Below, piece by piece: positions 1-64,000 of a DNA stretch of 64,000 nucleotides. Where the stretch lies: NCBI GenBank assembly GCA_024704765.1, contig JAKMXF010000099.1:796419-860418 (forward strand), given 5' to 3'. Every line of letters begins with the position of its first letter. The stretch's first letter is position 1. A program made the position numbers and the translations under genes. The notes under the pieces were generated by a model. It had not been told where the DNA came from. It worked only from the letters and a program-made list of their open reading frames with translations, and searched no databases. This DNA is from Oopsacas minuta (taxonomy: Eukaryota; Animalia; Porifera).

Positions 1-60
1 GATACAATTAATGAAATGATAATCGATACAGATAATGAGTTGGCATGAATCAAAGAAGGA

Positions 61-450
61 TTGCAAATCACAAGAAAAAGAAAATTGATCAATGTTGAAA
101 ATGAAGCACGACTTAGTAAATGTAAAGAGCAACTTATTAGTGGTTCCTACACACCATTGGAATTTATCCGAGCAATTAGTCACACTGTGGGTTCTCTAAC
201 TAACTTAAACACAGATCCTTACAATTCTGATGATGAGGGTGATAATGATGTAACTGAATTGGCACAAAGTTGATCTTCGGAAAATCGAAATTTGTGTGTT
301 GTTTGTTTAAGATTGAGAGAAACAACGTGTGTATTTGTGCCATGCAAGCACACAAATGGTTGTCAAAGATGCACGATAACTATTGAAGAATTAGGGCAAA
401 CATACTCTATTTCCGATCCCCAATAGAATATACTTTTCATATATTTACTA
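61..450 (+). pseudogene. 3' end of a MULE-type transposase with C-terminal C3HC4 RING finger (degenerate; continues off the left edge)
   Basis: ORF 61-273 (KLSKCKEQLISGSYTPLEFIRAISH) resembles the tail of the MULE at 35800-38758. After one in-frame TGA the same frame reads CVVCLRLRETTCVFVPCKHTNGCQRC, then a frameshifted ...RSPIEYTFHIF. Confidence 0.7.
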
Positions 451-2261
451 CGGGCATTCAAAAGTTCCGACCCTACCCCGTATTTTTGTACTATACAGAA
501 TATACATGTACAATTGTTAAATTTTCTCGAAATAATCACCATTAATGTCTATTACTAGTTGTAGACAATCTAGCCATTAAAAATACATTATTATACAGTG
601 AAACCTCTGGAATCGAGCATGCTAGATACTGGGAAAATTTCTGACGCCCTGATTGTGGAAATTCCCCGATTCTGGATTTCAGTGTAGTATTGTGTCAAAA
701 TCACCATTTCCCGTATATATGTAGTTCATATTATGTCATACTATTGTTTCGTATTGCTAGTGACCCTTAACGTTAAAATAATTCATTCTGCTACATATTT
801 ACCCTAAGAGGCGGATTGAATTGATTTCTTGTTCACCTACGTAGCATTTATATTGTTTTATTCGATAATTATTGCGAAAATAAAATTTATTGAGTTGATT
901 TCAGTATTGGTGCCCCGATTGCGTAGGAGATTTTAGTATTAGTTCCATGCAAGCTGAAAGAATTAGATTATCAGGGTTTGCCCCGATCCCCCGATTCCAG
1001 AGGTTCATTTGTATAGGAAAATATTTTCGCAAAATTCAAGTGCCCCAATTTCAGAGGTTCCCAGATTCCAGAGGTTTCACTGTAGTCCCCGGGCGGGATA
1101 TTTTTTAGGGATCTCCAAATTGCGTTCCCTAGGTCGATTCTGGTATCAAAATGCATGCCTGTAAGCTCCTTTTCCAACATTGCAAAGAGCCAGAAATCAC
1201 AAGGAGCGAGGTCAGGTGAGTAGGGCGGGTGATCTAACACACAACTCTCATTCTATCCAACTCTAACTTTACGAGCTTAGTTTTATGTGGGCGTGCATTA
1301 CCGTGCAATAATCGCATGCCCCGCGCTCCAGACTTTGGCCTTCGCTCCCAGTAATGTTTTTCCACTTCTGAGAGGCAACTGTTGGCATAAAAGTCCCCAG
1401 TAATTGTCTTCCCTCTTTTGGTATTATAATCTCAGCAACTGGGCCATGTGCATCAAAGAAAATTGAGTACCGGACCTCCTGATCTCTGAAGTCCGGCCTA
1501 GGATTGAGAGGAGGCACCTCACCTTTTACGACCCATACCTTATTTCTTTCCTTGGATAGTGGCTCATCGTATCTTATCCAAGTTTCGTCACCAGTAATGA
1601 TTTCTGCTAGCCTTCTTGGATCCGATTCTTTATACTCGGAGAGCATTTTTCTACACAAGTTACCCGACGGTCCTTTTGGTCCTCTGCAAAGGAATGCGGG
1701 ATCCACCTCGAACAAATTTCGGTAACTCTAAGCTCATCGATATGGAATGAAGAGTCCCCGTTGAGCTCCCTACACTAATAGCTAACTCCTTAACACTGAT
1801 ATGAGGATCTTCTTCCACTCTTCAGCGAATTTCAGAGGTGTTATGCTAGTGACAGCGGATCTGGGACGCCCGATTCGTTCCTCATCTTCCAGTGACTCTC
1901 GTCCTTCACGAAACCGCTTGGCACACTCCTTCACAGTATTATATGAAAGGCTAGCATCTCCGTAAACGACTTCCAAGTCAATAATGCTATCCTTCGGGCC
2001 AATACCAAGAAGCATGCGAATTTTGATAGAGGATCTTTGCTCAAATTTCAAATTTGAAGCCCGAAATACTTGAAAATACAAGGATTGGCAAAATTGAGAA
2101 ATTTAATATAATCCTAACTAGAAAACTATTGACGATATGGTGAAAGTTAAATTAGTTCAGAATAGATACTAGAATAAGGTTCATTATGAATCCAGATATG
2201 TAATATAATATCTTATATCTTAAAATTATATGACCAAGGTCGGGAACCTTTTGAACGCCCG
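451..2261 (-). mobile_element. mariner (DD34D) transposon, decayed
   Basis: TIRs cgggcattcaaaagttccgacc and ggtcgggaaccttttgaacgcccg, with TA at the left end. Minus-strand fragments carry IITGDETW, IFFDAHG and HPPYSPDLAPCDFWLF, and end NGDYFEKI*. Several frameshifts. Confidence 0.93.
596..1082. mobile_element. pogo/Tigger-type MITE nested in the mariner
   Basis: TIR cagtgaaacctctggaatc / gattccagaggtttcactg with TA on both sides. Removing it restores the mariner reading ...IPPGDY|NNVF..WLDCLQLVIDINGDYFEKI*. Confidence 0.9.
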
Positions 2262-3271
2262 TTGTACTAATTAACTATATGGTCTATTATTTATCATTAT
2301 TCAATCATTAATTTAAATTCATTAAACTACCAACAGACATTCCCATAATACTTTAACTAAGAAAATATTAGTTGAACAAATGAAAACATCGGAAAATAAA
2401 AGTCAAACAAATGACAACATCAAAAATTATTAGCCGAACATAAGACAACCTCATTATTTCGAATAAATGACAACATGTAAATTCGAACAAATACTGCGCC
2501 CCCGCTTGAAGCTGGCATGTCAAAAGTCTTAAGCCCAAGTCCGGATTAGGCCCCACTTCCGAACAACGATGAAATTTGAAGTAAATTTGTTGATTATCTA
2601 TCATTTTGTGGAGACTATAGATCCGTCATATGTGACGCTTGTGGCATATGATTCACCAACAGTAACTTTGATAGGCTCAAAACCCATTGTGTGACCCTCG
2701 TACAAGCATTATGAGCCACTACAGATAAGAGATAACTACGGTATAATACGTTTGCCAAATTTGGTTTTGTACAGCATGAACTTCCAAACTACCTGGACAG
2801 TCAAATCGTGTCAACTCATATTGATTCTATACCAAGTTAGGCCAGTGTGTTATAATTCATATCACGAAAACCATTAGTTCTATTGTGATTAATATATTAT
2901 TGTTGGATAAGATGTCAAGTATGGTGATTTCATTGGTCACATATACCAATATGACGAATAAAATTCACAAAGTTTGCGGTTTTCACATCTTTTGTTACTT
3001 CCCAATAAGGATATCTATAAGTAGCGGCAAAATTAATAGTACCTTTAGCCCGAATAAATATGTTAATTGTTTCAACAATTCACATAATCTATCTATAAGG
3101 TATAGTATACTCCACTTAATTTGAGCCGCTGGTTAATCGGGTCACTTGGCCAGAAACAAAAACCATGCAAATAGTCTTAATTTTCTAGGGTAAATAGGAC
3201 AAACACCTTTATTCCGCTTTATCGGGTCAAAATTGCCTAGTCCCGATGTAACCATATTAAGCAGTCTACTG

Positions 3272-4312
3272 TATTTCCATGTCGAAATGACGTCATCTAG
3301 TGGCTTTCTTAGCAAATATCAACAAAAGAGTCCTGAACTAGATTTACATTGCATAATTTATTCGATTGGATCTAAGGCTATTCTCATGATAAAAACAATA
3401 TCTGTTTGATCATTTTTTCCATGTTCCAGTTATAGTTGCAACCATGGCTCTCACATTTTTGCAGATATTCGCAAAAAATTTGACAATGTTTGATTTTAAG
3501 ATCAAATTGTCTGAGAAACAAGTAGTATATATAGTAGACCCACACTAATCTGAATCCTCAACATGTACCATAAGGTAATGAGAAATTGGGTACATATTAT
3601 AATCGGCAATAGTAAGTTTTGGAATATCATTGAGGGTTTTCAACTTATAAATGGATATTGACAAATTATTACTATCCATGGTCACTATTATAACTCAAAA
3701 ACACCAATTTTTAATAAGTTTTACATAAGCATCTTTACATCATTTCGTACATTATCTTTGAAATCAAAGATGCGATATTTAACGTTCTACATCTCATCCA
3801 GATTGGGCCATTTTCTCTAAATACTGCTTATTAAGTGAAGAAATTGGCACATTTTGAAAATTTTTTGTTTTTTGATTTGTAGACATGATATTCTACAAAT
3901 TAGTAGTACTTATACATGAGCATAAAAGTACTATTTGTGCTTTATAAACCATTCTATAAACACTACTATATCACTAGTCCAAAAATTCGAGTTTGATGGT
4001 GGGTATTATATAGAAGAGGCTATGGTATTATCAAGGTAAGGGAAAGGGTATATACTACATGTTTTCCATACGATTTGATCATAACAATAATGATTGTCAA
4101 GTTTTCGGTCAATATCAGAAAAATAATACAATTTTGATATTTTGCATGAAATTAGCCTTAGTTCCCATTGAATAAATTATGCAATCGTAAATGTATTTAT
4201 TGAATCTTGACAGAGTTTTAGAAATTGTATAAATAGTCAATTAATAGGGTCATTTTGTTGACATTCTCCAAGTAAGCAATCAATCAGATGATGTCATTTC
4301 GACTTGGAAATA
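3272..4312. mobile_element. non-autonomous TIR element
   Basis: Termini tatttccatgtcgaaatgacgtcatc and gatgatgtcatttcgacttggaaata are inverted repeats. Internal 3650-3960 is homologous to 23820-24130. Confidence 0.65.
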
Positions 4313-5356
4313 GTTTACAGAGATAGATTGTGTGTATTGTGGTATAGGGCCAAGTGAGTTGACTGTCCAAGTTTAGAAATCCATGCATTAAGATATATCA
4401 TATTTCTCCAAATAGTCTACTGTGAATATTTGTTCAACAGATTCTAAAAAACATGAGCTTATAGATTGTGAGGGGGTCACACCGATACATTGAGATTAGG
4501 GACCCCACTTCTTTTATTTAATCCGGCGATGGACTGATACCGATAACCCTAGATAGGATAAATGTATTCAATTTCACGCATTGACGAATAAGAAACTTGA
4601 AATATAATTGAATTTTACATTCCAATTATCAGACAATTGAGTAAGTCAATCGTAAAGAGAACTTGTGAAATCATTTTACACATTCGTCATTACATCATCA
4701 CGTAATCATCATGATGGCCATGGATCCTGCCATTTTTAGTCTTGAATATTAATTACCACATTCAGATACCATCGAGAGTGAAAGTATAATGAAATTGTCA
4801 AATAATAGATTTTTAGTGAACCCTCTACCTCACCTAAAAATCTTCCAAGAATTGGCTTGAATTCTTAGAAAATTCCAAGAACTTGACGTAGAATTTTGGT
4901 GAATACGAACACTTAATTGTCCTAAGATTTAATATAAGAATTGATTAATTCTTAGAAAAATTCTTATAATTAGGATTCAGAATTTTTGTGAATAAGGCTC
5001 ATTGTATTTCATCATTTTAAATTGACCCAAACCATATTATTCCAACATTGAAAAATATTTTAAGGCAATTATTGGCATAAAATCAAATATACGCAAATGA
5101 AGAAATATACACATTCTCGTGATTTGTTCAATGTATCCATCTAAAGATTGTAGGAACAAACAATTTAGTTAGCAGGATTCTTACTCCGGATTTCTCTTGG
5201 TTATTGATGACTATCAAGAAATGCTCCATTAGTTATCTTAACAATATACTCTGTTCGCCGATATTATCTAAGGCAAACTATATTCTGCTCTTGGTATCAT
5301 TCTCATATTTGAAAGCATCCAGATTTTTGATATTAATAACATAAATAATAACAATT

Positions 5357-8300
5357 TCAGTAAATTTTCACAGGTTTCGATGATTGGGAGAAACGAGCTT
5401 TATTTCCTGTTCGACACTTAACCTTTAGTTTCAATCCACTTGGGCAAATAGGAACAATCTTTGTATCTGCTTTGTTAAAATCATTTCTCCGTTTAACTAC
5501 GATGTTTTCATGCTCTTTCAATAAAGATTCTTTAAATGAAGAAGCAAAATTGCACCATAATTCGAAGAAGTTAAAAGTGTCAGTATCACTCCAGACATCC
5601 TTAACCTCACCATAAAAATAATATATGAGTTCTTGATATGCTTTTTCGCCCACTTTCCATATTTCGATCTCATTTGCAATTTTTCGCTCCGCAAATAGAA
5701 AAAATTTCTCAACAAATTCTACAAATTTGTTTGGGCTCACTTGGTTATTATCTTCTAAAAAATGGCGAGTATTCTCTCGAACCTTTGTGAGTTGTTTTCC
5801 TAAGTTATTGAGTGCTTCATATAACTCTTTTAAAGTGATTTTAGAAGCAATAAATAAATCCCCTGTATCAGGAAAGGGCAAGATATTTATGATGGAGCCT
5901 TGTAAAATATTATGTTCGAATGTTTGAAGATAGCATCGAGAAACAAAATCCAGGAAGGTACAAGAATTATCACCCGCCTTAGTTTCCTTTAATCGAGGCA
6001 ATAACTCTAAATTAAACCCTACAGCTTCACTGAAAGAATCATAAGTTTGGTTCATATAATTTCCAAGAACCAGAATTATTGATAACAAAGTTCTCAACTC
6101 ATGGCTATTTTTAAGCTTTGAACAACAGCTATTAATAGTATTTAAGTTTCTGTGAATATGTTGAATGTCCTCTTCAAAGTTTTGCATATATAGAATATGT
6201 TGAAATCGCATATTAACATGAGGAATATCACGAAAGAACTTAATTGTTTTACTCTCATTCGACAATTCAACATTTGGAAATTGAGAAAGGTGAGTGTCCA
6301 CTAAACTAATCCATTCATCAGTTACCAATTTACACAAACTCTCTAATATTGATGTTGTTATATTCGATGTCTTAATATCCCAGAATATAGCATTTCGGCG
6401 ATGTCCTCAAGGTGAATATCCACACTTTGTATATTCTTAAAAATTACCCCAACTTGTCTAGATATGTTGGGAGGCAAGATTTCCTCCACTGTAGTAGAAT
6501 GACTTTTAAGATTAGTCATAGATTTAAAATTCTTCCGACTCTTGTGTTTGGAAAAAAGTTCCTCAAATAAAGTTAATTCAATTGATTTAATTTTTGGCTT
6601 CGGTAGACTCCTCCAAATTATCTCAAATTTATTCTTTCGTCCAGGGAGACATAAACGTTTCCAATGGAGGGGCTTCATCATAGTTTGCTTTTTATTAAGT
6701 TTCAGTGTTTGAAACATGCAAGTTGATAATTCTGTATGATTCATAAAGGTTTTGCTCAGATCCTGTAAATCAGGAAGGTTCGGAGGAGGAGGTGGGATAG
6801 ACTTTAACATAACTTCTGGCAGATCCGGTGGGGGAGGAGGACAAATTAAGGTGAAATATTTTGAAGATGAAAAGTTCCCTATAGAATCTTCGTGATTATC
6901 AACCAAATTGTGATTACTTTCACTTTTCGAGAATTCTCCAACGGTATCTTTAGGACTGACATTGAACTGTGAATTTAGAACGGACAACCTAGTAGGTAAT
7001 GAAATAACTCTATGTACCTTCGGATGATGACAGATTTCTTGTTGCAGACTAGATGTACAAGTTGTACGGTTCTCAAATGTCATAATATTGACTTTTTTAA
7101 GCAAATCATTATTTGTTTCAAGTAATGCGCTTAAGCGAGACTTGTAGTCATTGATTACATGCTGTATCTCTTTTCGCTCAAGTGCATGTCTTTGAGCAAT
7201 AGAATGTGAGGTCTTCTCAAATATGTGTGAAGAAATTAAATATGCAGCAGTTACTGCATCTTTCACGTCTATTGTATGTTTAATCCAATTTTGAAGATCA
7301 TTTCTGGCGAAAGAAAGTGGGGTATTATCATTCAAACTCAAAAAATTGTTAGGATCAGATAATTGAGAGTATTCTATATGAGAATTGTACAAATTAACTG
7401 AATTACTAATGAGAGATTTATCTGTAACGAAATTTGTCAACGATTCTGTATTAGAGTTATCAATATTAGGATCAACAGTGATTTCCGGAAGAATTGATAT
7501 TGGAATGACAGGATCAAGGTAATTGGAAGGCTGGCATTTACTATTTGGAATATCTGTAATAAATAAATTCGGAGTATTATCATTATTCCCGAGTGGCAAA
7601 TTGGCTTTGAATGTGGGCAAGGACTCGTTGACATTTGTTTTAATATTTTTCCGATGTTCCAATTTAGTAGCTTGTGTAGAGATATTTTGGGATGAAGTAG
7701 AATTAATATTTATTGTATTTTGATCGTTTGTTAAATTATTTCGTTTAAGTATATTTTCTTGCTTACTCAGAGTTTTATGAGAACTACGAGTAGAACATTT
7801 AGCTCCGTCAAAAGCGTCAATATCTAAACAATCACTAACTGAATTATCAATTCCACAATCTCTTGGGTTATCTATTTCATTCAAATGTTGCACCTGAGCT
7901 TTCGTTTGCTTATAGTGACAATCTAAGTTATTCGTCTTACAGCCTTTTAGTGCAGCATTAATATGAACATCTGATGAGAGTTGTGAAAAGTCCATTTTTT
8001 CTGGAACGAAAATCCTTGTTTGACTTTTAGTACGGTTAGATGAGACAATTGGATTGGGACTGTGCAATCTTTTAATACCGATTGTAGATTTTGAGATACT
8101 TGTAGCATTTATTGAATCCATAATAGTATTCACGTTTAGAGCGCTTCCCCTGATTTTATCATTTGGTAAAGAAATATCACTGATATTATTAACTGTTTTA
8201 ACATTTTGATGAGTTTGAAAAGGAAATCCATCCTTAGCCGATGCTTCATTAAGCGATGAATTCGTTTTTAGCTTTATTTGATGAAAAGATCGTATTGTAG

Positions 8301-9120
8301 AAGAGCCTTGTAAATGTTCCGATCTAGAAGGAACTGGATATCTAGTTTGACGATTAGATAGTGGTTTATAAATATTTTTAGCTTTCTTATTTGTAAAAGA
8401 AAAGTTTTCAGATTTCTCAAGTTGGCTGGAAACAGGATTGATACTGATATTGGATTGAACTTTCTCAATTGGAAATATTCTAGGATTGGTTTGGGTATGA
8501 ATATCGGGGTGAGGACTATCATTAAGATTAATTCTTGACGTTGAGGTATTTCTAAACTGAACATTTGTTTTAGGTTTCTCTGAAAATATACCAGATGCTT
8601 CTTTTGGCTTGCATATGAGATCAGTTTTATGAATAGAATCTTCCCGAATATTAAATGTAGAGCTATTAAATACAGAAGGTAAAGGAATAGTCTTACCAAT
8701 AGAATTATTCATATCAGGTGTATCTGTATATTTTGTTGAAGAACGCAAATTTGATTGACAAGAAGTCGCCACATAAAATGTAGCTTTATCTGTTTCTATG
8801 CATGGTTGCAGGGATTTAGATTTATTATTAGAATTGATGCCTCCAGGTGAAACACAATCAACAGTGACCTTGGCATGTGAAAGTTGTATCACATTGGTAT
8901 CATTAGGTCGAATTTCTGTTTCAAATGAATTACCATTCTCATTGTTCTCCATATATTGATTTTGAAACAATCTAGCACGAACTGTATCTTTTGAATTCGA
9001 GTTAGATTCATGAATAGCAGGTTTAGAGATATTTTTCTCTTCAAAACGTTGTATTCGTTGAAAAACCGGTAGTGAATCATTAAATTTCGTTGAACTCCGA
9101 ATTTCAAATCTTCGATTCAT
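5357..9120 (-). CDS. formin (FH1-FH2), FMN/cappuccino-like; reading frame broken by a -1 shift at about 6360-6400
   Basis: ORF 6358-9147 has a long Asn/Ser-rich N-terminus, a coiled coil, FH1 polyproline (PPPPPDLP..PPPPPNLP) and the FH2 start (MKPLHWKRL, FEELFS). ORF 5357-6337 completes FH2 (ILVLGNYMN, AVGFNLELLPRLKETK). The true start is likely the ATG at 9120, directly after the acceptor ttatttacag. Confidence 0.88.
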
Positions 9121-10626
9121 CTGTAAATAACAAAGAAATAAGTACAAGTAATTCAGTTCGCAGAATATTAAGACTCCCTACTATGAACAATATTTTTGGT
9201 ACCATAGTGCTCAATCCGATTCGGAATTAGCGAACCTGACTGTATTCTCAAAAATTGTAAAGCCTAGAGTGGGAGTTAGAGTTCGAACCAGGGCGTCCGA
9301 GTTGGGTTGAGAATCCATCCCAACACGAAACCGATACGCAATCAAACTCTAAGGTCTGACGATATACAGTCAATAATGGTATACCCTTATGAATGTCTAA
9401 TCTCAGGCTGGGTGAGCAGTTGCTTAACATCTATAACTTGGCCAAATACCGTGATTTTCATCATACAGATATATTATGCATATTTAGTAATGGTTTCTTA
9501 CGAAAACAGAAGATGAAATCATGTATCTGTTAGAAATATGTGACAATAGAAAGAAAGTTAGGAAACGGAGGGGCACGATCTAGCAAAATGGTGTGAAATG
9601 CCATTTAGAGGGCGGATATGTGTAAACTAGACAATCACCCAACGGGCATCAAATATGGGGTGAGAGGCTGAGGTAAGGTCTAGGGTGATCATTGTCAATA
9701 TTTTTGCAAAAATTTTGAAAATGTTCAAGTTGTGATTGGTCCAATTTGTGTCGAGTTTATACTACAAAATTTGTAGATTGTCTATGTTTAGAATTTGGCT
9801 AGTTATTTTCTCCCGTTGAGGCCCCCACCTTTAGATAACTATATTTTGTAGTATCTTTGCTAATGTAGTTAATTAAGGACTGTTCGGAGAAAGTTGACGA
9901 GAAAAATAGGATTTTGTCGATAAATTTATACTGCATTCAGTTTACTCATAAAATTTCCCAGTGGGAAATATCGCAAAAATAGTTTGTTGTTACTCTATTG
10001 AGCACTATACTAAGATTGAGATATCTAGTATTCATAATTCCTATCATCTTTTCTATTTAAAGTCACCTCCGGACTAGATGGAAAAACTTAGTTGCAAAAG
10101 GAAAACTAAGTCAATACTAAAATATACAAAAGTTTTCCTTTGTGAATTACCAAATTAGTTCTTTGTAATTAAATATTTCAAGAAATTAAGGAAAACTTAA
10201 TTTGAATTAGTTTCTGTTAACAACTAAGTAAATACAAGTATTTGCGTAGTTTGGCAATACTTATGTATAGGTAGTAAATGAAGTCAGTAAATGGTTGAAA
10301 TCTTAAGGACTGGGAATGTAGCATATATAAAAGTTCCTTCAGAAATCATACTTTTAGGAATGAGTAGTATTTGTTTGCCTCTAGGTGTTGTCTTCCAATT
10401 TAATGAATATTTATAGCAGAGCGAATTTTACTATTACTTTATTGGACATTTTTAATAAAGCAATAGCAAAATATATGTTATGGATCTAAACCATGGTCCA
10501 AATGCCAAATAAACGTATTAATTAACTGTATGTATCGGATTCCAAAATTTTTGGTCAAACAATATATATATTCACTAAATATGGTTGTAGTTTATTGTTA
10601 ATGATGCTTCACGCTAAATGTACCTA

Positions 10627-11957
10627 CAGTCTGTTACATAATTATTCTGAATTTTAATATACTTTGAAAATATACCATAACTTACTAGAATCATTGTGTA
10701 TTTGAAAGTGAATACATATTTCGAATTGTAAAATAGTACATACGTAATTCGATTATTTTATTTTGTTCAATTAATCAACTTCTCGAACATTTCTCTTCTG
10801 TAATATTTGTTGTGGCGTCATTTCCGTATTATTCGTAAGTTTACCATTTATCTTCTCTTGTCTTAAGTATTAGCTATTTCAGTTGGCTCAATTGCATAAG
10901 AGAAATATTATCAAGTTATTACTAGAAGCTAACAACCATACCTCAAAAGAAATTGCTCATGTAAGCTTGTCTACTGTATATTATGTAAGGTCAAACTAGC
11001 AAAAGGAATTGATATCTCTCATCAAAAGGAGCTGGAAGGCCATGCTCATTGAGAAATAGGATTAAACAGTCGATTAGCCAACAAATAAGACAAAAACCAT
11101 ATTATCACTAAGAACATTGGCAAGTAGAGCTCCTATACCTGTATCCTACCAGACTGTACGCCGAGCCTTAGTCGATTCCAAATATTCTAAGAAATATCCC
11201 ACAAAAATACCTATGCTGAGTGAAACAAATCGATTGTATCGTGCCCAATGGGCAAAGAAGTTTAAATACACCAAAAAACAATGGGCCAAGACTGTTTTGC
11301 TGATGAAATGTTGATTTGGCCGTCCAGGGGTCGAATGAAGATGTGGACAAAATTCGATCAGAAAAGATTTGTCCCCACCACTAAACATACTCCAAAAATA
11401 AATGTTTGGGCACCACTAAACATACTCCAAAAATAAAAGTTGTAATAACTGTCCATATTACAACTAATATGGACAGTTCATTATTCCTATACATACTTCA
11501 AGGTCATCTCCTAACTCGGGCTGAAATTTCCATGGAGATGATTGGCAACTCATAATGGATAATGATCCTAAGCATACAGCGACAAGGGTTAAGAATTTGT
11601 TGAGTACTAATTTACCAAAAGTACTTCCGTGGCCATCACAAAGCCCCGATCTCAATCCTATTGAAAATCTGTTCGCGTGGGTTAAGCATGAATAAACTAA
11701 ACAAGGCCCAAAGACAATTTCAGAGCTGAAGAAAATGCTGGAAATTACCTGAAGCAGGGTAGATTCTAATTTTCTAGAGCCATATTGGTTTTCAATGCCA
11801 CGTAGGTGTCAAATGGTCATTGACTCAAGAGGCCTACCAATTAAATATTGATTATACACCTCTTGAGAAAATTTTAGTCAATTTTAGTATTGTGTAAGAG
11901 TAAATCCGATCGTATGATAAACTAATCCTTGATTCCAAATAATTATGTAACAGACTG
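10627..11957 (+). mobile_element. Tc1 (DD34E) transposon, decayed
   Basis: TIR cagtctgttacataatt at both ends with TA TSD. Fragments TVFADEM and MDNDPKHTA...WPSQSPDLNPIENL give 34 residues between D and E. Confidence 0.93.
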
Positions 11958-12422
11958 TATGTTCTACAATTCAACTTCCACATCAATTTTCACAGTACAT
12001 ATTTGTTAATTTTTACGACTTTATTTGTTATTCGTTCATAAACTCTACTAGATGCTGAAACTCAATCATTTCGCTCCCTTTTTGAAATCGGTGACTTAGA
12101 AGGCATTGTTTTAATGTATATTTTATGATATATTTCTTATAATCTCTAAAACATTTATGACAAACTTAGCGATTCAAAATTATGTACAGTCAACTCCGCT
12201 TAATAACATTATCTAGACATCCAGGTAACCACGAAAGGTGAGAGTACGTCTACCAGGCAAGCTAAATTAGAGTTATTCTAACATAGCCTCCAGAGAATTA
12301 GATTGTAAATTCTCCTTCATTGACCATTTTATATTTATACTAACCAACATATAGTTACTGCAAAATTATACTTGCTACCTTAGTCTAACCACGTTTTGAC
12401 AGGCTAGTCCAACCATAGCCGA

Positions 12423-12700
12423 GATTAATCTACTCGCATCTCAGTCCTCGATCTTTATCATTCTCCAAACTTATTTGTAGTAATTACAGATTGGGTGGTC
12501 CCCTGACTCGAAATGGTAAATAATGAATAATTCGAGACGTATATAAGTATATATCATAATGTGTGTATATTTAAATACGAAACGATTAATCTACTAGAAG
12601 TTGTCGGCCTGTATTATTCTCCAAACATCTTCTTTATAGTAATTACACTTTGGATGGTCCCTTGACTCGAACCGATAGATAATGAATAATTCGAGGTGTG
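12423..12700. repeat. diverged tandem duplication, ~160-bp period
   Basis: gattaatctact...attctccaaac...tagtaattaca...ggtccc.tgactcgaa...aataatgaataattcgag occurs at ~12423-12540 and again at ~12584-12700. Confidence 0.8.
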
Positions 12701-13329
12701 TTTAACCATTAGTAGCTGAAAGTCGCCCTTCTTGCGCAGCTTCTGCTAACTCCTGCGAAACGCTTTTTCTAGGTGTCTTCGGCCCCTTTACAAATTTATC
12801 ATTGAATAGTAGAAGTAAGCGCGGGCGTTGGACCTATGCGGATTGCGAACATTTCGTGCTGTTGATCTTCTGGTATTACTTGCAATTTTATGTATCTTCT
12901 GTTGATACGTTTAGATATTAAGACCTCATATATGACATGTATACTCGTAGTGAGATCTAGTTATTATCTGGTAATCAGTAAATTATGCAAGGGATAACGT
13001 TAAGCGTGGTTAGTAGTAATAGTGACCGAAATAGTTTTCCGCTGAATGTTATGGTCAGTTATTCTACCAACCGAATGATTAAAAAAGATTCAATACAGTT
13101 AAACTGCTAATATTTAGGAAATAATGTAGCCTCAAACAACATTCGGAACAACTATTCGATTTCTGTTGAATACCAATATTCGGAAATATTCAGTTTGTCG
13201 ATCACTAGTTGGTAGATTTAAAAGTTAATGACCCGATCTTTCAAGAACACGTATCACAATATAAAGATGCTTTAGACACGGTATTAATGTCCACGTTAGC
13301 ACAATAACAATGAACCCATTCAGAGCAGT

Positions 13330-14910
13330 TGTCACATTATATCCAATCGGATTGATTCTTTCTAAGTTTCCTCTTTGTCACAGGTTCTGGTTCTATCTTG
13401 TGGTATATACTACACAGGGTATCCGACTCGTCAGAGCTGCTGGCTGAGCTAGAAGACCAAGTGGGAACAGGAGAAACGCCACGCTCTCTCGCACTTGTCT
13501 TCACTCCAGTAACTCCTCTACCTGTTATACTGATCTGCCCCGAATCCGGACACATTTCCTCCTTGGGGAATTCTCAGCCCAAACTGCCTCCCTTTATACC
13601 TTCTTCCACCTTCTACTTTCAACAGGGCACCCTCTCTTTGTTGCATGAATAGTCTCGCTCTTCTTCTTCGTCTTTGATAATTCGACTTCTTCTGAGCTAA
13701 TCGAGGATAATCTGACCAGTATTCTCGTTTAAGAATTGCACTATAAATCTGCCAAGAGGGAGACAGGCCAAGGTCAGTCAGGATTCTGAATAGTGAAAGT
13801 CCAACGTCGTTAAAGGTTAGGACAGCTATAGCAATACTAACCCTAAATAGATTGTGGTGGTAAGTACTTGTATTTGGGACAGAGACTCCATATTGTTTTA
13901 TAGAAGGATTCGTTATCATTTTGAGTCAGTCTTAATGTCAGATGGTTACGGGATTCTTCTGTCGCATAAGTATTGAATACTTCTTCCACCATTCTATGTC
14001 AATTGGTTTGAAGATTGTCAGAGCAGTATGTGCTGAAGAACCTGATAGGTTTCTCCACCAACACCATGATTTCTCCAGTAGGACAGCCAGAATGGTCCCC
14101 TACCACATTATCAACCAGTATATGTAGAGCAGAACACAGCTTGATTGATGCTAAACCACGGTGTTGCTAGATGACAGTAGAGTAATTTGGTCTTCCAAGA
14201 GCTATCGAAGCTGACGGTTACTTTGGTAGCGTTAAACCAGGTGCTACTTCACTCTGATCTTTGGGGTAACTGTTTAGCGGCATCATATATGGCAGTCCCT
14301 TTCGGACGGTTTAGATATGGAGATGCCTTGCTCTGAACTGGTGGGGCATATCAAATATTGTAGATAGTTTGTGAAAATTACGTTACGAAATAGCAGTAAA
14401 GTGTACAGCCATAGTACTCTACTGGTATTTATGAATCCATGAATCCATATTTCTTCGTAAAGGGAAAGACTCTCAACAGATTCGCTCCAATAAATGTTAG
14501 AGAATACCTCTGCTAGGATGCCTAAATCAAGAATTCCCATGCCAGTTGGTCTGTGAATTTCTCTCTTCTCATGAACCTGAAGGTAGTAACACAGGTTTGG
14601 AATGCGAAATTTTGCAACGTAGCCTCCGCGTGTGAGTACCTTTAGGTATTGCGATTCTTTGCCCTATGAGGTTTCGGGCAAAGCGGTATTATCAGGTCTT
14701 GCACATCAGTAAAAGATGGTGTTTAAGTTGTATACATATTTCCATAGAAGCGACGCTTTCAAGGGTGTCTCATGCATTTATCAACTCGAAGACACTCTTG
14801 TTCTTGAGATGTTGTAGGAGACAATCCAAGTGAGGTGAATGCTTGGGAAATCCCTGGATAAGTGTTGACTACGAGCTGTCTGAGATGTAGATACAGATTG
14901 AGGAGGACAT
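13330..14910 (-). mobile_element. internally deleted PF20700-type (Mutator-like/Kolobok-like) DDE transposase remnant
   Basis: Minus-strand motifs VTVSFDSSW, HSGCPTGEKSWC, LTQNDNESFYKTIWSLCPKYKY, RVSIAIAVLTFND.G and EGGRRYKG..FG match this family's motif order as I recall it. Confidence 0.6.
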
Positions 14911-14964
14911 AAAGGCAAGGTAGGTTCCAGGGGAGGTACAGGAGGTGATGAAATATAGGAGATA

Positions 14965-15269
14965 CAGTCGAACCTCCGAGATTCGAACCTTCAAGATAGG
15001 GGCAACTCCTTCAACCGGGCACCTGTATTTTATATCAGTCTAAAAGAATTTCACCATTTCATATAATTCCCCTCATACTAACTTTGACTTCAGTTACTAT
15101 ATTTTATATTGGATTACTTTTGTATACAGTATATAAATAAATAACAGAATTCGAATACCTAAGGGAACTCATATGTACATTATGGGTTGTAACTACCATA
15201 GAGTTAATGTTATTTCCGAGATCCGGGCACCCTCTGGTCCCACACTGCCAGGATCTCGGAGGTTTACTG
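14965..15269. mobile_element. pogo/Tigger-type MITE
   Basis: TIR cagtcgaacctccgagat / atctcggaggtttactg with TA TSD. Confidence 0.88.
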
Positions 15270-15949
15270 TATCCTGAAACTGAAAATTGTGATGAGTCTG
15301 AGAATTCACTCTGCATTTTGAGGACATGGCTTCATAACTCGAACTTGATTCATTTGACGTCATCTGAGACAGTGCAAATTATATAAATTGATATGTCATA
15401 AGGTCCCTCAATAGTATACGAGCCCCAAACCGAACCGTCATGACCCCCCTAGCGCATCATAGCTACACGCTTCTGAATGTTCGGATTGGCGCAGAGCCGG
15501 CAAGACTAGACACAAAGAATGAGGTGAAGTTGGCTCCGAAACAAATCGAGCACATAATAGTGAACATCTTATCAAAAAGTACGATGAGCAACCACCGACC
15601 TCCAAGCATATAGAGTAGCTATAGGTATTCGCTACTTCGGTGTTGGTGCTGGTGTTTGGTAATTAGCAACCCTGCAGAGCGTTCGTTAATGCGCTAACAG
15701 CTCACCGTATAAGAATAAAATTAGTAATCACGATATATACTTCCGAAAACACGAGAAATACTACTAGTGGGTGTATAAGAATGAGTCAATTTGGCAAATA
15801 CGCCTATATTAGAAATTGCAATTACATGTAAATGTACATTATGTAATTATCGTGTTTATCAAGGAGGTAATATAACTCAATAAACCTCCAACAAATATAT
15901 CTAACATGCTGAAGCCGATTTTCACACTTTGATTAATCACATGTAAATA

Positions 15950-16420
15950 TGTTGATATATTTATGAATCTAAAAGTAAACAAATTGGCCAAATTTTCGAA
16001 TATAAATACAGGCTTGCTCTAAACGGCTACCCAGGATTCTCTAGTCTCTCATAGGCAAAATTGTTGTTTTATGAATATAAAGTAAACAAATAGCTGAAAT
16101 CTCCAAATATACGTAGATACTAGCTCTCAACAGACATATACGGTAATCAGGTACGCTAAATCCGAATTTTGAAATTATAAGTCTTTCATATGCAAATTTA
16201 TTGTTGTTTTTATGAATATAAAGTTACTAATAGTTGAAATCCTAAAATATACGCAGAGACCTGCTGTTATCGGCTACCAAAGGATAACAAAGTAAGCTGA
16301 AACTGATTATTGGCATTTTCAAATTTCTCTTATGTAAAGTTATTTGTTGTTTATATGACTATTACAGTGAACAAATAGTAGAAATCTTAACAATTACGCA
16401 GAGACCTGCTCAGGTATTCC
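15950..16420. repeat. four diverged ~140-bp tandem units
   Basis: The unit ttgttgttttatgaatataaagtaaacaaatag..gaaatc....aatatacg.aga...gctc recurs at about 15955, 16060, 16200 and 16340. Related copies lie at ~20440-20610 and, inverted, at ~22520. Confidence 0.75.
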
Positions 16421-16441
16421 ACATCGTAAGAGAAGGTATAA

Positions 16442-16618
16442 AAGTTGTATACAGTATAGCCATAGAACAACGCTTTCGAGGGCGTCCCATGCATTTATCA
16501 ACTCGAAGACAATCTTGTTCTTGAAATGTTGTAGGAGACAATCCAAGTGGGTGAATGCTTGGGAGATCCCTGGATAAGTTGGACTAACTGGTGTCTGAGA
16601 TGTAGATTCAGATTGAGG
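16442..16618. repeat. second copy of a ~180-bp segment also at 14725-14908
   Basis: Shared ...cgctttc.agg...catgcatttatcaactcgaagaca.tcttgttcttga.atgttgtaggagacaatccaagtg...gtctgagatgtagat.cagattgagg. Confidence 0.85.
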
Positions 16619-17365
16619 GAAACCTACCGGTCCTAAACCGAACCGTCACTCCCCCTCCTTGCGGCTCATACCTACACGCAGTAGTGTCGAGAATGTGGCC
16701 AGGGGTGCAAAAATTTAGTGAGCACGGGCCTAGGGTCGGATCTCACTAGATTTTCCCTCTCTCCCACCTAATACAGGTCCGGCGTTTCTAGAATCAATTC
16801 AAACCTTCATGCGAGTTTTCAAAAATTATACCTATTTATGTTATATCCCAGTATAGAGCTCGCATTTCCTCTTTACATTGGAAAGAACCATGTATACCCT
16901 ACAAATATTTCTCGCTCGTTGCGCTCCGAGTTCAGATAGTCAATGTACACTTGAATAATTTGGAAAGGAGAAACATGTGATTATATAGACTGTAACGGAA
17001 ATCCCTCTACACTTAAATAAGAACTGTTGATTTACACCACATAATGTACATACTTTAGGAGTTTAGATTATTGCGCTCATAATCAGTTAGTGTCTCAACT
17101 AAAATTCATGTACAAATCTACTAAATCCCTGTACGTCTGTACAGAGCAACAGATATATGCAGAATCTTGTACGATTAGCCATTAGCAGTAAGTATATGCC
17201 AGGAATGCCAACTGTAGCAATTGTTTTTGATTTCCAAAGCAATTCATTTAGCGAGATAGCATTGACTTAAAAACTTGATTGACACAATGTACCAGTAACT
17301 TCCAAATGTAAGACAATATTTGTGTGAAATATACCGTGGACCCGGATACAAATTTTACACAGGTC

Positions 17366-19875
17366 TGACAGTTCTGTATAACGACAGATGAGAATAGAAT
17401 AATTGAAAACAATAGTTGATATGGATGGAATGTGAACACATTCCTGTGTTGCTAAGGAAAGGTCTGTTTATTTATAGAAGCTATAACTCAGAACCTATGA
17501 ATGCTATGGCCCTCAACTTTATGCCAATAGTTCCGCAATAGTCAACTTCCTATTTACTAATAATATATTTCATTAGATTTCAGTTGATATTTGAGATATT
17601 TCGACATTTGCACATATTATATGACTACCATCTATATAACAACTGTCAATTTATCTTAGAGGGTATGAACAAAAGCAGATAAACTATGTTATTTGTGAAT
17701 AGGATGTTGACTATTACAGAACTACTGGTATACATTTTAGGACCAAATCACTCATAGTTTTTGAGCTATAACTAAAACAAATGAAAAAGGTTCTCTTGGC
17801 AACACAGGACTCTGTTCACATTCGATTCATATCAACTACAGGGTGTAACAAAAGTCTTGGCCGGTTCTCAATCGTAGATGGATTTAATATATACTAGTAA
17901 TTATAGCATACAACGGAAATGCTAGTTGACTGATAGTTACTATATAGTAACTACATTTATACTATAGGCATATTGAATATCTACAACACTGCTCTCGAAT
18001 TTCTTTTAGCATATTTACCTTACCAGTTTGTTTCGGGAAAATGAATGTCGGTGATCACGGAGTCGAGCGCCGTTCTAAAGCAATTGGGAAGCTTGAAGGA
18101 GGCATTAGTCAAAAATAGGTAGCTACACGTCGAAATGTGGGAATAAGATCAGTACGGAGATGGTGGAGTCAACACAAATGTGGTGAGACTATGGAGACTA
18201 AGCCTCGATGTGGACGGCCTCAAATTTTGAAACGGGTATCACGAATTGTGATTAAGAAATCCTTGGAGAAAAGGAGGTAATCAACCCGAAAATTTTTGAG
18301 GAGACTATCCATCAGGAAACCCCATATCTCACATGACAATTCAGCGGCACTTAGCACAAAGGCTTGATGCCAGATCCTATAAACGTCCCAAATGGCCAAA
18401 AATTACACAAAAAATCAAGGAAAATCGATTGAAATTCACTCGGGATCATGATAATTGGTCTTTTGAAGATTAGAATAATATGTTCTGGTCTGATGAATCA
18501 GCCTTTGAGTTATTTCATTCGCCAAACAGACAGAATGATCGAGTATGGGCAATTGGTTGACAAAATATTGAGTCTATTTTTCAGGTCAAATTCCCAGCGA
18601 AATCATGGTCTGGGGAATGATGTCACACAGAGCGCTGTCAGAACTGCACATTGTACCCCAATAACCAACCGTCAATGGAACCTACTATAGGAACTAAATA
18701 TTGAAGAAAACCTGTCTGGATGCGATCGCTCGTAAAGCTAAAAGGGGTCAGTTATTGAGAGGTCCATGTTGGAAACATGTGAGAATTTCTGTTCATGCAG
18801 GATGGTGCCCCCGCACACACAACCAATGTCACGCAGCATTGGTGTTCAGAGAAGTTCCCTCGGTTTTGGAAGAAAGGGGAGTAGCCAGCTATTTCTCCCA
18901 ACTTGAATCCGATTGAAAATCTTTGGGGTATTACATATGAACGGTTGGATGAAATGGGCCAGGTCACCACGATTCAGGCCCTAATTGCAAACCTAAAAAC
19001 GGCATGGAAGACGATTTCACCGAACTTACTTCGAAACCTGGTGAATGGGATGCCTAATCGAATGAAATTAGTTTTAGAGAGATGGTGATTATATTGGTAA
19101 ATAATTAGATATTGTGACCTTGAAATATTTTATGTGAGCCACCATAATACAACCGGCCAAGACTTTTGTTACACCCTGTATTGTTTTAAAATATAATATT
19201 CGCCTCGGTCATTATATACAACTGTCAAGCACTAAAACACCGTGAACAAGGTTAAACATTGTTTGAGAAGCAACATTATTCGTTTTAAAAATAGCTCTTG
19301 CGAAATCACATGATGAGAAATCATATTTCACAATCGAAATACATACTTCGCTATCACATCCCTATATGTCCTAAAATACATACCTCTGCTCTAGAACATA
19401 TATTTCTGGAGATATGTGATAAAAGCATTTCCTGTTGGCCTTTCGTTTTCAAGCCTTCTTGGTGTCATATACAGTATTATATTTAAGTAGACCTTAGGCC
19501 ATGCTGCGCCATTTAGTATGTTACTTAAGCTAAGAGTCCCCGAAAATTTGGCTGCATAACAAGGAATAGAGGCATTCATGAAGAAAAAATTATTTACACC
19601 CATAACCTTAGGAAATGGAATTATTCATTATTGGACTATGGATAAAATATAGAAAATGGAACTGAACAAAAATCTTAGAAGCTAAGTTTAAGAATTAACT
19701 ATTGGGAATATATTTCGACTCTCATGAAAGGCTATGCAATATGTAGACTGGTATTCAATTATTAAATTACAGATAATTCCTTATGCAAAAGAAGAAGCTA
19801 CTTATCAAGGGCTACTAAAGAAGGAAACGAAGTAGGAGTCTTTAATTTAACAAAATTCTTGATATTTTGGCCGTT
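17366..19875. mobile_element. non-autonomous element with long inverted repeats, interrupted by the DD37E Tc1; uninterrupted inverted copy at ~39850-40800
   Basis: gttgatatggatggaatgtgaacacattcctgtgttgctaagg pairs with cttggcaacacaggactctgttcacattcgattcatatcaac. Segments 19240-19875 match the reverse complement of 39850-40450. Confidence 0.7.
17839..19178 (+). mobile_element. Tc1-like DD37E transposon, decayed
   Basis: TIR cagggtgtaacaaaagtcttggccggt at both ends with TA TSD. WSDES motif, and QDGAPAHT...ISPNLNPIENLWG with 37 codons between D and E, including one TAG. Confidence 0.93.
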
Positions 19876-20126
19876 TTGGAGGTCGTGTCTTATCACCCCT
19901 CTCTTAGAGTGAAATTTGTAATGTAAAGTAAAACGAGTAGTATATACTATTTGTTCATTCATTAGTATAGAGTTACACCAAAGGATTCTTCATGCATGCT
20001 AATACTGTTGCCAGAAAAAGTCTTCAAAATTATTTCTATTAATGTTATAGGCATTTGAATTTGAATATATAAAGATTATGATTTGTTCTTTGATGTCAAT
20101 TGAAAGCTACCTGTGTTATTCATATA

Positions 20127-20308
20127 CAGTAGAACCTCGTTAATACGTACGCCAAGGGACCGTCGAGATTTGTACTCCTTATATGAAGTAGGTGTTAACC
20201 GGAGCATAAACAATTGAAAACTCATTTTACAGACTAAAATTGTGTAAATACAGTTCTTCTTAACCGGAAATTCGTATTAAATGTGTTCGTATTAACGCGG
20301 TTTCACTG
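20127..20308. mobile_element. pogo/Tigger-type MITE
   Basis: TIR cagtagaacctcgttaatac / gtattaacgcggtttcactg. Confidence 0.8.
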
Positions 20309-20956
20309 TGTTCGAGATTCGTAGAAATTAGACATCAAAGCATAAATATGTGATTACTAATAGTCAATTGTTATGCATTATTATAACTTTCTTAAGCACT
20401 ACTAGTAGATTGTTATTACGTCACATTTATTAGAATCCTTAAAATAGTCGTAGATATTTGTTTTAAAACGGCTGTCCATGTGTAATCAATCCCGCGAATC
20501 CGAATTTCGCATTTTCTATTTTCTCAAATGTATATTTATTGTTGATTTTATGAATATAAGGTAAACACAGATTTCGAATCTTAATTTAATAATAGATTTG
20601 CTCTCAACGGATATATGAGGGTGACAAATTTTGATGAATCAATGGCCTAAGGAACAAAATATAATTCGTCCGCAAAGGGGGGTGATTTGAGATTATTTAA
20701 AAATAATATATCGGGGATAGAGTATTATATGACACAGGTGCTACCAGTCCAGATTGTACTTTTATCCTGACAACTTTTTGATATTATTTATCGTCATTCT
20801 TATGAATGTATAGTACACAGATAGTTGAATTATCAAAAGTTTAGGGGAGTTCCCATTCCAGGATGTTTTTGTATTATTACATAGTTTGAGTCCAATTCTA
20901 ATTGAAAATGTGTCCCGATTAAACGAAGTGAACTGTATAGGGTAATTAAGTATGTT

Positions 20957-22519
20957 GAATCCGAATATCGCATATTTGAGTATCTTATGTTTAAGTTTAT
21001 TGTTGTACTTTGGACATTCAAAAAGGTCCATCTTTGTTGAATATCTGGATAATACAACCACTTACTAATCAAAATTCTACAAAAAACGTTGGAAATACTC
21101 CCCCTCTACATCTATGCATAGTTGTAGCTTTTCAACCCACTTTGAAAATGATTTTGTGTACTCGTCTCTGTCTACTGAATTGAGGTAGTGTTAAAGTCAG
21201 TTTCCTAGCTCTTGTCGGGTATGAAATAGCAACCTCCGAGATATTTTTCAGCTCAAGAAATAGCTAGAAATCACCAGGTGATAAATTTGGGGAATACGGA
21301 TGATGTTTCATCGTTTCAAACCCGATATCCTCAATGACTTCCCTAACATATTTTGAAACATGAAGTCTGGCATTATCGTGGAGAAGTTTGATTCCTCGAG
21401 TTCTTGAACGTTGACGTCGTGTTTTATAGAGTTTCTCGACTTCTCTTAGGCATATATCTGCGTAAAATTCTCCATTGATTCGTTCCCATTTAGGCACTGG
21501 TATTTGAGCCACTGGCCCATACGCATCAAAAAATATCTCTAGAGAACCTTATCGTCTCGGAAGTCCGGACGTACCTTTTCGGGGGGATGATAACGGGGCG
21601 CATGCAATAGGTCAAATTTTGATGTTGTCGATATAGAGAATTCATTTTGGCTATGCAGTCGATATATTGAATTGTATTTTTGCTATGTTGTCAATAGATC
21701 GAATTGTATTTCAGCTATGTTGCCGATAGTTCGAATTTACTGATTGATAACAAATGAATAATCTTGAAAATCATAATACTGAATGAAGAGGATGAAATAG
21801 AATGAAAAACATAATAATGAATGACATAGCTAAAATATTTCGATCTATCACAACATCAAAATTTCCTATTGCATGCCGCCCGTTATTATCCCCTCGAAAA
21901 GGCACGTCCGGACTTCCGAGACGATAAGGTTCTCTAGAGATATTTTTTGATGCGTATGGACCAGTGGCTCAAATACCAGTGCCTAAATGGGAACGAATCA
22001 ATGGAGAATTTTACGCAGATATATGCCTAAGAGAAGTCGAGAAACTCTATAAAACACGACGTCAACGTTCAAGAACTCGAGGAATCAAACTTCTCCACGA
22101 TAATGCCAGACTTCATGTTTCAAAATATGTTAGGGAAGTCATTGAGGATATCGGGTTTGAAACGATGAAACATCATCCGTATTCCCCAAATTTATCACCT
22201 GGTGATTTCTAGCTATTTCTTGAGCTGAAAAATATCTCGGAGGTTGCTATTTCATACCCGACAAGAGCTAGGAAACTGACTTTAACACTACCTCAATTCA
22301 GTAGACAGAGACGAGTACACAAAATCATTCTCAAAGTGGGTTGAAAAGCTACAACTATGCATAGATGTAGAGGGGGAGTATTTCCAACGTTTTTTGTAGA
22401 ATTTTGATTAGTAAGTGGTTGTATTATCCAGATATTCAACAAAGATGGACCTTTTTGAATGTCCAAAGTACGACAATAAACTTAAACATAAGATACTCAA
22501 ATATGCGAAATTCGGATTC
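20957..22519. repeat. large inverted repeat (arms ~20957-21655 and ~21826-22519) containing the 3' half of a DD34D mariner
   Basis: ORFs 21264-21512(-) and 21964-22212(+) encode identical peptides (LLHDNARLH...PYSPNLSPGDF). I found only three substitutions in the ~580-bp core of the arms. Confidence 0.95.
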
Positions 22520-22632
22520 GTGGGCTTGATTACGCATGGTAGCCGTTTACAACAAATATCTACGACTATTGTATTTTTCAACTATTCACTGACTACATCT
22601 ATAATGATGAAATACGTTGATTTATATGAGTA

Positions 22633-23817
22633 CAGGGCCGCATTAAGGGTCTTCTGGGCCTTGGTGAGGACCAAAATTTTGGGCCCCCATGTGTCTTACA
22701 TCGAACCGACCCCACAGTTTTCAGAATCAAATTAGCCCACAATATATTCGTCCTATATAAACGCACACAACAGAAACAACTTTTTACATAGGCTTTATAC
22801 GGCACTTATCTTGCGAGTTCATCTATCGCAATTCTGAAATCAAGCTTGCTCAACATCTCGTGCTCTATGATCATAAGGGTATGGCCAAACATTGTTGGCC
22901 CATGGTCGATAGTAATTGCTTCTTGGTTCGAGCCAGGTTTGCAAAGGAGCGCTCACCTTCACAGTTTGTAATCGTCATACAGAGGTAGATGCGAAACATT
23001 ATGTAGGTTCTGAAATGTCTGATCTAAGCATAGTTCTGTGAGTAAAGGAATAAACGCAGCTCGTAGCCAATTTTAACTTCTGGTTCTTTAGAAGCCAAGA
23101 CCCACTAACCCTGTTCTGATTTAACAAAACTAACGAACTGAATTAGCTCAACAGAGAGATTATCCTCCCAAACTTCTGGGTATTAGCGAACCAGCAGCTC
23201 AGCTGCAACTGTGATATCACCACTTGAAGACTTGTGGAGATTGCTGAGGAAAGCTGTACTTGGCGCAGATGGCTTCGTAGGCATTCAGCCGATGCTGCAG
23301 TGCGCTTAGTGTGCTGTCCATGATAGAAAAGAATCTCTACCCAAAACCGTTCCCTGGGTCCAGGACTGCTTCCTCTCCTGTTCCAAACTCCCATTGAACA
23401 TTCCTCTTTCACACACGCTTCTTTTCTGCCGTATATTCTTCATGTCCAACTCGCTCTACGCCACAGGCCTCAAAACGGTGGAACTGGTTCCTCTGTCATA
23501 TCTGTATCATAAACTCACTAATATCACTTTGTTCTGGTGACTGAGATTGATTATTGTGAAACTATTGATAACAAATTTTAATCTAATGAAGTACCCATTA
23601 CCTTCCGAAAATCCTCATATTACACCATTTGGGGTAATCACCCTAGCTGGTATTGTATAATCAAGTATGTGCAATCTCTTATCATACTGCAGCGGGCATC
23701 TTCCGTTTGGCTCTTTTGCGAATCTACAAGAGAGAAATTTCTCCAGGCCGGCTATGACTATGCCTGAGCGGGCCCGGGTGATGCAGCATCCATAGCTTCC
23801 CCCTTAATACGGCCTTG
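22633..23817 (-). mobile_element. internally deleted hAT element (ZMYM1/TTF-type C-terminal dimerisation domain remnant)
   Basis: TIR cagggccgcattaaggg / cccttaatacggccttg. The minus strand at ~22800-23000 reads MFRIYLCMTITNCEGERSFANLARTKKQLLSTMGQQ. Confidence 0.78.
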
Positions 23818-25824
23818 ACGGGATTTTGACAAATTATTATCATCTATGGTAACCACTGTAACTCAAAAACTTGCCAACTTTATCATGACCAATTTTTAAA
23901 AGTTTTACAAAACATCTTTACATCTTTTCGTACTCTAATTTTGAATTTTAAAAGATGCGAGATTTAACGTTCTACAGCTCATCAAAGATTAGCGATAATG
24001 CGTACTAAGCAAAGAAATTGGGACAAATTAAAAAATTGCTTTTTTGATTTGGAGACTTGATATTCTACATATCTATAATACATTTAGTTTGGGCATAAAT
24101 GTACTGTTTTGTGCGCTATGAAACCATTCTAGAATTTGACTCGACTATTGGTGATAGCGAATTAACATGTTTTAAGCACTTGATATTTCCAATTATACTC
24201 CGGTTTTATCAAATTTGATAAAATCAGTGCTAGAGTTCTGAAAATTTGGTTTTAAGTTGTTTGGGTGTAGGTTTCGTGCTAATATTACATTTTTCTAACC
24301 AATGTTGGATCATTTAGAATAAATTAGTGAATATATTTTTCAAGTGATATATTCAGCAAGGTTCATCCTGATTCTCAAGTGCCATACGCCTAAAATAGCA
24401 CCCACATTTTTTAATAGGAGCCGTAGAGACATATTAGCTGATATTCATGCGCCTATAGGCGCGCAGCATACGACTTGATAATACCTTGCATATCAGACTA
24501 GTGAATTCAAGGCACATAATGTTCAGTATATCCTATAGCTGGAGAGTAACTATCATGATGCCAAAAAAGTCAAATTTGAGTAAGGTGGGACTGTGGTTGA
24601 ATGGTATTACGTTTCATAATTTCACGTCAACACACAAACAGTCCTACAATAGAAACGGAAAATCAATAATGGACAAGGTTATGATTATATACTGAATGTA
24701 TTCAAGTTGAGTTGAGAATTAATTGAAAATCCGTGTGCGGATTTTATTGGAGAATATATAATTATTTTCTAACAAACTGACGGAGTGTGTAACGATAACC
24801 ACCACAGTCGAGACGCGAATTGCAAAGCAAGACACAAAATATTTCCGCGAAGAATAGAAACGGCGAACGGCAAACTGCCGAACTACTTGGCTTGTCTCTA
24901 TCACGGTTTGGTATATAGATATATTATTCTTCTATTTAAATGCGGATAAATAGAAGAATAATATACATATATATATCAAACCATGACCTACGGAATATTT
25001 GGAGGCCATGGCACTGGTTCCGAAAATAGACCAAGGATGTGTGACTAGGTCGAATGGTATCTAAGGATATTTCAGAACAGCTCATTTTGCCCAATAATGC
25101 ATATTTGTTGAAGAAGAAATTGTACAGCACGATATGCAAATATATCTCAGGAATGTGGCAAAATATGTCTACTAAGCATTAAATAGGGAAAATTTCATTC
25201 TTTGATTCCTTGTAAAAACATAAGTATTGCATCATTCATCCCATGTCCGTATATGAATTGATCAATAGATAGTTTTATGCGAAATACCAAAATTGCACTA
25301 CAAAAGTTGGCTCGTTCTTGAGTTACTTTAGAGACCAGGGATGGCACATTTTTATGAATATCCAATTATATCTTATGTAATAATTAAAATTTTCTTAAAA
25401 TCTGGATAGCCAATAGGCAGTAAATACAAATATGCTATCCCTTGTCTGTAATTGTAACTCAAGAAATCGTCAACTTTGGTATTACAAATATTTCGTAAAG
25501 ATATCTATTGATTATTATATATATGTACATTGAAATGAAAGATGGAAGATTTAACGTTTTAGAAGGCATCAAAGAAACACATATTTTGCCAAATTCTTGA
25601 GATATTTTGGTATATCATACATGAAAATTTGTTCCTCTACTAGTATGGAATACATTTATAGTCGAAAATGAGCCGTTTCTGAAATAATAGTCACCCTAGA
25701 TATTAGCCGGCCTGGTCACATATCCCTGGCCCATTATTGGACGCCTTCTATTTCGTAGGTCACGATTAAACCTAAGGTGAGTACGTCAGAAATATAGATT
25801 ATTAATATTAATTTATAATTAAAG

Positions 25825-28800
25825 TCAAAAATATAGTTTCTTCCTTAAATGACTAATATCCTCAGTACATTGTGAAAAAGTTTGAGATAGTAAAGAAACC
25901 CTGCGTCTGACTTCTGTCATTATGTGCAAAAATTCTTCATATCGACAATACTGTAATACTAAACAAAATGACTGAATGAATATCGAACCATGGGAAGTAT
26001 GTCTGAATGATGAATATCGCTGCACAGTAGAATTTCCAATAAAAATATCAGAGAGGGCCGACAGATTTTCTGGTTCCTCATCAATAGATCCCGTTGGATT
26101 AAGCAAAATACGAAGTGGATGGATAGTCGGATGTAATTGTTCTTTTCCAGAAGTAGATATTTCACTATCTTCCCTCACTTGATTATTTTTCATTATGTTA
26201 TTACCATACTCTGAAAAAAACATATATTTTCGATGAGATAATTTATTTTCTCTAAGCTGAAATACTTCTATTTTAGACCCTCGACAGGCTTGAAGAATGA
26301 AAATCTTTGGTTTACCAGCTAAAGATTCACAGTAAATATTTGAAAATTCGGAGGTAATCTCATCTCGAGAAATTTTCTTTCCATCAGATAGCAAAATGTT
26401 GTCATCTTCGTCACCATGGGACATCACAACACAAAAGAATGAATCATAAGAAGAATGGTCTAAACGAGCAATTTTTATAATCTCTTTCTTAAATTCTGCT
26501 TTAGTTAAGTTTTCTTTAGCAATGACAACATATTGTAAATGTTCAAATGTGTCACGAAGTGATATGAGATCTAGTTTAGATCCTTTTCGAACTGATGCTT
26601 GATCAGTCGCAAATATTTCAATGTTCACAAGAAATGCTATTCCGTGAGGATTTGAATTCATCCGATATCGATCATGATGAGGCTGTCTATCAATATTTTT
26701 GCTATTATGAAAGGTCAAAGGTGTTATTAGTCCCTTACTGATATTCTTGTCAATTAAACTACGCAAAAACTGATGACCTGGGTTTCTATACTCTCTACAT
26801 AGAACAACATACAATTTGACGGCCCATAAGGGACCTTTATGAACTAATTCTTCCAGAAGATTAGCAGAATTTTCTACCTGAGAATAACCCTTGTTGTTTA
26901 TAGCATAAATTCTTTCTGAACTAGCTAGGCCAAACTTATAGAGTAGAGGTGATAAGTCTTGGGAATTTATGTGCTGTATAAAGGTATCTTGATTATTGAA
27001 AATGAATTTTGCTATAGAAGTGTTATCATAAAACTTGGTAATATAATCCAACAAAAAATCATTATCATTAAAAATGTGGTTCCAATTAATCTTACATTGT
27101 TTGTTGTAACACCATGATTCCCTAGCCCTAGAGTCCGTTAGCAACAATTGGTCCAAACAAATGCATGGATGCTCCATTCGATCCAAATCAGAAAGTCTGT
27201 CACAAGTACAATCTAATACAACTTTAGCCAAATTTCCACAAGGTATCAGTTTTCCCTGAATATCAATGATAAGCATCTGAAGAAAAATTAAGTAGTCCAT
27301 TATCTCTGATTTATCATATTGATCTGCGTAAGGATTTTCTTGTTCCTCCAATGAGTTAATTTTGGAGAAATTAATTTGAATGTATGGTTTATCTATGCAA
27401 AATTCGATAGCAACCAGGAGAGAAGGACAGACATAGAAAAAGGCACAGTCGAAGCCGAATATAGGAAGAGATAAGTTCTTTTCAACATTTCTACGGATGC
27501 AATAAGATAGGAGTGTAAAATAGAGGGACGCGGGAATAAATCCGTCTGGGAAAAACAAGTAAAACGAAGAGAAAAATCGATGATTGGGTAGCAATGATAC
27601 TAGTTTTTTTGAAGAAGTCGTGAAAAGATAAGGAACGTAATAATAATTTGATAATCCTTCTTCAGATTGGCTATCAATCAAAATGCCGTATATTTTAAGT
27701 AAATCTAAAAGGGAATCTTTTAAAACCCTAAGATTGAGTGAATTTAAAATATATTCAAGCAAATTACATGACAATTTGGCCTCAGACTGGCAAATTCTCA
27801 GATCCCTAACTAAAATCTCGGTGTTTGTGTTGGTAAACCTTTCTAGAAGAGCACTACCATACTGCGGAGAAACAATATGATAAATAAGATCTAAAAATTT
27901 CTGAACGTCAGTTATAATTATTCCCTGCTTATAAAAGAAAAAACCAATATCGTGGAAAAGATGGAGAAAATATTCCAAATCTTTCAAACAACTGCAAGAT
28001 TCAGCCAAAAAACATATTCGTCTGTGATTTATAATTGGCAGCTCTTCTCGTAAAATAATATTTGCGAGCTCTATCCATTTAATAGGAATAGATTGCTGAA
28101 AAGCAATATGGTCAGAGAGTTGTTTAACAATGTCTTTAAGTTTAGATATTCCAGATATGTAGGGAGATTCGGGTAGACAGCTTATCAAAAAAAGTCCATC
28201 ATCTTCATGAACTAAACTGAAAGCATTATTTCTTCTGTTCATGTGTGATCTTATAGTTTCTAAATGTTTCTCTGCTCGCTTTATAGGATTGATCACACAG
28301 TCAGATTTGCTGAATACGAAGATGATTTTAGCAGGTCTTTGGTAAATGTCATTCGATGCAGTTTTACTGACGGAAAATATGGCATTGAGCCAAAACTCAA
28401 TAGCTTCCAAATAAGTAGTTGGCACACCAATTTGTGATCTGAGAGTATGTCTGTCCATTCTCTCAGTCCTCACATTGATTGGGTTAGTAAGTTCATCAAC
28501 TGATAAGTCTACCAGTAGTAAATAGATAGCTCGGGGGGAAAGAAAGAGAGAATGAAAGCAATATAAATAATTCTGCCCTGCGAAATCCCATGCTGTTAGA
28601 AAGTTAGACTTTGATGATAGCTCGTCGGTTCCACGAAGTGTGGCATGAATTTTCTGGACTGGAATTGATTTGGCGAAATCTTTGGAGTTTTCTTCGAATA
28701 ATGTCGGAGCAACAGCAGCGGAGTCCACCTGAGAACCCAGATAATCGTCAAACTTTTCTTCAGTTAGTAGATTGAGCTCCTCTCCTCTAGGATTTAATGA

Positions 28801-30894
28801 TGGTGATAGGAAGTGTTCTTGTGAATCAAAAATGTTGGAGGATTTTGAGTTGTCCGATTCTGGGATAAAGGTTTTGTGCTCTGAGAAAGAATGATTTCGT
28901 AAACAAAATTCATTTTGTAATTTCTTATCATATTCTAAGTACTCTTGAGTCATGTACTTTACAGCCATATCTTGCCTGGTTTCCTCTAAATTATTAGTAT
29001 ATGTCATCAAGTCTTCTATCTGCTCCCAATCCTGAGAAATCTTATGCACCTGTAAATCGAATTTGTTTATAAATGGAGTACTTTCTTCGTCGATTTTGAA
29101 GGGTAAACCAGTTAGATTGCGCAGGAGAGAGGTCTTGCCTACTCCTTCAGGCCCTACTATCATCAAACGATAAAATCGAAAAGGTTCAGACCCTTCCAAA
29201 CAAGCCATCATATACGCTCTTCTGAATGCATCCCCTTCAATGTTTAAAATAGAAGAAAGATCTTTATTGGAACTAAAATTAAAACCTCCAACTAAACCAT
29301 CAATGACCTGAATATATTCAGACTTGCGAGATTCTACTATTGAATCATATAATATGGTGTGTAACTCCGAAAAATAATTCTTTTGAATTGACAGAATAAA
29401 ATTAGCTAGCAAAGATGAATTCGCGCCAGAAAGCGTCTTATCAATAGCGTGTACAATCATCATGTTTTTGTAATTGGTGGGGTAGGAGTATGTTGATGGT
29501 TGAAACTTTTTGACTGCTTCCGAATTACAGTTGGAAACTAATTGGCTAAGAAAGATAGCTCTAGGAATATCAGGGAAGGAATTCGCAAGCTCGTTTGAGA
29601 AAATATTGACCTTAAGAGATGTTTTATCATTTAAAGATACTTGATGCTGTTCAATATCACAAGTTAGAATGAGCACCACAACTAGACTACATTTTCCACA
29701 TAGATTTTTGTTTTTATTGATAGTTTGTGTATAGCTGGATTTACCAACCAACAAAATATCCTGAGCAATTCTGAAGTTCATCAATTGAAACTCTATCTTA
29801 ATATTTTCAATTAACTCTGGGATAAAATTTAAATTGCTTTGTGTAAAATTTTCGTTTGTAAGAACCATGAATAGTCCTTGTGATGATGAGCTTGCAGTCA
29901 CATCATCTTGGCCTTGAACATTGGCATTTCTAGAAAGATAAATATATTGTCTAAGAGTATTTTGTATAAAAAATACATTATTCGCACCAGAGTAATGACT
30001 ACATGATTCAAGGAATTGGTAGTAAGTATCCCTGGTGTTGAGAAATAAATTGATTAATTGAGATTTCGATTGAGTTTTTCTTAGAGTTTCAAATAATGAT
30101 ACCACAGGCTGATGAGGTTTGATACCAGGAGAAAGTGAAGATTGATGAGATGATGAATAACAAAATAAGGTGTTTGTACAAATGTTCTTTTCTGGTGTTG
30201 GAGGGGAGTTTGCCTGGGAGATATAGTCAAAGAAGAGGAGAACTGGCATAGCAGCCTCTGAACTGACTAAAGATGCTATCTTGTTAATAAGAAATGTATG
30301 GGAGTAAACAGGATTGGAGTCTAGGCCTTCGTGGAATTTGTAACTGAGAATACCCCGAGAATCTTTAATAGAGACAGCCTGACCAATACAAAATACGACC
30401 AAACTGTTGAGAGACGGGGAAGAAGCAATAGCTTCATCTATTAATAAGGGAAGTGCCTTATATTTAGACACATCATAAATTCCTGCTTTAACATTAGAAA
30501 ACTTAAGTTTCTGATGATCTCGAATATAAGCTGTGTCCAAAATTTTCACATTAAAATTCAGGAAAGTTAAAGTTTTCTCAATCTGCTTTGATTTGAGTCT
30601 CGCTTGGAGAAGATCAATCTCGCAGCTTTCAAATATAATTATCAAACAGAGACCACACTTTGCATTGTGCTGTGAAATATGAGGATTAGAGTTGAGTGCT
30701 TCAATTGATATTTGAAATTCATTTTCGTTAAAAGACTGAGTATAAGGGTTAGGGCTAGTTTTAGATTTTACAAAAGACACGGGTGTATCCATAACAATCA
30801 ATTCTCCATCACTATCTGAGTCAAGAGGTGGAGTATTTGCTCCCGAAAGGCCAAGTTGTCTAAAATTCTCATCAGATATACTTTGTGAGGTCAT
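25825..30894 (-). CDS. Roco-caspase fusion protein: 2 degenerate caspase-like domains, Roc GTPase, COR, CARD-like domain, caspase (peptidase C14)
   Basis: Uninterrupted 1689-aa ORF. P-loop GPEGVGKTS (aa581), WDFAGQ (aa769), G4-like FSKSD, COR-like PIKW..EL / LHLFHDIGFFFY / YYVPYLF, six-helix death-fold pattern (aa~1295-1385), and a caspase from YRMNSNPHG with SHG (H1493) and QACRG (C1537). Confidence 0.93.
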   Translation of the reverse strand: MTSQSISDENFRQLGLSGANTPPLDSDSDGELIVMDTPVSFVKSKTSPNPYTQSFNENEFQISIEALNSNPHISQHNAKCGLCLIIIFESCEIDLLQARLKSKQIEKTLTFLNFNVKILDTAYIRDHQKLKFSNVKAGIYDVSKYKALPLLIDEAIASSPSLNSLVVFCIGQAVSIKDSRGILSYKFHEGLDSNPVYSHTFLINKIASLVSSEAAMPVLLFFDYISQANSPPTPEKNICTNTLFCYSSSHQSSLSPGIKPHQPVVSLFETLRKTQSKSQLINLFLNTRDTYYQFLESCSHYSGANNVFFIQNTLRQYIYLSRNANVQGQDDVTASSSSQGLFMVLTNENFTQSNLNFIPELIENIKIEFQLMNFRIAQDILLVGKSSYTQTINKNKNLCGKCSLVVVLILTCDIEQHQVSLNDKTSLKVNIFSNELANSFPDIPRAIFLSQLVSNCNSEAVKKFQPSTYSYPTNYKNMMIVHAIDKTLSGANSSLLANFILSIQKNYFSELHTILYDSIVESRKSEYIQVIDGLVGGFNFSSNKDLSSILNIEGDAFRRAYMMACLEGSEPFRFYRLMIVGPEGVGKTSLLRNLTGLPFKIDEESTPFINKFDLQVHKISQDWEQIEDLMTYTNNLEETRQDMAVKYMTQEYLEYDKKLQNEFCLRNHSFSEHKTFIPESDNSKSSNIFDSQEHFLSPSLNPRGEELNLLTEEKFDDYLGSQVDSAAVAPTLFEENSKDFAKSIPVQKIHATLRGTDELSSKSNFLTAWDFAGQNYLYCFHSLFLSPRAIYLLLVDLSVDELTNPINVRTERMDRHTLRSQIGVPTTYLEAIEFWLNAIFSVSKTASNDIYQRPAKIIFVFSKSDCVINPIKRAEKHLETIRSHMNRRNNAFSLVHEDDGLFLISCLPESPYISGISKLKDIVKQLSDHIAFQQSIPIKWIELANIILREELPIINHRRICFLAESCSCLKDLEYFLHLFHDIGFFFYKQGIIITDVQKFLDLIYHIVSPQYGSALLERFTNTNTEILVRDLRICQSEAKLSCNLLEYILNSLNLRVLKDSLLDLLKIYGILIDSQSEEGLSNYYYVPYLFTTSSKKLVSLLPNHRFFSSFYLFFPDGFIPASLYFTLLSYCIRRNVEKNLSLPIFGFDCAFFYVCPSLLVAIEFCIDKPYIQINFSKINSLEEQENPYADQYDKSEIMDYLIFLQMLIIDIQGKLIPCGNLAKVVLDCTCDRLSDLDRMEHPCICLDQLLLTDSRARESWCYNKQCKINWNHIFNDNDFLLDYITKFYDNTSIAKFIFNNQDTFIQHINSQDLSPLLYKFGLASSERIYAINNKGYSQVENSANLLEELVHKGPLWAVKLYVVLCREYRNPGHQFLRSLIDKNISKGLITPLTFHNSKNIDRQPHHDRYRMNSNPHGIAFLVNIEIFATDQASVRKGSKLDLISLRDTFEHLQYVVIAKENLTKAEFKKEIIKIARLDHSSYDSFFCVVMSHGDEDDNILLSDGKKISRDEITSEFSNIYCESLAGKPKIFILQACRGSKIEVFQLRENKLSHRKYMFFSEYGNNIMKNNQVREDSEISTSGKEQLHPTIHPLRILLNPTGSIDEEPENLSALSDIFIGNSTVQRYSSFRHTSHGSIFIQSFCLVLQYCRYEEFLHIMTEVRRRVSLLSQTFSQCTEDISHLRKKLYF

Positions 30895-31508
30895 TAAATC
30901 TTCAACAAATTATCAGAAAATTAGATAAATGTATAATCTAAATTTGTAACTAAATATAACACAAACGTTGATGACTGAAGTAATGCAGAGTCATCATCCG
31001 GTAACTCGAACATCAGGAGGTAAATCTGTCCGAAATAAGGGATGGCCTCAATTAAGGGAAATTACTGCTCATTGAGTATATTAATGATCACTTCAAAATG
31101 CAATACCTAGATCAAAACATTCATATGAAAATTATTTTAATATATATTGTGAATTCATATAGTATACAGTTAAGAGCGTCGAAATCCGGGTCAATTTGCC
31201 CAAACTTTAATTATATGTTCTTGGACTAAGGAAAAGGGCAAATCGGACAGATTGAATAGTACCAAAGAGGGTTGTACTTCTCTATAAAATTATGTTATGT
31301 CACCAAACTCATCTCAACGTTTACTGTGAGACGTTTGCTGTTTCAAGATTAACCATAGGAACTTTTAACCAGGAACAAGATTTACCAGAGAAATCTTTGC
31401 AAAGGAGAAGTTGGGAAAGCGTAATAAGGGTAGGAAGGATCCATAGGTTGAAGAAGTTCATTACTAAATTATTCAAATCAGAGTTTTGCTGTGTTCAATT
31501 TAGGACTA

Positions 31509-32853
31509 CAGGGTGTTAAGAAATTGATGCCCTAATTATATTTGAGTAACAGTTTGAAATCAGCGGTATAGAATGTGGTGATCACTTTCCAATATAACTG
31601 CCTTTACGTTTTATACATTCTTTAACTCTATTACACATCCCTAATACTAAATTCTCCAAAATTTCTGGAGATATCCTCGACCAAGCCAGCTTTACATGAT
31701 TTTCCAGCATCAAAACGTTGGTTGGAATAAGCATCATTTGAATATCATGTTAGACTATTGACCACAAATTTTCAATGGGATTGAGGTCCGAGAGTTACCT
31801 GGCCAAGTTTTCCTTGTCCAAAATTCGATTAAATTGTTATCACACCATTCTTGCGTTCTTTTGGCAGTGTGGGCCGGAGCACCATCCTGTTGAAAGATGG
31901 CTCGTGACATGTCTGGCAACATCTTGCGACGTAAAACACTCGCTTCTTCTGGTTGACGCTGCATAGTAGACATCAATGACTTATTCAATATCTCTCTTAC
32001 ATAATAATCCGCGTTAACAGTTTGACCTTTGGGGATGATATGGAGTTCTGATACTGCACGATATGACATCATTCCCCAAACGAGGATTTTTGAGGGGAAT
32101 TTCACGGTTTCAGTTGGTAAAATTTGAGACTGTTTGTAAGCCCAGACACGATCATTCTGATGGTTTAAGTGAGGATATAATTCGAAGGGAGACTCATCTG
32201 AGAACAGTACCCGGTGCCACTCTTCATTTTTCTAGGATTTCCGATCTTTACAAAATTGGAGGCGAGCCATCCGCTGTTTTTCGGTGATTTTTGGCTGTTT
32301 TTGAGGTTTAAAGGGCTTGACAGAGAGTGTACTTCTTAAATATGTATGTACTGTTACATGAGACACTGGGCATCTCTTGGAGTGTAAGCGCTTAGCCAAT
32401 CTCCGCGTTGATTGGTGTCTTTTGCAAATCGATTTTGCAATGACGATTTTAGCAATTTTTGTGATTGTGGATTTGCGTCTACGTCCAGGCTTGTTTTCGA
32501 GGGAGCGACATGACTTATTGCGGCTCAACCAACGTCGACTTGTTCGAATTTTTATTCCTAAGCTCTGTGAAACCCGTATCTGAGTCATTCCACTCAATAC
32601 CATTCCTACTGCCCTGCTTCTTGTGGCGGAAGTAGCTTCTTTGACAATTAGTATACGCTATAATTCGTACAATCGGGTTTGATAATATACAAAATAGAAA
32701 TTGGCATTCTGACTGAGAGTGATATACTAAAATTGTCTAAAACTGGTTGTCAAATTGAAATAAGAGTGGGTGTATTTCATAAGATTGAACACTGAAACTA
32801 TGGTTACATTATTGTAGATTAAGTGATTAGGGCATCAATTTCTTAACACCCTG
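31509..32853 (-). mobile_element. Tc1-like DD37E transposon, decayed
   Basis: Perfect 28-bp TIR cagggtgttaagaaattgatgccctaat with TA TSD. Fragments carry an HTH region, KILVWGMMS and FQQDGAPAHT...WPGNS.DLNPIE (D-37-E); frameshifted. Confidence 0.94.
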
Positions 32854-34038
32854 TATGGGAGCTCTACCTCAAATCTCCGTTGCCAAAATTAAAAAGCATT
32901 AAATAGCGTTACGATTGCCATACTTAATTTATTTAACCAACAACTTCAACGAATACCGCAAACAAGTAATTGATTAAGCAATTAAACAGAAAACTGTAAA
33001 ATGAATTTTACTGTCAGAATTCAGTTTCTACATGAGATTAGGAACTGTTTTACTCCACGTTTAGATATTTGCAGAAAGATAATCTAATAACCAAGACTTG
33101 CAATACTCCAAAAGTCTCCAAAATATTGTAGCAAACCAATAATCGATTACGGTCCAAACATTAGTAATGAAAGGGAACAGTAAATTCGCAACTTCGTTTT
33201 AACCAATTCCTGCGTATAAACTAGATTTGAGCATCCATTTGAGGACATAAATCACTTTTCCCGGAAGTATTCGGGTAATAGAAAATGCAGAGATGAAGTC
33301 TCTGGTATGTTATCCTAAAGAAAAATAAATGAGATTGGACAAATGCCCTTTTCCCAAAAACGGGCAAATTGTTTTGTTGAATATAGCTGCAAATTTGAAA
33401 AATTGATTTCTTTCTGTAGAATATTATTAGTATTTTTCAGTTGCTATTTGTCACTGGAAGCTGGCTAATTCATAGAATGATTTTGAAAATGGGGTAAAAT
33501 TTCAGGCGGAACGTTTTTATTAACTCGAACTGATCTGACCAGGTTTCTCGACCTCTCTAAATAATCTTCTTAAGTGCTGGCATCCAGGTTGCATGACAAA
33601 TATTTACTTCTTCATGTAACGAAGATTACACATCATCGTAATAGAGAAAATTGGTACAACTATAGTGATGCACACCTTGATAAAAATTGGTTTTAGTGAA
33701 GATGTGGTTATTGTAGTGTGGTAGTACTTATAAAACAATGACGATAGGTAAAAAGAACGCAACAATAGGTCATGAATTGAGAAAGTCACACTAATTTTCT
33801 TTTATATTGAAGGTAGCCAAAACCATACTAATTTAGACATTATCGAATGCTTTTACCGTGTGCATATTCTGTTTGTTATGGTGATGATGATAATGATGAT
33901 AATCTACACATATACCATGAGATAAATATTTCTACTACTTTAACTTATTCATATATGTCAAATAGCAAAGTGATTAGTGTAAAATAGGTGTATATTTCAT
34001 TAACCTGAAAAAAATCACAAAAAGAACATATTTAACTA

Positions 34039-34217
34039 CATAATTGCACCAATTAGAAAGCAGTACCCTGTAGTGTGGTGTTCTGTGCATAACATATTAC
34101 AAATAATAATTCTTCCATAGCATAGCCAAGAACCTTGTACCTACATGCAGGCATTTTATTCATGCCTTCACTTCTAGTCACACTACAGGGTAATGCTTTC
34201 TAATTGGTGCAATTATG
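34039..34217. mobile_element. small MITE with ~40-bp TIRs
   Basis: cataattgcaccaattagaaagcagtaccctgtagtgtg / cacactacagggtaatgctttctaattggtgcaattatg. Confidence 0.75.
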
Positions 34218-35740
34218 CACAGTGTGGCAAAATGGCCATAATGGGGAAATAGGTAAATGAATCTGTAATATCACCACAATTATACTTACATATACTAAAC
34301 GACACTGTAGATTTCAAAGATACCAATGATATTTTAGTAGCACGACTATAAACCAAGTTATGACGTAATTACTGACATTTTCTAGTTTTTAACACTTGTG
34401 GTTCAATAGTGAGGATAATGTGAAAGTTGATAATACATGCATGTCATGGTCTCTATTCTGCTATTTCATAACGACAATTAAAAGACCCTTAATTATGTAT
34501 GACTATGGATATACTTATTATCATAAATCATCTGATAGTATACTATTACACAATATTTCTTGGAGGCTATTTGCAACTTCTCTTTTCTTCTTCGCATGCT
34601 TCAAACGATTCTGTACTAGGATGGGGTCACTACAACATAACAACCTGACTAAAATATCTCTAACATTATCTGTGAAAGAAGTTTTTCTGCAAGATTCTCC
34701 CGATATCGCCTTACAAATTTATTGCAGGATTCTAAACATTCCTCAGAGAGATTCTGTAATCCCTTACCATTATTGTAAGCACCTATTAACTGAAACGAAT
34801 GGGCAAGTAACTTGTGCAAAGATGGAGTGATGCTCGCCCATGGGTACTCAACTAGAATAAATTCGTACGTTTCTTTGCACAATTGCATATTGTTACAGTT
34901 AATCGAGTCACCACTGTCGAGGAGTCTTAACAATTCAGATAGATTTGTCTGGATCTTCTCTAATGATATTTTACCTGAAGGATTAATGGAAGAAGTGGCC
35001 CACGTCAAAAGGTCTCTCTTATTTAAAAAGCAGTCTCGCGCAATGTTACCAGTGGTTGAAGTGCCGCTCTGGCTTGAAGGGATATTGACACTGAAGTTAC
35101 ATCTTTCCTGGAGTATAGTTCGAACCCTTTTCATGGAAGAATTTACTTTCGAGTTTGATGGTGCCCATACCTTGTGTCTTGCATCAAGATGGTATATCAA
35201 CAGCATGAACCACCTGAATACACAACGGTAAGCATGCAAAGGAGACGCAGCTATAATATCGATTTTAGAAGTTGGCTAATGCGTAATACCAACACGTTGA
35301 TTTGATGGGAGTTTCAAGTAATCTTCTTCATCAATCTCTTCAAAAAGTTGCCGAGCGTCGCTAATTAATCTGTTAATAGGGAAACCAGAACGGGCCCATT
35401 CTAAACTTTTAACTTGGCTATCCGTTGCAGTACACAGATGACTAGAAACCCCACCAGCTCCATCCAGCAATCCTGCCATCTTGGTATCAAAAAGGAACGG
35501 ACTATCTCGACCTGTGCATGGCCTCCAATATGAGATAACCCATCCTGTATGATATGGTCTGTTTGAGGATTGACTATTGTATTCATGATAAGCTTTACAC
35601 TAGAATATTCTTCTTTCAAAGCTATCAGTGTTACTGGCCTAAAGCAGAACGGAGAGTTGGGTGTGCTGTTATAGAACACGTCATTTCCAAGTGTGTCTGT
35701 AATTGATATTTGTGGGTGTCAACAATATATTGTGAAGGAT
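34218..35740 (-). mobile_element. Transib/RAG1-core-like transposase remnant with candidate CACAGTG terminus
   Basis: Minus-strand motifs FYNSTPNSPFCFRPV, FDTKMA..DGAGG..SHLCTAT, LHAYRCVF, GTSTTGNIARDCF and ITPSLHKLLAHS...LSEECLESCNKFVRRYRE follow the Transib/RAG1 motif order. CACAGTG lies at 34218-34224, downstream of the ORF. Confidence 0.72.
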
Positions 35741-35799
35741 AAGGTTACACTGCTGTGTACCTGCAAACACTAGTTAACAATGTATTGACTAGTATAAAT

Positions 35800-38758
35800 C
35801 CTAATTCGAATTACCCGAGGTATAATCGAAAATGGAATTCACAATACAAGAGCATAAACGTTCACTAGGTAAAGTTGTTAAACTCCAGATGGATACAACT
35901 ATGTTCATTCAAAGATTAATGAAGATTGTATCTATCTTAAATGCGCTACAATCAGGCGTTGGTGCAAAGGAACAAGTAAACTAAATCGTTCGAGAACTTT
36001 ACTCACTCCGATGAATTCACATAATCATAGTGTTGATGATTATAATGCTAGGGTTTACCAGCTTAAGACAAGATGCAAAACTCTTGCTAAACATTCACAA
36101 ACGAATCTTAGGTAAGTATTCGATGATGCAACCAGAAAGAATCTATATGCAGCTAATATCTCATTTGTAGAATGCGAGTCAGTAATGTATCGCGCAAGAA
36201 AGACACTTCAATCCAAAATCCCTTCTGCCGCTGCAGAGTTCTGTGAAATGTTAGCGATTTCCACTTTTAAAGATCATTAACACAGGGAATACAAACAGGC
36301 GTAATATTCCATTCAGATAAAATGATCACATTACTCAATGAGGCAGAGAAAATCCAGTTTGATGGTACATTTCAAACTGTCCTCATTCTGCTTTATCAAG
36401 TATGGACAATATTTGTCGCTGTTGGTAGACATACGATGACTGCAATCCACTGTTTACTTACATGTAAGAGTCAAGAACTATACTCGACTATTTTGAGAGA
36501 TCTAGTGTTACATGAGTCTCAATTTCAAGCAATTGCATCCATGTCTGATTGGAAACCTGCTGTTTAGAATGCTTTTAGAGAATTTTATCCTCAAATGAAA
36601 ATATGTGGGTGCTGGTTCCACCATACGTAAAGAATTTGGGCGAAAACTCAGAAATTGGGACTGAGCCAGAGTTTGAAGAACAACACACATATCGCCAAGT
36701 TTATACGACAACTAATGGCTATTCCTATTTTCCTGCTGCTCTAATCATCCCTACTTTTACTTTGATCGAAATTCCTGCAGTATCAACTGAAGATGTGCCG
36801 ACAATAGAAAGACTTATGAAATATTTCAAGAAGCGTTGGATTCATCAAATATCCCCTGAAGAACTCTCAATACATAATATGACTATCTCTACGAACAACA
36901 GGGCAGAGATTTATCAATCCAAATTAAAGACTGGGATCAGATGCAACCATTTTCGAATATGTACTTTCGAAACAAAGCTCAATGAGATAATTCAAGACAC
37001 TGATAATGACATTTGTTGCCTGTATCAAGGAAGAGAAATTAGCAGGCAGAGATGTAAAACCGATATCAAGAATTAAGAACAAAGGATTGTTTTCAAACAA
37101 AAACTTAGTGATAGACAAATAAACCCACCGAGCTTCTTCAATCGATGAGTCACTATCGCTCCATCAAGTGAATCAGATTTTCTGAAGAGGAAGATGAAGA
37201 TGATGATCGAAACATCAAACACAGAACTTATTTGCGTAGTATGCTTTTCTCAAAGAAGTAATACGTGGGTATTCATCCCTGCAGACATGCTAGCTTTTGT
37301 GGCGATTGCAGCGAGAGGATTGTTAACGTAGGACAGAATTGCCCTATACAGGGTGGTTCAAAAAAATGGAAACCCCCTTTGAAATCCCTATAGCCCTGTT
37401 ATTTTCTGATCAAAGTCAATGAAACTTTCTAATTATACAATTCTAACAATCTACTAAAAGCATTAAAAGCATAATCATTCTAATTTAAGGATAAGTGGTG
37501 ATTTATAAGATGTGCTCCATATGCCCTTCGTTCACCTCGATACATTTTTTGATCCTGATAGTGAAGTTCTGCATGACAGCTTTCAAAACAGGTCCCTCTA
37601 TTGCACTTACCTCGTCTTTGATCTTCTCTTTCAGGTGGTTTAGATCTCTCGGCTTCTCTTCATACACTTTGTTCTCAAGATAACCCCACAGATAGAAATC
37701 CGGGGACTAAGGTCTGGAGAATAGGGTGGTCACTCAATTTGGCACCGTCTGCTTACAATTCTCCTCTTGAAGGGCTACTTCAGCCATTCAATGCTGACAT
37801 TGGCGGTATGGGGTGCTGCACCGTCCTGCTGGAACCACTGTCTGTTCAAAGTCGAGTTGAATCTTCTCTGAAGCTTTATCCAAAACTTGTCAAGAACCTC
37901 AATGTATCGTCCTGAGCTCACGGTTACAGCCACTCCATTCCTCTCGAAAAAGAATGGACCAATAATCCCTCTTGAAGATATCGCAACCCATGCTGTGACC
38001 TTACATGATGGAGTGGTCTTACAGCGACTTCTGCAGGAGGCTAAGTATCCCAATATCCATTATTTTTTGAATTCACTTGACCGCTCAAGTGAAAGTGGGC
38101 CTCGTCAGTAGTCCAGAGATTCTTCAGAAATGTGTCAGACTCCTCAATCTTGTCGAGCAGAACTTTTGTCATCTCCTTTCTCCTATACTTATCAGCTTCA
38201 GAAAGCTTCTGGTGTATTTGTATCCGGTTTGGGAACATGCCCAGATCTTCGGTCATCACTCTCATCATTGTAGACCTTGATATAGCAAGGTTTGTGACCT
38301 TTTTCAGGTCGATTGTTTTGGTGACTGTTCAACTGACTCACGACCATAGCAATAACATGGGACGTGCGGAGGTCTTTCTTCCAGAATGAGTTTCTCTGTC
38401 TTACACTTCTTATTAAGGTTCTTGACAGTGCCTGTATATTGAAACTTCTCCACCATATTGAATAGGGCGGACTTGGTTGGGGCTAGTTCCGTCCCGAATC
38501 GATGTAAAAAGTTCTGTTGCGTTTTCACAAACGACTTAGTCTCTAAAAATTTCTGAACACACCATACTCGCTCTTGAGTTGTCCACTGCCTTGTTTTTGG
38601 TAAATCAGAGGTGTTAGCTAACATACTATCTTAAAATGGTATTGGGTTATAACTGAAGATGACTAAGAAGGTCAAAAGCAAAAATGGGTTTCTATTTTTT
38701 GAACTACCCTGTATGTCGCAGCAATATAGATGCCAGAAGGGAAATATTTCCTAATTGA
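35800..38758 (+). mobile_element. MULE transposase pseudogene (FLYWCH-like, MULE, RING), interrupted by a DD41D element
   Basis: CKG...HNH zinc-finger remnant, QFDGTFQTV, SMSDW, ICGCWFH and STNNRAEIY. The RING begins at 37233 and is completed after 38713. Confidence 0.8.
37349..38711 (-). mobile_element. Tc1/mariner DD41D (rosa-type) transposon, decayed
   Basis: TIR cagggtggttcaaaaaaatggaaaccc / gggtttctattttttgaactaccctg with TA TSD. Motifs WTTDEAHFHLSG and WFQQDGAAPHTA...PPYSPDLSP.DFYLWG. Confidence 0.92.
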
Positions 38759-40952
38759 TATTCATTCATTCATTATGCTAAAAGTAAAAACCTCTAATAT
38801 ATGCAATTTATCATCATATATTTCAAACTTCAAAGTAATATAAAGAAAGGCCTAATTTCTTAAAAGTGATAATTCCGACAAATGCAGCTTGCCACGTGGA
38901 GTATGAGTCAATCAAACAGGTCTTGGGGAAACTGAAATATCATGTCCATCAATGAGTGATTAGTGTTGACTTAAAGATGGCTAATTTCATCCTTTGGCAG
39001 CTAGTGGCTACACAAAATATGCATGTTTCCTATATCTTTGGGATAGTCGAGACAGAAATAACCACCGGACGAGAAAGAGAAGCTCTTGAGAAAGGATATG
39101 GTAGTTGGAGAAATGATCTTAAGGATTCTAATAAATCTGACGTAATCACAATTTATTCGTAGGTTCGGAGGGCTTAAGAAAGTTATAAAAACGCATAACT
39201 ATAGGCTATTACTAACCATATATTTATGCTTTGTTGTCTATTTTAAACGAAATCTCGAATTTAAGAATATCACAGGTAGCTTTCAATAGTCATCAAAGAA
39301 CAAATCATAATCAGCATATATTCAAAATCAAGTGACTATAACATTAAAAGAAATATTTTTGAAGACTTTTCCTGTCAACAGTATTGGCATACATAAAGAA
39401 TCCTTTGGTACCCTATACTAATGAATGAGCAAATAGAAAATCATAGGCGTAGGAGTAGGTCCGGTTGTGGCAGACCGTTTTTGGGCATATGTAATTTGCT
39501 GGTCCTGTTAAAAGCTGTACCATAACTTTTCTTGTTTGATGAATTATTACTTCGCACTATTGTATCCAAAGTAGGTAAATAGTTTTTAACATTGTTAATG
39601 AACACTGAATGACTGGTTTTGGTACGTTTTCAAAACAGGACATGTAATCTAGTGTTTCTACTATGAAAATACTTTATGTTTTTATTAATTACTTCCCAAT
39701 GTTAACTACACATTTATTGGACCATATAACCAAGATTTGTTTCTATTTCTATCCGGACCACTTTTTGAAGCAGTGCTACGCCACTGTAATCACACTCGTT
39801 TTAGTTTACATTGCAAATTTTCATATTAAGAGAGGTATAAGACACAACATCCGAACCTACCAAAATATCAAGAATTTTGTTAAATTATAGACTCATACTT
39901 CGTTTCCTTCTTTATCAGTCCTTGTTAAGTAGCTTCTTGCTTTTGCTTCGGGTATTATCTGTAATTGAATAATTGGATACCATTTTTAGATATTGCATGG
40001 CCTTATCCGGAAAGGTCAAAATATATTCCACAGTTGTTAATTCTTAAACTTAGCTACGAAGTTTTAGTTCAGTTTCATTTTCTATATTTTTATTCATAGC
40101 CCAAATAATGAAGAATTACATTTCCTAAGGTTATGGGTGTACATAATTGTTTTCTTTATTAATGCCTCTATTCCATGTTATGGAGCAAATGTTCGGGGAC
40201 CAGTGACCTAAGTAACATACTAAATGGGGCAGGATGGCCGCCTACTAAAATATAATACTATATATCTCACCAAGAAGGTTAACAGAAAATGTTTTGTTAT
40301 CAGATATATCCAGAAATATTTGTTTCAGAGCAGAGGTATGTATTTCTATTATGAAATATGATTTCTCATCATGTGCTTCCGCAAGAGCCTTTGTAGAAAG
40401 AAAAATGCTGCTTCTCAAACTATGTTCACACCATATTCTCATTTAGTGCTTGAACGTTGTATATAATGACAAAGGCGAGTATAATGTAAAACACTAGTTG
40501 ATAGGAATGGAATGTGAATACATTCCTGCGTTGCTAAGGGAATAGGTTTTCATTTCTTTAACTAACTAAAAAACTATGAGTGCTATGGCTCTAAATGTAT
40601 ACCAGTAGTTCAATAATAATCAATACCTATTCACTAATAACATAGTTTCTCTGCTTTTTGTCCATACGCTCTGAGATACTTTGACATTTGCTAAATAGAT
40701 AGCAGTCATATACTAAACGAGAAATGTCAAAATAACTCAAGTATCAACTGAAATCTAAAGAAATATTACAAGGGTTGTTCAATAAGTAATGATACTAATG
40801 TATCGAATTCATATTCTAGTTAATACAGCTCTAAGGCTAATATCAGATTACAAGCCTAACTTGATTGTCTAACTGCGATACAATATACTCTTTACTCTTC
40901 TAGCATATCATTCAGTATAAAGTTACATCTGTATAGACTACTTTTTTCAACA

Positions 40953-41812
40953 ATGCATTTTAGCAAGAAGGAAAACGACAAACAATTTGGTTCTTGTGGA
41001 AAAAGGAGAAGACTAGCTCATAAATTCTTCGTGAAATGCAGGATATTTTCGGTGATAAATGTCCTTCNTATTGCAGATGGAAAGGGGTGGAGGTGCCCGG
41101 AAAAGTCATGCAAGAAATTCGCTTCGATGAGGATTGGCTCATTCTTTGAAGGTGCTCATATACCGTTAACTGAGTTGGTAGAATTTCTCTATTTCTGGGC
41201 CGATAATCTGCAAACTCTGCCTTTTTACACAAGAATCTGGGGTGGGGAGAGCATACTATAACAGACTGGAAGAACTTCCTCAGAGACCTATGTGTTGAAG
41301 AATTTTTAGTCAATCCTCAACCAATTGGAGGGCCTGGGCATATTGTAGAAATAGATGAATCAAAGTTTGGACATCGAAAGTATTCAAGAGGTCGTATGCT
41401 ATCAGGTCAATGGGTATTTGGAGGAATAGATAGAGAGACAAAAGATATCTTTATGATACCTGTTCAAGACAGGTCGGCTGCAACATTAGTCCCTCTCATC
41501 CAGAGATATATTCTTCCGGGCACTACCATACTTTCTGACGAATGGGCATCGTATAATTCTATCCCCGCTGCAAGTTTTCAGCATCTCACCGTCAACCATA
41601 GTCTCAATTTTGTTGACCCTACTACAGGTGTACATACGCAAACAGTTGAGAGTACATGGGGTGGTGCGAAGAAACGGCTGAGGAATTGCATGACTACTAA
41701 CCCCATACTATTAGATACCCACTTATCTGAAGTTTGTTGGCAGAAGAAATATGGAGAAGCTAGTTTCTCCAACCTTATCATGGAAATAAGGAAACAATAT
41801 CCAGTTGTCTAA
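40953..41812 (+). mobile_element. Merlin (ISXO2/IS1595-like DDE) transposase pseudogene
   Basis: WRCP..SC zinc ribbon, IVEIDESKFG..KY.RGR, WVFGGIDRETK, SDEWASY, VNHS.NFVDP.TGVHTQTVESTW; frameshifted. Confidence 0.88.
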
Positions 41813-42895
41813 CTGTACCATACTTCTGCTTTGGTGTTTCTTTTGTAGCAGTACTTGTTATATTGTAGATTTGTAGTTAAAGTAGTGTATAGAAAGCTTA
41901 ATACTAATTAGTTACTCCAAATATAACTACTACCCATAGTATTATATCCAGCTATGGGGTGTCATATATTTAATATTCTGCCCACTATCATAAGTAGAAA
42001 CCCATGAAAACTTTGTTTCAACATTACTAACGCACCTGGAGAGAAGCTGGATCATAACTATGCCATTAAATAGTACATGAATTGTTTCTAACATTGATAC
42101 GAACACAAACGAACGATCAAAATTGGTTTGCCTTGGCCGGAGTAATACAAGTTAAACTACCATTTTAGGAAACAGAATATATGCAAATATATGTGTCATA
42201 TCGGGAATTCCATTAACTAGGTCGAATTATCGAGGTGCCACAGTATAAAATATGAAATGAAATGTTGCATTGTATATTCAGTGTTGCAGACAGAATAATG
42301 TAATAACCTGCTTTCCTTTAAAGTAACAAGAATTACCGGCAGTGAAATACACTGAATAGCAAACAAATGAACATGAAAGAGTAGAGTAACAAGCGTGTAT
42401 AACCGCAATATCAACAGTATGCGCATTCCTATAGTAATTGTAATGTATAAATCAATACAATTTGACTATAGTGAGTAATACAATTTTCCCCATAGGATTT
42501 GGCTTAGGGAGTAAATAAAAGCATTGAAACAGTTAAAATTAGGCTAAAACCTAAAGAAATCGAGATAGTTGAACTTCTCTCAACGAGTTCTTGAACGGTG
42601 CATATAGGGATTTTTGACCACATTAAAAAAGTTGGGGGGTGTAAGATTCTGCAATTGTACCTACTGTATTAGTTATCAGGCCATCCTCACGCTCTTCCAC
42701 CGCCAGAATATTTCACGTACTAGCTCTAAGATCCCAGGAAAGTAGGGATAGCACAGAATACAAGAAGCATATAGTTATACATTCGGGGTGATGTATTTAG
42801 GAGGCAACCATAACGTCACGTCCTGTATTAGGCATCTGCATTTCTATGTATTTACAGATTTATACGAATCTATGATTTCTCACTTTGTTAGATAA

Positions 42896-43300
42896 ATGAA
42901 AAAGAAGCTGATCATCCCAGCCCTGAAGCCAGCCCCTATGGCTCCAAAGAATAATGTCAATAAGATCAAGAGGCGGTATACTTTTTCCTCCTCTCCTATT
43001 CGTACCCGACTTTCTCATAGTCCCCCTGAGGTTTTCCAACCCCATCAAGCCCCATCACCTATCCCACAACCTTCCCTAAAGCTTCCTTCAGATAAAACTT
43101 TCAAAAGGTATAAGCCACCAATGGCAAAGATCTTTCATCCCAAGAAAAATCAGAAGACCAGAGAGACTATTGATAGTCAAATATACGATGGACCAGTACC
43201 TCTTCCTAAAAGAATTAAAATTCAACCCATATTCAAAAATAAGAAAAAGAAGGAGTACAAATCTTTGAGAGTAGAAGATGGTACTATGGAAGATGTTAAG
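42896..43300 (+). CDS. exon 1 of a probable CENP-C/Mif2-like gene (basic, Pro/Ser-rich; KRIKIQP motif)
   Basis: ATG preceded by the acceptor ctttgttag. Exactly 135 codons to a canonical donor AAG|gtaagc (phase 0). Confidence 0.55.
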
Positions 43301-43548
43301 GTAAGCTTGACAGAAACTTGGTCGTAGCCTCGTTGGGAAATTTGAGAAGAAAAGCTAATATAATGTTATTTATACGATGTCTTGCTACAGGTAACCTGTT
43401 AATATATTCCTGCTCATAAGCAATGGTGACCAAAGGGTCTCAAACCTGGGTATTTTGTGAACATACATTGATAGAACAAGCAAAAAATTTGTAATAGCTA
43501 GGTGATTACAAAATACAACGGGCAAGTGTACAATACCCACCCTACCAA

Positions 43549-44688
43549 CAGGCGCGTCGGAATGGGGGGATGGGGGGTACTCATCCCGCCCATGATTTAG
43601 ACAGGGGGATAATCCCCCTCTAATTGTGAGTGAGTATTAAGTTATTTTCGAATTTATTAGAACATTCTGCCACTTTAGGAGGGATATAATTTACAATAGT
43701 TTACAGCCCAGATCGGCATTCTCGATACTTGTTTGAAAATAATAATAAACCAACTGCGATGGGGGGGTTATTTCCCCCTTCATAGTTTGTTTATACAGGG
43801 TGTTTCTCCTATTCATTCACAAAAAGAATTGCTCGAATTAAACTCGTAACCAAGTTAGATTGATAAACTTGGTCTCATGTGGTAGATATTTCTTTGACAT
43901 TTATGAAAACAAAGACATAAACGGATACAACTATACGAAATTGTTTGAGAATTAGTATGTTTAAAGTTAGAACCTTTATAATAACGTGTTTAAGCGGATA
44001 AAATAATATGGTATCTTTATTATTTTGCGATTAAGTTGCGTTATTTGTGAGATAAAGTTTTCATCTTCAGTTTTAGTTCTAGAATTGCAATTGGGGGATT
44101 GTTTTATAGACTTTGATGCAACCTTCCGAGGATGACATTACAATGACCTCCACCACTCACTTGAGACACCTACAATTTGACCTATTTCAATGATAGAACT
44201 CCACCATCTGTATTTTCCTTTGGGCATCACTCAACAATTCTATCTTTGCGTTATACAAATGTCATAAGCTCCTGAATAATATCCAAAATATTGAACCAGA
44301 TGGTTCTAAAGTTTTGAGTGATAACATGAAATTTTTGTGATAGAATTGGTGAAACACCCTGTAGTTATTTTCATATTTTCTAGTTGTATATTTGACACCT
44401 CACATATATAGTAATAATTACTACTAACAACAAAGCTTGTAAAAAGTAATTTTCCATTTGTTTCATGGCTGCTGATTACCAGCTACACTAGTAGTACTTA
44501 AGCAATAAACATACTACTGTGTATATTTTCAAAATTTAAAATGTCCATAAATACTGAACACCGTGAAAGGAAGTCTGGGAGATTGCCAAAGCTCTAATTT
44601 GTACTATATAGATTACTAAATTGAGTGTTCTTATTCATGCATTCATATCATTAAATCCCCCTTGAAATACCAGTTTCCGACGCCCTTG
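43549..44688. mobile_element. hAT MITE with perfect 8-bp TSD
   Basis: TIR caggcgcgtcggaa / ttccgacgcccttg, flanked on both sides by cctaccaa. Confidence 0.92.
43796..44361 (+). mobile_element. internally deleted Tc1/mariner derivative nested in the hAT MITE
   Basis: TIR cagggtgtttc / gaaacaccctg with TA TSD. Confidence 0.8.
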
Positions 44689-45110
44689 CCTACCAATGAG
44701 AGACTGAGCCAGGATATCCTGGTATTTTATAAGAAATAATGAATTTCACCAATCAAATCGCTATAATGGGACGCCCATCAGTCCGAAATTATGTAGCGTT
44801 TTTCGAATCGAGTTTAAACAGCTAGTCATTAGTTCGAATTTCTTTTCCGAACATGTAAGAATATTCTACAGAATTTCTGCAGCCCTGGTTGTCATCCCAG
44901 CGTTTTTACACTTCCTATTAACGTTTTCTGTAGAGTTGTACCGGGTATCCAGTTCTAATCCAATATCCAGCTATATATTTCGTGAGGTTAGTGAAAAATC
45001 TCACGGTTCGATTGTGAAATGTAAGATTTTGTGTTAGTTTTCTATGAAATACCAAGGATATGTATTTAATGTAGACACTAAATCAGTGTTTCTCTACCTT
45101 ATTCGAACTT

Positions 45111-47828
45111 GAGGCCTTATGTGTAATAGGCTATATAACAACCTAATTTGTCCTACAGCTCATTAGAGGAAATATTTATGGCCCGAATCAAACTTTCATA
45201 CAGTGGAGTCGCTTATGACTTTAATCATGCATTTTTAGATAGAATTTTCACACTTTCTGAGGTTGTTCTTCACGATATTTAATTCATTTTTGGAAATACG
45301 TGGTAGTAGGTTCACTAAATTCCTCAATATTATTTAAGGCCCACTTGTCAGGCGTGAATTCAACTATTGTAAACCCGCGGGGTTAAAGGTTACTAGAATT
45401 TACCTTTAAAAACAAGTTTGTTCTATGTCAGTGTAATTTTGGTGGCATACTCAATAACGTTCCGAGTCACATCAGTTGAGGGTAATCTGACACCGTCCCC
45501 AAAAAATGAATTCTCACTGAGGGCATTGTATCAGGGATATTTGTCATAAAGAAGGAATTTTTGGACTTTTCTTACTTTATTTAAGAATTTACAATTGGAT
45601 TGGTGTCAAGATTTGCCATGGGTGTTGCTCGAATATCTGACCAGCTCTGGTTGTTGGTTAGGATCTTTGGAAGCAATATTTGGTTGATTGTAGGACAAAT
45701 TAATTATTGCTTATAATTGTTGTATTTGGAATTTTTCTCACTATTTTGTACTGGTACATGCGCCAATACGAAAACCGCAGGCATTCGATACAGCCATACT
45801 TGTACATTTTAATTCTCAGAACACAATAAGATAATATGTTCACCCCTTTTTTGAATCTATTATAGTAGTTACTAGCAAGACTAAACGAAAGCCAAAACGT
45901 GTTTGTCTGCCCATGCAGAATCCATTTAATTACTAGTTATTGACAACGCAAAACAAATATATTTGTATGTAATAATTTAATACCTAAAATATCCAGTGAA
46001 CTTTCCAAGCGATGAAATTCCCGGAGACGAAATGCCCGGCGACTACTGATGATTTTTACCCAAAAACGGGCTAATTGGGCTTTTTTGTTGAATTTGGCTG
46101 AAAATTTGCCAAAAATTCATTTCATTGTGTTAGAATTTTATTTTTCCTGTTGATATTTGTCACTTAAACTGGGCTAATTGATTGGATGAATTTTCAAAAA
46201 CTGGGAAAAGTTTCCCAGTTTTTGACATTAGAATACTGTCAATATTCAATTTGAATTAATTCCATCATTTTGTGGCACCTAATTAGGATTTTTAAGTCGA
46301 AAATCGAAAAATTGCTATTATTTTTAGGGCAGCTCCTATAAAAAGATGGCCTAAAGGCTTGGACGATGTGCGACGTCCGTACGCACGGTCGTGCGAAATC
46401 TAGCAGTCCAATTAATTTGAAAATTGCCATACATGTACATTTTTGGTCGGATTAGCACCTCGGGTATGAATTTTTTCTAAAGTTGAATGTTTTCACCTTT
46501 TTTGGTGATTAATCATATTTTCACACCTTTCTATGTAAAATACAAAAGCAAGCTGGATATTAGGTTTCAACATGTTGTCAGGGGTAATTGGGTGCGTAGA
46601 GTCCAATTTTGAGAATTTCAGAGTCTGAATGTTACAAATTCACAGATTTATCATATCAATAATCATATTTTTACACCTTGTTGTACACAGTAAGCAATGA
46701 TGGTATAATCATGTATTTGTACATAGAATTTTCATACTTTCTGAGGTTGTTCCTCAATACAAATGAATCACTTTTGGATATAGTGCCAATTACAATTGAC
46801 CACTTAAGCAACATATTTTGAGGTGTTGACTTAAAGCTAACGGCCACAATTTTGATTTAATCCAATTTTTACGGATATTCATGATCAGTGTAAAATTTCC
46901 CGTCGTTCAAGTGATCACTACAACACTTTTCTCCATAGCAACGGAAAAATTCCTCAGGAATGTGATAAGATTCCATCTCAAAATTTATCCTAACCCTATC
47001 GAGTGACCCCTTATTCGATACCGCACTACTAGCTGAGTCTAATTATATGCGTATTAACTCTATAACTTGTCATTTGACGCAACGTTGCTAAATTGTCATG
47101 TTTTCAATGTACTTACTATGTATTTGTATGTGTCATACTGATATTTGATACCTTTTTCTTTACATATTGTTTTGATTTAAATAATATGAATAATCATTAG
47201 AGTATTAGAATATACTGAATTTCAGGTCTCAACATTGAATTATCCCCTCTAGGTTGGATTTGCGGCCCCCTAAAATAGTCCTAAACCATCTCACATTATA
47301 ATGACTTCTGTATTGCGGCCAGTGGTCACCATTATTAGGCTCTTGCTGACACTAAACCTGTCTACTAGGGTCACAACATCTATATACGGCAACTTCATTT
47401 TCTAACGTCCATACATAAAGTTTACCTTTGACAAGTTCCTTGGGTGATGGCCATTATTAACTACTGCCCTGTATTATCTTACATAACAGTCACTTGTCTC
47501 AATGGTAAACTTTTCTAGACAACTGACGCTGGCATGAACCTCAGATTACTACCACGTATTTCCAAAAATGAATTATTGTTATTGAAGAACAACCTCAGAA
47601 AGTGTGTAAAATATACTAAAATGCCTGATTAAAGTCATAAGCGACTCCACTATCATGAAAGTTTTTTTCGGGCCATAAATCTATATTATTAAATCTCAAT
47701 TGTTGTTTGTCTGTTTGTTTGTCCGTTGAATCCCCGAGGCGCAATGCGCCGAGTTCATCGCGAAGCAACGAGCCTTTGCTCGTATTTCCTCTAATGAGCT
47801 GTACGACAAATTAGGTGAATAAGGCCTC
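45111..47828. mobile_element. non-autonomous element with ~200-bp terminal inverted repeats
   Basis: 45111-45310 is the reverse complement of 47545-47828 once the 103-bp insert at 47680-47782 is removed. Confidence 0.72.
47680..47782 (+). mobile_element. mini-Helitron-like insertion
   Basis: Inserted between A and T with no TSD (empty site visible in the partner TIR at 45160-45185). 5' TCTATATTATTAAA followed by (tgtt)n, and a 3' hairpin cgagc-cttt-gctcg ending CTCG. Confidence 0.68.
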
Positions 47829-49514
47829 ACAAATGATATGGATTTTGGACCAGGGATGCACGACCCGACCAAAGTGAAAATTACCGAATATGGCGCCTAC
47901 TAGTTATAATCATCATAATTCGGTATAATAAAGTATTCTAGGGTATATATTCTTTACTCTACAGACATTTGTCTTATTTCATACATTTCCCCATTGAAAT
48001 ACGTGAAAGTACCAATCCAGGCATCCTGGGTGAAGGATTCACATCATATTCCTCCAGCTGACGGATTATCCATTCTACTCCTCGCCTAAATAACATGTAT
48101 CATAAAACTAAAAAATACTATACGTACATCGCGTTCTAAGTATAACTACAGGGGACTTCGTTAATAAATAAATAAAACGAGGGTAATACTATTTACCCGA
48201 TTAAAAGTACAAATAATCAAACTAAATCAAGTCTCTATAACTGTTATCTAATTGGTATTACAGTTAATACGAACTCTTGTTAAAGAAAATAATATTTTTG
48301 CTTTGGCCAGAGTTCGTATTGTGGAGATCGCCATAGTTTTCATAAAACATTTGAGCACTCGGAAATCTCCGTCAGCCCAGACCAGGAGTTTACTCGGAGT
48401 GCAGGACCTACCTTGAAACTACCATCTATGGATATTACAAGATATTTTGATATACTAGTAGTACTTCCGTAATACTCAAGCGATAAATATATTTTCACCT
48501 TCAAGCAGGATTACCTCTCCATGACTCAAATAATCTATTCATTGTTAGTTCAGGGCTGGAGTTTCCCGGTTCACTGCCCTGACTTATGGCGTCCGCGTGA
48601 CTCAATATGTGAATAACCTCGTAGAATTCAACTGCAATAGTGCTTATATTCAATTACAATCATACGGATTGAAATTCCCAAGGCAACCCTTATGATAGCC
48701 GTGGGAACGGAATCTCAATTCCCATTCTGATTCCATTCTCACCGCAACCCTGCTACAGCTCCATCAGCCCCCGGCTTAATCTGGCCCTGGCTCATAGGCA
48801 TAAAGTTTGTCATTGTGGGGAGGGCCCCACACTTTTCGCTCCGTACTGTAGATGTAAAGCTGGAAATCTACCAAAACTGAAGTTTGTTTTCATGCTTTTT
48901 CTACTGAGCATCAAGAACTGATGGCCAATCATAAATTTCATCATCCTGAGTCATGCATTGACATGTTATGCCATCCCTATATATACATTAATCAGGGGCA
49001 GGAAACCCAGTACTGCTGGTTTCAGAGTTGTCCGACGTCGCTGTACCACCTTTAAGTATTGTAAGCTCTGCTATAGCTATACCACATCTATCTGTTCGAA
49101 AATATACAAATCGTTAATAATTTTGTTACGGCATTTATAATGCCGTAACATTGCAATTAGTGCTGAGTCGCATTATCATATACAAAAACTGGTGAGGTCA
49201 CCACAAGTGTCAAGTCAGCGTGAAATATGAGCATAACTCAACACTTTAAAAACTCTGTCAATTCTCAATCAATTCACCCGAAATTTTGTCAGTACCTCTT
49301 CTAGAGTGGTGCTTTCCTACATTCAATAATTATTCCCTATCAGACCTACTCTTGCCACAATGACAAATTTGTAATACTAAATCCTCATATAGTCAGGGCT
49401 GTTCGCTGAAACCGTGACAAGTCGGGTGAAAGCACCAAATTAGGTACAATGTTACAGTAGAGTGATGCTTGAACCTTTAGAAAGGGAACCAGATCAGGGG
49501 TGTGATGCACAATC

Positions 49515-50287
49515 TGTTTTATGTGCCACTTTAGACACATTTTGAAGATGTTTACATGCATATAACCCATCCAGTTTGAATCGAAACGAATTTAATGTCA
49601 ATATTAGTAATCAGCGAGAGATTTTACGTCGTTTGAGTGGTCTCTCGAATATGTTACACAGGAATGTGGCCACACTATCCATTCTCAAAATTTATCCAAA
49701 ACCTATCGAGTGATGCCTTGTTCGACGCCGCTAGCCTAGTTGAGTCTGGTTATGCTCATACAGACCCTCTCAATTATCATTAAATACGAATTTTAGTTAC
49801 AGCCCCATAGAACTAATACAAAATATATGTGTGAGCCTCCTGGATCGGTCCAATTTTTTGGAAAGTCCGGTGCCCCTGATTGAAGATTATCGCATTTGCA
49901 TCGAGATAAACGATATTCTATGTCGTGTGAAGTAGGTTGATTGTCTCAAACTATCACATTTATTGATTTGTGGCAATCAACCATAAAATCTTATTCAAGA
50001 TCATTTAGAGGGTCTGTATGTGCATAACTAGACTCAGCTAGCCTAGCGGCGTTGTACAAGGGGTCACTCGATAGGTTTAGGACAATTTGAGAATAAAATC
50101 TTGCCACATTCCTGAGACATTCTTGTGTTGCTATGGAAAAAATTTTCCAGAACATATTCGACTTAAGATACGTAATATCTTTCGCTGATTACTAATATTG
50201 ACACTAAAAAAATCGTTTCGATTCAAACTGGATGAGTTATTTGCATGTAAACACCTTCAAAATGTGTCTAAAGTGGCACATAAAACA
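49515..50287. mobile_element. foldback-type MITE with ~260-bp inverted arms
   Basis: 49515-49770 is reverse-complementary to 50007-50287. A related partial copy lies at ~46930-47060. Confidence 0.8.
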
Positions 50288-50828
50288 AAAATCTAACGAT
50301 TCTATAGTGGGGTTTCCAATTTTGTATTAGGTTTCTATGAAATGACCTGGAATTATGCAGTATTTGTAGACCCAAAATCGTGAGAGTTGAGGACTGAATT
50401 TGTCCAAGCCTAACTCCAGGTCAAACTGGCGAGCATTCTTTGAAAGTATTGCCAATATATATATATATCTCAGGGCCAGATTTGTATCATAGTAGGCCTG
50501 ACGCACTTTTGTTACTAAGATTACTTATAAGACTTACACTCGGCGAATACTTACTATCTCTTTCATAAAAAAAATTAGTTCCCATTCATTTTAATACAAT
50601 TCTTATTCTTATATGACGTATACTATGATAGTAGGTATTTATTTATTTGTGTTCCCGAAGGGTTACGTCTTATCCGAGTTCCACTGTATATCTTTTAGGC
50701 CCCATACTTTCATGGCCACTAACCTTTCGTAGGCCTGAAGAACAGTGTCTCTAGTGCCCTATGGATAATATTGCCCTGATATAACGCCGATGCTTGAACA
50801 TATTATTCTAAGCTTTTCACTTGTTTAG

Positions 50829-51149
50829 GTGGCTCATCAAATAACCAATTCTGTATGGAATACAACAGGTGAAATAAAATATACAATACAGACCCATACA
50901 GACCAATTTAGGTGGGGCTACCTGGAAGTCCTAGCCAGAGGAATGAAGCACACATCTATAAACAACGATTGGATTTTATTCCACCTACAAAAGGGATCCG
51001 CAGATGTATACCTTGATGGTGAATATATCACAACATTAAATTCCTTAGGGGATTCAGTACTTATACCCCCAGGATCAACCTATCAACTTAAGAACATAAC
51101 AAGACAAAGTTGTTTCATGACATACACAATCATTATACCTATGCTGTAA
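50829..51149 (+). CDS. last exon: cupin domain resembling the CENP-C/Mif2 C-terminal dimerisation domain
   Basis: Acceptor ttttcacttgtttag|GTG (phase 0). FRWGYLEV...K...ILFHLQKGSADVYL...LNSLGDSVLIPPGSTYQLKN fits the CENP-C cupin pattern (F.TG.L.L...K...VFYV..G......L.TGDSFYVP.GN.Y.I.N). Confidence 0.7.
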   Translation: MAHQITNSVWNTTGEIKYTIQTHTDQFRWGYLEVLARGMKHTSINNDWILFHLQKGSADVYLDGEYITTLNSLGDSVLIPPGSTYQLKNITRQSCFMTYTIIIPML

Positions 51150-51496
51150 TGCTTTGTTTGTTATTATCAGTTAATTCAGTGCTTCTCAACCAGGGGGATA
51201 TCTTCCCATTGGGGGGGATGACAATACCGAAGAGGGGGATACATATTCGGAGAGAACCATCTATACCTGGGGTGTGCGTAAATAATTTAGTCAGAGGAGG
51301 CTCTTCGCTATCGCTACTTATTTTACATCTTTGTATTCAATTCCTCGCTCTTTTAAAAAGCCTTTTGCATCACACGTCAATAAAGTTAGTACTAAGATAT
51401 CATTATTGTTAATACTTTGTAAGGGTTCGAAAAGATGGCATGCATCTGACAAATATAAATTGCTTTTGTATGACAATAAATACTATGTATTCAATT

Positions 51497-52167
51497 CAGG
51501 GGCGGCGCTAGCTTCATTTCTCCAGGGGGGCACAAGGGGAACTAAACCGCCAAGACGGGGGCAACTTAGTTTACAATAGAGTTACATAAGGACCACCCGA
51601 CAGGCCAGGCCCTGCTGTTCTAATCTTCTGAGTAGTAGTAATACTTATATACATACTTTTAGATTTAGCGTCCTCAAAAATAATGAATAATAATTTATAG
51701 TCACCACTTACAATATTTTAATGAAATGTGTCTAAGAAATTCCTTGAATTATCCAACGAAAAAATATGGCACCATAGTGCTAAATCACGGACGATATATA
51801 TTTATACGCTAAATGTGTCTATTAATATTTTGACACATGAATACTCTAGAATATTTAAAATTTACTTATGGCGAACTTTTTCGTCCCTACCTCCAATAAG
51901 AGGATGTGCATTAATAAGCCTCCTGGGCCAGATGACCTTAGCTAGGATCCAGATTTCCAACCAATGCAACCAATTCTTGCTAATTCCCTACCACAGATGG
52001 TCGTAGGTTTCAGCCCACCTGGTATGAAAAACATAATTGGCTGGAATACTCCCTATCTTAATGAAAATTCGTACAATGTAACAATACCCATGCGACCCTA
52101 AGCTGTTGTTTAATTTTGTCAGGGGAGGCAGTTGCCCCCCCCACTCAGTATGCTGGCACCGCCACTG
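51497..52167. mobile_element. hAT MITE with perfect 8-bp TSD
   Basis: TIR caggggcggcgctagc / gctggcaccgccactg, flanked by attcaatt on both sides. Confidence 0.92.
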
Positions 52168-52259
52168 ATTCAATTGTGAATACGTAATCGGTGTGTGAAT
52201 TCCAATAATGTGAATAATATGGCATCCAATCGCTTTTCGGACGTTCCATCAATCCCTAA

Positions 52260-52830
52260 TACCTGCTAACCCTGATGGATATGTCACTGGAAGATATGAT
52301 GGACTTAGACAACATACTAGTAGACGAGGTGTTATATTTACAGGAAAATGAGGAGGCATGAAGCTAAATATTTTGTGCTAACAAACTAAATTTCGGTTTT
52401 TAGTGAAGGGGCTAGCACCAAATCTTTTCCAAACGGCTGAAAGATTGCTTTTGGTTCCATTTCCAACAACATATTTTTGTGAGACAACGTTTTCTTCAGC
52501 AAATTTTCTTAGGTCAAAACACCACAGGCGACTTGAATTCAGAGAAGATTTAAGGGTACAATTATTGAAGATTGAGCTAGAGATTTCTAAAATCTGTCAA
52601 GAAACAAAAAAGTTACAGCAATTCTAGTTTATAAGCCAAGTCAATGAGGAAATTGCAACTTCATTGAAGCAAATATTTTACAATAATAGTGTTGCAAATA
52701 GCATAGTAGTGTGCATACAATACTACAACATACCTAATTAGCATTCCAATGGCTAAGTAATTTGTGTTACCAATTAATCATTCTCTTAAATCTAAGTAAA
52801 TAGACATATTTAGTAAACATACAATCTGCA
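52260..52830 (+). mobile_element. Charlie/Buster-type hAT 3' remnant
   Basis: LLVPFPTTYFCETTFSS...RLEFREDLRVQL..IE.EISKIC. Segment 52555-52830 recurs inverted at ~56215-56510. A Charlie-like TIR cagtgcttctcaac lies at ~51177. Confidence 0.75.
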
Positions 52831-52977
52831 ATGATGATATTCAGTTAATTAACTACTTATCAAGAGATTATTTAGTAACTACTTGAACTTTAAATAGAGA
52901 CAGTTGTTAGTTCTATTCCCCGGGTATCACATCTTCTAATAATCTCGAGCGATTCTTTTTCATTTGATTAATATAAA

Positions 52978-53107
52978 GCCCACTATACACAATGCAACTA
53001 TGTTGTACCATGTATTATAGGATGGTATACACAAAATTTTGCATCGTGTGTATTGATCGTTGCATGCAAAAATGTTGCACATAAATATTGTTGCATGTGT
53101 AGGGGGC
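52978..53107. mobile_element. small PIF/Harbinger-like MITE
   Basis: gcccactatacacaatgcaac / gttgcatgtgtagggggc, with internal ttgca repeats. Confidence 0.55.
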
Positions 53108-53471
53108 TTAAAACAAAGCTTTCAATGAAATTTTAGAAATTTATCAAATCATACTATAACACAGGACACCTTTTACACTTGCATGAAACTTCTATTGCAA
53201 CCGATTTGCATAGATGTGTATAAGAGACAGGAAACTTTATTTCATGGTATGCATATTTTTTGGTTGTTTGTCTGGAATTGATTGAGGAACTTGTAAGAAC
53301 TAATGACTTTATTTTGCATGGGGTTGTGGGATACTATATCTAGCAACTTTGGGGATAACTAATGCAAGAGTTTCTTTGTGAATCAATTCAAATTGTATTA
53401 GCAAAATAAAGTATTGGGTTCACTGACTAAGGCCGAAAATTCTAGCAAAATTCCCATATTAAGGAAACTGG

Positions 53472-53660
53472 AATAAGGACGAAAATTATTCATTACTCCA
53501 GTAACAAGCAGCCTTATAACAAAGTCCGTTAAAGCCTCTGCGTCTTACAGTTCAGGGGCTGCTTGCTACTGGACCCCCTGAACTGTAGGACAAGGAGGCT
53601 TTCACGTACTTGGTTATACAGCTGTTTGCTATTAGAGTAAGAATAATTTTCGGACTTAGT
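53472..53660. repeat. ~190-bp imperfect palindrome (hairpin MITE)
   Basis: cgaaaattattcattactcc...ttacagttcagggg pairs with ccccctgaactgtagg...agagtaagaataattttcg around a ~15-nt loop. Confidence 0.8.
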
Positions 53661-54184
53661 CATGTTTCAAAATATAGAGTAATACAAAAGGTTAAATTCA
53701 ATATTATAATCTATAGGAAAGACAAAGAACCTATATGAATGAGTAAATATACCCTTCAGTGAATTATAATAAATAAGAATGAACCGCTTTCAGCATATTC
53801 TAAGTATTCCTTTACAAGTTAGAGATGGTTATCTGCCATGCGTGTTGGAACAAACTCATAACATCATAAAACGAATGAATTATAATGGGTTGTTGATGAA
53901 TTATATTGTTCATCATACGAATTATTTGCATTTGTATAGTTTTTAACATTTTTAAATGGATGTTTATACTTTTTCTTGCATGTTAATGTAGTATGACTTT
54001 TTCATGGTTGAAAAAGTAACAATTGATTTTTCTATCTGAGTGATAAAAAGCAAATCAATAGTGTGGATCATCTCCAAGTAGACAGATCTAAGCAATCTCT
54101 ATAAATATTAACAATATATTTCGATATCAGAAATACAACTGCATATCATTTCAAACTTATTTTTTCTCGATTGTCGCAATTTTC

Positions 54185-55124
54185 ATGGCTACTCCCGTAT
54201 TTAGACCTGTAATAATGACTACATCTTTTCCGTTCGTTGATGAGATTGGATTGAAGGAATTATTCTTAAGGATTACCATCAATCGTGACAATTGTATCGA
54301 TTGGTTGAGGGTTCACGGATTATTAGCAAGAGGTATGAGATGTAAATGCGGGCAAACATGTCGGAAGGCGTATTTTCTAAGGTGCACGAAGGGAGAGGTT
54401 GGAGATGTCCTGAAAATGGTTGCAAGAAATTTGCATCCCTACGAGTAGGATCATTCTTTGAGGGATCCAATATTCCTCTTACTCAGTTGGTGGAATTTTT
54501 GTATTTTTGGGCAGAAGGAGTACAAAGTACACATTTCTTAACCCTAAATCCTAAGTGGTCTCCAAACACCATCACGGATTGGAAAAATTTCTTTAGGGAT
54601 ATCTGTGTGAAGAAGTACCTCTCTAATCCCGAACCAATCGGAGGGCATGGGCACATCGTTGAGATCAATGAAAGCAAATTTGGGAAAAGAAAGTACCATC
54701 GAGGAAGGCAACTATCAGGAAATGGGTGTTTGGTGGGATTGATAGAGTGACCAAAGAAGCTTTCATGGTCACAGTTGAAGATAGATCAGCTTCTACTTTG
54801 ATTCCCATTATAGAACAATATATCAAACCGGGTACTATTATTCTATGCGATGAATGGGCTTCATACAATCTTATTCCACCAGCTACGTTTACCCATTTGA
54901 CTGTTAATCACAGTATCCAGTTTGTGGTCCCTGGGACAGAGATTCATACATAAACAATAGAAAGCACTTGGGGTCAAGCCAAGAAAAAGATGAGAAATTC
55001 CATGACCACCAATCCCGAGCTCCTGGGTACATACCTCGCTGAATATTGCTGGAGAAAGAAATATGGTGACAATCCATTTCACAACTTGATAATAGAAATA
55101 CGAAACCAATATACTGTTACTTAG
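54185..55124 (+). mobile_element. Merlin transposase pseudogene, second diverged copy
   Basis: WL..HGLL....CKCG, GWRCP..GCKKFAS.R.GSFF, IVEINESKFGKRKYHRGR, VFGGIDR, CDEWASY and IESTWG; frameshifted. Confidence 0.88.
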
Positions 55125-55452
55125 ATACAATCTCTTGCATGCTAATTACTAGTTTTCATAGTTGCTAGATATTTACATGAGAATCAAAATAATTATAGTT
55201 GTTCAAACATTGGAACCAGCCATGGGCTCAAACCATTTAAAAGTAGTTTATTTGACAATATTTTACACAGTTACTATTTGATATTGTTCCAAATTTGTTC
55301 CGTCGATAGCGAGTAGAATGGCATTGTTTGCTGTATATCACACAATAGAGATCCTTTTGTTGGTAAAATGACAGGCGAAAATCCGTTTGAAATTTGCATA
55401 GATTTGTTGGTAAAATGCAGCATTCCCAAATATACTCAATTAAATACTGTTA

Positions 55453-56194
55453 CAGTGGAAGCCGCTTAATCGGGACAGCTCGGGAGTCAATGTTTTGTCC
55501 CCATTAACCGATTATGATTATTTAATTATTTAAAACTAGGTTTTCATTGTCACATAACCAGATATATCTTATTTCTATACCGCTAAGCCTGATTTATCTA
55601 GGTCTAGTAGAGATTTGGTTGTAGTATGGGTATAGTTCCGCTTCAAGAGGTCATAGAATGCGTTACGATATATACTTAAAAAGTAAGAAAATACAGTTTA
55701 AATAATTATGCATGTGCTTATTACTGTAACCCATGCAAAACGTTTGGATATCCAACAGTGTGGTCAGTATTGATGGAATTATACATGGTGAAATAGCAAA
55801 TGGAACCTGAGGCGACTGAGCAATGTTAATAATCTTAGCTTAGTATATGGTAATCGCATCGGTGTTGTATTGTTATAGTTGTAGAGAATATTCAAATTCC
55901 TAGTTTTAAAACAAACCATTTTACAATGATTCTGAATAAATATACAATCGTTAAATTGGGATAAAAATCCCAATTAAGCGAATACAATTCATATCCGGTT
56001 AATCGGGATAAGAAATCCTAATAACTGATTATGAACTTTCGAAATATTCGGGTAATCGGGATAAAAAATTCCGATTAACCGATTCAATGTCCCAATTATC
56101 CGACCATTATTCTATGTAAAATCTCTTCCCAAACCATTGTTCTGTTTAAGCGGATATCCCGATTATCCGAGTCCCGATTAAGTGGCTTCCACTG
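55453..56194. mobile_element. pogo/Tigger-type MITE
   Basis: TIR cagtggaagccgcttaatcgggac / gtcccgattaagtggcttccactg with TA TSD and subterminal taatcgggat repeats. Confidence 0.92.
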
Positions 56195-57425
56195 TATTCC
56201 ATTCTATAGTTATAACTATTGAATAATATGAAAATATTGCAGATTGTATGTTTACTAAATATGTTTATTTACTTGGAGATTTAAGAGGATGATTAATAGG
56301 TAACACAAATTACTTAGACATTGGAATGCTAATTAGGTATGTTGTAGTATTGTATACACACTACTATGCTATTTGCAACACTATTATTGTAATATATTTG
56401 GCTTCAATGAAGTTGCAATTTTCCCCATAGACTTTGGCTTATAAGCTAGAATTGCTGTAACTTTTTTGTTTCCTGACAGATTTTAGAAATCTCTAGCTCA
56501 ATCTTCATCTCTCAACATGCTCTATAACGGCTCATATAGCGATTTTTATCATCTTGCAAAATGTTGGGGGTGTAACATTCTATAAATGTACCCGGAAATG
56601 TTGTAATTATAGTCAGTCATTAATCTGTAAACCCCTAAGGGTTTTTCAAGAATCGTTTTGTAGAAATCCTGCCTAAACGTAAGTATCACTGCTTGTTAAA
56701 TGGTTAATGATTCTTGGTATAACTAGACAAGTGCGAATTAAGCTGGTAAATATTTTGTGAACTAAGTTTTCCAGCTCTACCACTACAACTATAGCTCTTC
56801 CAATCCTGAAGCCAAGATGCAAAATTTGAAAAGAACAAAACGATCATCTTCAAGCTAGAAAACTTTGAATCAGGGTCGCGTAGTCATATATCTTTCCCTT
56901 GACTATGAATGTTACACATCTTCCAAAATCTTGTGATGAGAGAAATAAATTTAAGTTGATTGAGCCTTTTTCCGGATACCGATGTCTCGCTACTTATTTG
57001 ATTGGGCAATTTTAATTATTATTTTTAATTAAATTATTCCCCTTAAATTTTATGAAATCTGTCCTTATAGCATCCCAGTTGTTGTTCAGATTACTGTAAA
57101 GCCGTTCAAAGTATTTCCTCTATATTCATTGAGTCGTGACCTTCTTTAAAAAGGCCTATTCACAACTTTATAATTTTGGACCATGAATGAGACCGAAGTC
57201 CATGATTCTATAATTAGTTAACTCTAAATTAATCTTATCAGATGGTCACTACACCACTTATAATACTTCTCGTTTAGCACAAGTAAAATAAAGCTAAAAG
57301 TAAACTAACAACTTGGAATAACACAAATAAGAATATGTATTAATATAATCCTAGTAACTAGTTAGACTTCAATTTCTTTAACTTGCGAAAATTATCAGTG
57401 CTTTTAGTGCGTTCATATTATTTGT

Positions 57426-60400
57426 TTAATTCGACAGGATACAATTAGAAGTAACTGTATCCAATTTCCGAAATATCTTCCAACCAATAACTCCACAACC
57501 TGGACATGTATATCTCCATGTTTCGCTCTGCTGTAGTTCAACCTGAATAACAGTCAATTCTACAAGTATTGGAAGAGATGGTCCACTGATAAAGTCATTC
57601 CATAATTCACTACTGTTCTCTATCTTCCTGATGGTTGACCATACAGTCAGAATCGCATCAGTTACTTTATTTGAAGACCATTTCAGTGATCCACGGTCTA
57701 TGATTTGCACAAGCTTATACCTCGAATCAGGAGGTTCTTCAACTTGCGATTCCTTTTCTTCTGTAAAAAGAGACGACACTCACTGAAGTTTTAAGACTTT
57801 AAGAGGTATTTATGAACAGCGTATCCAGCTATGAATACAATAGACTGTAGAGTATTAAATCTGTATCAATATCATCACTTGTAGTCAGCTGTGTTAGATA
57901 AGATTCCAAGTTAAGAGAAGTATCTAAGTGATAATTAACAGAAGAAAACGAATCCAAGAATTCTTTAAAATTATATGACGTAAACTTGTGAAAGTCTGTG
58001 TGGTTAATTTGCCGGATTTCTCAGGAAAAGTTTTCTATTGATCAAGCCAGTCTACAATTCTCCTGAGGTATTGTAATCTAGAATCGTTGTTGACTAATGG
58101 ATAAGACAGTTCATCCTTTAACCGAATCCTTTTATTCGGAGTGTTGATATTGAAAATTTTCCAAATGTTTGAAATTATAGTAATAAAATCAACAGTATTG
58201 GTCTTAAATTTGACCCGTGAATTATCCTGAATAGTTAATGCAGCAACAGTTGATTCATTAAATTCTCGATGAGCTAAACTAACACTGACGTTCTAGAGTG
58301 GATGACGAGCATGATTTTACAGTGAGACGATGAGTTTAGCTACAGAGTTTTGCTCACTGCGATATATGAGACGAATGTCTTCAAAGAGGGCCCTCCTAAC
58401 CTGGCTAAAGTCCTCAAAGTTAGGGTAGAAAAGTACGATTGAAATTATGCTGAGTCATCCAATTATTGCGGATGCTCTTTAGTATGTGTACAAAATCGAA
58501 AAGTAACACTACGAGGTGAACGCATGTGGAATGACAGTCTCTGATATGCTAATTGGCGAAAATAGCTTGAATAGAGACACATTTATGGAGAATTATCCGT
58601 GCAAATGGCCTCAACCATTAAATTGCAATTCTCGATATCATTGATAACTGATTTGATTGTTGGATACAGTTCTTTCGCTGATCATCTGGAACAAGGAATT
58701 AGTCGAACTATAGTTGACCATTTCTTGCAGAGACTTGAAACCATTATCTCGAAAACAGTTTTTGCAGAATAATCTGGTTGCATAGATGCCCCGATTATCT
58801 TACCACCTTTATAAGTATACTCAGACTTTACATGAACCTCATCCATCTGCATAATTACACACCGTTCCATAAAATTGAAGTCTATGATTGATTGTTGAAG
58901 AAAGCATGTAAATTCACTGTCTAAACCAATGTTAGAGTATAATCGTTGAAGAGTTTAGTGATAAGGTAAAGAAATACAGTCCAGAGCAGGGTTGGGTTTT
59001 GGACGGACAGTAGGAAAAAACCTGTTTTTACCGGCCAAAACTGGTCAAAACCGGGCAATACTGGTCAATTCTATACCCTTCAATATTAAGAATACATATA
59101 TAACTTGTTGATATCTTATTTTGATTTGGTAATATACTATTGACACTGGCTTACAATGAAACTGTAAAGTGATCATAAAATGTGTGGTTTCAACCAATTA
59201 ATATACAAGTAAAGTATTCGTACATATATATTTTCTAAACGGCTATAATTATCCAAAGTATTTGTGATATTATAGAAATTGAATACTATCGTGCAGATTG
59301 TATATGTACTTACTCAAATTGACCAGTTTGAAATGGCACAAGGAGGAAGGCCCATTGTTTCAGTATGGAAAATTTTCATCAAAGTTGAAGATGGTGGAAA
59401 AATACGAGCGAAGTGTGTAAAATGTAGTGCTATGATCAGCGCAAAGGCTGGGAGGCTTAGAACTCATCTTGAAAAATGCTCTCAAAGCGAACTCCAAAAT
59501 AAATTTCGTAAAGACGACCTTCCTGAAATATTAGTACCTTTTAACAGTAGTGGCTCACTATACCACCAGAAAAACGTGTATATCATAAGATCATTCAATC
59601 CAAGTTGAATGATTTCACAATAAAGACCAGCTCTCACCAGAAAGAAATTCTCGACAATCAAATTGCTCGCTTATTTTATGCTTGTAATCTTCCGTTAAAC
59701 CTCGCTGAGAATGACGTATTCAAAAAGGCAATTTTTATGCTTAGACTTGGTTATACACCTCCTACGAGGAAAAGTCTAGCTGGAGGTCTTCTTGACAAGA
59801 TATTTAATGAAGTAACCACCATGACTGCTTCAGCTCTGGAAGGCAGGGATGTTTCTCTAGTACAGGATGGATGGAGTGACATACACAACTCCCCTGTAAT
59901 TTCCCATTGTGTACATTCAGGAGAAATATCTTATTTTCTGATTTCTGTTGACGCTGGATCAAACAAGAAAATTGCTACTTATTGTACTTCTTTAGCTATC
60001 GAAGCGTCCAAAGAAGTAACTGATAAATTTGGGTGTAAAGTTGTTGCTGTCGTTATTGACAATGAACAAAAAATGCAGTAAATGCGCTTAAAGTTGAAAT
60101 TGCTTGACAGCTCACTTTCATTATACGGCTGTGCATCGCATTTATTGAACCTGTTGGGGAAGGATATCACCCCTTCGCAAATTATTTCTCATATTATAGA
60201 GATAATTAAATATTTTCGCAACCATCACAATCCTGGAGCCCTCCTATCTACAAAAGGGATCCCTTAAGCCTCAATTACCAGTCGTGACACGATGGAATAG
60301 TCAATTGGAGGGTATCAAGACATGCCTGACAAATAGGCCTTTCCTTTTGAACATTCTGGCACAATATGAAGATGTTATCGACTTGTCTATTGTAAATCTA

Positions 60401-61560
60401 GCCAACAACGTTGGCCTTTATCGTGAGGCTAAAAATCTTTATGACCAACTCAAACCGATTGCAACATCATTGGACAAGTTACAAGGGGAAAAGTCTAACG
60501 TTCCAGATTCTTGCGAAGAGTGGAAGAAATTTTTTCCAGTTAAACGAGCTAAAAAGTCACCTAGGCAAAATTCAGAAACGATTCAAACAAGCAACCACAA
60601 CTACTCACTTCCTAGCCAACATGATCAATCCGAAGTACATGGGGCAGAGGCTTTCATGTGAACAACAGGAAGAAGCGAGGGATTTGCTTATTCAACTAAA
60701 TGCTTCTCTTTTTTGCCGCAACTTTATCAGTTTCAGGCAAAAGAAACACCATTTCCCGCATCTATATTTGAATGTACAGATGTATTAGATCCAGTAACTT
60801 GGTGGAAGGCCATTAAAAAATCGAAAAACTTAGTAGCTCATGAGCTTTGTGGTATAGCTATCAATATATTAATCCTACCGTCAAGTTCCGCAAGTATTGA
60901 AAGGATTTTCTTGAATTTTGGTTTAATTCAAACCGAACTACAGACAGATTGAGAATCGATAAAGCGAGCAAATTAGTAGCTTGTTACAGAGAATTGAGAG
61001 GATGTCAAGAATAAGAGTGGTAACGAATATAGGTTAATTAAACATCAATGTATTGTCATATTTTTCTTACTATCAACAAGTATTTATTCAGCATATTAAA
61101 TATACAAGTAACATGCATTAGCATTACAATTAGATTTTGACCAGTTTTATCCAGTCAGGAGGTTTTGGACAGGACGGTTTTTACCACTATGGTTTTACCA
61201 CATGAACAAAACCTGCCAATCCTGGTCCAGAGATTGAAGATATCGGTCGCATGCTGGCGAAATTAACTAACATATAAGTGCCAACACAAGATTGATAAGA
61301 TTGTACCTTCGGTGGAGGTTTTCTAATTGGTTGGTGGTGAATTGTGGATGAGGTAAAATATTCCTTTGCATTTGATCGGTCGATTCACTGACTGCAGGTA
61401 TAGAAGTGCTGTCGAGGTTATTCCCTTCTTAGAGGTTACTGAGTGCGATACGTAGCTGATTAGTGGCATTAGAAATTAACTGTTGTTGTGTTAAGCTATC
61501 AGATACTTCCACAATACTTTCAAGTGTCTCTAGCAGATCTTCAATTTGTCTGACATCAGA
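57426..61560 (-). mobile_element. P-element-family (THAP9-like) transposase pseudogene, split by a hAT insertion
   Basis: SPACDRYLQSL|DCISLP joins across the hAT. Also CVIMQMDEVHVKSEYTYKGGKIIG, AKTVFEIMVSSL, NESTVAAL and WKIFNINTP. Confidence 0.82.
58987..61224 (+). mobile_element. hAT transposon (BED finger, DDE), full length but frameshifted, with perfect TSD
   Basis: TIR cagggttggg / gccaatcctg, with gtccagag on both sides. Motifs VWKIF..AKCVKC..RLRTHLEKC, QDGWSD, VVIDN, GCASHLLNL, TRWNS and SSASIERIF. Confidence 0.95.
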
Positions 61561-62306
61561 TATAGTATTTAGATTTTAGAGGCAATATAACTTGTTTATT
61601 GTGCGCAAAGGCACTGACTACTTAAGATTCATTGATGGAGAGAGAATATTCTATAGTTGGTACCGAATCCAATATTCTGAGCTTGATGAAATATATGGAC
61701 ACACTAGAATGCCACAAAATCCTATCCTTAGGCAGTCTTGCAGGATTTATTTTATCTTGCAAGTCTTATATATGTTAGAAATAGCAATCTGGAGAAAGAT
61801 AATGCGAAGTACATAATAGCAAAGTAATCGAACAATCATGCTTAGAATCGAAAAAATTGTTATTATTATTTGCATTAATATCAAGCGATAAATAAACATT
61901 ATGGTTTAATATGATCAATAGATTTAATCAACCCATAATAATTAAAAGAAAAGGTTTATATAGTTTGCCATGTCTATTATTTATGGGTCAACAGTAAAAC
62001 GGACTTCGGTCTCATCCATGATTCAAATTATAAAGTTGTTAATAGGGCTTTTATAACGAAGGTCACGATTGAGTATATTTTCAGAAGTTACGTCAATCTA
62101 ATAATTCGAAACAACTGATAATGTTTATACACTAATTCGAATGTAAACTTCAAGTAATCAGCATCAAGTTCTGGTATCTGTAAACATCGAAGTCAATATG
62201 CTTCAAATTTCAATAAATATGATAGCTCACTTCAAGTGTTCAGAACAGTGTTTCTTAAACAAATTATTTATCTATTTTATTGTATTATTTGATTCTTTTA
62301 TTCGCT

Positions 62307-62565
62307 ATGGCAGAGCCTCCTGATCAACCGTTCAGCTTGATCAGGACGAACAGAGGAGGCAACAAGATGATGGAGGGAGGAGGATTAGGGATGTGGTGCA
62401 TTGGCAGTACGAAGAGAGGGGAACTTGGAAGGCAAGAATTCACACAAAAAATACAGAGATAGTAAAGCGCTCGAGCGAACATACTCATGCGCCTGACGAG
62501 CAGGCTGTGAACTGCTGCGTGACAAAGGTGGGCATCAAGAGGAAAGCGCGGGAGTATATTACAAG
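62307..62565 (+). pseudogene. 5' fragment of a FLYWCH-MULE transposase
   Basis: FSLIRTNRGGNK..EGG, then (frameshift) HWQYEERGTWKARIHT...HTHAPD, a FLYWCH-type finger. Confidence 0.7.
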
Positions 62566-63329
62566 AAAATATTGCGGTCGTTTGTAATTAGGAAAATACC
62601 TAAGTTGTTTAATACGTCTTTCAATGAAGATGTATTACGTCTAATACTTATTTTACGTTCAATCTACAATTTTTAGTGACGTAAATTCTATTAGAGTGAT
62701 TTCTGCAATAAATATTTTGCATCATAACAGTGAGTCTCGAATTGTTAATGAGAAATCTCAACATAGTTGACCAAATTATATAATACTTGTTAATAATGTG
62801 ACTTATGCCAGTCTCACAATGTCAAAATCTTACATTTCGAGGTTAACCTATACGTATAATAAGTTAAAATTGATAAGGTATAACGTATTATACGTTATAC
62901 GCGTATTATACAACTTAGGAAAATATAGTAAAATGCTCTAAGATAGATTAAAGTTATTCATGATTCCTAAAAACATTTCATCGTGAACAGCATATTACTG
63001 CTCATGATGAAATATTTTAGGAAACTAAAATAATTTCATCTTAGTCAGAGCATTTTACTTATCTGGGAAACTATACAAGTTTGACCTTTGAATTTCACAG
63101 TTTATACATTCAAATTCCTGTATTATATCGAATCCTTATTGTTTCAAGAACAATTTAGGAGTAGTACTTAATTCTAATTACAATTGATGTTGAAATCGAG
63201 TACTTTATTTATTTTTCAATCCGTCAACTACTTTAAAAATTAATTTAAAATAATAATTAAAATTGACCAATCAAATAAGTAGCGAGGTGTCGTGTAGCGA
63301 GATGTCGGACTTCCAAGATTTTCATGCTC

Positions 63330-64000
63330 TGGGAATCTTCTTCACAAGATCTAAATTTTTCTATGTAGATCTAACTGTATGGATAGCAGTATTGCTATAA
63401 ATCTCAACATTATCTTGTTCATGTGTGTCAAGCTTTTGAGCTAACAGATAAATTTGAAGAATATCAGAAAGGCGAGTGATTATGGATGGAACTCAACTTC
63501 ATTTACTAAACACCTCACATGTAAAGCAACATCAATAAGGATCTGATGAGATATAGTCAATAGTGATCCAGATAGTACCTTCTTGAAAATATGCAATGTA
63601 CCCTAAATTTAGCGAATATAGGTCCATTTTTCAGTCAAGTAAATTGTCGTATACTTTAGCTGGATGTCATCAATATTAGAAACAGAAAAGCTATCGTTTT
63701 CTTTTTTATGTTCAGCACGACTCAACTCAAGAGCATGATGGATATGTCGGATATCAATTTCATTTCCGTCCAACAATCAGGTTGCTTACAAGATCCTTGT
63801 AAATAATTAGGGCAATTAGGTAGATTGACTAACTTGGCATTTTCATAAGACCAGGCTTTCTTCAAACTTTCTCCACTGTACCATCACCCATTGGTATATC
63901 GAATTGAAGCAACACGTCATCATCATTGAAATGTTTCGAATAGATGAAAACTTTTGCCAATTCCCATGCATTATCTCTATGGAGAAATCTTCGCCATTCA
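63330..64000 (-). pseudogene. THAP domain / N-terminus of a second P-element-type transposase (continues off the right edge)
   Basis: Minus strand reads EWRRFLHRDNAWELAKVFIYSKHF and, frameshifted, LPNCPNYL. RLSDILQI..L parallels LSDVRQIEDLL in the 61560 copy. Confidence 0.6.

Follow-up and report, generated by a model that had tools for sequence, protein, structure and literature searches.

Here we describe a gene on the minus strand of a 64,000-nt window of contig JAKMXF010000099.1 of the glass sponge Oopsacas minuta. Positions 25825..30894 (-) form a single open reading frame of 1689 codons, running from ATG to TGA with 0 in-frame stops, and the remaining five frames over this interval carry 95-167 stops each, so the uninterrupted frame claimed in the preliminary description holds. 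From N- to C-terminus, the protein comprises a disordered N-terminus, two dead caspase folds, a Roc domain with an insert, COR-A/B, a CARD, and a caspase. The features of the locus are as follows.

25795..30951, minus strand: transcribed span (RNA-like run X4, depth ~350-580 vs 0-52 in the flanks, without joints)
30949..30951, minus strand: probable 3' splice acceptor (AG) in the 5' UTR, 55-57 nt upstream of the ATG (X4 contigs)
25825..30894, minus strand: complete single-exon CDS, 1689 aa plus stop (open frame; identical protein P0001 in the collection)
30664..30894, minus strand: predicted disordered N-terminus, aa 1-77 (pLDDT <50 for residues 1-77)
29920..30663, minus strand: pseudo-caspase 1, aa 78-325, with Gln172 at the His position and Ile225 at the Cys position (profile, hhalign, model)
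29260..29889, minus strand: pseudo-caspase 2, aa 336-545, with Thr411 at the His position and Val453 at the Cys position, Gln451 being kept
28099..29187, minus strand: Roc G domain, aa 570-932 (Pfam, motifs, AF2 model, PDB matches)
28660..28899, minus strand: disordered, unconserved segment of the Roc insert, aa 666-745 (pLDDT 26-35; 9-19% identity to relatives)
27070..28092, minus strand: COR-A and COR-B, aa 935-1275 (AF2 matches, Pfam in relatives, phmmer)
26740..27027, minus strand: CARD, aa 1290-1385 (Pfam CARD of relatives, family profile, helical bundle in the model)
25828..26643, minus strand: active-type caspase, aa 1418-1689 (Pfam, profiles, catalytic and pocket residues)
26416-26418, minus strand: His1493 codon, in a caspase SHG context
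26284-26286, minus strand: Cys1537 codon, in a caspase QACRG context

Coverage by the X4 run is high and continuous across the entire ORF and shows no joints. The kind of this run is listed as '?', and we infer from its depth profile that it is RNA. Such coverage supports the single transcript for Roc and caspase that had been proposed. Past the acceptor at 30951, the X4 contigs contain 11 foreign letters that could belong to an upstream exon or leader; these have no exact match in the window, and with one mismatch allowed the pattern occurs just at 52606 and 56455, both distant and no more than chance would give. The upstream minus-strand ORFs (31755-32603) were considered as extra coding exons and rejected, as they are two mariner/Tc1 transposase relics.

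Relics of this kind lie on both sides of the gene, and certain family members elsewhere are interrupted. Both observations would fit a gene that is itself a dead relic, or an assembly or annotation artefact of a transposon-rich region, which we regard as extremely improbable. The frame stays open for 1689 codons despite a genome GC of 35%, the ORF stretch is identical across independent DNA runs, RNA-like coverage is high, and the protein is 59-63% identical to close relatives in other assemblies, with invariant catalytic residues. Frame, coverage, and conservation already contradict the relic or artefact reading.

The C-terminal domain matches Pfam Peptidase_C14 at residues 1418-1688 (E 2e-44), with no CHAT match. 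Caspase-3 is matched at E 4e-32 by sequence and at 1e-52 by the family profile. The catalytic dyad was described earlier as intact, and His1493 and Cys1537 are indeed present in 27/27 family sequences. The P1-Asp pocket residues Arg1436, Gln1535, and Arg1631, equivalent to Arg179, Gln283, and Arg341, are likewise invariant (27/27). On these residues, we assign the domain to the C14A caspases, with a complete and predicted Asp-specific active site. Its intersubunit linker is 76 aa long (1540-1615). By sequence, the closest caspase is the effector caspase-3, followed by caspase-8, rather than the CARD caspases 9, 2, and 1.

The Roc domain is matched by Pfam in two stretches (E 7e-10; 39.6-45.2 bits vs a cut-off of 27). 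It contains G1 (GxxxxGKT, 581-588), G2 (Thr606), G3 (DxxG, 770-773), G4 (SKxD, 862-865), and G5 (SC, 905-906), and the motifs named in the preliminary description were all located at the residues given there (GPEGVGKTS at 581-589, WDFAGQ at 769-774, and FSKSD at 861-865, along with SHG at His1493 and QACRG at Cys1537). The key residues of G1-G5 (G581/G586-T588, T606, D770/G773, D865, and S905-C906) are invariant in 26-30 relatives, and the P-loop, DxxG, D865, His1493, and Cys1537 vary little or not at all among 26-27 family members. The insert of ~130 residues is interswitch, between switch I and G3. Roc (56-82% identity to relatives) and the caspase (50-90%) are the best conserved parts of the protein.

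Single-sequence Pfam scans of aa 1-330, 320-560, 890-1290, and 1270-1420 returned no caspase, COR, or CARD, and the pseudo-caspase, COR, and CARD calls rest on family profiles, relatives, and structure models. The HMM result for the claimed Roc-COR pair is therefore divided, with Roc found directly and COR absent from the single-sequence scan; Pfam COR-A was found in four family members. In phmmer searches, aa 560-1160 were linked to proteins with Pfam COR-A and COR-B. The best 36 PDB matches of the AF2 model of Roc-COR are all Roco proteins (E 7e-11 to 4e-3), and the COR matches include LRRK1/2, C. tepidum Roco, M. barkeri Roco2, and the COR-only chains 3dpt. The COR region also contains a conserved Cys cluster at 1229-1262. 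There are 115 Roc-COR relatives at E <1e-10, the nearest of which bear Death, DED, NACHT, Macro, and protease domains. With both the Roc motifs and a COR region, the protein is a member of the Roco family and is predicted to bind nucleotide.

Between COR and the caspase lies the CARD, for which a Pfam scan of aa 1270-1420 at E up to 10 gave no match for the sequence alone. At the aligned position, relatives P0029 and P0030 have Pfam CARD scores of 32.1 bits (cut-off 23.9) and 23.6 bits, respectively. A family profile built without these two relatives matches the Apaf-1 CARD at E 0.004, with Apaf-1 chains making up 13/15 listed matches. When they are included, 16 of the 22 listed matches are natural CARD-containing proteins (best E 0.003), and another three are designs, including one based on the Apaf-1 CARD template 1cy5. 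Residues 721-827 of the AF2 model form a helical bundle with pLDDT 80-94, and 54/100 language-model neighbours fall in CARD clusters, which serves as a lead only. The CARD-like domain proposed earlier is thus borne out by the Pfam cut-off being passed among relatives, the Apaf-1 profile match, and the helical bundle. The Roc-COR-CARD-caspase architecture with its intact dyad is likewise upheld by Pfam, relatives, profiles, and the AF2 model.

The CARD is kept in all family members, directly N-terminal of the caspase as in caspase-9, -2, and -1. This position, together with the CARD-NACHT-LRR proteins reported in sponges, would suit a conventional initiator caspase, whose CARD recruits it to a separate CARD platform or filament (a sponge Apaf-1 or NLRC-type protein) for activation there, with Roc-COR merely localising or tuning it. 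We consider this rather unlikely, since conservation is highest in Roc, and its invariant G motifs are more than a tether needs. In addition, neither a separate CARD-caspase nor a partner lacking the caspase turned up, the two apparent splits being interrupted full-length genes.

Residues 78-545, which were absent from the preliminary description, contain two catalytically dead caspase folds in tandem. The profile of pseudo-caspase 1 matches caspase-3 at E 2e-7, and hhalign aligns it with the family's own caspase domain (95%, E 3e-8). For pseudo-caspase 2, the corresponding values are E 3e-4 against caspases and 97%, E 4e-11 against the family's caspase domain. Both folds are found in structural comparison (VIA-align Z 17-18), and all three caspase folds of the protein are mutually homologous. 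A Cys occupies the Cys position in 0/24 sequences for both dead domains, and a His occupies the His position in 1/24 for domain 1 and 0/24 for domain 2. This module is the least conserved folded part of the protein (16-62% identity), as would be expected of an input module. The conserved tandem occupies the place of the sensor repeats in other Rocos.

In the AF2 model of the N-terminal module (pTM 0.77; one model from a 24-sequence alignment, interpreted through aligned ranges only), the dead folds are paired with each other. The alignment covers model residues 76..543 for ordinary caspases and 230..456 for a circularly permuted caspase-2, and the dead folds are predicted to form an intramolecular, domain-swapped pseudo-dimer. 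A different pairing would make the module a built-in counterpart of cFLIP, in which a dead fold pairs with the C-terminal caspase at the normal dimer interface, either holding it off or activating it, with Roc-COR controlling the pairing. Regulatory dead/live caspase heterodimers are an established principle, as with cFLIP-L and caspase-8, and the homology among the three folds is compatible with one here. However, the aligned ranges suggest that the central interfaces of both dead folds are already occupied, and the remainder of the protein persists in relatives that lack the N-terminal module, making this pairing improbable. For the module itself, a role in input or autoinhibition is most likely.

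Sponge-type assemblies contain more than 30 members of this protein family, which has diversified in sponges. Another O. minuta protein, P0018 (1936 aa, GCA_024704765.1), and sponge-type relatives from ENA have the identical domain order, with identities of 35-44% overall, 56-57% in Roc, and 58-70% in the caspase domain. P0018 is annotated merely as caspase-3, with no function described; it falls in a separate paralogue clade in a tree made by a quick method and differs in its longer N-terminus and longer Roc insert. The N-terminal module is replaced by NACHT in P0029 and missing in P0030 and P0032, all of which retain Roc-COR-CARD-caspase. P0029 thus bears NACHT and Roc together. Caspase-less P0024 and the short CARD-caspase P0071 were considered as natural platform/caspase splits (Rosetta-stone) and rejected; because the missing half adjoins or overlaps in another frame, these are interrupted full-length genes.

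Outside the sponge family, Roc, COR-A, and Peptidase_C14 occur on one chain in Lingula anatina (XP_013407220.1 and XP_013412607.1), Exaiptasia diaphana (KXJ13106.1, 'Caspase-8'), and the mussel Potamilus streckersoni (KAK3578651.1). All are uncharacterised. These fusions are distant, scoring 54-60 bits over Roc-COR vs at least 244 inside the sponge family, and have no CARD by Pfam and no dead-caspase module by phmmer. The Potamilus order is also different, caspase-Roc-COR-Death, with the caspase N-terminal and the Death domain C-terminal.

In open-access literature on Roco proteins with caspases in sponges and other animals, we found no description of this architecture, and a paper on domain shuffling in amphioxus does not mention Roc or COR. 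The earlier statement that no characterised protein has this architecture therefore stands for animals in searchable papers, although public databases already contain the uncharacterised fusions of Lingula, Exaiptasia, Potamilus, and Oopsacas, and a Roc-COR-CHAT protease from Runella has been assayed. The architecture is real and, for animals, undescribed in the searched papers, yet it is not unique.

On balance, we lean toward a self-contained switch that activates the caspase and serves in regulated cell death or innate immunity. As in LRRK2 and bacterial Rocos, oligomerisation would depend on nucleotide and be the task of the Roc-COR core, whose change of state would draw together two or more CARD-caspase ends. 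Activation by proximity may then be permitted by the long intersubunit linker (76 residues), with CARD-CARD contacts assisting, and the fast-evolving dead-caspase pseudo-dimer, in the sensor-repeat place, would supply input or autoinhibition. In function, it would parallel the gasdermin-activating Roc-COR-CHAT protease of bacteria as well as the apoptosome and other STAND-ATPase platforms.

GTP-switched activation without a platform, in which Roc-COR would replace the apoptosome as first proposed, is plausible and fits the anatomy. It is complicated by the dead-caspase tandem and by the CARD conserved ahead of the caspase, which argues for a continuing role of homotypic CARD contacts; the retention of both suggests extra layers of control. 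C. tepidum Roco is dimeric in its GDP or nucleotide-free state, with GTP favouring monomers, so the scheme in which GTP gives an active dimer may be inverted. Proximity-induced activation is also an assumption, since the caspase domain is nearest caspase-3 and caspase-8 and not the CARD caspases.

A role outside cell death was also weighed, in which the protein would be a signalling scaffold-protease similar to the MALT1 paracaspase, cleaving a few specific substrates or itself, with the Roco part serving membrane traffic as in LRRK2. LRRK-type Rocos do act in trafficking. A published survey reported no gasdermin in Porifera, so a death substrate of this type is not on record and the substrate analogy with the bacterial system may not carry over. 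We find this role quite improbable, as the accessory domains of the closest Roc-COR relatives (Death, DED, NACHT, Macro, and protease) are typical of death and immunity networks and the active site is that of a canonical Asp-specific caspase. An extension of the switch that we judge clearly unlikely would give animals a third class of platform for caspase activation, based on a GTPase and represented by the Roco-caspases. The sponge dead-caspase pair would then be an integrated decoy or receptor for caspase-targeting pathogen factors or an endogenous ligand, triggering Roc-COR oligomerisation and CARD-caspase firing.

Research on the evolution of animal cell death and innate immunity has yet to explain how caspases first became linked to upstream switches. 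Known caspase platforms are STAND ATPases (apoptosome, inflammasomes) or death-domain assemblies (DISC, PIDDosome). In one of the earliest-branching animal lineages, the present family has a live caspase and a CARD on the same chain as a Ras-like Roc-COR switch. As the gene is intronless, expressed, and ~5 kb long, it can be cloned directly, and standard biochemical assays could show whether GTP state or COR dimerisation drives the caspase. The protein is also a natural model in which Roc-COR output can be followed by simple protease activity, which bears on the mechanism of LRRK2.

The protein shares the Roc-COR tandem fold and intact G motifs with LRRK2, LRRK1, C. tepidum Roco, and M. barkeri Roco2, at a sequence identity of just 10-15%. 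Unlike these proteins, its Roc has the ~130-residue interswitch insert, its output is a caspase rather than a kinase or nothing, and its N-terminus is a dead-caspase module in place of ARM, ANK, or LRR repeats. As in cFLIP-L and other pseudo-caspases, a caspase fold lacking the catalytic Cys and His appears to have been kept for regulation. In contrast to cFLIP-L, the live caspase here shares its chain with two such folds arranged in tandem, for which a swapped pairing is predicted; if the module is truly a swapped single-chain pseudo-dimer, the caspase fold would have been put to a new use.

The Roc-COR-CHAT protease of Runella zeae has been purified and assayed; it cleaves its gasdermin, for which the His and Cys are required. 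There too, a Roc-COR GTPase lies upstream of a clan-CD caspase-like protease that executes cell death, making the sponge family an animal parallel. The bacterial protein differs in having a CHAT domain and not C14A, in cleaving after Leu and not Asp, in being without a CARD or dead-caspase module, and in being encoded beside its gasdermin substrate. With a Peptidase_C14 domain, no CHAT match, and transposon relics as neighbours, the sponge protein is not classed with the Roc-COR-CHAT proteases, though by analogy it may function like them, and the two fusions likely have independent origins. With the apoptosome (Apaf-1 and caspase-9) and NLRC4/NLRP1-type inflammasomes, the protein shares an NTPase oligomerisation module tied via a CARD to a caspase, and the family CARD profile matches the Apaf-1 CARD best. 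The switch here, however, is a Ras-like GTPase with COR rather than a STAND ATPase, and it lies on the same chain as the caspase.

The gene, on the minus strand at 25825-30894, is a single ORF of 1689 codons from ATG to TGA in an ORF scan of the window. Its frame contains no stops, whereas the remaining five frames contain 95-167 each, and at the surrounding GC content of 33-36% this excludes a chance open frame. The preliminary description had reported one uninterrupted ORF with three Roc motifs and two caspase motifs, and all of these were recovered on translation: GPEGVGKTS at residues 581-589, WDFAGQ at 769-774, FSKSD at 861-865, SHG with His1493, and QACRG with Cys1537. In the full 1689-aa protein, Pfam finds Peptidase_C14 at 1418-1688 (E 2e-44) and Roc as two stretches (E 7e-10), exceeding the curated cut-off.

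The 25825-30894 stretch is present in four runs of one sample. Three of these look like DNA (flat depth, Nextera or long contigs), and one DNA-like run covers the whole stretch with identical sequence. The fourth, X4, has its run kind listed as "?" and looks like RNA-seq from its TruSeq adapter ends and depth profile, with a depth of 0-5 just past the stop codon, 350-580 over 25795-30951, and ~52 upstream. No joints are reported in the X4 contigs across the gene, so the coding region appears unspliced. Depth is also similar over the Roc and caspase parts, which, with the lack of joints, argues against separate Roc and caspase mRNAs, though the contigs are no strict proof of one molecule. An alternative reading, that the gene is a relic or artefact, is contradicted by both the open frame and this RNA-like depth. 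The flanks consist of transposon relics, with no functionally linked neighbour gene among them.

Features around the gene (window positions)
30949-30951, minus strand: putative splice acceptor AG, 55-57 nt upstream of the ATG, where X4 contigs end matching and depth goes from ~350 to ~52
31755-32603, minus strand: Tc1/mariner transposase relic ORFs, directly upstream of the gene
21264-21512, minus strand, and 21964-22212, plus strand: mariner palindrome, one 82-aa transposase ORF present identically on both strands

Past 30951, the X4 contigs run on for 11 letters that the window does not contain; these may come from a spliced leader or from a 5' UTR exon farther away. Leader trans-splicing has been reported in the glass sponge Aphrocallistes vastus (PMC10282587). 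X4 also differs at two positions, both at full contig depth, where all three DNA-like runs keep the reference base: A replaces G at 27670 (synonymous, Ser1075), and T replaces C at 29999 (Ser299Asn in pseudo-caspase 1). Either RNA editing or an expressed allele may explain the changes, and the contigs do not discriminate between the two.

A word-indexed search returned 26 proteins including the window's own, with 35-64% identity to it, and both Roc and Peptidase_C14 are present in 23 of the 25 relatives. Exhaustive HMMER with aa 560-1400 as query gave 17 representatives below 1e-30, with scores falling sharply from at least 244 bits in the family to at most 98 bits in generic Roc-COR proteins. 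The sole named member is an Oopsacas minuta "caspase-3" (P0018, 1936 aa, 5811-nt gene, GCA_024704765.1); the remaining members are from ENA assemblies and one Logan assembly. Since every member is called as a single long ORF, the family is essentially intronless. In an ML tree from a quick search only, the window protein and P0002-P0006 form a well-supported clade, the paralogue P0018 lies in a separate one, and the outgroup is the NACHT-bearing form with the forms that have no N-terminal module. Relatives trade the input module for NACHT or go without, keeping Roc-COR-CARD-caspase. The 1737-aa ORF of P0029 (L001:3001-8214) combines NACHT, Roc-COR, CARD and caspase, placing two different NTPase switches on one caspase chain. 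In two members of another assembly (L003:8001-12999 and L004:4420-9080) the reading frame breaks after the CARD region and before the caspase: one has ORFs that overlap in different frames, the other neighbouring ORFs with a stop between them. Such breaks reflect pseudogenes, assembly errors or short introns. Further caspase fragments at L003 suggest a tandem cluster.

The Roc G-domain claim is borne out by the Pfam match and by motifs invariant in 26 sequences: G1 (581-588), Thr606, DxxG (770-773), D865 of SKxD, and S905-C906. Between switch I and G3 the domain holds ~130 extra residues, which in the AF2 model form a long helix and then a disordered segment (aa 666-740, pLDDT 26-35) that is unconserved across relatives. 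In the nearest relatives outside the family, Roc is again matched in split form, which suggests that the insert is shared beyond it. Pfam COR gave no match when scanning the window protein alone. However, the COR assignment is supported by an AF2 model of aa 560-1420 (30-sequence alignment, mean pLDDT 75.6, pTM 0.76), whose 36 best PDB matches are all Roco proteins, including LRRK2 (E 7e-11), LRRK1, C. tepidum Roco, M. barkeri Roco2 and the COR-only chains 3dpt. Pfam COR-A is reached in four members of the family, and the outside relatives matching aa 560-1160 have COR-A, some of them with COR-B as well. Predicted COR-B contains a Cys cluster (aa 1229-1262, window 27106-27210) in which Cys1229, Cys1231 and Cys1262 are family-conserved, with Cys1244 and Cys1246 nearby in the window protein; this may be a metal site of a kind that LRRK2-type COR is not known to have.

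Pfam CARD likewise has no match when scanning the window protein alone, and the proposed CARD-like death fold is sustained by its relatives. Two of these have Pfam CARD scores at a position aligning to aa 1290-1385, P0029 with 32.1 bits and P0030, which lacks the N-terminal module, with 23.6 bits (cut-off 23.9). With both left out, a profile of 25 core members matches the Apaf-1 CARD at E 0.004, Apaf-1 chains being 13 of 15 among the matches listed; with relatives added, it matches the CARDs of Apaf-1, cIAP1, ASC, MDA5 and ICEBERG. The AF2 model has a confident helical bundle here, and protein-language-model neighbours, a lead only, are mostly CARD clusters. A less likely rival reading is that this CARD recruits the window protein to a separate platform.

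The C-terminal caspase is predicted to be of active type, as first described, with His1493, Cys1537 and the P1-Asp pocket (Arg1436, Gln1535, Arg1631) kept in all 27 family sequences. By family profile it is closest to caspase-3 (182 bits), then caspase-8 (161) and caspase-6 (149); CARD caspases are not nearest. Its subunits are joined by a long linker of variable length (76 residues in the window protein, 35-105 across the family).

The preliminary description did not include a pair of dead caspase folds at aa 78-545. Profiles of aa 60-330 and aa 330-560 match PDB caspases at E 2e-7 and 3e-4, and hhalign matches domains 1 and 2 to the family's own C-terminal caspase domain (95%, E 3e-8; 97%, E 4e-11) and to each other (96%, E 1e-9). 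Where the catalytic His and Cys would lie, domain 1 has Gln172 and Ile225, and domain 2 has Thr411 and Val453. Cys is absent from the Cys position throughout the family, and only a single sequence among 24 keeps His at the His position of domain 1. Of the folded parts, this module shows the lowest conservation (16-62% identity), and Roc and the caspase show the highest. For an AF2 model of aa 1-565 (pLDDT 75, pTM 0.77), the PDB matches listed, the best 50 of 295 at E <=0.001, are caspases only. VIA-align gives Z 17-18 against caspases, spanning model range 76..543 for ordinary caspases (~185-200 residues, 2.8-3.2 Å) and 230..456 for a circularly permuted caspase-2 (200 residues), while Foldseek contiguous alignments have an rmsd of ~17 Å to ordinary caspases versus 5 Å to the permuted one. 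In each modelled globule, a large-subunit half from one repeat would therefore sit with a small-subunit half from the other. Read through the aligned ranges of this one model, the module may be a single-chain, domain-swapped pseudo-dimer. A cFLIP-like intramolecular pairing of caspase folds is a less likely rival that would draw on the same dead folds, which the model pairs with each other.

The layout runs from a predicted input module to Roc-COR to CARD-caspase. COR-mediated dimerisation is tied to the nucleotide cycle, and long-linker caspases can be activated through induced proximity. For these reasons we lean slightly towards a self-contained GTPase-gated caspase, in which the dead-caspase pseudo-dimer would be a sensor or autoinhibitor and the CARD would reinforce clustering. 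Because C. tepidum Roco dimerises without GTP, the switch could have either polarity. Outside the family, the Roc-COR proteins nearest to it have Death, DED, Macro, NACHT, kinase/ZU5 or trypsin-like domains, which places the core in an invertebrate death/immunity domain-shuffling network. A non-death signalling protease, the remaining rival, is a less likely reading given these partners. Unusual fusions among the distant relatives (P0033, P0034, P0036, P0045 and P0065) comprise Macro-Roc-COR, NACHT-Roc-COR, Roc-COR-kinase-ZU5, DED-Macro-Roc-COR-Death and Roc-COR-trypsin-like protease.

The gene is a real, expressed, uncharacterised Roco variant with a predicted caspase output, noteworthy for its triple caspase fold and directly testable. 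It is not categorically new. The earlier statement that no characterised protein has this architecture stands in that no paper describing an animal Roco-caspase was found in the open-access literature. It has to be qualified by a bacterial protease of Runella, described as Roc-COR-CHAT, which cleaves gasdermin and depends on the His and Cys of its active site; on what the Roc-COR part does, the text consulted is silent (bioRxiv 10.1101/2021.06.07.447441). Nor is the Roc-COR-caspase architecture unique to the sponge gene: Roc-COR-A-caspase proteins are on record in Lingula anatina and Exaiptasia diaphana, and Potamilus streckersoni has the order caspase-Roc-COR-Death, all uncharacterised and distant from the sponge family.
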